Positions 1 through 38,953 of a stretch of 38,953 nt of DNA are shown here, piece by piece. Source of the stretch: a virus (taxonomy: Duplodnaviria; Caudoviricetes); the IMG/VR virus record IMGVR_UViG_3300016263_001165, positions 1 through 38,953 of that record; one strand, written 5' to 3'. The notes below the pieces were generated by a model. It had not been told where the DNA came from, did not search any database, and worked only from the letters and a program-made list of their open reading frames with translations. Positions within the stretch are counted from its first letter, which is position 1. Each line of letters begins with the position of its first letter. Both the position numbers and the translations under genes were made by a program.

Positions 1-235
1 GCTCACTCAATTCCTGCGTTTTGCGCGTATAATCAGCCTGCCGCTGATAACCGCTCAACGCCTCAGAAAGCGGAACTTGGAGTTCCTCCCCGTCCACCTT
101 GACTGGTACGACATAATTGGCGTACTGGTCAATCGGCAGAACAGGTGTTTCTGCGCTTGTACTCGCTGTCTCTGCTACTTCGGTTGCACCCGCTTGGGTG
201 TCCACATTTGACTGCGTTGCGATTTCATCGCTCAT
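1..235 (-). CDS. Scaffolding protein, N-terminal part (truncated by window edge; copy of 36559-37350)
   Basis: ATG at 235 encodes MSDEIA..., collinear with ORF 36559-37350. Confidence 0.8.
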   Translation of the reverse strand, partial: MSDEIATQSNVDTQAGATEVAETASTSAETPVLPIDQYANYVVPVKVDGEELQVPLSEALSGYQRQADYTRKTQELSE

Positions 236-1838
236 TCTATTTCTCCCGAGTCCTAAATGGTTGCTCTACCATAGAACTAGGCTGTTCCCTAAGAGGTCAT
301 CCCCTGCTCAAAACCTGCCATACCCGCCTCAGCCTGCTGAGGGACGGTCGGATTCATCGCGGGCGGAATCGGAACCCCACCGCCCATACCCAGTTCAGCA
401 GCCTGCCCCACGGGTGGTTGAGGGGGCGGGGCAGACTGCATAAACTGTTCGGGTGACTTGACACCGAAACCGAACTGCAACACATACGCAGCCAGTTTCG
501 CCATATCCACCACTCCAGCAGCCGCAAACGGACTCATCGCATCCACAATCTGAAGAGCGGTCTGGCGGCGGAACGACTCGTTCACGGGCTGGGTGGAACC
601 GCCGACCACCTCAAAGTCAAAGTCGCCAGCCAAATAGTCGCGGTCATATTTGACCCAAACGGGGTCCCCGTTCTTGGAAATTATGCGGGCAACTTGTTCG
701 CCCGTCATAAACTGTTGAGCCAACTTCAACAAGCGGCGACCGACCTCAGCCATAGCCCGCTCAACCGTAGCCAACTTGTCTGCGGTGCGAGCATTGGCGG
801 CATCCTGAAGAAGTGCCGACTCGGTGGCGGTGCGGCGAATCTCCGATACGCCGCCACGCATAAACTCCGAAACACCCGAAACACGGTCAATGTCAGCCGT
901 AATCAAATTGGATTGATTATAGAAATCCGACGGACTGACCACGGCGGGCATTGGGGCGATGACATTCCCCAAAGCGTCGTCACCGACCACGGGAACCATC
1001 ACATTGTCGTCCTCGGATTCCAACGCGGTGCGACCCAACTGGTCAAATGCCGACTCTTTGTACAACCATTTGCGCGCAAACCGTTTGCGGTGGTTCATCA
1101 TCTGGGTGCGGGTCTCGTTGAGTTCTTTCTGCAACGGCTCAATAGCCTCTAGTTCGCCCAACGGATAAAACTGGTCGGGGACATCATAATCCCGCAACAT
1201 AACAAACGGATGCCCGAACGCATACGGCATCTGCATCGGCTTCACAAGGAATCCGTCTCCGCCCTCCGCAAACACCGACATCGTACGGCTCTTGATGTCG
1301 TAAAACTCCCAAATTTCCGCAAACCCTTGTTCTTTGTCACGAATCTTGCGGACAGACGGGTCATCCGCGTAGCGGCTGACCGCCATAGCAGACACCGCTT
1401 CGCGGGCAGCCTTATTGTACCGTTTGTCGCTACGAACCTCGGATAGCGGACGGCGGACACGCTGCGCAATCCAGCGCATATCCTTGACAGAAGTCGCATC
1501 TGGGTCTACGAACACATCGTAACAAGACACCCGCTCGGCAAACGGGGCATCCTCCAGAACGACGGTGTGCGGAGTCACCACATTGTCGGGGTTCTGCTCG
1601 GAGTCGTCCTCCCCATCCAACCCGACTTCTTCCTCAACATATCTGTAGCCGACCTTGACCCAACCGTGACCAAAGATGACCATATCTTTGACGGCAGCCT
1701 TCAGTTCTTCCTTGATGTTCTGTTGCCGCCACCAATAGTTCACCACAGCCTCGGCGATGACCGCCTGCGCAGCCTGCTCGGGCTTCGTGGCATTCACCGT
1801 AATTTTCGGATAATTCACCGACACCGCAGGCACAATCA
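1..1838. repeat. Terminal direct repeat / circular overlap, copy 1 (imperfect match to 37116-38953)
   Basis: Position 1 GCTCACTCAATTCCTGCG aligns with 37116 and position 1838 with the window end. The offset of 37,115 is constant, with many substitutions. Confidence 0.95.
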
Positions 1839-2031
1839 CATTGACCGTTGAAAAACAAATATTGACCAGCAAACGGTCAGATTCACTGTAATATTCATAA
1901 TGGCGACCACGATATAAGTCGCTCATCCGCTTCCAAATCTGGTCATAGCCCTCTTCTTTGCGCCAACGCTTAGAGGTGTCCAGACGCTTGCGGTAACTAG
2001 CAAGCCGTTCACTATTGGATTTGCGTGCCAC
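289..2031 (-). CDS. Portal protein (P22-like head-tail connector), 580 aa
   Basis: Size, position between terminase and scaffold/capsid, and motifs typical of podovirus-type portals (G(W)VKVGY, ERVS.YDVFVDP, TATE, GDFDFEV). Confidence 0.85.
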   Translation of the reverse strand: MARKSNSERLASYRKRLDTSKRWRKEEGYDQIWKRMSDLYRGRHYEYYSESDRLLVNICFSTVNVIVPAVSVNYPKITVNATKPEQAAQAVIAEAVVNYWWRQQNIKEELKAAVKDMVIFGHGWVKVGYRYVEEEVGLDGEDDSEQNPDNVVTPHTVVLEDAPFAERVSCYDVFVDPDATSVKDMRWIAQRVRRPLSEVRSDKRYNKAAREAVSAMAVSRYADDPSVRKIRDKEQGFAEIWEFYDIKSRTMSVFAEGGDGFLVKPMQMPYAFGHPFVMLRDYDVPDQFYPLGELEAIEPLQKELNETRTQMMNHRKRFARKWLYKESAFDQLGRTALESEDDNVMVPVVGDDALGNVIAPMPAVVSPSDFYNQSNLITADIDRVSGVSEFMRGGVSEIRRTATESALLQDAANARTADKLATVERAMAEVGRRLLKLAQQFMTGEQVARIISKNGDPVWVKYDRDYLAGDFDFEVVGGSTQPVNESFRRQTALQIVDAMSPFAAAGVVDMAKLAAYVLQFGFGVKSPEQFMQSAPPPQPPVGQAAELGMGGGVPIPPAMNPTVPQQAEAGMAGFEQGMTS

Positions 2032-2228
2032 TATTTGCCCCTACCTTTGTGCCATCCGATATGTTCATCCAACTTTTGTCCCACAGAATCCACCTTGTCT
2101 GCGACACGCTCCAACAAGGCACGCCCCTCGGCGTGCTGTTCCGTGTTTTCTTTCCGAAGTCTCTGAACAACCACCACTAACGGACCCGAAATAATCGCGA
2201 CGACAACGGGAATCCATATGGGGTCCAT
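2031..2228 (-). CDS. Small membrane protein (single TM plus coiled coil; holin/lysis-accessory-like)
   Basis: Hydrophobic N-terminus WIPVVVAIISGPLVVVV followed by a charged helix. Its stop overlaps the portal start. Confidence 0.6.
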   Translation of the reverse strand: MDPIWIPVVVAIISGPLVVVVQRLRKENTEQHAEGRALLERVADKVDSVGQKLDEHIGWHKGRGK

Positions 2229-2231
2229 ACA

Positions 2232-2456
2232 TCAAACCCAGCGAGTCCCGACAGGTTCGGCATTATAACCGTTGATTTTTGCGTCATTCACAATTTGTTG
2301 CTGCCTTTCCCTGATGGTCGGACCGTGAAACTCGTCCCTGCCTTGGGTAAAGCCCAAACGAATGGTTTTGATGTGGCACTTGAAGCAAACAGGTCCACGA
2401 AGCGGCATTTCTTCCACCTCAAACTGTTTGGAACACTGTTGGCACACCAGATTCAT
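2232..2456 (-). CDS. Small zinc-ribbon protein
   Basis: CQQC...CFKC pairs; packed into the operon. Confidence 0.6.
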   Translation of the reverse strand: MNLVCQQCSKQFEVEEMPLRGPVCFKCHIKTIRLGFTQGRDEFHGPTIRERQQQIVNDAKINGYNAEPVGTRWV

Positions 2457-2486
2457 ACAATTATGGGTGCTTTGTTCCCCGTCGGG

Positions 2487-4085
2487 TCAAATTCTGCGAT
2501 GATTACGAATATTATGCGCACCAATCGGAGTTTTCCCCAATGTTTGCTGCCCAACAATCTGGGATTCCCACCACATCAAACTGTTTTTCGGCACCGCCTG
2601 AGGATTCTGATACTCGGGCAACCAGACATATTTCAACATCTGATTGCCGATAGCCAAACTGATGGTTCGGTCATCATACGGGCTGCCGACCATACGCCCG
2701 TTAGGTTTGCGGACGAAAGTCCGCAACTCGGCAATAGTCTTGTCACAAAACACCTCAATGTCGCCGTTGCGTACGGCGGCAACCAACTCGTCAATCATCA
2801 ACGGCTTGGAAGTCGTCGTGGTACGCCAACCCAACTGTTCAGTAGCCTCAGCACGAATACTTCCCAATTTGCGTGTCCGATACAGATTCCTGTAGCCGAC
2901 GCGCTGGGCGGCTTTCAGGCTGGTCAAACCGTGGTTGTTATTTTCAATTCCCAACAACGCACCGTTGTACCACCAACCCAAGGTAGCCAACTCTTCCCCA
3001 AACAAGTCGGGTTCAATATGTCCGTGCCAGTGGGCGACAACACGACCGTTTCGCGCGTCAATTATGTGGGCGGAACTATAATCGCCGTGTTGGAGACCTT
3101 CGGCGACATCGCCCCCAATCACATAAACAGCCTCGGGGTCTGGTCCTTCCCAAATGGACAACTCGCCGTCAGCGGACGGTATAAACGCCGTTGAACCGTC
3201 CGCATACTCGTAATAGTAGCCGACATCAGGTTCAATTATGTCTAATTGTGCCAGCATCTCGGTATCAAACACGGGGTTGCCCGATTTGATGAACGCCTCT
3301 TCGGGGCTGCGCGGATACTCTTGGTGGAGTTGCCACTGCGCCATATTCCGCGCCTTGTCCTCGTACCAGTCGTCCTTGCGTTCACCGTCGGCGTTCCACG
3401 GATAAAAAATGCCAGCAAACTTGTTGGCTCCTGTCTGGGAGCCGACCCACAACTGGTGAAAAAAATTGCCCGACCCGTTCGCAGTGCTGAGTCCCATCAC
3501 ACGCCCACCGACATCCGCAATCGGCTCAATAGAAGCCCACGCTTCTTCGGGGTTCGGCAAGAACGCCCACTCGTCCACAAACACGGCATAGACAGACTCG
3601 CCGCGTGCGGGGTCCGACCCCGACGGCAACGACTCAATCGCCGACTCGTTCTCAAACACCATCTTCAACTGGTGGTCCGTCGTCTGCTTCGGACCTTTCT
3701 CGCGCATCCAAAACGGCAAAAACTTGTAGCCATACTTGGATTTGGACAACAACTTCATCGCTTCGCGTTCGGTGCGCGACAACATAATCACGAAACGGTC
3801 CTGAAAAAAATATGTCATCCAAAATGCGTATGCTGCCGCCAAAGTGGAAAACCCGATTTGGCGTGCCTTCAGCACGACGGTGTACCGTTCCGACATCCAA
3901 GTTCTGACGGTTTCTATTTGCGCGGGACGCAACACGAATTTGATTCGCCCCTTGGACGGATGCTTGATGCACCAGTATTCGGCACAAAAATGTTGGAATG
4001 CCGCCAACTGCTCGTCAATCGTCGCATCGTCCGTGCCGCGACACAAACGCCACTCTTTCTCGTACAACAATTCTTGAATGTTCAT
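2487..4085 (-). CDS. terL: Terminase large subunit
   Basis: Walker A VLKARQIGFST, Walker B VFVDEWAF, motif III STANG, and nuclease motifs GGDVAEG, ENNNHG and YDDR. Start placed at ATG 4085, which overlaps the upstream stop. Confidence 0.93.
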   Translation of the reverse strand: MNIQELLYEKEWRLCRGTDDATIDEQLAAFQHFCAEYWCIKHPSKGRIKFVLRPAQIETVRTWMSERYTVVLKARQIGFSTLAAAYAFWMTYFFQDRFVIMLSRTEREAMKLLSKSKYGYKFLPFWMREKGPKQTTDHQLKMVFENESAIESLPSGSDPARGESVYAVFVDEWAFLPNPEEAWASIEPIADVGGRVMGLSTANGSGNFFHQLWVGSQTGANKFAGIFYPWNADGERKDDWYEDKARNMAQWQLHQEYPRSPEEAFIKSGNPVFDTEMLAQLDIIEPDVGYYYEYADGSTAFIPSADGELSIWEGPDPEAVYVIGGDVAEGLQHGDYSSAHIIDARNGRVVAHWHGHIEPDLFGEELATLGWWYNGALLGIENNNHGLTSLKAAQRVGYRNLYRTRKLGSIRAEATEQLGWRTTTTSKPLMIDELVAAVRNGDIEVFCDKTIAELRTFVRKPNGRMVGSPYDDRTISLAIGNQMLKYVWLPEYQNPQAVPKNSLMWWESQIVGQQTLGKTPIGAHNIRNHRRI

Positions 4086-4483
4086 AAACCCCACGGCTGC
4101 CAGCCGTTGCCGTTCCTATCCAAACTATAATCATAAATAGCCTTGGCGGCTTTCAGATTCGTCAAAGGATTATACAACTCGTCACACGACTCAACAAGAC
4201 CTTGGGTTTGCAGCCAGCCATCCTGAAAATATTTGGATGGTTTGCACCAAAACATATTTATTTGCATCAAACCAATACTGCCGCCATTCGGGTCAGACGA
4301 ATTGAACACGGTATGTATGCAGCGCGATTCGCGATACATTATGCGCAGCGTCGTACTGCGTTCGTCAGACGGAAACCCGACATATGCCACCGCGGTAGCA
4401 TATTGGTGGCAAACGGTGACACGGCGAGATTCTGGTGCCCACGGACTCATAGCCAATAGGGCAACAATCAACAGTTTCATCAT
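4082..4483 (-). CDS. Lytic transglycosylase (SLT-like) with N-terminal signal/hydrophobic segment
   Basis: Catalytic RES motif, GLMQIN, NLKAAKAIY and GWQPW; adjacent to a holin. Confidence 0.85.
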   Translation of the reverse strand: MMKLLIVALLAMSPWAPESRRVTVCHQYATAVAYVGFPSDERSTTLRIMYRESRCIHTVFNSSDPNGGSIGLMQINMFWCKPSKYFQDGWLQTQGLVESCDELYNPLTNLKAAKAIYDYSLDRNGNGWQPWGL

Positions 4484-4518
4484 TCCTTCAGTCTAGCGCA
4501 CGCCAAAGCGTGCAAGTG

Positions 4519-4722
4519 CTATCGGGATTTCTTTGTTCTGCCAAACGCCTTATCGTTAGGGTTAGCCCACCGCAACACGGGCGGAAGTATCGCAACCACG
4601 GCAGCCTTGGCGATGTCCTCGGCGTTCCAGTTGCCTGACGCAACAACAGCAGCAACAGCCGCCAGCACGCTACGAGCGTACGACTGCAACGCGGCTTGTT
4701 GTTTCTTGCTAAGCGATAACAT
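4519..4722 (-). CDS. Putative holin
   Basis: Two hydrophobic segments, the motifs SYARS and LRWANPNDKAFG, and a basic C-terminus; upstream of the transglycosylase. Confidence 0.65.
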   Translation of the reverse strand: MLSLSKKQQAALQSYARSVLAAVAAVVASGNWNAEDIAKAAVVAILPPVLRWANPNDKAFGRTKKSR

Positions 4723-4973
4723 TACGCCTCGCTGTTATCAGTTGTCAATGGAGATGCGAACACGGTGCCGTCCCACAGGTCTCCGATGCCTGCGTATTTG
4801 CCGCGTGACGCACCTTCGACTGGGTTGTTGTTGTACGAGGTTTGCACCCACACGCCCGACAATCCGATGCTGGCGATGAACGCCTTGCCTGCGGCTTCGG
4901 TTGGTGCGTCGTCGTTGGAGACGACGATGACTTCTCGGACTACACCGTTCTCAACTCGTGCGAAATGTGCCAT
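4722..4973 (-). CDS. Conserved small protein associated with Gly-rich fibres
   Basis: MAHFA.V.NGVV..VIVV ... WVQTSYN ... YAGIG. Confidence 0.6.
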   Translation of the reverse strand: MAHFARVENGVVREVIVVSNDDAPTEAAGKAFIASIGLSGVWVQTSYNNNPVEGASRGKYAGIGDLWDGTVFASPLTTDNSEA

Positions 4974-5164
4974 TACTCCTCCACCGTCGGTGCGACGAAC
5001 ACATCGTTCACCGCATCATAGGTATCACCGATGGCAACGGTCAGCGGTTCGCCGCCCAAGTCGTGCCATTCGCCGTCAAGGTTGGCTGTCGCCCACGAAT
5101 AATCGCCAACGATGATTTCGGTGACGACGCTGTTCACAAGTTTGGCGCAATAGTTCTTGCTCAT
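4973..5164 (-). CDS. Small protein, probable paralogue of 4722-4973
   Basis: AKLVNSVVTEIIV ... IGDTYD...F resembles ARVENGVVREVIV ... IGDLWD...F. Confidence 0.55.
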   Translation of the reverse strand: MSKNYCAKLVNSVVTEIIVGDYSWATANLDGEWHDLGGEPLTVAIGDTYDAVNDVFVAPTVEE

Positions 5165-5988
5165 ACCTTGAACCTTACATAGACGACACCATCTGCCCCA
5201 TTTGTTTCAGTTGTAGAACCGCCGCCGCCACCCGAACCGTATGCGGTTGCGTTTGCGTTAGAACCGCCACCCGATGTGCCGCCGTTTCCACCCGTGCTAC
5301 TTCCTGCTGTGCCACCCGTAGAACTACCGCCACCACCACCGCCGCCGCAAACGAATGCGGAAGAACCGCCGATGAATAGCGAGCGGTCATAACCTGCGCC
5401 GCCATTGCCGCCAACACCGCTTGCGCCGTTAGAACCTGCGCCTGTTGCGCCGCCACCGCCGCCACCGCCCGTCGTGGTCAAACCGTTGCCGCCGTTGTTT
5501 CCTTGTGCGGCGAACAGGGCTAGTCCACCGTTCGACTGACCGCCACCGCCGCCGCCACCCGAAGCACCATAAAGACCGTCTTGCGTGCCGCCGCTTCTGC
5601 CGCCTTTGCCACCGCCACCTGCGAACGCATACGAGATGCCCGACGCAGAACCACGCCCACCCGTCACGCCTTTTGCACCAACGGTGACAGTTTCATTCGC
5701 ATCAAAGTAGAAAGTCTCAATGAGTAATCCACCTGCACCGCCACCGCCGCCTTTGTAAGAAGGGTCATTTACGATGTCGCCACCGCCACCACCGCCGACT
5801 AGCATCACATCAAACAGACCAGCCTGAGAAACCGTCAGCGTGCCTGAACTCGTGAAGGTGAGAAGCGTGTAGTTCTGACCGCCGACCGTGATGCTTGACG
5901 ATGTGCCGCCTGTTGCGACACCGTACACGGCGACAGGCAACAGGCTTGTGGTCTGCGATGAGACATAACCGAGATACGAACGAGTCAT
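5161..5988 (-). CDS. Glycine-rich tail fibre/receptor-binding-like protein
   Basis: Many GGGGG runs, with a TFT.SGTL.V ... VGGGGGG ... G.VYVRF framework. Confidence 0.75.
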   Translation of the reverse strand: MTRSYLGYVSSQTTSLLPVAVYGVATGGTSSSITVGGQNYTLLTFTSSGTLTVSQAGLFDVMLVGGGGGGDIVNDPSYKGGGGGAGGLLIETFYFDANETVTVGAKGVTGGRGSASGISYAFAGGGGKGGRSGGTQDGLYGASGGGGGGGQSNGGLALFAAQGNNGGNGLTTTGGGGGGGATGAGSNGASGVGGNGGAGYDRSLFIGGSSAFVCGGGGGGGSSTGGTAGSSTGGNGGTSGGGSNANATAYGSGGGGGSTTETNGADGVVYVRFKV

Positions 5989-5990
5989 AA

Positions 5991-6887
5991 CTACACCTTG
6001 AACCTGACATAGACGATGCCCGAACCGCCTGAGCCGCCTGCCTGTCCACCAGCATTACCGCCGCCACCACCGCCGCCGCCGCCTGTGTTCGCAGATGCGC
6101 TCGACCCATCGGCATTCGTGCCGCCACCAGCACCGCCAACTGATGAACCGCCAGCACCACCTGTGCTTTGACCGCCACCGCCACCGCCACCTGCCTTGAA
6201 GAGCGATGAGCCTGCGATGAACGCCGACACATCGTAGCCAGCACCGCCAGCACCGCCAGCCTGACTTGCGCCGTTAGCACCTGCCGCACCAGCACCACCG
6301 CCACCGCCAGCCGCAGAGTAATCAGCATTCACGCCGTCGCCACCTGCGAAACCTTGTAGCGACGGAAACATACTCGTTGAGCCGTTATGATAACTTGCGC
6401 TATTCTGAACACCGACACCGCCACCGCCAGAGCCGCCTCTTGATGATGTTTGGGTAGCGTTTGAGTCGTAGCCTCCGCCCCTGCCGCCGCCAGCGCCGCC
6501 AAGTTCGGCAACCGCACTACCGCTACCTTCGGTCGCTCTTGTGAAACTAGCGCCACCACCAACACCGCCAGCACCAACGGTCACCGTTGCGTTAGCGGCA
6601 AGATAAATCGTTTGCTGAACCTTGCCGCCACCGCCACCGCCACCGCCTGAGAATGCCGTTTGCCCGCGACCGCCACCGCCGCCGCCACCGACCACGAGAA
6701 CATCAAACAGACCAGCCTGAGAAACCGTCAGCGTGCCTGTTGCCGTGAAAGTCAGAAGCGTGTACGCCTGACCATCAACCGTGATGCTTGACGAAGTTCC
6801 GCCCGTTGCCACGCCATAAGTACCAGCCGTGACAGTCTGCGTCGTCAGCGACGACACATACCCAAGTTGCCGACGAGCCGTGCCCAT
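5991..6887 (-). CDS. Glycine-rich tail fibre/receptor-binding-like protein (paralogue)
   Basis: Same framework as 5161-5988, sharing the N-terminal segment and the C-terminal YVRFKV. Confidence 0.75.
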   Translation of the reverse strand: MGTARRQLGYVSSLTTQTVTAGTYGVATGGTSSSITVDGQAYTLLTFTATGTLTVSQAGLFDVLVVGGGGGGGRGQTAFSGGGGGGGGKVQQTIYLAANATVTVGAGGVGGGASFTRATEGSGSAVAELGGAGGGRGGGYDSNATQTSSRGGSGGGGVGVQNSASYHNGSTSMFPSLQGFAGGDGVNADYSAAGGGGGAGAAGANGASQAGGAGGAGYDVSAFIAGSSLFKAGGGGGGGQSTGGAGGSSVGGAGGGTNADGSSASANTGGGGGGGGGNAGGQAGGSGGSGIVYVRFKV

Positions 6888-6890
6888 CTG

Positions 6891-7256
6891 TTAGACCGTA
6901 ATCTGATTGACGAACCCGTGAATCGTAATCACATTCGCCGTCGCAGCCGAAGCCTTGATGACCAACGCAGTCGCAGCACCTTTGATAAGCAACCCAGGGG
7001 CTACCGTCACAAGACCAGCCTCAGGCTGGACGGTCAATTCAATCAAATCATCGGGGTCGGTGGTTCCACCCCAACCAATAGTCAGTTTGACTGCGGTGCT
7101 TGAAGTGTTTTGCGCGTACAGCCACACTTCGTCAATCGTCGTGGTGGTCGTTGAACCAGTATGAATCGGGGTTCCCGACGCAATGGATGTTGCGGCAACC
7201 TTTACGGCTTTACCGTTGGTTGATTCGCTAAAAATCTTCTTGGTGAATGTAGCCAT
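6891..7256 (-). CDS. Putative virion/fibre-associated beta-rich protein
   Basis: Starts MATFTKK at ATG 7256 with a GGAG Shine-Dalgarno; Thr/Val-rich; lies in the fibre cluster. Confidence 0.6.
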   Translation of the reverse strand: MATFTKKIFSESTNGKAVKVAATSIASGTPIHTGSTTTTTIDEVWLYAQNTSSTAVKLTIGWGGTTDPDDLIELTVQPEAGLVTVAPGLLIKGAATALVIKASAATANVITIHGFVNQITV

Positions 7257-7281
7257 ATCTACTCCTAGCGGGATTTGTTCC

Positions 7282-7509
7282 CTAGTTGAATACTGCCCCA
7301 GACAGAATTGCTTGGTCTGAGTCCACGGGGCTGCCTGCGGCATCCAAAACCGAAGTAAATGACCCGCTCGCGATAACAAACTCAACAATATCGCTCAGCG
7401 ATATCTTTTTGGTTGTCGTAGCACTCGTGTCCACCACGGGCAGCACATCGGCTGCATCCGCGGTCACGCTGGTCAGTGCGGTCAGTTGAGAAATCTTTAG
7501 GTCAGACAT
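7282..7509 (-). CDS. Small tail-associated protein
   Basis: N-terminal KISQLTALT...D.LPVVD...TKKI resembles fibre N-terminal motifs. Confidence 0.55.
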   Translation of the reverse strand: MSDLKISQLTALTSVTADAADVLPVVDTSATTTKKISLSDIVEFVIASGSFTSVLDAAGSPVDSDQAILSGAVFN

Positions 7510-7783
7510 TTCCAGCCTCCGTCAGCATAAAAGAACCGTCCTCTAATAGCAAATCGTTCCCATCTTCAAGTTCCAAGTTGGAAACCACATAATCGGGGTC
7601 CGTCCAATATGTGTATGCTGCGTCACTCCAAGTGGTTGCCGCAGGCACCACAGCCGCATAATACTCGTACGACCCCAATCGCGGAGACAAGTTTTCCGCG
7701 TGCAGCAAGTCACCCAAAGTTGGGGCGACACTGGGATGCAACGCCTTCAGGGCAGTGAACATCGCATCGTTCAGAGTCGTCAT
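7502..7783 (-). CDS. Hypothetical virion protein
   Basis: Packed ORF with a C-terminal LELEDG..LLLEDG repeat. Confidence 0.5.
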   Translation of the reverse strand: MTTLNDAMFTALKALHPSVAPTLGDLLHAENLSPRLGSYEYYAAVVPAATTWSDAAYTYWTDPDYVVSNLELEDGNDLLLEDGSFMLTEAGNV

Positions 7784-7790
7784 ATACCTA

Positions 7791-8225
7791 TTATTGGGCT
7801 TCCAGTTCCCTCAGGCGTTCCGCTTTCAGGTTGCGGGCAGATTCTGCAATCAAAGCATCCAACTCCGCATCCGACAACTCGGACACCGACTGGGTGTGCT
7901 GCACATTGATTTGCGTCGGAGCCAACCTGTTCGTTGCCTGAAGATACAACTGGGCTGCCTTGTTGTCTCCGCCCAAACCCGCCTCATACAACGCATCCAA
8001 CAACCGTTGCGTCCGCTCAGGAGAACCCTGAAGTTCCGCAACACGCTTCTCCCACTCCGCCTTGAAAGCAGGCTTTTTATCCCAACGCCTGAGCGTAGAT
8101 GAATCCAACCCGTTTTGGTCTGCGAATTCTTGTTTGGTGGCTGGAACCCGAAACGGGGGTGGGGTCATCAGCCAGTTCAGATATTTTTCTTGTCGTATGT
8201 CCAATACGGGTTCGTCGGTCATCAT
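7791..8225 (-). CDS. HTH protein, putative terminase small subunit
   Basis: EFADQNGLDSSTLRRW HTH, AAQLYLQ, and a C-terminal ELSDAELDALI; first gene of this late block. Start is ATG 8225 or 8222. Confidence 0.6.
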   Translation of the reverse strand: MMTDEPVLDIRQEKYLNWLMTPPPFRVPATKQEFADQNGLDSSTLRRWDKKPAFKAEWEKRVAELQGSPERTQRLLDALYEAGLGGDNKAAQLYLQATNRLAPTQINVQHTQSVSELSDAELDALIAESARNLKAERLRELEAQ

Positions 8226-8478
8226 TTGTATTGTAGTTGTTCCCGTCACACCATTAGGGAACAGGGGAGGGGGATTATAGGGGGAGGGGTTACGGTACGG
8301 TTTGTGGTTCCGCCAGAGCCGTAAGGCGATGGCGGAGACAAGAACGGGTGAATGGTAATGGTGATTTCTGTGTTGAAGATTGTTACGGGTTTGTTTCTGG
8401 GGTTGGGGGTTGCTGTAGTATTGGTTATTCTCGGGTTGGGTATGCTGTTTCGGGAGTATCGTCGGATAGAATCCTTGG

Positions 8479-8757
8479 ATGAATAAGGTTACGGTCGGGT
8501 TACGGAACTGGGATTTGGTTTTGGTGGAATGGCAGGATGCTTTTGATGCCACCGCAGGTTGGCACGACATAGATTCCTACAAGGAGTCAGAATGTATCAT
8601 CAAAACGGTGGGGTATTGGTGGAACACACCAAATCCTAGCGGTTATATGGTGTTGGTTGCCACTCGCGGTCAAGGCATAGTCTCACAGGTGACACATATT
8701 CCCGTGGGTATGATAAAATCTGTGACGAAACTACAGCCAAGGAGCAAACCAAAGTGA
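8479..8757 (+). CDS. Hypothetical phage protein
   Basis: V.WQDA...GW ... TVGY ... IP.GMI pattern; overlaps the next gene. Confidence 0.65.
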   Translation: MNKVTVGLRNWDLVLVEWQDAFDATAGWHDIDSYKESECIIKTVGYWWNTPNPSGYMVLVATRGQGIVSQVTHIPVGMIKSVTKLQPRSKPK

Positions 8758-9152
8758 CTTACACAAAACCGTCTTTGCGTGAAACTATCAAACGGCGCAT
8801 AATGGCGGGTACGCGAGGCGGAAAAGCGGGACAATGGTCAGCCCGCAAAGCACAACTAGTTGCCCTAGAGTACAAGAAAGCGGGCGGAGGATATACGGGT
8901 CCGCGTTCCAGCAAACAAAAATCGTTGAAAAAATGGACAAATGAAAAATGGAGAACATCAGATGGAAAACCTGCTATTAGAAGCACTGGCACAACACGAT
9001 ATTTACCTAGTGAGGCGTGGGACAAGTTATCGTCGTCGCAAAAGCAGGCTACAAATCGCAAGAAACTACAAGCATCACGCAAAGGTAAGCAGTTTGTTGC
9101 GAACACTAAAGCAGCAAAACAAGCAGGGCGTTCAGCCCGTAGGAGCAAATAA
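8754..9152 (+). CDS. Highly basic protein, DUF5872-like
   Basis: GGKAGQWSARKAQL...YKKAGGGY, KWT.EKW, RYLP. Confidence 0.7.
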   Translation: MTYTKPSLRETIKRRIMAGTRGGKAGQWSARKAQLVALEYKKAGGGYTGPRSSKQKSLKKWTNEKWRTSDGKPAIRSTGTTRYLPSEAWDKLSSSQKQATNRKKLQASRKGKQFVANTKAAKQAGRSARRSK

Positions 9153-9463
9153 TGGCAACCAAAGACCCTAGATTGGCGCGAGCAGGCGTATCAGGCTACA
9201 ACAAGCCGAAGCGTACACCGTCTCATCCAACCAAGTCACATATTGTTGTTGCCCGTTCAGGTGGACAAGTAAAAACAATTCGGTTCGGACAACAAGGTGT
9301 CCGAACCAACCAGACAGCGGGGCAAAGACAAGCCTTCAAGTCACGCCATCGCAAAAACATCAACAAGGGACCGATGTCGGCAGCGTATTGGGCTGACCGC
9401 GTAAAGTGGTCGCCGTCAAAGACGGCGCAGCCCCGTAATCAAAAGTGGGTCAAAGGCTCATAA
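9152..9463 (+). CDS. Highly basic conserved phage protein
   Basis: YNKPKRTP.HPTKSH, IRFGQQG, FKSRH, SAAYWA..VKW. Confidence 0.7.
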   Translation: MATKDPRLARAGVSGYNKPKRTPSHPTKSHIVVARSGGQVKTIRFGQQGVRTNQTAGQRQAFKSRHRKNINKGPMSAAYWADRVKWSPSKTAQPRNQKWVKGS

Positions 9464-9464
9464 A

Positions 9465-9480
9465 TGTGACGGCGGTCACA
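9465..9480. promoter_or_regulatory. CRP/GlxR-type palindrome TGTGA-N6-TCACA
   Basis: TGTGA CGGCGG TCACA, an exact consensus, at the start of a long intergenic region. Confidence 0.45.
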
Positions 9481-9908
9481 CCAGATTATAAAGTTTCACA
9501 ATCTGGTTCGGGTCCCATTTATAAATAACACACAGGCACGGGCGTGCCCCCCTACCCCCCCGTCCGCATTATGTGGCAGGTGCCCATAATCGGTGCCAAT
9601 TCTGCCCATAATCCGAGCCATAATCGGTGCCCCAAACATCCGTTCGCTTGACAAGTGTGCTATCACGCGCGCACACCCAAGCGTGCGGAGCGACGGCGAC
9701 GAACCGAACGGCGAAACGAACAAGTGTTCGCCCTAGTTTGCCAACGGTGGGCGTGGTACTGTGTGCGCATTATGTGTGTGTGGTACTGATGGGTGTGTGT
9801 GTGCGGAACTCCGTAGGAGTTGTGTTACAGTTGTGTTACAGTTTGGTCGGCTATTCGGTGTGCATTATGCGGGGGATAGCCGCGTGTGTGTGTATGTCAG
9901 TTGGAGAC

Positions 9909-9938
9909 TTGACTTGTGTAGCACCGATTCCCTACCTT
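9909..9938 (+). promoter_or_regulatory. Putative housekeeping-sigma early promoter
   Basis: TTGACT-N18-TACCTT immediately upstream of the structured region. Confidence 0.5.
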
Positions 9939-9941
9939 GTT

Positions 9942-10439
9942 TGCCATCGCCAATCGGTGGCGAGGTTGCCTCACCAAGTAGGCACTCACCGAATCTGGCG
10001 GGACTTGCCCGAATAGTGGCAGGGCTGAGTAAGCGGTAGCGATTACGCTCTGACTTGCCAGTGGCGTGAAGCAATCGGAGACACAGACGCTCCGTGAAGC
10101 GCTAGGCATCCCAAGTGGCTCAGGTCACGATACGGTCATACCGTGGGATGCAACGAGTACCGTGAGGCACCTGAATCGGTCACGGCTCGGAATGGGAGCG
10201 GTCACAATTCTGTAAGAATTGTGTCTAATCGGGAGTATGGTCTACTTGCCTACGGCAATCGTGGGTGGACTGAGTGTGACAACGGTTAGGCACAACCTAT
10301 GGGTTGTGGTCGTTGGGCTGACTCGGAGAACCCGCGTGGAGCGAGTCAGTTGCTAGGCGGAATGGCGCACACTTGCGAGTGCGCAGTCACCTCTTCGGGG
10401 GTGTCATCCGCTAGTCGTGGGGTGCGAGCCTCACGCTGA
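9942..10439 (+). ncRNA. Large structured non-coding RNA candidate (family not recognised)
   Basis: No credible ORF. Dense stems include GCATCCCA/TGGGATGC (10106-10113/10144-10151), CCGTGA/TCACGG, CACAATTCT/AGAATTGTG (10203-10223), CACAACC/GGTTGTG, CTGACTCG/CGAGTCAG, GCGCAC/GTGCGC and CGTGGGG-TGCGAG-CCTCACG. Confidence 0.6.
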
Positions 10440-10562
10440 GGTTGGTACGCGACCGTAATCGTTTACGATTACGGCAGTGCGTGAACCTTGTGCGTTATGC
10501 GTGGCACCACTGTAGGTGTCACCGCACGAGGTTCGGCGGTGCGATTCCGTCACCATCCGCTA
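10440..10562 (+). ncRNA. tRNA-like element 1 (acceptor plus T-arm mimic)
   Basis: GGTTGGT/ACCATCC acceptor-like stem with one mismatch, T-arm GGCGG-TGCGATT-CCGTC, 3' G-CTA, and two long internal hairpins in place of the D and anticodon arms. Confidence 0.5.
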
Positions 10563-10622
10563 CGATGCCATTCGGCATCGGAAACACACAAACGCCACCT
10601 ATGGTGGCAGATTGGAGCAATT

Positions 10623-10826
10623 ATGAGCAAGGCACCGCTGTACCCGAAGGGTACGCTCGTGAGATTCCGTGAAGGCACCTCTCGCGCAGGTGAGGTGTGG
10701 GTCGTGGAGTCCGACCACTGGTGTGGGAATCTGTACCTACACGAGATTGATGCTCGTAGCGGTCGCCCGATTGGTGGCATCGTCACCGAGGCTCGCGAAG
10801 TGGAACCCGTAGGGGTCAGGCTGTAA
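10623..10826 (+). CDS. Small hypothetical protein (SH3-like pattern)
   Basis: GGAG Shine-Dalgarno before ATG 10623; YPKGTLVRF...GEVWVV. Confidence 0.6.
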   Translation: MSKAPLYPKGTLVRFREGTSRAGEVWVVESDHWCGNLYLHEIDARSGRPIGGIVTEAREVEPVGVRL

Positions 10827-10843
10827 TCCCGTAGGGGATTACG

Positions 10844-10899
10844 GGACGGCAATAGCAACCCTTTAGGGTTGGGCAGTGCGATTCTGTCACCGTCCACTA
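10844..10899 (+). ncRNA. tRNA-like element 2 (minimal, ~55 nt)
   Basis: GGACGG/CCGTCC stem, CAACCC-TTTA-GGGTTG hairpin, T-arm GGCAG-TGCGATT-CTGTC, and 3' A-CTA. Confidence 0.55.
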
Positions 10900-10972
10900 T
10901 GCTACGCTAGTAGCAGTATCCGCTGACTTGGCAGTTTGCGGAGACAACACACACAGAACTGGAGGTTCTGAA

Positions 10973-12289
10973 ATGCCAGCAACACCAGCGCGTCAAATCC
11001 TCGGATTTGACCACAACACACAAATGGTGACCCTGAGGGGTCACCACGGTGGCACGGCTCAGCAACCGCTTTCGGCTTTGCCGAAGGTGGAGGTCATCGC
11101 CGTCGCCAAGTACCTCGGCATCCGATTCGTGGGCAAGAATCCGCTCGCGATGGACTTGGGCAAGATTCACGACGCAATCGTGAACCGCAAGCCGACTGTC
11201 GTTTATGAGGCGAAGCCTCAGACGATGCCGTCGCCGACTCCGTCGGCGCAACCGCAACCACAACCGTCTCCGAAGGAGGAGCCGATGCCACAACCACAGC
11301 AGAATCCGAAGCCCGAGGCGAAGCCTCGCCAGATGGGCTTGGAGGAGATGGTGCGCGTAATCGCGACGGAAGTCGTGGACAGCGCGCTGGAATCTCACGA
11401 GGCTGGAGTGGATGCCGATGAGGTTCGCGGAATCGTCAAGCCGATTATGGACGGTTTCCGTCACGAAGTGACGGAACTTGTCAAGTCGGTGAAGCCGATT
11501 GTGAACACAATCGTCGTCAAGGGTCGTGAACCGAAGCCGATGAACGGTGTCCAACACTTCGTGTTTCCCAAGGTTCTCGGTGCCGTCTCGCAGGGCGTGA
11601 ACTTGTGGCTGGTCGGTCCCGCGGGTACGGGCAAGTCCACCATCGGGGAGCAGGTCGCCGAGGCGTTGTCGTTGCCGTTCAGTGCAGTGAACTGCACCAG
11701 CACGATGACGGAGACTGCCCTGAAGGGCTACAACGATGCGAATGGCAACTATGTTGCCACGGAATTCCGTCGCATCTTTGAGGGTGGCGGTGTGTTCGTC
11801 TTTGACGAGGTGGACAACGCCAATCCGAATGTCCTCGGTGCCCTGAACAGCGCGCTTGCGAACGGGTTTATGGCGTTCGCAGACCGCAGGGTTCAGAAAC
11901 ACGCCGATTTCGTCGCCATCGCCACTGGCAACACCTACGGTAGCGGTGCCACGATGGAGTATGTCGGTCGCAACCCGATTGACGGTGCGACGATTGACCG
12001 ATTCGCACAATTGGTGGTACCAATTGACAGCAAGGTTGAGGATGCGATGCTCCAGTCCGTGGGATTGGATGCGCCGACTGCGACCAAGTGGGTCACTGCC
12101 GTCCGTAAGGCTCGGCAGAATGCCGAGAAATTCGGGCTGAAAGTCATCGTGTCGCCTCGTGCGACGCTGAACGGTGCCCGACTCGTCCGAAGCGGTGCGT
12201 TCACGATGACGGAGGCGTTTGACGCGACGGTCATCAAGGGTGCGAAGCCAGACCAAGCCGACAAACTCCGCGAGGGTGTCGCTCTCTGA
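10973..12289 (+). CDS. MoxR/CbbQ/CobS-type AAA+ ATPase
   Basis: Walker A GPAGTGKS, Walker B FVFDEVD, sensor ATGNT and arginine finger DRF. GGAGG Shine-Dalgarno before ATG 10973. Pro/Gln-rich linker. Confidence 0.9.
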   Translation: MPATPARQILGFDHNTQMVTLRGHHGGTAQQPLSALPKVEVIAVAKYLGIRFVGKNPLAMDLGKIHDAIVNRKPTVVYEAKPQTMPSPTPSAQPQPQPSPKEEPMPQPQQNPKPEAKPRQMGLEEMVRVIATEVVDSALESHEAGVDADEVRGIVKPIMDGFRHEVTELVKSVKPIVNTIVVKGREPKPMNGVQHFVFPKVLGAVSQGVNLWLVGPAGTGKSTIGEQVAEALSLPFSAVNCTSTMTETALKGYNDANGNYVATEFRRIFEGGGVFVFDEVDNANPNVLGALNSALANGFMAFADRRVQKHADFVAIATGNTYGSGATMEYVGRNPIDGATIDRFAQLVVPIDSKVEDAMLQSVGLDAPTATKWVTAVRKARQNAEKFGLKVIVSPRATLNGARLVRSGAFTMTEAFDATVIKGAKPDQADKLREGVAL

Positions 12290-12307
12290 GCGACGGAATA
12301 CGCAATA

Positions 12308-12335
12308 CGCCGTGGGGCAATCCTGCCCCACGGCG
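12308..12335 (+). terminator. Perfect 12-bp hairpin (terminator or processing/stabilising element)
   Basis: CGCCGTGGGGCA-ATCC-TGCCCCACGGCG between two genes; no U-tract. Confidence 0.45.
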
Positions 12336-12365
12336 AAGCAACTAGCAACACTGGAGGTGTTGATT

Positions 12366-13244
12366 ATGAAACTCACAACCGATGCGAAATCTTGCTACGC
12401 AAAGTCGCTGTGGATTGAGGAATTCGGTTCGCTCGCGGAAGCGTTGGAGTATGCGGGCGCGAACCCCAACCCCAAGTCGTCCGACCGTCCAAGCAACTAC
12501 TTCGGCGGTGACGATTGGGCTGGCAAGACGACCGACCTCGCGGACGCGGTTCGGCTCGGGCTACTCGGGTACGACGAAATTCGTCCCGAGGTGGAGCGGA
12601 TGTTCGCCGAGTTGGAATCCCAACTCGCCGAGCGTTTGGAGTTGGCGTTCCAGACTCGCTTTGATTACACAGGCTCCGTCGTGGATGTGGGTCGCTACCT
12701 GAGCGGTGAACCCGAATGTATGATTGACTTCGTGCCCGAGCCTTCGGCTCGTATGGGTCGGGTCGTCAAGGTCATCGTGAACGGAATCTGCTCGGCGAGC
12801 GTGGAATCCAAGCGCATAATCAAGCGCGGTGTCGTTGTGTGTGCGTTGATTGACGCGATACACAAACTCGGGATGGGCGTGGAGGTTTACGCCGAATTCC
12901 CGACCAACGATTATGCCATCAACAGCCCGAAAGGTAAGGTTCACACCTTTCTCGTGAAACTCCACTCGTCGGAGCAGTTGCTGGACATAAACAACCTGAT
13001 GTTCGGGTTGTGCCATCCGAGTATGCTTCGCCGAATCTCGTTCTCGGTGATGGAGCAAACCAAGTGGGAGCCTGCCAAGACGCTCATCAAGAGCGGGTAC
13101 GGGTATCCGTCCGCGTTGGAGATGGCTGAGCGTGTCGGTGCGGATGTGAGGTGCGAGATGCTTCAGTCTGGCAAGAGCGAATACGAGGGCAAGTCGCCAG
13201 TGGATTGGGTTATGTCCACGCTGAGCGGGTTGGGGGTAATCTGA
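12366..13244 (+). CDS. Putative vWA-like/CobT-like partner of the AAA+ ATPase
   Basis: Directly follows the MoxR-type ATPase; DVGRYLSGEPECM then VKVIVNGICSAS (degenerate MIDAS-like) and HPSMLRR. Confidence 0.6.
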   Translation: MKLTTDAKSCYAKSLWIEEFGSLAEALEYAGANPNPKSSDRPSNYFGGDDWAGKTTDLADAVRLGLLGYDEIRPEVERMFAELESQLAERLELAFQTRFDYTGSVVDVGRYLSGEPECMIDFVPEPSARMGRVVKVIVNGICSASVESKRIIKRGVVVCALIDAIHKLGMGVEVYAEFPTNDYAINSPKGKVHTFLVKLHSSEQLLDINNLMFGLCHPSMLRRISFSVMEQTKWEPAKTLIKSGYGYPSALEMAERVGADVRCEMLQSGKSEYEGKSPVDWVMSTLSGLGVI

Positions 13245-13247
13245 GCA

Positions 13248-13312
13248 GGACGAAACGCGGAGCGCAGTGTGTTGGCTCCGCGTCCACCAGTGAGACTGGT
13301 GCTGATGAGTCC
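13248..13312 (+). ncRNA. Hammerhead ribozyme, type II (copy 1)
   Basis: GGAC-GAAAC-GCGGAGC[loop]GCTCCGC-GTC^-CACCAG[TGAGA]CTGGTG-CTGATGA-GTCC. The conserved core is complete and all three stems pair. Predicted cleavage after 13284. Confidence 0.93.
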
Positions 13313-13343
13313 AGAACGACTTGCAACCGAGGAGGTTGGGATT

Positions 13344-13604
13344 ATGACAACGGCAAGAGAATGGATTGCAATTCTGCAATCGTTTGACCCGAACGAGGAA
13401 ATCATCGCGATGGTTTATAGTCGCGAACTGTTCGGCGACAAGAATCTGGTCGCACCAGATGGCACCGAGTATGACGAATGTCCCAAAGAAATTTGGGACA
13501 CGGTTGCGGAGGGACACGAATTGCGCGACTGGCTGTGCGAGCAGATACACGATGACATTCTGTCGGACTTGCAGGATGCGCTTGATGCCAAGGAGGCAAA
13601 GTGA
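13344..13604 (+). CDS. Small acidic hypothetical protein
   Basis: GAGGAGG Shine-Dalgarno before ATG 13344. Confidence 0.7.
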   Translation: MTTAREWIAILQSFDPNEEIIAMVYSRELFGDKNLVAPDGTEYDECPKEIWDTVAEGHELRDWLCEQIHDDILSDLQDALDAKEAK

Positions 13605-13873
13605 TGAAAGTGAGCAAAGCAATCAAGATGCTGAAAGAACTTCAGCCCGACGATGAAATCGTCGTCGCGTTCTGGGATGTGGACTGTTTCCACGGCTCCG
13701 TTCTCAGCGAGGACGGCGCGGAACTGCCCGTAATCCCGCGTAATGTGTGGAATGCGTACGCTTCGGCGTTTGAGTTCCGCGACCACATCCAAGAGATGTG
13801 CTGGGACGACATTCAGTGGGGGCTTCAGGATTATGTCACCAAGTTGGAACTAGAAGCGAAAGGGGGTGAATGA
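13604..13873 (+). CDS. Small acidic hypothetical protein, probable paralogue of the preceding gene
   Basis: AGGAGG Shine-Dalgarno and TGATG coupling; similar L..PxxEI pattern. Confidence 0.7.
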   Translation: MKVSKAIKMLKELQPDDEIVVAFWDVDCFHGSVLSEDGAELPVIPRNVWNAYASAFEFRDHIQEMCWDDIQWGLQDYVTKLELEAKGGE

Positions 13874-14166
13874 TTATGAGAATCATCAAGGAGTACCGCT
13901 ATGTCATCGCGGCTTCGCTGATGTGGCTCATCACGGTTGCGCTCGTTGTGGGTGTGGCTTGGATGGGCGCAGTGACACTGCTGGACGAAGTGGACGCGCT
14001 GAGTTTGGCGTTCGCGATTACGGCTCTGCTCATCTCGGTGGCTCCCGCGTGCTATGCGTGGCTGATGCTGTTGGATGAGGTGTGGGCTGTGCGCTACCAG
14101 CGATTGCTCAGGCAGAAGCGCAAGATAGAAGCGATGCGCTCACGGTTGGGTCGCCGACCTCGGTAA
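13870..14166 (+). CDS. Membrane protein (two TM helices, basic tail)
   Basis: Two long hydrophobic stretches and an Arg/Lys-rich C-terminus. Confidence 0.7.
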   Translation: MIMRIIKEYRYVIAASLMWLITVALVVGVAWMGAVTLLDEVDALSLAFAITALLISVAPACYAWLMLLDEVWAVRYQRLLRQKRKIEAMRSRLGRRPR

Positions 14167-14198
14167 GGTGACCGTCCACTATTCGTGTCACACCGACC

Positions 14199-14207
14199 TG
14201 CTATAGT
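14199..14207 (+). promoter_or_regulatory. Extended -10 element TGnTATAGT
   Basis: TGCTATAGT, 7 nt upstream of hammerhead 2. Confidence 0.45.
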
Positions 14208-14214
14208 GGACTGA

Positions 14215-14281
14215 GGACGAAACGCTCAGGGTTCTCCTTTCCCCTGAGCGTCCACCAGTAAATGCTGGTGCTGATGAGTCC
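14215..14281 (+). ncRNA. Hammerhead ribozyme, type II (copy 2)
   Basis: GGAC-GAAAC-GCTCAGGG[loop]CCCTGAGC-GTC^-CACCAG[TAAATG]CTGGTG-CTGATGA-GTCC. Predicted cleavage after 14252. Confidence 0.93.
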
Positions 14282-14312
14282 AGAAGCACTCAACTAAACA
14301 CTGGAGGTGTTT

Positions 14313-14945
14313 ATGTTTGGAATGACCACCGCACTCCGCATCTATGCGGATGCCAGCAAAGAACCCGAGACGATTCTGCTCGGGGGCACTACCACGGAGC
14401 AGGTCGCGGAAATCCGCGAAGCCGTAGGAGGGCACTTTGATGCCATCCGACGGGGCGCATCCGACGAATCGGGCAAACACAAGCCGTTCGTGATGGTGGG
14501 CTATGTCCACGACGAGGGCAGAATCCTGAACCTGCCCCTGAACCCTGTGGCGAGTATGCTGTTTGAGGAGAGCCTGTTCGGGGATGTGTTGCTGGTGAAC
14601 GGCACCAATCCCGAGACTGGCGATTATGACGGCGAGACCCACTCGTTGCCTGTCGCATTCTGCGAGTACATCATCAAGGGAATGTACCCTGCTGTCCAGC
14701 AGTCCGTACATTTCTCCAAGTTGCTCGCGACCGCCGTGGCTTACGCCAAGCAGTCTGGCACTTTGACCGAGGACGAGTACAACAAGATTTACTCGTTTAT
14801 GTCGGCGAAGTACGAGGATGCGGAGAAGGGCGGTGCGCCTGCCGAGTCCGTGGAATCGCTTCCACAAGAGATTCGCGAACTGATGGCGAAGTGTGTCGCC
14901 GATTTGATTACGCATCTCGGGGATGACCCGAAAGGGGGTGAGTGA
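14313..14945 (+). CDS. DUF3846-like phage protein with helical C-terminal extension
   Basis: AVGGHFD, VHDEG...LPLNPVAS, GDVLLV; GGAGG Shine-Dalgarno. Confidence 0.65.
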   Translation: MFGMTTALRIYADASKEPETILLGGTTTEQVAEIREAVGGHFDAIRRGASDESGKHKPFVMVGYVHDEGRILNLPLNPVASMLFEESLFGDVLLVNGTNPETGDYDGETHSLPVAFCEYIIKGMYPAVQQSVHFSKLLATAVAYAKQSGTLTEDEYNKIYSFMSAKYEDAEKGGAPAESVESLPQEIRELMAKCVADLITHLGDDPKGGE

Positions 14946-15139
14946 TGAAACGCAAACCCGAACCTGAACCGCAAGCGCACCGCGTCGTGCTGTGCGTGAA
15001 CCTCGTGATGACGGAGATGGACGGCACCGCCGACCAATCTGCGAACATCGCGGCTAACATCCTGTACGACCTCATCGGTGAGAACACCGCGTTTGAGGAG
15101 GTACACATCGGGGTGATGGCTTGTGCCGAAACAGGCTGA
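14945..15139 (+). CDS. Hypothetical protein
   Basis: Translationally coupled; Shine-Dalgarno-like AAGGGGGTG. Confidence 0.5.
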   Translation: MKRKPEPEPQAHRVVLCVNLVMTEMDGTADQSANIAANILYDLIGENTAFEEVHIGVMACAETG

Positions 15140-15307
15140 CACGGCGGTCGGAGGTGGCGGGCGCAAACCCGCCACCAAACCGCTCCCCAAGAACACGAAA
15201 TACACCTGCCCCAAGTGTTCCACTTGGGTGCTGGTTCACATTCCACTAAGATTCCGACCCGAGTGTACAAGGCACTCGGGCGGTACAACACAAATGCTGG
15301 AGGCATT

Positions 15308-15553
15308 GTGACTACACCCAAATACCCACACATCAACATCCCGATGGTTGGCGAGGACGGAAACGCCTACGCCATCCTTGCCCGAGTGAAGCGCATTATG
15401 CGCCGAGCAGGGCTGGAGGATTCCGAATGGGACAAGTTCCTGAAGGAAGCGACCTGCGGCGATTATGACAATCTGCTGAGAACCGTAATGCTCTGGTTCT
15501 CGGTGGATGCCGACCTAGACGACGATTACGAGGACGAGGAGGAATCAGAATGA
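15308..15553 (+). CDS. Conserved small phage protein
   Basis: GGAGG before GTG 15308; GEDGNAYAIL.RV...EAT.GDYDNLL. Confidence 0.7.
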   Translation: MTTPKYPHINIPMVGEDGNAYAILARVKRIMRRAGLEDSEWDKFLKEATCGDYDNLLRTVMLWFSVDADLDDDYEDEEESE

Positions 15554-15714
15554 GAAGCCAACGCTGTTTGGTGGACGGCTGCGAAGCAGAGTTCACCGTG
15601 ATTGTGGCGGAGTATCCGTGGCTGATGTGCGACAAGCACAAACACGGGCACACGATTATGTGCCCGCGCTACGAAACCGAGACCGAGAAGGAGATTGCTG
15701 ATGCGTACCCGTGA
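15550..15714 (+). CDS. Small Cys/His-rich protein (54 aa, below the ORF-track cut-off)
   Basis: ATGA overlap and GGAGG Shine-Dalgarno; C.VDGC ... CDKH. Confidence 0.5.
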   Translation: MRSQRCLVDGCEAEFTVIVAEYPWLMCDKHKHGHTIMCPRYETETEKEIADAYP

Positions 15715-16462
15715 GAACGACCGAACCGCCGAGGACGACCTGAGCGATGTAATCCCCATCGGGGTCACCATCGCCATCTCCGATGGCGTACACGAGATGA
15801 AGTTCGGGAGGCGCATCTGCGAGATTCGGGGCTACGGCGAGAACGGTTGGACGACCGAACAAATGCTGGATTACTTTCAGGATTTGTGTCGCGTGTATGA
15901 CGCTTGGGCAGAGTCCAAGAGTCCGTGGATAATCCCCGAGAATTACGAGGATTTGTGCCTGCCCGAAGCCATCCGCTCGCAGGATTACAACACTTGGCAG
16001 TCTTGGCACGAACTCCGCGATTTCGTGTCCAAGGCGTACGATGCGTTCGTTCCGCGAACTATGTCGGAGATTCTGGGGAAACTGGATGTGACGATTGAGC
16101 AGTGGATACTGTCAATTTGTTCTGGTAATCGCACCGTCCCGATTATATCCGCGGAGACTCTCGGCGAGATTGAGCGGTTCTACACCGCGCTGGAACATCC
16201 GTATCCCATCAAGGATTTGATGGTTTACACCGATTACAGTCGCGGCACTTTGGAGAACATCGGCAAACTGTTCGCCAAGCGTCGCCTCGCGCTACACGGC
16301 GAGCAGGCACGGAATATTGACAAGGCTCCCGCGATGCTGAGGCATCTCGTCGCCGAAGGCAATCACACCAACGCCGAGTGCTTGCGTATAGTTGAGCGTG
16401 AGACGGGGGTAAAATTCTCTCGTTCTTATGTCTCCAAAATACGGCAGAGACAATACGACTAA
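15701..16462 (+). CDS. Hypothetical protein with possible C-terminal HTH
   Basis: Long ORF with AGGAG Shine-Dalgarno; ends GVKFSRSYVSKIR. Confidence 0.6.
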   Translation: MRTRENDRTAEDDLSDVIPIGVTIAISDGVHEMKFGRRICEIRGYGENGWTTEQMLDYFQDLCRVYDAWAESKSPWIIPENYEDLCLPEAIRSQDYNTWQSWHELRDFVSKAYDAFVPRTMSEILGKLDVTIEQWILSICSGNRTVPIISAETLGEIERFYTALEHPYPIKDLMVYTDYSRGTLENIGKLFAKRRLALHGEQARNIDKAPAMLRHLVAEGNHTNAECLRIVERETGVKFSRSYVSKIRQRQYD

Positions 16463-16526
16463 TGGACACCGTTGTCTCCGCTAATGGGTTATACTGTCTA
16501 TCAACAATCACCGTAGGAGGTGCGTA

Positions 16527-17354
16527 ATGGAATACGACACGAAACTTCGGCGAATCTATATTCGCCAATCTTGGTTGGGGGATGTTCTGATTTGTCCCGA
16601 GCGGGCGCGTTTGGGGGTCTTGTATCCCGAGCGTCGCGGTGCGACAGATGCGACCATTCTCGGGACTGCCGTACATTCGGCGATAGAACACTGGCTCGGT
16701 TCACCAAAGCCCGACTTCTCGGAGACGGTCGCCGCAGGCGTGTCCGACTGGCGACGGTTGGCGAACGAACCGTACCGCCAGTCGTCTGGCATAAACCCCG
16801 ATTCGGTGCCTCGTCTGATTGAGTCTATGACTCTGGCTTTCGTTGAGCAAATCGCGCCACAGGTTGAGGTCGGTGGCGAAACCGAATACAAGTTCGCGGT
16901 GCCGACGGGAATCGTGATTGACGGGTGGGAGGTGTACCTGAAGGGCACGATGGATTATATTACGCCTCACGGCGTAATCTGGGACTGGAAAACCGCGAAG
17001 CGTTCCTACAGCCAGAAAGACAAGCAGGCGCACTCCGTTCAGGCATCCGTTTATGCTTGGGCTGGCGGTCTGCTCGGCAAGGTGTACGACAAGGACAGGG
17101 TGGATTTCCGTTTCGGTGTAATGCTGAGACAGGAGAAGCCCAAAGGTCAGGTCGTTCAGGTAATCCGAACCGCTGAGCATCGCCAGTGGCTGTCCGACCA
17201 AATTCGGTCGGTGGTCACTATGGCGCACAAACTGGATGTGTCACAGCCGTGGCTAAAGAATGACCAAGGCAATTTGTGTTCGGCAAAATGGTGCGACCAC
17301 TGGGCTTCGTGCAAGGGCGCGTTCATCAAAGACGAACCCGAAAGCGACGAGTAG
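16527..17354 (+). CDS. PD-(D/E)XK exonuclease, RecB/AddB/Cas4-like
   Basis: GTAVHSAIE, E...GTMD...DWKT, Q...Y, and one N-terminal plus three C-terminal Cys (possible Fe-S ligands). Confidence 0.85.
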   Translation: MEYDTKLRRIYIRQSWLGDVLICPERARLGVLYPERRGATDATILGTAVHSAIEHWLGSPKPDFSETVAAGVSDWRRLANEPYRQSSGINPDSVPRLIESMTLAFVEQIAPQVEVGGETEYKFAVPTGIVIDGWEVYLKGTMDYITPHGVIWDWKTAKRSYSQKDKQAHSVQASVYAWAGGLLGKVYDKDRVDFRFGVMLRQEKPKGQVVQVIRTAEHRQWLSDQIRSVVTMAHKLDVSQPWLKNDQGNLCSAKWCDHWASCKGAFIKDEPESDE

Positions 17355-17518
17355 TCCACCATTCGCTCCGTGTCTCCGCTAGAATGTTCCAAGATGTCAA
17401 GGCTCCCCGAGTCCCATATGCGTTCTTGTGTGGCGTTGTGGGCGACCTCCCTCGGGGAGCCGACTTGTAATACCGCAATACCTAATACAACCAACAAACA
17501 GCACCTAGGAGGTGTGAA

Positions 17519-17971
17519 ATGACAATCAGCAAAGACCAATCCATCATCACGCAGGTCGCGGCGAAAATCGCCGCGGACTTGACTCCCAAGACCGAGGATG
17601 TGAACAAGAATGTCGCCGACTTCTTGGTCGCGTTTGAGGTCACCACGGAGGCGTTGCTGAAGGCTCACGGGATGACCGCGATTACGGACGAACAGCAGTT
17701 CACCGAAGCGGTCACTCAGGTGTTCGGCGAACCCGCTCCTGCGCCAGTGGTTCAGATGCCCGCAGTCGCTCAGCCGACCGCTGGCTTCACTGTCCGCATC
17801 AAGGGTCGCCAGCACGGACCTGTGCCCGACTGGCTCGCTCCTGCCTGTATGGCGAAAGGCGTGACCGAGGTGTGGGACAACCGTGACCGCCTCGCCGAGA
17901 ACCCGAAGCGACCGTGGTTCAAGTCCACAACCAGCGAGGATGCGTTCTGGGCACCTAGGAAACGAGGGTAG
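17519..17971 (+). CDS. Putative ssDNA-binding protein
   Basis: C-terminal VWDNR...NPKRPWFK motif; sits between the exonuclease and the helicase. Confidence 0.5.
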   Translation: MTISKDQSIITQVAAKIAADLTPKTEDVNKNVADFLVAFEVTTEALLKAHGMTAITDEQQFTEAVTQVFGEPAPAPVVQMPAVAQPTAGFTVRIKGRQHGPVPDWLAPACMAKGVTEVWDNRDRLAENPKRPWFKSTTSEDAFWAPRKRG

Positions 17972-17974
17972 TCC

Positions 17975-19063
17975 GTGGCTCCCGATTATTCGGGACGCTG
18001 GGCATCGTTGGGACGGGGAGAGAACCTCCCCGTCCCCGACGCTATTATGCCGTCCCACCAGTACTACAAGCCGCTGGTTTCGGCTGCGGACGAGTTCGTC
18101 CACTGGGCGCAGTCACCCGAGGAGCGCGTATATTTGGGTTTCCCCGAGATTGACGCACAGATGCGCGGCATTGCGCCGTCGGAACTTTGCCTCATAAACG
18201 GCTACAGCCACTCTGGCAAAACCCTGTTTCTGATGCAGATTCTCAACACGAACAAAGCCAAACCCGTAATCTATTTCTGTCCCGACGAACCGCGCCAACT
18301 GACGCTCATCAAACTCGCGTGCGTCACGCACGGCGTTGATGCGAATATGTTGGAGCAGGAGGTCGCCGAAGGTAGGTCTCACGCGATTGAGTTGTTGCGC
18401 CAGACCGCCACCAAGGATTATCCGAATCTCGCGGTCTTTGACCAAACTATGTCACTCGCCGATATGGAGCGTGCGTTGTCTGAAGTCAGGGATATGTGGG
18501 GTCAGCCGTCCCTGATGGTGTTTGATTATCTGGAGTTGCTGACTGGCGGTGGCGAGGATGTGCCGTCCAAGGCGAACACGCTGAAAGCGTTTGGCAAACG
18601 GCACAATATACCGTTGCTGGTTCTCCACCAGTCGTCGCGCACCGCAGGTGCGGACGGGCGCAGACAGACCATCTCGTCTGGTGCGTACGGCGGCGAGCAG
18701 CAGGCGACCCACATAATCGGTGTGCGACGCAAACGGTTTGAGATTGAGGCGCAGATTCGGGAGATTGAGGAGAAGTTGGACAAGTCCAGCAACTCCGAGC
18801 GTCTGCTGGAACGGTTGGATACGCTCAAATGGTCGCATCGCATCCATCAGCACACGCTGACGGTGAACCTTGTCAAGTGCAAGCGTCCCGCGTCGGTGTT
18901 GTTGGACGATATGGATTATGAGATTGAGTTCGGCACGGGGCGACTGAACCGTCTGCCCGACCATCATCTGCCCAACGGCTTCACCGCGGTGGATGCACCT
19001 ATCGCATCGCCACCAGTTGCCGACCAGCCCAAACTAGAAATGGCGAATATGGAGGATTGGTGA
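17975..19063 (+). CDS. DnaB/RecA-fold replicative helicase
   Basis: Walker A GYSHSGKT, Walker B VFDYLELL, LVLHQ, GEQQA, and VKCKR. Confidence 0.85.
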   Translation: MAPDYSGRWASLGRGENLPVPDAIMPSHQYYKPLVSAADEFVHWAQSPEERVYLGFPEIDAQMRGIAPSELCLINGYSHSGKTLFLMQILNTNKAKPVIYFCPDEPRQLTLIKLACVTHGVDANMLEQEVAEGRSHAIELLRQTATKDYPNLAVFDQTMSLADMERALSEVRDMWGQPSLMVFDYLELLTGGGEDVPSKANTLKAFGKRHNIPLLVLHQSSRTAGADGRRQTISSGAYGGEQQATHIIGVRRKRFEIEAQIREIEEKLDKSSNSERLLERLDTLKWSHRIHQHTLTVNLVKCKRPASVLLDDMDYEIEFGTGRLNRLPDHHLPNGFTAVDAPIASPPVADQPKLEMANMEDW

Positions 19064-19965
19064 TGAACGCGCCGTTGATTGATTCTCGTTTCGCTTCCCT
19101 GTTCAGGGGGCGTACCGACGCTTACGGCTCCGAGGAGGGTGGCTGTGTCAAGCAGTCGGTCACGACCGAACTGTTCACTGCGCACCTGTTGGGTGCCGCG
19201 CCCATCGGCATATATCCGCTGTACCAGTCGCGTGGCGAGTGGATGTGCGTGTGGGGCTGTTCCGATATTGATGTGGACGACATAAACGCAGCCATATCCA
19301 TCAAGGAGGCGTTGGCTGCCGCGGGCGTACACTCATTCATTGAGCGTTCGCGTTCCAAAGGCTACCATATTTGGGTCTTTGCCGAGGCACCCGTGCTGGC
19401 TAAACATATGCGTCGGATGCTGTTGTGCGCGCATCAGGTCGCGGATTATCCCGCTCGCGAGGTGAACCCGAAGCAGGAGACGCTCAACGACGGGCAATAC
19501 GGCAACTATGTCCGTCTGCCGTATTGGAACGCTGACGACGACGAGGCGATTCATCGCCGTGTACTCAGGGACGACCTGACCGTTATGCCCATCGCCGAGT
19601 TCGTCGGCGCGGCTTACGCCACCAAAACCCCGCCAGAACTGATTATAAAACTGTCTGGGTTGTGGAAGCAACCAGCACCACAGCGCACCATTCCGATTGA
19701 CCTGAAAGTCACCGAGTCGCTGGCTGATGCCCTGCTCGGGTTGTCTCCGCTCGGCAAGGTCATCTGGCGCGACGGTCCGCTCCCCGAGCGTGACCGCTCC
19801 AGCACGCTCACCAAACTGGCGTACGAATGCGCCAAGTCAGGTATGTCCCCGTCCGAGTGCAAGGTCGTACTCGTGGACGCAGACAAACGGTGGGGCAAAT
19901 ACCATCTCCGCGCCAACGGCGAGTTGGAGATTGACAAACTCGTGGTCAGGGTGTTCTCGCGATGA
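19063..19965 (+). CDS. Archaeo-eukaryotic primase (AEP) family primase/prim-pol
   Basis: DIDVD, SRSKGYH, GNYVRLPY, and a C-terminal DRS helical domain. Confidence 0.85.
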   Translation: MNAPLIDSRFASLFRGRTDAYGSEEGGCVKQSVTTELFTAHLLGAAPIGIYPLYQSRGEWMCVWGCSDIDVDDINAAISIKEALAAAGVHSFIERSRSKGYHIWVFAEAPVLAKHMRRMLLCAHQVADYPAREVNPKQETLNDGQYGNYVRLPYWNADDDEAIHRRVLRDDLTVMPIAEFVGAAYATKTPPELIIKLSGLWKQPAPQRTIPIDLKVTESLADALLGLSPLGKVIWRDGPLPERDRSSTLTKLAYECAKSGMSPSECKVVLVDADKRWGKYHLRANGELEIDKLVVRVFSR

Positions 19966-20183
19966 TGCCGTACATCCTGAGCATAATCGGAGTCACCGCC
20001 CTGTGGCTCATCGGACGCAAACTCTGGTGGGGTTGGGCACTGGCTTGGGGGAACGAATGCCTGTGGGTCGCATTCGCAATATCCACACAGCAACACGGTT
20101 TCATACTCGGCTCCGTCGTGTATGGCACCATCAATATGGCTAACGCCATTGTCTGGAGAAAACAAAGTGCCCAAAAAAGATAA
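19962..20183 (+). CDS. Small membrane protein (PnuC-like pattern)
   Basis: Three short hydrophobic segments; KLWWGW, LWV.F, Q.GF. Confidence 0.6.
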   Translation: MMPYILSIIGVTALWLIGRKLWWGWALAWGNECLWVAFAISTQQHGFILGSVVYGTINMANAIVWRKQSAQKR

Positions 20184-20541
20184 GAACCAGCAGGCGTTTC
20201 TGGACGGGATATCGGTGTTCATACCGCATAAACCCGTCCCGAAAGGTCGCCCGAGGATGACGCGCCGCGGGCGCGTCTTTACACCCAAACGCACACTGGA
20301 TGCCGAGGCACTGGTCGCACAAGCGTGGGGAGACAACCCGAAGTTCACGGGCACGGTCGGGGTCGTGATGATTCTCGGGAGCGACGGCACGGTCGTCACC
20401 GTGTTCCCGCACGAAGCCGAGAAACAAACCTTGCGCGGAGACATAGACAACTATGTCAAGACGATTATGGACGGTCTCAACGGCAGGGCGTGGGACGACG
20501 ACAAGCAAGTCACCTATCTGGTGGCGGAGAAGGGTGCGTGA
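20167..20541 (+). CDS. rusA: RusA-like Holliday junction resolvase
   Basis: PVPKGRPR, DIDNYVK.IMDGLNG.AW.DDKQV. Confidence 0.9.
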   Translation: MPKKDKNQQAFLDGISVFIPHKPVPKGRPRMTRRGRVFTPKRTLDAEALVAQAWGDNPKFTGTVGVVMILGSDGTVVTVFPHEAEKQTLRGDIDNYVKTIMDGLNGRAWDDDKQVTYLVAEKGA

Positions 20542-20993
20542 TGGGCAAGTTCTCCGAATATGACCTGCCGTCGCGCAGGTTTGATTTCCAGAAAGATTTG
20601 GCGTTCGGCAAGAAAGGCGAGAAACTTGTCTCCGATTTCTTGGATGCCGTGGGCAGTGGCGCGTTTGAGGTCAAGACCGACAGGTACCGCAACGGGCGTA
20701 TGGTGATTGAGATGGAGCAGAATCCGCGCCGTAAAGGCGTGTGGATTCCCTCGGGTTTGCAGGTCACTGAAGCGAAGTGGTGGGTGTATGTGTTCTCGCT
20801 GGACGGCGCGTTCATAATGGTGTCCGTCCCGCGCATCAAGCGGTACATCGCGCAGCGACAATTGGGCGAGAAGGATTACAAGGAGTTTGCGCGAGGTTCG
20901 CAAAACCCCTCACGGGGATTCTTGTTGGAGGCTGAACAGGTCGTTGATTTGATGACCAGCCCCGATTATGACGAACCCGACGATGAAGTATGA
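20541..20993 (+). CDS. PD-(D/E)XK-like nuclease
   Basis: DL.FG..GE, FEVKTD, SGL.VT.AKWW. Confidence 0.6.
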   Translation: MGKFSEYDLPSRRFDFQKDLAFGKKGEKLVSDFLDAVGSGAFEVKTDRYRNGRMVIEMEQNPRRKGVWIPSGLQVTEAKWWVYVFSLDGAFIMVSVPRIKRYIAQRQLGEKDYKEFARGSQNPSRGFLLEAEQVVDLMTSPDYDEPDDEV

Positions 20994-21306
20994 CCCCAAA
21001 GCACCCGTAGGGAGGGATTTCTTTGAGCGGTTGATGCAACCGTTCGCCTCCGAGGAGGACGACACCGACTGGGAACTCGTGGACATTGTTGCCGCGTCGT
21101 TTGATAAACTGGACGACGATGACAAAGAAGTTCTTTACGAAGTGTTCTACTTCCGCAACACCTACGAGGAAACCGCCGAGAACATCGGCATCAAAGCAAA
21201 GTCTCACGCTTGGCGCAAAACGCACCGAGCATTGGGAAACCTCCGCAACAATCTCGTTGCGGACGACAACTTCAGGAGAAAATATGGTCACAAATACTTG
21301 GAATGA
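20968..21306 (+). CDS. Sigma-70 region-4-like HTH protein (possible late transcription factor)
   Basis: L..DDKEVL...TYEETAENIG...AWRK.HRAL.NLR. Confidence 0.55.
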   Translation: MTNPTMKYDPKAPVGRDFFERLMQPFASEEDDTDWELVDIVAASFDKLDDDDKEVLYEVFYFRNTYEETAENIGIKAKSHAWRKTHRALGNLRNNLVADDNFRRKYGHKYLE

Positions 21307-21784
21307 TGCCTGCGCTGATGCGCTGGCATCCATCAGGCAACTGAACAAAACCGAACCGATGCACGAGAAAGGGTCGCATTCGTTCACGGGCATAAACAAC
21401 CTGCTCGGCGAGTTCGTCCGTGAAGGTCGCAGTCATACCGAGATTGCGGTCAGCGCGATGTGCGGTGCCGCCGTAATCGCCATCCGCACCTTGGGGGCTG
21501 TGGGGCATCCCGTGGACTACGAGGACCTGCACAGCCTGTTGTGCCGAAAGCAGCACGATTACGGGCACAAGAACATTGACAACTTCGGTTTGATTGGGGT
21601 CGCAGTCCGCATCTGCGACAAGATGGCGCGAGCAGAAAACCTGCTGAAACGCGACAGCAACGCAGTCAAGGACGAAACCGTCGCAGACACCTATCTGGAT
21701 ATAATCGGCTACGCCGTGATTGCGTTGATGCTCCAAAACGAAACTTTCTATCTGGAACTAGAGGACAGGGATTATGTCCGATAA
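21284..21784 (+). CDS. Nucleotide-modification-associated domain protein (DUF1599/Nmad1-like, all-alpha NTP pyrophosphatase fold)
   Basis: KQHDYG, RI.DK.AR..NL, DETV.DT.LDIIGYA. Confidence 0.7.
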   Translation: MVTNTWNDACADALASIRQLNKTEPMHEKGSHSFTGINNLLGEFVREGRSHTEIAVSAMCGAAVIAIRTLGAVGHPVDYEDLHSLLCRKQHDYGHKNIDNFGLIGVAVRICDKMARAENLLKRDSNAVKDETVADTYLDIIGYAVIALMLQNETFYLELEDRDYVR

Positions 21785-21974
21785 GTATGGGCAGACAGGC
21801 AAGGCGTACACGCTCGGGAACGCCCAACTCAAAGTTGATGACGAGTTCGTTCTCGCGACAATCCTCGCCGTCGTCGGACTGTTGTCCGCCAGCATCCCCG
21901 ACTTTGACACCAACACGGCAGCAACGGCAGCAAGGATTTATGAGCAACTCAAACAGCAAACCCCAAGTACCTGA
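21774..21974 (+). CDS. Hypothetical protein
   Basis: Overlapping packed ORF. Confidence 0.45.
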   Translation: MSDKYGQTGKAYTLGNAQLKVDDEFVLATILAVVGLLSASIPDFDTNTAATAARIYEQLKQQTPST

Positions 21975-22134
21975 ATGTTTCGTGGCAGATTTGGACATTT
22001 TCTCCGCAGTTTTGGACGCACTCATAGCCGAAGCAAAGCCCGCACTGCCTATGGCAAGGGTCGCCGACTTGGAGCAAGCCAAACTCGGTATCGTCGCCTT
22101 GAAGAAACACCGCGAAAGAAACCAACAATTATGA
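21940..22134 (+). CDS. Hypothetical protein
   Basis: AAGGA before ATG 21940; ATGA overlap with the next gene. Confidence 0.45.
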   Translation: MSNSNSKPQVPECFVADLDIFSAVLDALIAEAKPALPMARVADLEQAKLGIVALKKHRERNQQL

Positions 22135-22391
22135 CCCCGACACCCGACGACGACAAGTTCCGCCCCGAGGACTTGGCAGAGATGTCAGCCAGATTCTCTG
22201 GGCTGATTCGCGACGCAGACCAAGGCTATGTTATGGAGTTCGTCATCAGCCGAGCGGACGCACGCGAAATAACACAAATATGGGACGCTGCTTGCGCAGG
22301 CGACCAACTCGCCATCCATATGTCTTTCAACGAATTCGGCAAGATTATGCGCGAACTGAAACGCGCCCTGAAACGCGACGACGACGACTAA
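22131..22391 (+). CDS. Hypothetical protein (last plus-strand gene)
   Basis: Coupled start; ends at the convergence point with the late genes. Confidence 0.55.
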   Translation: MTPTPDDDKFRPEDLAEMSARFSGLIRDADQGYVMEFVISRADAREITQIWDAACAGDQLAIHMSFNEFGKIMRELKRALKRDDDD

Positions 22392-22478
22392 TCGTCGTCA
22401 TCCTCGTCGTCCTCCAACCTGTCGCAGTACACATCCCGCTGCTTGGGGATAGTTCTGTCCTTCAGGCAGTGACAGACG

Positions 22479-22958
22479 CTAGCCGAGTCGTTCATCAACA
22501 CGCTTGTCGTTGCCCCAGTCCGTCTTGGTCGTCTCAATATGCAGCCACCGCGCCCACGAGGCACCCATCTCGTTTTTCTTGGCTTGCGGCTTCCAGCCGC
22601 GCTTGCCGTCCTCGCGCACCGAACGCCAAATACTGCACCCATAATAGTCGTGGATTGCCTGAATCCCGAGTTCCTCCGAGTTCTCCACCAGCCACGGCAA
22701 CACCTCGTCCACGACCCGCTGACGGTGCCCCACCGTGTCACCGTATCTCCAGTCCAACGCGGCACCGAACGAGTGTGAACTCGGCGAGGTGCCGTGCCTG
22801 ATGGGACGCTTCGCGAATATGCCGACATTCGTCCCACCCCACCGCTTTATCAGCGCATCAACCAACGCCCGCAAATTCGGCGACTCCGAACGAAACCGAA
22901 CATAATCCGTTTTCTTGGCTCGCTGCCAATCATAAAAATTCGCCTTGTTCTCACTCAT
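22479..22958 (-). CDS. Zn peptidoglycan peptidase (M15/Hedgehog-DD-peptidase fold), probable endolysin
   Basis: R...SSHSFGAALD ... WLHIE (H-x6-D...H zinc ligands). Confidence 0.75.
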   Translation of the reverse strand: MSENKANFYDWQRAKKTDYVRFRSESPNLRALVDALIKRWGGTNVGIFAKRPIRHGTSPSSHSFGAALDWRYGDTVGHRQRVVDEVLPWLVENSEELGIQAIHDYYGCSIWRSVREDGKRGWKPQAKKNEMGASWARWLHIETTKTDWGNDKRVDERLG

Positions 22959-25900
22959 CTCCAGCCACCTTTATCGGGTTTTCTTCTACTTCTTGGGCAC
23001 GCCGTTCCTTCGCAGCCTGCTCACGCTCCCGCTTCTTGCGGTCAGCAATCTCCCTCTTGACCGCCTTGTACTCGGGAGAATTCTTGCCATATTTGCTTTC
23101 AGCCGCCTGCAACTTCGCGTTGTCGCTCGCTTCCTGCAACCGCGCCTTCTCTTTCTTGTCCGCAGCCTCACGCGCAGACGCGCGGGACTTGGCACCCTTC
23201 TGCCGTTCGCGCTCCACCTTCGCATACGACTGCTGACCTTGGTTGAACTCATCCGCTGTCGGAATCAAACCCAACTTCGCCAACATACTCGTATAATCAC
23301 CCAAATTGAACTTGCGACCAATCAACTCGGTGCCCTTCATACGCTCCGTCACAAAATCAATCGGCAAACCAAAATACGAGGCGATAGCCGCGTTCTGCCT
23401 GTCCAAATACGACTCCTTGCCGCCAAACCTGCCGCCAGTAATGCGTTGCAACTGCGCAACCAAAGGAAACAAATTGCCGACCGCATAAGACGGAAAATCC
23501 TTTATCATTCTCCGCTCCTCGCCGTCAGCGGTACGAACCATCGGCGCACTCTCGGGAGTCACCAGCGACCACAACTCCGCCGTCACCTTGTCTATGCCGA
23601 CTGGTTCCCGCAACTGCTCCCTGAACGGAATACCAGTCTGCAACTGCTCCTGTGCCATAGCCTCAAAAGGCAACTTGTACAACGGGAATGATTGACCCGC
23701 CAACCCCTGCGGGGTGGTAAACGACTGCATAGTTTTCATCAAACGCTGATGCGGCAGGTCGGGACGCAGGATTATGTCGGGGCGACCGAACCGAGCCAAA
23801 GACATCGCCTCCTGCTCCTTCATCCAGTTCGGCATCAAACTCGTGTCGTCCGCAGGTAGCGACTGTTGCAGGTTCTCCCAATATGCGTACGCCTGCGGAC
23901 GCATCCACTGGTTAGCCAACTGGTTCGGAATGTTCCGCGTCGTCCAAATCCAGAACGGAACGAACTGCATAAACGCCCTGTCCGCATCCGACAAATCGCT
24001 GTAATTGAAATGGTAACGGGTGACCAACTGTGCCGCCCCCACATAATCGTCCCCGTCCTGAATCGCTTTCAACGCCAGCGGGAACCGCACCGCATCCTCC
24101 ACTCGGCTGTTGCTGCCTTGAATGAATCTCGTGTAGTGGTTGTTCACCACATAATCCAAAGCCTTTTCGCGGCGTGTGCCGCGAACCACGGGGCTGGAGA
24201 ATATTTCCGTGTACAACCCGCGGCGACCACTGGCTTCCACAGCCAACATCGCCTGCTGGAATTGTTCGCGCCGCGCACCAGTCAAACCCATTTCGTCCAA
24301 CCATCTGCCCGCACCGTACTTGTTGTAATACCACATCGCCTTCCAGCCGTCCTCCATCTGCTGCGGAGACACGCCAGCCACACCGTTCATAAACAACGCG
24401 CTGTACAGGTTGCGAACCACATAGCCGACGGTTCCCAGCGCATAGGTTTTCATAAACTTGTTCAGATAGTTGGCACCAGCCCGCAATCTGGGCAGATTTT
24501 TCGGCTCCAACAACTTCGCGATGTTCGGTTTCCACACATTCAGAATTTCCTCGGGAACCTGAACACCCAGCCCAGCGATAGCCTCCCACCCCTCCAACAC
24601 CCGTTCGTCCACGCCAGCCATAATCGCGCCGAATCTTCCGTCAGCCAAAGCATCCACTTCGCCTCGCGCGAACGCCGCCGCCTCCTCGGCGGTAGCCAGA
24701 TTCCATTCGTCAAACTGCGACAACTGCATCAACCGCTCGTACGAGTTGCGAATCGCAGGGTCGTCAATCAACGAAGTTGATTTGACCGCCTTCTGCACAT
24801 CCGACAACCACGCACCCACAATCTCCGCGCTGGCACCCGCGGGCGGCATAGACGCAATCGCGTCAATCGCCGCAGAAATCTCCTCGCGCACCACCATACC
24901 CGTCCCCATATCCCAAGCCGACAACGCGCTGGCTTCGTCAAACAACACCCGCAAACGGTCACGGTTCTCCATCAACTTTGCTTCCGTGCCGCGCAAAGTC
25001 AAACCGCCCTCTTTCAGAGCCGCCTTCTCCCGCATCAAAGTGCGCTCCATATTCGCCCTGAAACGCTGCTCGGAGGCAGTCAAGGCATTCAAGTCCTTGT
25101 CAATCTGAGCCAAAGTCATATTCCGTTTGGTGCCGTCCGCAAACACGATTTCCCGCGGCAGATTACGGGCACCTTCCGCTTTCTCGCGGGCAAGATTAGC
25201 CGCGTTCTTGCGTCGCGTCGCCGCAGCCTTCAGAGACCGTTTACGGTTCTGTAGATTGACCAACTCCTGCTTCAACGCCGTCGTCGTGTCATCAATCTCC
25301 GCTTTACGGCTCGCCAACTCGTTCAGTTTTCCTCGCGCGGCACCAGCAGCCGTCTCCGCATCCGTGCGAATCAACGCCTGCACCAGCGGACTGGACGAAT
25401 CCTGAACGGCTCCAGTCAAAGAGTCCGTCGCCTGAAGGCGCACGGACGGTCCCAGCAACACCACAACATCGTCCGCCTCGGCGGCATCATCAAACAACTT
25501 CGCTGGCAACAACACGCCCTTGGCGGTGTTGTTTGCCGCCGCAGCATCGGCAACATACCCGATTGCGCCATCAACCATCTGACGCGCCACATAATCCGCG
25601 TTGTCCACATTCGCCCTGACAAGCAAACCAGTGGTGATGTCCACATATTGCTCATAAATCTCTTTCATCAAACCCGACTCCCCATAGGGGATGATTTCGC
25701 GGTTCGTGTTGCCCTTCATCAACATCACCAAATCCGCGACCTCTGGGAATGCTTGTTCCAGTTCGGGGTCCAACGGCAATCCGACACGCACCGCATCCAA
25801 CGCATCCTGCAACGGCTCGGGATTCAACCCGAGCAACTGCATTTGCTCAACCAACCCGTCACCGAAATCGTTGTATCCGAATGTTCGGGTCACACCCCCA

Positions 25901-28605
25901 GAAACACGGAAGTCAATCAACTCGTCGTTTCCATAAACGCGGACGGCGACGACATCACCCTTGTCTGGGTAGCCGTTGGTGCTGGTTCGCAGCGTCTTGA
26001 ACGCCACCTCGTCACCAGTCTGGGCAACCTCCCTACCAGTTATGAACAAGAAACCGTTGTCTGGCGCATAATCCTGCGCTGCACGATATTCCGCCATAAT
26101 TCGGAATCCGTTGTCCAAATCTTTCATACGAGCCAACTCGGCTTGCAACTCCAAATACTCGGGGCTGTTCGCCGCCACCGCATCCAACTCGCCGCGAATC
26201 TCCGCGATACGCACATTCAACGCCCGAGCCTCGCGGCTCGCGGGAATACCGCGCGCCGCCGCAATACGGTCAGCCAACACATCAATATCCTCGGGTATCC
26301 GAACCGCGTTCGGATACATAGTCCTGTAGGTCGTCTGGAGACCCAAACGAATCTCGTCCAACTCCACAGTCCCGTTCTGCAAAGAAGTCCGCAAATTGTG
26401 GATGTCCGTCAGCAACGCGGCGTGGACAACATCAAACTCGCCGCGCCGCGCAGCCGTCAAAGCATCCCCCTGCGCCTTCAATTTGCGAACGGAATCCTCC
26501 AACGCATTCAACCGTGTCACCGCCCTGTCCACGGCACGCTGGTTCATTTTTTGCTGACGCAGATTACCGCTGACCACATCCTCGGCATCTTTGATGCCGC
26601 GTTGCACAACATCACGCAAACCAGCCAAACGACGATTCAGCACAGTCCTCACGGAATCACGGATACCCAAAGCCTCATCCAGACGCGCCTTCGCGGCAGC
26701 CGACAACGCAGGGTCGGGAATCGTCTTGTGCAACAACTTCGCCGCAGCAGAATCACCATATTCCATCAAACGGCGGACATACGCCTCGCGCGCGTTCATC
26801 TTCGCCATACTGTACGCATACGAACGGGCAATCTCGCCGATGTCCGTCTCAAAGAAATTGATGTCGGTCCCAGTGACCTTCTTGAATATGTCGTTCAATT
26901 CCTTGATGGTGCCGTGATTTACCTGCTCACCCATAAAGGTCTCGTATTTGATTGTGCCGTCAGGCAAGACCTGTGGTGCGCGCAACTTGCGGTGACGCAA
27001 AGGATTCGCCAAATCGGTAATGTCCGCAGCATCCAAATTGTCGTCAATAAAAAACCCGCGGCTCTTCGCAACCTCGGGATTGTCCATAATCCAACGCTTC
27101 GCATCTTTCGTCATCTTGTGGAAAACATAATCCTCAATGAACGAAAAATCAGGCACCTCCGACCCGAAATCAACACCGAACTTCTTGTAGATGGCTTCCG
27201 TCTGCTTGTAGATGCGGTCTTGCCACGCCACATATCGGGAAACCAACGCCTGCTGCTCTTTCGGCAAAGTCGCGAACACCATAGCACCCTTGATGGTCGC
27301 AGGGTTGGCGCGTTCAGCCAAATCGGACAATTGGTCATCCAACCCCAACCGACGCGCTTCCTCAATCGTTTCCTTGATTTCGCGCGAGAATGCATCCAAC
27401 TGCGTCGGCAACACGCCAGCCGAATATTGGCGTGCCGACCAGTTCGCAATATTGCGCAACGCAGTCTCCTCCGACACCCTGTAGGTTCGCGTACCCAAAG
27501 TTTTGCGACCCGTGTTCGCCATAAACGCACGACTCGTCGGAGACATACGCTTCACATCTGGCAACACGACCGTCACCGCATCCATAATCCCTTCCCACAC
27601 ACCAGACATCGCCCGCCCAACAGGCGCGGCAACCCTGTCGGTACCTTTCACGGTCTGCCCCATAATACGGACACCCGTCTCAATCCCTTCAGACTTCAGA
27701 ATCTCAGCCAAACCCGCAATCTTGGCGTGCTGACCGTACCTCACTAGGTCGTTGTAACGACCAGCCAACTGCGGAAACCGCTCAACCATTTCCTTGGTAC
27801 TCAGCCGTTGCGCCAACGACAACTTCCCAGCACGACCAATATATTTGACATTACCGACACCAGTAACATAAGTCAGCGGGTCAGAAGCAATCTCAACACC
27901 CAAATCGGTGACAAACCCAGTCAAAGGATTGTTTTGATTCACCGCTTTGCTGAGAGCCGATTTGCGGTACGCATAATCGGGGTCTGCCACATTCTTTACG
28001 AAATCCTTGAACGACCCCTTGAACTCAACCCCCTGCAAGGCTTCCACCGCCTTGAAAGTGGCGATTTCTTTCTCGCTCGCTGTCCCCGCCACGCGCCGCG
28101 TCAATTCTTCGGGCGTGGTCACGCCCGCCACGGGCGAGAACGCGGCAGGACGGAAAACAGTCAAACCTTCCTTGATGCGTGCCTCGCCGATTTCCTGAAT
28201 CGCCGCCTGCCCCACGCGATTCAACGCCTTGTAAGATTCCCACGCCGCTTTTACAGCAATATTATTGTCGGGGTCAAACGGTGCCGCCACCGCTTTCGCG
28301 GCTGGCGCAAACGGGGCGATGACACGAGAAGCGACGCTGGCAGTCTTGCCGACAGCCTTCTGAAACCAATTCGGTTCGCGGGGGTCCTTACCTTTGGTTT
28401 GACCCTGCGAGGTAATCGCGTAAACCTGTTGAATGGCGCGATTCTTTTCGTCTTGCGACATCGTGCGCGAAGCCTGAATGCGCATCACCGCTTTCTGGAC
28501 GCTGGCGGTCAGTTCATCTTGCGCCGTTGCGGCGCGCTCTTCCGCCGTCGGCTCTGGCTCAACTGGTGCCGCACCTTTGCGGAATGGGCTGCTATATACA
28601 GCCAT
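22951..28605 (-). CDS. Very large helical protein (~1,884 aa), probable internal virion/DNA-ejection protein
   Basis: Size, coiled-coil character and position after the tail genes; DPLTY motif and C-terminal FNYSDLS..D...PFW.W..N motif. Confidence 0.7.
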   Translation of the reverse strand: MAVYSSPFRKGAAPVEPEPTAEERAATAQDELTASVQKAVMRIQASRTMSQDEKNRAIQQVYAITSQGQTKGKDPREPNWFQKAVGKTASVASRVIAPFAPAAKAVAAPFDPDNNIAVKAAWESYKALNRVGQAAIQEIGEARIKEGLTVFRPAAFSPVAGVTTPEELTRRVAGTASEKEIATFKAVEALQGVEFKGSFKDFVKNVADPDYAYRKSALSKAVNQNNPLTGFVTDLGVEIASDPLTYVTGVGNVKYIGRAGKLSLAQRLSTKEMVERFPQLAGRYNDLVRYGQHAKIAGLAEILKSEGIETGVRIMGQTVKGTDRVAAPVGRAMSGVWEGIMDAVTVVLPDVKRMSPTSRAFMANTGRKTLGTRTYRVSEETALRNIANWSARQYSAGVLPTQLDAFSREIKETIEEARRLGLDDQLSDLAERANPATIKGAMVFATLPKEQQALVSRYVAWQDRIYKQTEAIYKKFGVDFGSEVPDFSFIEDYVFHKMTKDAKRWIMDNPEVAKSRGFFIDDNLDAADITDLANPLRHRKLRAPQVLPDGTIKYETFMGEQVNHGTIKELNDIFKKVTGTDINFFETDIGEIARSYAYSMAKMNAREAYVRRLMEYGDSAAAKLLHKTIPDPALSAAAKARLDEALGIRDSVRTVLNRRLAGLRDVVQRGIKDAEDVVSGNLRQQKMNQRAVDRAVTRLNALEDSVRKLKAQGDALTAARRGEFDVVHAALLTDIHNLRTSLQNGTVELDEIRLGLQTTYRTMYPNAVRIPEDIDVLADRIAAARGIPASREARALNVRIAEIRGELDAVAANSPEYLELQAELARMKDLDNGFRIMAEYRAAQDYAPDNGFLFITGREVAQTGDEVAFKTLRTSTNGYPDKGDVVAVRVYGNDELIDFRVSGGVTRTFGYNDFGDGLVEQMQLLGLNPEPLQDALDAVRVGLPLDPELEQAFPEVADLVMLMKGNTNREIIPYGESGLMKEIYEQYVDITTGLLVRANVDNADYVARQMVDGAIGYVADAAAANNTAKGVLLPAKLFDDAAEADDVVVLLGPSVRLQATDSLTGAVQDSSSPLVQALIRTDAETAAGAARGKLNELASRKAEIDDTTTALKQELVNLQNRKRSLKAAATRRKNAANLAREKAEGARNLPREIVFADGTKRNMTLAQIDKDLNALTASEQRFRANMERTLMREKAALKEGGLTLRGTEAKLMENRDRLRVLFDEASALSAWDMGTGMVVREEISAAIDAIASMPPAGASAEIVGAWLSDVQKAVKSTSLIDDPAIRNSYERLMQLSQFDEWNLATAEEAAAFARGEVDALADGRFGAIMAGVDERVLEGWEAIAGLGVQVPEEILNVWKPNIAKLLEPKNLPRLRAGANYLNKFMKTYALGTVGYVVRNLYSALFMNGVAGVSPQQMEDGWKAMWYYNKYGAGRWLDEMGLTGARREQFQQAMLAVEASGRRGLYTEIFSSPVVRGTRREKALDYVVNNHYTRFIQGSNSRVEDAVRFPLALKAIQDGDDYVGAAQLVTRYHFNYSDLSDADRAFMQFVPFWIWTTRNIPNQLANQWMRPQAYAYWENLQQSLPADDTSLMPNWMKEQEAMSLARFGRPDIILRPDLPHQRLMKTMQSFTTPQGLAGQSFPLYKLPFEAMAQEQLQTGIPFREQLREPVGIDKVTAELWSLVTPESAPMVRTADGEERRMIKDFPSYAVGNLFPLVAQLQRITGGRFGGKESYLDRQNAAIASYFGLPIDFVTERMKGTELIGRKFNLGDYTSMLAKLGLIPTADEFNQGQQSYAKVERERQKGAKSRASAREAADKKEKARLQEASDNAKLQAAESKYGKNSPEYKAVKREIADRKKREREQAAKERRAQEVEENPIKVAGDE

Positions 28606-28607
28606 AG

Positions 28608-29693
28608 TTACAACGATTCGTTGGGAATATAGGTTGGTGTGCCCGTCCACGGGTCACGCTTTTTGCTGCTCTTCTTTTTAGAGGTCGGCGGTTTGCCAGT
28701 CGTAGCATCCGTGCCAGCCGTGCCAGCGGGCGGTGTACCAGTCGCACCAACAGGCGCAGAACCCGCAGCAGGCAACGCCGAACGAATAGAAGCCAACGCA
28801 GCCTTGCGGGCTGCCTCCAACTGGGCGGCATAATCAAACGCAGGCTCAGGCATCGTCGGCATCGGGGCAGGACGCACAATCGGCTGATACGCCGTCTGTT
28901 GCGCCTTCGCTTCGGCAGCCTGCAACTCGGCTGCACCCACATCAGACAAACGCTGCTGAGCAATCTGTTGAGCCAACTGGTCATACTCCGAACGGATACC
29001 TTGACCGACACCAAACTGGCGACCAGCCAAATCTTGACGCGACTGCGCAGCAGCAAACCTGCCAGCGTTCTGCAACGCCCTCAAATAGTTTTCCTCACCC
29101 ACATTCAACTGTCGCATCGCACCACGAGTCATCGCAGCCAGTTGCGCAGCCGCCTGCTGCGCCTGTGCGGTTTCCGATTCCACTCCCGCAGCCGACGCGC
29201 CCTCAGCAGCCAAACCCGCCAACAGCGGATTCTGAATCTGACCCAACTCCACCAACGGCACATCCTGATACGCCTGAGTAGCGACCAAATCCCGCAACAA
29301 AGCCTGCTCGGCTTCACCAATCGTCGCCTCGCCCCTGCCAGCCGCCTCAGACAACTGCCGCAAAGCAGCCTCACGCTGCGCCTGAACCTGTCCGCCATAA
29401 ACATCATATTGAGAACCAACCTGCTTGGCGCGCGAACCATACAAAGCGGCGACATCACCCAACGCCTTGAACTGGGCGGCACGCTGCTCATCTTCCGCAG
29501 CCTGCTGCTGCGCCGCGGCAGCATCCGCGCGCGCCTGCTCTAAACGGCGCAAATACGAATCATAATCACGGTCCGCTTGCGCCTGAGCCATCTGCAAAGC
29601 CTGCTCCTGAAGAGCCAACTGTGCCTGAAACGCCGCCTGCTGAGCGGCAGTCATATCAGCAGGATTGACCTTCTTGCCAGCCTTCTTAGCCAT
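28608..29693 (-). CDS. Ala/Gln-rich putative ejection protein
   Basis: Low-complexity helical composition; lies upstream of the giant protein. Confidence 0.6.
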   Translation of the reverse strand: MAKKAGKKVNPADMTAAQQAAFQAQLALQEQALQMAQAQADRDYDSYLRRLEQARADAAAAQQQAAEDEQRAAQFKALGDVAALYGSRAKQVGSQYDVYGGQVQAQREAALRQLSEAAGRGEATIGEAEQALLRDLVATQAYQDVPLVELGQIQNPLLAGLAAEGASAAGVESETAQAQQAAAQLAAMTRGAMRQLNVGEENYLRALQNAGRFAAAQSRQDLAGRQFGVGQGIRSEYDQLAQQIAQQRLSDVGAAELQAAEAKAQQTAYQPIVRPAPMPTMPEPAFDYAAQLEAARKAALASIRSALPAAGSAPVGATGTPPAGTAGTDATTGKPPTSKKKSSKKRDPWTGTPTYIPNESL

Positions 29694-29713
29694 CACCAAT
29701 ACCGATTCTGTTC

Positions 29714-30127
29714 CTAGAAGCCCTGAAACTCGCGCAACGCAGCCGCATCAGCCATAATCTGCTGCTGCTTGGACAACTGAAGTTCATTCAGGTACGCATC
29801 CAGCGACGCTTGCTGCCCCGCCTCCAAAGCCGCAATACTGTTCAACTCCTGCTGCATATCCTCAGTTTCCCGCCCCAACTGTCTCTGCAAAGTTTCCGCA
29901 TACCTAGCCAACCCAGCCCGCCGTATCCCACTGGATACACTCGGACCACCCAAACCACGCTTACCAAACGAAGCCTGAACAGGGCGATACTGCTCGGTGC
30001 CCACCCGCTGAATATCGGCAATATTGCGTTTGCCGCGTTGCTGCCCCATAAACGCAGCCTGCTGATTTGCCAGCGACTCCGCAAGCCGTTGTCGGCGCGC
30101 CTTCGCGCCCGCAATCCCGTCCGCCAT
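29714..30127 (-). CDS. Putative small ejection/internal protein
   Basis: RGL..SSG motif and Gln-rich coiled coil. Confidence 0.55.
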   Translation of the reverse strand: MADGIAGAKARRQRLAESLANQQAAFMGQQRGKRNIADIQRVGTEQYRPVQASFGKRGLGGPSVSSGIRRAGLARYAETLQRQLGRETEDMQQELNSIAALEAGQQASLDAYLNELQLSKQQQIMADAAALREFQGF

Positions 30128-30129
30128 AA

Positions 30130-30288
30130 TCAGTAACCTCCGCCTCTGGATTTCTCGGATTTCAACAAACTGATTTCTTGACGCAACTTGTTGATTTCAG
30201 CAACCAACATATTCAACGCCATACGCAACACATCCTTGTCGGCACCAGTCAAAGCATTGACAGACGGCAATTGGAACGGTTCACGCAT
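30130..30288 (-). CDS. Small coiled-coil protein (52 aa, below the ORF-track cut-off)
   Basis: MREPFQLPSVNALTGADKDVLR... fills the gap exactly, with TGATG coupling. Confidence 0.5.
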   Translation of the reverse strand: MREPFQLPSVNALTGADKDVLRMALNMLVAEINKLRQEISLLKSEKSRGGGY

Positions 30289-30515
30289 CAGGAAAACACC
30301 TGCGAACCCAACACTACGGCAGCCGAGTCGCCCGCAGCCAACTGTGAGGCGACATTCGCATCCAACTTGCTGTAAGTAATCGCCCCGTCATCAATGTTCA
30401 CACCAGACGAAATGCCTTCAACGAAAGTCTTTACCGCCGTAAAGTTTGCGTTCACCTCCGTCGCCACAGCGACGGTGCCGTTCACGAATGTATTGGGAAT
30501 GCTAAGAGTTGCCAT
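30288..30515 (-). CDS. Small tail/fibre-anchor protein
   Basis: NTFVNGT.A.ATEVNANF fibre-like N-terminus; DGAITYSKL. Confidence 0.6.
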   Translation of the reverse strand: MATLSIPNTFVNGTVAVATEVNANFTAVKTFVEGISSGVNIDDGAITYSKLDANVASQLAAGDSAAVVLGSQVFS

Positions 30516-32125
30516 TATCCTTTTACCCTCCTACCTTGATACTTGTAACCGATACTGTTTATACCCCACGACTGACCAGCGGGACCAGTCAGCAGAATTT
30601 GCACGCTGCGCGCCAAACCGAGATTTTTCCCTGTTATGACGGCACTCGTGGACAAACCAGAACCCCACTCGTCACCCCACAAATCCGTCCCCCAAACCAA
30701 ACCAGAAGCAGGCGGAGTGACAATCAAATCGTAAGCACGACGCTCGTTACCAGTACCATCCTCATAATCGTGGTACACCTTGATGTTTATGGCAGACTGC
30801 ACCGAAGGTTCCTTCACGACAAAATCGGGGCGGCGAAACATCTTCTTCTGCATATACGACCCGCCGTCAAACCACTTCGTCTTGTAATAACTGGTGAAAT
30901 TTGTGGTCGTCCCAGTAATATTGTCCACATCAATCGTGTATTTGTCCACCTGAACCACGCGCGGCTGATTCGGATGAATCATAAAAAACAGATTGTTTTC
31001 GGACGCATCCGTATAATCGCACCCGCTGATTAGTCCGTATCCGTCCGCCGACTGAAACATCGTCCACGCACCAGCCCGTCCAATGGACGGGTCAAACACA
31101 AAATTGACCTTGGGGGCGGTGACAGTAGTCTCGGGGTCGTACGGTGCGGACATCCACAACTTTTTGTTCACCCAACTCAAAGTAATTGCCGACGGTGCCG
31201 CAGTGTTCAAGCGCCCCGTGTCCACCGCAGGACGAATCGGGTCAAACACATCCACCAAACGGGAACCGTCAAAAAAGAACAAACCCTCAGGATTGCTGAA
31301 AAAATACACGCCAGTATCCGCCACAGCCATACCGCGATGCGACACGGCACCCAACTTTGACGACAACTGCGCCAACCTGAAATCATCCGAATCATACCCG
31401 TACAACACGAATATGGCTTGCGGCTTGAATATGACCAGCGCACCCGCAACCACAGCCATACCACGAATACCCGTACCGCCGCTGGGAATATCAATATAGT
31501 CGGCAGCCGCCCAATCCTCGGGCTGGTCCTCGTGCGACCAATGCACACGATTCGGATAATTCGTCCCGCTGATTGTCAAATTTGCCGCAAACATCTTGTT
31601 TGCGTGAACACACAAATGCTCACATTTCGGAAACACATTACCCGTCGGACTGTTGTAGTTGTTGCTCCAATTCGCCGTTGTCAATGCCGTAATCGCAGTC
31701 GCATAAGTATCGGTCGTCTGCCAACGGTAACCGTTGGCTGCGTCCTGACCAGCACCGATATACAACTTGTCACCCCAGTTCACCAGACACGCACCATCAT
31801 CGCCAGAAACAGCGACATCTACACCAGCGGCACTCTGAAGAGTCGTAAAATTCCCCCCCGTGGAATGCAACACCTTGGTGCTGTTCACCAACATCAACCT
31901 CGGGGTAGCCCCCGTGAACCAATGCAACTGCCACGGTGCCCAAGTCCCACCAACGGCAGTCGTGTTTATGCGCTCATAGCCGCCACGGCTGAAGATTCCG
32001 CCACGCGGGTCAATCTCCACATTCAACATCTTTGGCGACTCGTTATCAGCCAACTGAAACTGGTCGGCACGAAAGTTCAACCCACCAGTAAAATCCTGCT
32101 GCTGATAAATCTGAAGTTGCGCCAC
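30515..32125 (-). CDS. Tail nozzle / tubular protein B-like (beta-propeller)
   Basis: DFTGGLN...L..NES...NV N-terminus, beta-rich, 536 aa, directly after the adaptor. Confidence 0.7.
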   Translation of the reverse strand: MAQLQIYQQQDFTGGLNFRADQFQLADNESPKMLNVEIDPRGGIFSRGGYERINTTAVGGTWAPWQLHWFTGATPRLMLVNSTKVLHSTGGNFTTLQSAAGVDVAVSGDDGACLVNWGDKLYIGAGQDAANGYRWQTTDTYATAITALTTANWSNNYNSPTGNVFPKCEHLCVHANKMFAANLTISGTNYPNRVHWSHEDQPEDWAAADYIDIPSGGTGIRGMAVVAGALVIFKPQAIFVLYGYDSDDFRLAQLSSKLGAVSHRGMAVADTGVYFFSNPEGLFFFDGSRLVDVFDPIRPAVDTGRLNTAAPSAITLSWVNKKLWMSAPYDPETTVTAPKVNFVFDPSIGRAGAWTMFQSADGYGLISGCDYTDASENNLFFMIHPNQPRVVQVDKYTIDVDNITGTTTNFTSYYKTKWFDGGSYMQKKMFRRPDFVVKEPSVQSAINIKVYHDYEDGTGNERRAYDLIVTPPASGLVWGTDLWGDEWGSGLSTSAVITGKNLGLARSVQILLTGPAGQSWGINSIGYKYQGRRVKG

Positions 32126-32835
32126 TACTGCCCCAGCGTCTTACCCAACTGCTCCATCCAACCCTTGTGGGTAGGGCGACCACGAGTCTGCCCGTGAGCC
32201 ATAATCAACTGTCCGTGACTGGACGGCTTCGTAATGTTCGCCCTCGCCAACTGCACACCCTCATCAAACGCCTGCTTATAAACGGCAGACATCTGCGCAT
32301 CTTCCAACTTCTGATAGATGCGGCTGCACGCATAATACGCCAACGGAAAATGCAAACTGGGCGCGGCATCCACCGCGCCACCAGTCGTCTGCCAATCAAT
32401 CGGCTCCCGATACCCGCGCACAGACAAAGTACGCACATTGTTCGGCTTCGGAAACAAATGAATACTCCCACCCCACACCGCATAAAACAACGGGTCACCG
32501 CTGATGTCATACGACCCCATATAGGTCTGCTCAGCCATATCGTACCCCACCATATCCAAACGGGCACCCACCCCCGTATTGTCAATCACGGAGACAACCT
32601 GCGCAATCGGGTCAGCCGTAAACGCCGAAACCGAATACGCACGCTGATTCGCAACCGTGCTAAAAGTAAAACTCGTCTCCAACCAAGCCCACCGCTTCTC
32701 CAAATCCAAAATCCTGTAGTAGCCGTCCCGAATATACAAATTCAGCAAACTGTCCGACAAATCCTCAGAATCCAAATCCACAATGTCGCGGACAGTCTGC
32801 CGCAACACCGTCGCTGTCATCGTCTGGTACGCCAT
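32125..32835 (-). CDS. Head-tail adaptor / tubular protein A-like
   Basis: W.WLE, GDP.FYA, LFPKP and FH.PL.YYA patterns, plus gene position. Confidence 0.7.
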   Translation of the reverse strand: MAYQTMTATVLRQTVRDIVDLDSEDLSDSLLNLYIRDGYYRILDLEKRWAWLETSFTFSTVANQRAYSVSAFTADPIAQVVSVIDNTGVGARLDMVGYDMAEQTYMGSYDISGDPLFYAVWGGSIHLFPKPNNVRTLSVRGYREPIDWQTTGGAVDAAPSLHFPLAYYACSRIYQKLEDAQMSAVYKQAFDEGVQLARANITKPSSHGQLIMAHGQTRGRPTHKGWMEQLGKTLGQ

Positions 32836-32846
32836 ACCCAGACCTC

Positions 32847-33026
32847 CTAATTAGCCTTGGATTTGCCCGCTTTGCGCCCCGCAGGCTTCACAGGCTCCAC
32901 GGGCGGAACATCCCCCTCAAACGGCACACCACCCGCCTGAACATAGGCATCCCCAACTTGGGTTTGTCGCTGCCCATAAACAGGGCTGCCATAATAGGCT
33001 TGGGCGTGAACAGGCTTGTTACTCAT
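32847..33026 (-). CDS. Hypothetical protein
   Basis: ATG 16 nt downstream of a GGGAAC motif. Confidence 0.5.
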   Translation of the reverse strand: MSNKPVHAQAYYGSPVYGQRQTQVGDAYVQAGGVPFEGDVPPVEPVKPAGRKAGKSKAN

Positions 33027-33067
33027 CACAATTAGGGGTTTCGTTCCCGAAACCCCCAACCATAACG

Positions 33068-33535
33068 CTATTTGAGACGCTTAGCCGCCAACTTAGCCGC
33101 CAACTTAGCCTTGCTCTTAGCCTTGCCAGCCGCCTTCGCAATATAGTCGTCCAAGGTTTCCTGAAGAAGTGCGCGCAAATCTTTCATTCGCGCATCCCCA
33201 CCCTCAATCAACACCTTCTTGCCTTTGGCTTGATACTTGGTCAGCAACTTGCGGTTGTGGGACTCAATTTCCCGCTTGCCTTCACGCATAATGAACTCGG
33301 GGTCGTGCAACTTTTGGGCATACCCGCCGACACCAGCGCGTGTACCTTTGGCTTCCGAAGCACGCGAAGGAACCTTCTCGGCGTGAATAATGCGACCCAC
33401 GCCACGACTCATACGGCGAGTACCACGCTTGATACCAGCCTGACGCATACCCTCCGCACGCTCAAACGGAGACATCTTCTTGAACTGGTCATCAGGAATA
33501 TTGCGCTTGCGACCCTTGGGTTTCGGTTTAGCCAT
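33068..33535 (-). CDS. Highly basic protein
   Basis: Lys/Arg-rich; AGGAG Shine-Dalgarno; starts MAKPKPKGRKRNIPDD. Confidence 0.65.
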   Translation of the reverse strand: MAKPKPKGRKRNIPDDQFKKMSPFERAEGMRQAGIKRGTRRMSRGVGRIIHAEKVPSRASEAKGTRAGVGGYAQKLHDPEFIMREGKREIESHNRKLLTKYQAKGKKVLIEGGDARMKDLRALLQETLDDYIAKAAGKAKSKAKLAAKLAAKRLK

Positions 33536-33540
33536 AATTG

Positions 33541-34056
33541 TTATCTCCTGTTTTGTGAAGCCACCAAAGCGGCATATAAAGCCATCGGGTCGTTAGCGAC
33601 CCCACCCATATTAGCGGAGGCTGTTCTACGGGGCTGGGTACGGGAACCCCGCGGCGTGCCCTCAAACAACTCTCTGCTTCCACGACCAAGAAACCTTGTT
33701 GCATTTCGGACACCCCTAGCAATTTTGGGTGCCTTCACAAATGCCGCCAACAATGCCGCGGTAGCAAGATGCCCCTTGTCTGGGCGTTTATTATCTATTA
33801 GGCGGCGGGTTTCCTCGGCAGTAAAAAAAGGTATAGGATTGAGATAACTAAGCAAATAATCGTAGGTATCGGTCGCCATATTGTTTGGTTTTCCAAAGTC
33901 CCGAGCATCCAAATACTTCACGGCGGCACTATTTACGCTTTGAGCCATCGCCCGCTGCGGTTGTCCACGGGTGGGTTGTGTCGGGCTGCCAAACGCCGCC
34001 GACGCAAGCCGCTCTAGGTCGTCCAACGAAATCTGAGGCTTTCGCCCTTTAGCCAT
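33541..34056 (-). CDS. Basic protein with partial shared N-terminal motif
   Basis: Starts MAKGRKPQISLDD at ATG 34056 (TGATG coupling). Confidence 0.65.
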   Translation of the reverse strand: MAKGRKPQISLDDLERLASAAFGSPTQPTRGQPQRAMAQSVNSAAVKYLDARDFGKPNNMATDTYDYLLSYLNPIPFFTAEETRRLIDNKRPDKGHLATAALLAAFVKAPKIARGVRNATRFLGRGSRELFEGTPRGSRTQPRRTASANMGGVANDPMALYAALVASQNRR

Positions 34057-34373
34057 CAGCGGTACTTTGCTCCACGCCGCTGCGCCGTTTGGGATGCGCG
34101 CCATTTACGGTAAAACTCCACCAGCACCTTGCGGGCAATCGTGGAATTGGACGGATTCAACAATCCGCGGTCACCCTCATCCAAGGCACCCAACTGCCCT
34201 TTGACAAACTCCGCTTGGGTTTCCCCAGCCCGCGGTTCAGGAATGCCCCTCAGCACTTCTTCGCGGGTAATCGGTTTTTGGTCGTCGCCCGACTTGGATA
34301 ACTTGCGGTAAGCGGCGGCAGCCGCCTTACCAGCAGCAGTATAAGGAAACTCTTTACCGTTCACTCGCGGCAT
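34056..34373 (-). CDS. Basic hypothetical protein
   Basis: MPRVNGKEFPYTAAGKAAA; GGAGG Shine-Dalgarno. Confidence 0.65.
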   Translation of the reverse strand: MPRVNGKEFPYTAAGKAAAAAYRKLSKSGDDQKPITREEVLRGIPEPRAGETQAEFVKGQLGALDEGDRGLLNPSNSTIARKVLVEFYRKWRASQTAQRRGAKYR

Positions 34374-34603
34374 CAGCGTCCACCTCCCCAATTCTGTCCG
34401 TGTTTCTTCATCAAATCCATATGACGCTTCGCCATCTTCGCAGTCTTAGCCATCTCCTTGCGTTTCACGCTGGAACGCACCAGTTGGCGTGTAACCTTTT
34501 TGGCGGTTGCGGCAGCCAGCCCCGAAGTTGCTTTGGCAATGTCATCAGCCAATCCTGCGGGGCGAGCCAAACCCGTAATAGCGGGTTTGCGACTTTTAGC
34601 CAT
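34373..34603 (-). CDS. Basic protein with shared N-terminal motif
   Basis: MAKSRKPAITGLARPAGLADD. Confidence 0.7.
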   Translation of the reverse strand: MAKSRKPAITGLARPAGLADDIAKATSGLAAATAKKVTRQLVRSSVKRKEMAKTAKMAKRHMDLMKKHGQNWGGGR

Positions 34604-34605
34604 AA

Positions 34606-35067
34606 TTATTTCCTTTTTGCGCGCTTTACGGCGCGGTCACGCGCCCTGTTGCGCATCGCATTGCGCTCAGAGTTCATAATACTCTCAAACTTTTTGTTCA
34701 TCATACGCGGAATGGTGCCCTTGTCGTCAAGATTGTAGCGACCGCCCACCTCATCCGCGCGGGCAGTCTTGTACATATTCTTGCTGGTGTTCACCTGCGG
34801 ATGCTTGCTGCCCATACGGCGAATACGGTTGTCCATAGCAATGAACTCTTGGCGTGCCATAGCACGCTTGTTGAACTCGCGGTCCATCCGCCCCAAATAC
34901 TTTTTGTAATCTTTGGTGTTGGCTTTTGAGTTTTCGGCTTTGATTGCGCCGCGAACGGCACGGCGAAGACGGCTGGTGGCAGCCTTGCCGAGCGGCTTGG
35001 CAAAGTCGTCCAAGATGCCTTGTGGACGCGCCAAACCATCAATAGCGGGTTTACGACCTTTAGCCAT
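34606..35067 (-). CDS. Basic protein with shared N-terminal motif
   Basis: MAKGRKPAIDGLARPQGILDD. Confidence 0.7.
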   Translation of the reverse strand: MAKGRKPAIDGLARPQGILDDFAKPLGKAATSRLRRAVRGAIKAENSKANTKDYKKYLGRMDREFNKRAMARQEFIAMDNRIRRMGSKHPQVNTSKNMYKTARADEVGGRYNLDDKGTIPRMMNKKFESIMNSERNAMRNRARDRAVKRAKRK

Positions 35068-35069
35068 AA

Positions 35070-35507
35070 TTACCTCTTTCTTGCCCGCAATTTGGCGCGT
35101 TTAGCGGCGCGGGCAGCCATTGCGTCACGCTCTTGCATATATGCCCTATAATACTTTTCCTGAACCTTGCCCATTTCAGGCAGATTCCTATTGGCAATAT
35201 CACGGGCATTTTTTGCCTGCCCTTTATAAGTTGGCTTTACCCCCGCCTTTAGCCGCGACGCTTGCTGTTCAGCGCGGACAAATTCCTCGCGTGCAAGTTC
35301 ATATCGTCTGATTGACTTTGCGCGAGCGGCTGGATAATGCGATTTTACGCCTTTTTGGGCGACATTTTTCCACGCCGTGTTTGCTTTGACGGCGCGGCGC
35401 ACCGATTGGCGGACACGCTTCACCGCTTTGGTGCCCAAAGGACCAACGATGTCGTCAATGATGCCTTGTGGTCTGGCAAGCCCATCAATAGCGGGTTTCT
35501 TAGCCAT
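35070..35507 (-). CDS. Basic protein with shared N-terminal motif
   Basis: MAKKPAIDGLARPQGIIDD. Confidence 0.7.
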   Translation of the reverse strand: MAKKPAIDGLARPQGIIDDIVGPLGTKAVKRVRQSVRRAVKANTAWKNVAQKGVKSHYPAARAKSIRRYELAREEFVRAEQQASRLKAGVKPTYKGQAKNARDIANRNLPEMGKVQEKYYRAYMQERDAMAARAAKRAKLRARKR

Positions 35508-35528
35508 TTACGCTCTCCAAATTGTTCG

Positions 35529-35564
35529 TTGGCGGGTGGGGGGCTTCATCCCCCCACCCGCCAA
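35529..35564 (-). terminator. Strong hairpin after the capsid gene
   Basis: TTGGCGGGTGGGGGG / CCCCCCACCCGCCAA inverted repeat; no U-tract. Confidence 0.6.
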
Positions 35565-35587
35565 TAACCGATTCGTTCCCGAGGGAA

Positions 35588-36526
35588 CTAGGCGGTCTTT
35601 GCCGTCAGTTTGCCCTGCTTCTTGGCGTTGCGGCAAGTCAGGTTGCCGTAGCACATAATGAGCGCATAGCGCGCGTCAAGGTTCTCGGGGCGGACAAACT
35701 CCGTCTGAGCAAACCACTTGCCGCTGTGACCAACCAGCGTCAAATACTTGCTGTTCAGGAAGTACACCACACCAGCGGTGCAGTGAGTGTCGTACACCAC
35801 GGGGGCAGCCTTGTAAAGCAGGTTCTGGAAACCCGCATCGGCAGTCTTCGTGTCCGTGAAACGGAGCGACGGAACCAACAGAGCCTCATACTTCTCAAAC
35901 AGGGTTTGAGTCGTGAGAATCATATCGGGGTGGTCGTTGCCCACCGAAACCGTGTTGTACGCGGTCGCCATCTGGGCGAGCGTAAGCGCGGTTGCGGTGT
36001 TCTCCTCGTACGAACGCCAGTACTCGTTGCCAGCCGTCGCACGGTTGATACCACCAACAGTGCCCGAGGCTTCAACGATGTTTCCGAGACCGTTCCAGTC
36101 CTTGCCGCTGTTGCCAGTGCCGTCCGCGAAGAACATCTGGTTGAAGCCCTCACGCATTGACTCTTCAGCCTGCATAATCTTGGCTTCCAGCAGGTTGATG
36201 ATTTCCTGCTCACCGTTGTTCTTCGCTTCCTCAATACCCGAGATGGCGATGGACGCAGCGTACTGCTTCCACTCGTACTCGGCAGCCGTGAGACCAGTCT
36301 GCGCGGTCAGCGAGATGGTGTCGTAGCCACTGTACGAGGCGACGGTGCTGTTGGTGCCGTAAATCAACGGCTCAACAATCTTGGTGCCACCGTTCAGCAT
36401 ACGGATGCGACCCTTGTCGGACAGGAAGTAGGTCAGCGGGCGAGCCGTGAACACATTGTCCGTGAGTTGGTCACGATAGTTGGCGAGCGTTGTGCTAAGC
36501 AACGCATCAAAGTTTGGGTTAGACAC
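35588..36526 (-). CDS. Major capsid protein
   Basis: 312 aa, directly after the scaffold; AGGAGG Shine-Dalgarno; biased codons; downstream hairpin; HK97-like DGTGN...NGL and YFLN patterns. Confidence 0.85.
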   Translation of the reverse strand: MSNPNFDALLSTTLANYRDQLTDNVFTARPLTYFLSDKGRIRMLNGGTKIVEPLIYGTNSTVASYSGYDTISLTAQTGLTAAEYEWKQYAASIAISGIEEAKNNGEQEIINLLEAKIMQAEESMREGFNQMFFADGTGNSGKDWNGLGNIVEASGTVGGINRATAGNEYWRSYEENTATALTLAQMATAYNTVSVGNDHPDMILTTQTLFEKYEALLVPSLRFTDTKTADAGFQNLLYKAAPVVYDTHCTAGVVYFLNSKYLTLVGHSGKWFAQTEFVRPENLDARYALIMCYGNLTCRNAKKQGKLTAKTA

Positions 36527-36558
36527 TGTTTCCTCCTAGGAAAAAGTTTGTAGGTTTG

Positions 36559-37350
36559 TTAGTTGGCACCGAGGGAACGCTTGGCGGCTTCCCACGCTTC
36601 ACGAACATTTGTGATAGGTGTCGCGCCCTCGCTGGTCGCGGATGCACTCGGATTAGAGCCGCCAGACACCACTGCCGCCTGTCGCTTTGCGGCGACAACA
36701 GCGGCTTCAGTATCCTGCTTCTTTTTCTGTGCTTCTGCTTCCAAACGCTGACGGTCCATCATCTTGTCAAACATCATCTGCTTGTAGGTGCCTTCAAGGT
36801 CTGTAGAGCCTAGGCGAAGTGCGGTGTTCACCACTTCGCCAACATTGAAATCGCCGTACTTCGCTTGCAAACCAGCAATTTCCCGCTCAATCTGCTGCTG
36901 AGACTGGTATTCCTCAAAGGAAGCAACTCTCTGCTCCATCTGTCGGAACTTTTGGTCAATCGGGTCAAGTGACTCTTCAGCCACAGACTCGGCAACCATA
37001 TCAGCCGCCTGCTGCCGAGTCACCCCATAATGCCTAGCAAGTAGGTCAATGGTTGCCTCGGGATTACGCTCCAACGCCGACTGAATGGCTACAGCAAATT
37101 CATTCTGCTGCCGTTGCTCACTCAATTCCTGCGTTTTCCGAGTGTAATCAGCCTGCCGCTGATAACCGCTCAACGCTTCAGAAAGCGGAACTTGCAGTTC
37201 CTCACCATCCACCTTGACAGGTACGACATAATTGGCGTACTGGTCAATTGGCAGAACTGGTGTTTCTGCGCTTGTACTCGCTGTCTCTGCTACTTCGGTT
37301 GCACCCGCTTGGGTGTCCACATTTGACTGCGCCGCGATTTCATCGCTCAT
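36559..37350 (-). CDS. Capsid scaffolding protein
   Basis: VKVDGEE..V.L.E..GYQRQADYTRKTQEL motif; acidic coiled coil; between portal and capsid. Confidence 0.8.
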   Translation of the reverse strand: MSDEIAAQSNVDTQAGATEVAETASTSAETPVLPIDQYANYVVPVKVDGEELQVPLSEALSGYQRQADYTRKTQELSEQRQQNEFAVAIQSALERNPEATIDLLARHYGVTRQQAADMVAESVAEESLDPIDQKFRQMEQRVASFEEYQSQQQIEREIAGLQAKYGDFNVGEVVNTALRLGSTDLEGTYKQMMFDKMMDRQRLEAEAQKKKQDTEAAVVAAKRQAAVVSGGSNPSASATSEGATPITNVREAWEAAKRSLGAN

Positions 37351-38953
37351 ATTTATTCTCCCGAGTCCTAAATGGTTGCTCTACCATAGAACTAGGCTGT
37401 TCCCTAAGAGGTCATCCCCTGCTCAAAACCAGCCATACCAGCCTCAGCCTGCTGAGGCACGGTCGGATTCACGGCGGGCGGAATCGGGACACCGCCCCCC
37501 ATACCCAGTTCAGCAGCCTGCCCCGCGGGTGGTTGAGGGGGCGGAGCAGACTGCATAAACTGTTCAGGTGACTTCACACCAAAACCGAACTGCAACACAT
37601 AGGCAGCCAGTTTTGCCATATCCACCACTCCAGCAGCCGCAAACGGACTCATAGCATCCACAATCTGAAGGGCGGTCTGGCGGCGGAACGACTCGTTTAC
37701 GGGTTGGGTGGAGCCGCCGACCACCTCAAAGTCAAAGTCGCCAGCCAAATAGTCGCGGTCATATTTGACCCACACGGGGTCACCGTTCTTGGAAATTATG
37801 CGGGCAACTTGTTCGCCCGTCATAAACTGTTGAGCCAACTTCAGCAAGCGGCGACCGACCTCAGCCATAGCCCGCTCAACCGTAGCCAACTTGTCAGCGG
37901 TGCGAGCATTGGCGGCATCCTGAAGAAGTGCCGACTCGGTGGCAGTGCGGCGAATCTCCGATACGCCGCCACGCATAAACTCAGAAACACCCGAAACTCG
38001 GTCAATGTCAGCCGTAATCAGATTGGATTGATTATAGAAATCCGACGGACTGACCACGGCGGGCATTGGGGCGATGACATTCCCCAAAGCGTCGTCACCG
38101 ACCACGGGAACCATCACATTGTCGTCCTCAGATTCCAACGCGGTGCGACCCAACTGGTCAAATGCCGACTCTTTGTACAACCATTTGCGCGCAAACCGTT
38201 TACGGTGATTCATCATTTGGGTACGAGTCTCGTTGAGTTCTTTCTGCAACGGCTCAATAGCCTCCAGTTCACCCAGCGGATAAAACTGGTCGGGGACATC
38301 ATAATCCCGCAACATAACAAACGGATGCCCGAACGCATACGGCATCTGCATCGGCTTCACAAGGAATCCGTCTCCACCCTCCGCAAACACCGACATCGTA
38401 CGGCTCTTGATGTCGTAAAACTCCCAAATTTCCGCAAACCCTTGTTCTTTGTCACGAATTTTGCGAACAGAGGGGTCATCCGCGTAGCGGCTGACCGCCA
38501 TAGCAGACACCGCTTCGCGGGCAGCCTTGTTGTACCGTTTGTCGGTACGAACCTCGGATAGCGGACGGCGGACACGCTGCGCAATCCAACGCATATCCTT
38601 GACCGAGGTGGCATCTGGGTCCACGAACACATCGTAACACGACACCCGTTCAGCAAACGGAGCATCCTCCAAAACAACGGTATGCGGCGTTACCGCATTG
38701 TCAGGGTTCGGCTCGGAGTCATCCTCGCCATCCAAACCGACCTCTTCCTCCACATACCTGTAGCCAACTTTGACCCAACCGTGACCAAAAATGACCATAT
38801 CCTTGACAGCAGCCTTTAGTTCTTCTTTGATGTTCTGTTGCCGCCACCAATAGTTCACCACAGCCTCAGCAATGACCGCCTGTGCAGCCTGCTCGGGTTT
38901 GGTGGCATTCACCGTAATCTTTGGATAATTTACCGACACCGCAGGCACAATCA
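37116..38953. repeat. Terminal direct repeat / circular overlap, copy 2
   Basis: Collinear with 1-1838. Confidence 0.95.
37404..38953 (-). CDS. Portal protein, second allele (5' end truncated by window edge)
   Basis: Nearly identical protein to 289-2031, with five amino-acid differences seen. Confidence 0.85.
   Translation of the reverse strand, partial: IVPAVSVNYPKITVNATKPEQAAQAVIAEAVVNYWWRQQNIKEELKAAVKDMVIFGHGWVKVGYRYVEEEVGLDGEDDSEPNPDNAVTPHTVVLEDAPFAERVSCYDVFVDPDATSVKDMRWIAQRVRRPLSEVRTDKRYNKAAREAVSAMAVSRYADDPSVRKIRDKEQGFAEIWEFYDIKSRTMSVFAEGGDGFLVKPMQMPYAFGHPFVMLRDYDVPDQFYPLGELEAIEPLQKELNETRTQMMNHRKRFARKWLYKESAFDQLGRTALESEDDNVMVPVVGDDALGNVIAPMPAVVSPSDFYNQSNLITADIDRVSGVSEFMRGGVSEIRRTATESALLQDAANARTADKLATVERAMAEVGRRLLKLAQQFMTGEQVARIISKNGDPVWVKYDRDYLAGDFDFEVVGGSTQPVNESFRRQTALQIVDAMSPFAAAGVVDMAKLAAYVLQFGFGVKSPEQFMQSAPPPQPPAGQAAELGMGGGVPIPPAVNPTVPQQAEAGMAGFEQGMTS

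Follow-up and report, generated by a model that had tools for sequence, protein, structure and literature searches.

Type II hammerhead ribozymes in the putative early operon of a phage and their possible role in shaping messenger ends

Two hammerhead ribozymes of type II punctuate the putative early operon of a phage whose assembled DNA of 38,953 nt (the window) is analysed here as a whole. What self-cleaving ribozymes do for the phages and prophages that carry them is an open question (PMC6765202). We propose, with a probability of roughly 0.6, that these hammerheads cut the early transcript in cis into hairpin-ended, longer-lived messages.

The phage and its early region

The window covers a complete phage genome of about 37.1 kb with a circular overlap of its ends. 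Positions 1-1838 are repeated at 37116-38953 with 94.7% identity and the portal gene is present twice; most likely, the circular assembly was closed via two strains, rather than the overlap being a true duplication. The minus strand is occupied by the genes for portal, terminase, capsid and internal virion proteins. From about 10.6 kb onward, the plus strand encodes an AAA_5 ATPase, a DUF7192 protein, small orphans, a DUF3846 protein, exonuclease, DnaB, primase and RusA, and from this gene order we infer that the ribozyme-bearing plus-strand region is the early operon. The head of this strand is formed by about 1.5 kb of mainly non-coding DNA with many hairpins (9460-10970), for which Rfam gives no match. 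Sequencing runs containing the stretch are mostly of freshwater DNA, no integrase was found among the 47 window proteins scanned, and the phage is apparently a lytic one from freshwater. As for the host, matches of the capsid and DUF7192 proteins to cultured phages stay below 40% and are scattered, and the bacterial-genome loci with the exact hammerhead pattern, four in number, belong to unrelated taxa.

The start codon of the DUF7192 gene was placed by the ribosome-binding site in the sequence. In near strains g1 is missing and copy 1 is kept (joint 13314 to 13604; 4/4 runs from four studies). A short hairpin frequently contains the Shine-Dalgarno sequence (SD) in its loop or one of its arms, as in the leaders of the genes at 12366 and 14313 and in many relatives, with or without a hammerhead upstream.

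Table 1. Coordinates of the features of the early region in the window
Feature	Position	Strand	Remarks
AAA_5 ATPase gene	10973-12289	+	Pfam PF07728
DUF7192 gene	12366..13244	+	after ATPase gene, before copy 1; Pfam PF23822, E 1.4e-38
Hammerhead 1, type II	13247..13312	+	includes conserved A before stem II (13248-13312 without it); predicted cut 13284/13285
Copy 1 stem II	13248-13251 / 13309-13312	+	GGAC / GTCC
Copy 1 GAAAC	13252-13256	+
Copy 1 stem III	13257-13263 / 13275-13281	+
Copy 1 GTC	13282-13284	+
Copy 1 stem I	13285-13290 / 13296-13301	+
Copy 1 CTGATGA	13302-13308	+
Copy 1 alternative hairpin	13307-13311 with 13318-13322	+	predicted; 6-nt loop; exclusive with stem II
SD behind copy 1	13331..13335	+	GGAGG, from sequence
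g1	13344..13604	+	86-aa orphan; paralogue of g2, 31% identity, blastp E 8e-10
g2	13604..13873	+	89-aa orphan; no family match
g3	13876..14166	+	96-aa hydrophobic orphan; last gene of the block between both predicted cuts
9-bp inverted repeat around promoter	14174-14182 with 14203-14211	+	predicted hairpin in read-through RNA
Extended -10-like element	14199..14207	+	TGnTATAGT; predicted +1 at A14214
Hammerhead 2, type II	14214..14281	+	14215-14281 without leading A; predicted cut 14252/14253
Copy 2 stem II	14215-14218 / 14278-14281	+	GGAC / GTCC
Copy 2 stem III	14224-14231 / 14242-14249	+
Copy 2 GTC	14250-14252	+
Copy 2 stem I	14253-14258 / 14265-14270	+
Copy 2 CTGATGA	14271-14277	+
Copy 2 alternative hairpin	14276-14279 with 14288-14291	+	predicted; 4 bp
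SD behind copy 2	14303..14307	+	GGAGG, from sequence
DUF3846 gene	14313..14945	+	210 aa; downstream of copy 2; Pfam PF12957, E 1.3e-6

Two type II hammerheads

An earlier note on this DNA had claimed two complete type II hammerheads, and sequence inspection together with a structural descriptor recovered every detail of that description (Table 1). Both cores are canonical (CUGAUGA, GAAAC, GUC). Each copy possesses the features that define the class, namely CUGANGA, GAAA, an A15.1-U16.1 pair and an NUH triplet, and the type II permutation follows from stems I and III being closed by loops and stem II being open, as judged from folds and covariation. We therefore read both copies as intact on the level of their letters. 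Their described position was found as well: copy 1 starts 3 nt past a stop codon (TGA at 13242-13244), and both lie on the sense strand about 60 nt before a gene, the distance from cut to ATG being 59 nt (ATG at 13344) and 60 nt (14313). No third or half copy was found in the window with a model made from these copies, the next score being 12 bits.

Folded alone, each copy adopts the three-way junction as its minimum free energy (MFE) structure (z -4.0 and -4.5; 0/200 shuffles as good). Few extra flanking bases are sufficient for stem II to be mis-paired in predicted folds, and in longer contexts its probability in the window copies is low (0.09 and 0.12, ViennaRNA), so that folding may compete. 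The bare core pattern alone is not significant (4 matches, 1.8 +/- 1.4 in shuffles); the motif owes its significance to the stems and their covariation.

The Rfam search that the note had recommended agrees with it on the class and leaves both copies below threshold: RF02276 (Hammerhead_II) is the top match, with 27.4 and 24.8 bits, and neither copy reaches its gathering cut-off of 37 bits; at gathering scores, Rfam gave no match anywhere in the window. The same permutation and core are shared with RF02276, the best Rfam match of both copies, which differs by its longer stem II and by a pseudoknot; the window copies have a 4-bp stem II and lack the pseudoknot. The helix between loop I and the 3´ tail amounts to 4 pairs (with G-U pairs) and 2 pairs in the window copies, and throughout 208 copies such a pseudoknot is not enriched (a helix of at least 4 bp in 29%, compared with 25% for shuffled tails). 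The 7th base past the cut is U in 201 of the 208 and the base before stem II is A in 202; outside the scan pattern the figures are 70/77 and 71/77. Both conserved bases would fit the U7-A tertiary contact that is discussed in PMC11875169. The subfamily is widespread, non-pseudoknotted, phage-borne and outside the pseudoknotted Rfam subfamily. Because it falls below the Rfam threshold, standard annotation misses members, and two copies in another phage (L047) do exceed the RF02276 cut-off. The window gave no Rfam match to glmS or to riboswitches.

Covariation and spread across viruses

Compensatory variation between the two stems III, which the note had pointed out, extends to covariation across 14 aligned copies, those of the window and of four relatives found through DUF7192. 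The four relatives carry 2, 2, 4 and 4 copies at matching slots, and of the six loci, the two that are farthest removed have none. All 263 of 263 stem cells are paired in this alignment, compared with 27-47% in slid registers, and 13 of the 19 pairs show two-sided changes, a level reached by 0/500 shuffles. Stem II is invariant in the 14 copies and variable in the wider set. Such a pattern of changes argues that the hammerhead structure is real and under selection.

The exact pattern matches 117 viral loci and only 4 loci in bacterial genomes. When the descriptor was applied to these 117 together with the earlier loci, 171 hammerheads were obtained, 163 of them distinct. An SD with ATG occurs no more than 55 nt past stem II in 122 of the 163 distinct copies, compared with 13% for random places and 1.9% for the antisense strand. 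Hammerheads cluster: the window has two, close relatives have as many as 4, and one 7.7-kb locus of another phage has as many as 11. Among other phages, L047, L044, L012 and L039 harbor arrays of 11, 8, 8 and 7 type II copies, almost one per small gene. Hammerheads of types I and III were not found in 1.92 Mb of fetched loci, using a descriptor that had no positive control.

The identity of hammerhead-flanked genes varies between loci. Of 112 downstream proteins scanned, the majority has no family; those with a name include DUF3846, ATPase, helicases, two weak ArdA matches, one ArdC-N, one T7 gp5.9-like protein and one superinfection-exclusion lipoprotein. Genes of this kind are too scarce behind hammerheads for the arrays to be named anti-defence islands.

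Varying gene content behind the ribozymes, extra genes that come with a hammerhead of their own (L004, L005, L143) and the existence of mosaic copies are what one would expect if the motifs were kept chiefly as repeated expression modules for gene gain and loss by recombination, with cleavage being secondary. We regard this as quite unlikely. Genes are indeed shuffled by way of the repeats, but recombination needs identity, not pairing, yet the stems covary and the catalytic bases are invariant, and covariation requires that the fold has a function; moreover, one cassette boundary lies in the spacer of the ribosome-binding site and not in the ribozyme (L273 compared with L129).

Hammerhead-cut ends are of the kind used by RNA ligases. 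An ArdA-like gene lies between two hammerheads in L143, L009 and L253 and is missing in L150, and the crossover between L150 and L143 falls in a 10-nt stretch spanning the cut. One could imagine from this that the segment released by two cuts is closed into an RNA circle by ligation, or that a mobile RNA cassette was inserted at the cut site. This seems highly unlikely to us: discordant segment pairs do not cluster at the cut and their commonest patterns break upstream of stem III, and break points are spread over several conserved blocks instead of bounding retrozyme-like units at the cut. Neither reverse transcriptase nor RNA ligase was detected among the 47 window proteins scanned, two long ones of which have no family, and the tail hairpin described below would oppose re-ligation. 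Spliced and circular products were sought by Perreault et al., and none were found (PMC3088659).

Presence and loss within the clade

Independently of the RNA, 160 further loci were collected by protein alignment (the best 80 of 98 and the best 80 of 132 matches); a single-protein DUF3846 search had returned no relatives and the alignment-based search succeeded. In the loci found by way of proteins, each of the 119 descriptor hits (redundant ones counted) lies in sense orientation, and 45 distinct copies have their cut 48-63 nt ahead of the start codon. Deduplicated loci that span DUF7192 to DUF3846 number 75. One to three hammerheads are present in 35 of them; the other 40 scored none between the two genes, including two that were mis-scored (L272 with a 66-bit match and L198 with a degenerate 37-bit match). 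A quick tree of the 75 loci requires at least 7 changes between presence and absence, or about five after the two mis-scores are corrected by hand. Since about half of the clade does without hammerheads, the ribozymes are dispensable.

Two loci nested among carriers, L206 and L207, have lost the core and stem I; the hairpin of stem III remains behind the stop codon of DUF7192 and is lengthened to about 16 bp. Behind the same DUF3846 promoter, they possess an unstructured leader. A long hairpin at the junction was found in 25 of 39 hammerhead-less relatives, compared with 17/39 in a coding control and 29% in shuffles, so the excess of long hairpins in hammerhead-less lineages is modest. Searches for other ribozyme classes yielded only tRNAs at the matching slots of 14 loci without a canonical copy, and no such class in 18 further loci.

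Several loci carry a core-variant hammerhead before DUF3846 (L204 at 5826-5892; also L192, L199, L201, L203 and L257), which is degenerate in L194, L197 and L198. The L204-type variant has U opposite U at position one of stem II, U15.2-A16.2 and an AUA triplet, and its stem I still covaries. A 75-bit tmRNA match lies at 10047-10128 of L006, a distant relative without hammerheads, and tRNA genes are present in L139, L187 and L256.

Promoter and predicted start at copy 2

Copy 2 indeed stands just past an extended -10-like element, TGnTATAGT at 14199-14207, as had been noticed from the sequence; a consensus scan found no -35 match. With the spacing usual for sigma-70, which we take to apply here, the first A of copy 2 (A14214) would be the +1 position. 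At the DUF3846 slot of relatives, a TAnnnT box ends 6-8 nt before the first A of the ribozyme in 11 of 12, 8 times at exactly 7 nt; these 12 are the relatives with DUF3846 at least 42% identical, a line drawn after seeing the data, and the 11 share ancestry. The box precedes the ribozyme A at this spacing in 0/13 more distant copies of the DUF3846 slot and in 1/40 of other slots; the predicted +1 placement is confined to a single subclade. A promoter before copy 1 was considered too and rejected, since the spacing is not conserved outside the DUF3846 slot (the same 1 in 40).

For a transcript starting at A14214, the hammerhead is the MFE fold, also when the RNA extends to 14300. In read-through RNA, the inverted repeat around the promoter is predicted to hide a competing strand, and the same hammerhead fold results (z -5.0). 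The repeat could be either an RNA hairpin or an operator. It covaries, with 7-11 pairs in 9 of 13 relatives that have this arrangement, matching slots being those of L002, L004, L205 and L213. Copies of this 9-mer are also found ahead of likely promoters elsewhere (10892 and 17354).

In a transcript that begins with the ribozyme there is no gene ahead of it to be severed; what cleavage would alter is the 5´ end. This would fit the conversion of a 5´-triphosphate start into a 5´-OH hairpin end. Copy 2 would also cut read-through RNA, so its placement at the predicted +1 is an argument and not a proof.

A hairpin in the 3´ tail

In many copies, a tail stretch six bases past the third base of stem II is complementary to G8-A9 together with bases one to three of stem II. 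Of 193 distinct tails, 64 form five such pairs at loops of 4-8 nt (2.1% on average and 7.3% at most in shuffled tails). The pairing peaks at a loop of 6 (24%), and loops of at least 8 nt account for no more than 1%. Within the clade, five pairs occur in 42/72 and at least four in 61/72; outside it, five pairs occur in 31/136. Where stem II is altered (40 tails), five pairs are kept in 8 and missing in 32, the 8 representing three independent changes in which the tail suits the stem II it belongs to more than the common form. For both window copies, short 3´ products are predicted to fold into stem I and the tail hairpin, whose probability is 0.10 and 0.73 once the ribosome-binding region is included. 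That the tail frees the SD was considered and rejected (predicted accessibility 0.52 with the tail, 0.58 without).

We regard this register-specific tail as a lead, a candidate release switch that, once the RNA is cut, may base-pair with core and stem II; shared ancestry may contribute to its conservation. Among titles and abstract beginnings, no description of a natural type II tail hairpin or of product release by it was found.

The same pairing could act earlier, the tail competing with stem II before the cut and setting the ratio of cut to uncut RNA. When the tail is replaced in silico, stem II pairing rises from 0.12 to 0.83 in copy 2, and its clade median for 5-bp tails from 0.05 to 0.20. 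Such partial or regulated cleavage is very unlikely in our opinion, as stem II can presumably form before the tail is transcribed, the fold model does not contain tertiary contacts, and the active fold is still the MFE for A14214 to 14300.

Proposed processing of the early transcript

That the early mRNA processes itself was suggested in the earlier note. It stays the best reading, with regard to the sense strand, the fixed distance and the predicted +1 at copy 2, although the idea is not new: Perreault et al. (2011) proposed the cutting of long phage transcripts into gene-length mRNAs (PMC3088659). A protective effect of the 5´-OH end, the other part of that suggestion, has a divided record. 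In engineered E. coli constructs, RNA levels went up with an active hammerhead at the 5´ end (PMC3664830), but RNase J1 degrades the 5´-OH product of the glmS ribozyme in Bacillus (PMC3997798).

According to the processing model, copies 1 and 2 would cleave in cis right after synthesis, past 13284 and 14252. The upstream message would then end in stem III as a 3´ hairpin with a 2´,3´-cyclic phosphate, and the downstream message would open with stem I as a blunt 5´-OH hairpin. Joined by the 4 bp of stem II alone, the products would part. By the cut in copy 1, g1-g2-g3 would be detached from the ATPase-DUF7192 message. Copy 2 would form the end of the g1-g2-g3 block and, in addition, trim a 39-nt triphosphate leader off the transcript of the DUF3846 promoter, so that read-through and promoter-made RNA would share one 5´ end. 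In the weakest step of the model, the 3´ tail would bind to G8-A9 and to the strand of stem II that has become free, making the cut hard to reverse. The benefit would consist of longer-lived, independently translated early messages, likely a refinement of fitness that is not essential. A hammerhead at the 5´ end of a message is familiar from RiboJ, an engineered insulator.

The opposite effect is conceivable as well. The cut might act as a timer, the 5´-OH end being an entry for a 5´ exonuclease of RNase J type and early messages being cleared fast. The fate of the glmS product in Bacillus (PMC3997798) speaks for it, and the genes are early by position, small and probably needed briefly. We consider this unlikely, because the downstream product opens with a hairpin of 6-7 bp at its first base and has a strong SD, a ligand-binding extension is not seen, and relatives that lack ribozymes have leaders, structured or plain, in front of these genes.

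A more detailed version of the processing model, to which we attach little confidence as a whole, is that of a natural two-state maker of mRNA ends. Transcription would start on the A of the tertiary contact, the triphosphate leader would be exchanged for a 5´-OH hairpin, and the tail would strip off the product and lock the cut. If true, it would provide a concrete function and an undescribed release switch for many orphan hammerheads of phage early regions.

Relation to known systems

Both the class and its permutation are known from print, as are clustering in phages and the idea of processing (PMC3088659), and the supplementary alignments of that paper may already hold members of the subfamily. 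Clustered prophage hammerheads described there cleave in vitro and in E. coli. They resemble the present ones in several respects: several sense-strand type II copies surround short variable gene blocks, ardA-type neighbours occur (here in L009 and L086, weak Pfam hits below cut-off), and the same transcript-cutting role was proposed. The differences are that the copies studied here lack the loop I/3´-tail pseudoknot, have a 4-bp stem II and a putative U7-A contact, and reside in an apparently lytic freshwater phage instead of prophages. Sections 6 and 11 of that paper mention neither a hammerhead at a predicted +1 nor the tail hairpin.

HHphage of haloviruses HF1/HF2 likewise heads an early transcript just before a start codon, and there the mapped 5´ end lies within 3 nt of the hammerhead cut (PMC3088659). 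HHphage, with a variant core, is found 13 nt before the start; the window cores are canonical and lie about 30 nt before it. The engineered 5P-HHR (PMC3664830) also has a hammerhead behind a promoter, which removes the leader and gives a 5´-OH, hairpin-led message. It is synthetic; the window arrangement is natural and of type II, its effect being putative. With the glmS ribozyme (PMC3997798, PMC6765202), self-cleavage in the 5´ leader and the resulting 5´-OH message are shared, but glmS has another fold, depends on a metabolite and is destabilising, and there is no sign of a ligand here.

What we add is the placement of copy 2 at the predicted +1, the stem III remnant and the tail hairpin, for none of which a paper was found among titles and abstract beginnings. 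The clade offers clean natural contrasts: presence and absence of the ribozyme at the same promoter (L208 compared with L207), the remnant in which stem III alone is kept, and a ribozyme located at a predicted start. They make the readings "stabilise" and "destroy" testable with simple reporters. The gain is limited by the arrangement being known and the phage uncultured. A deposited freshwater podovirus (MW202803.1, L289) has an unannotated 34-bit match to the hammerhead model at 1883-1947, upstream of the ATPase region.
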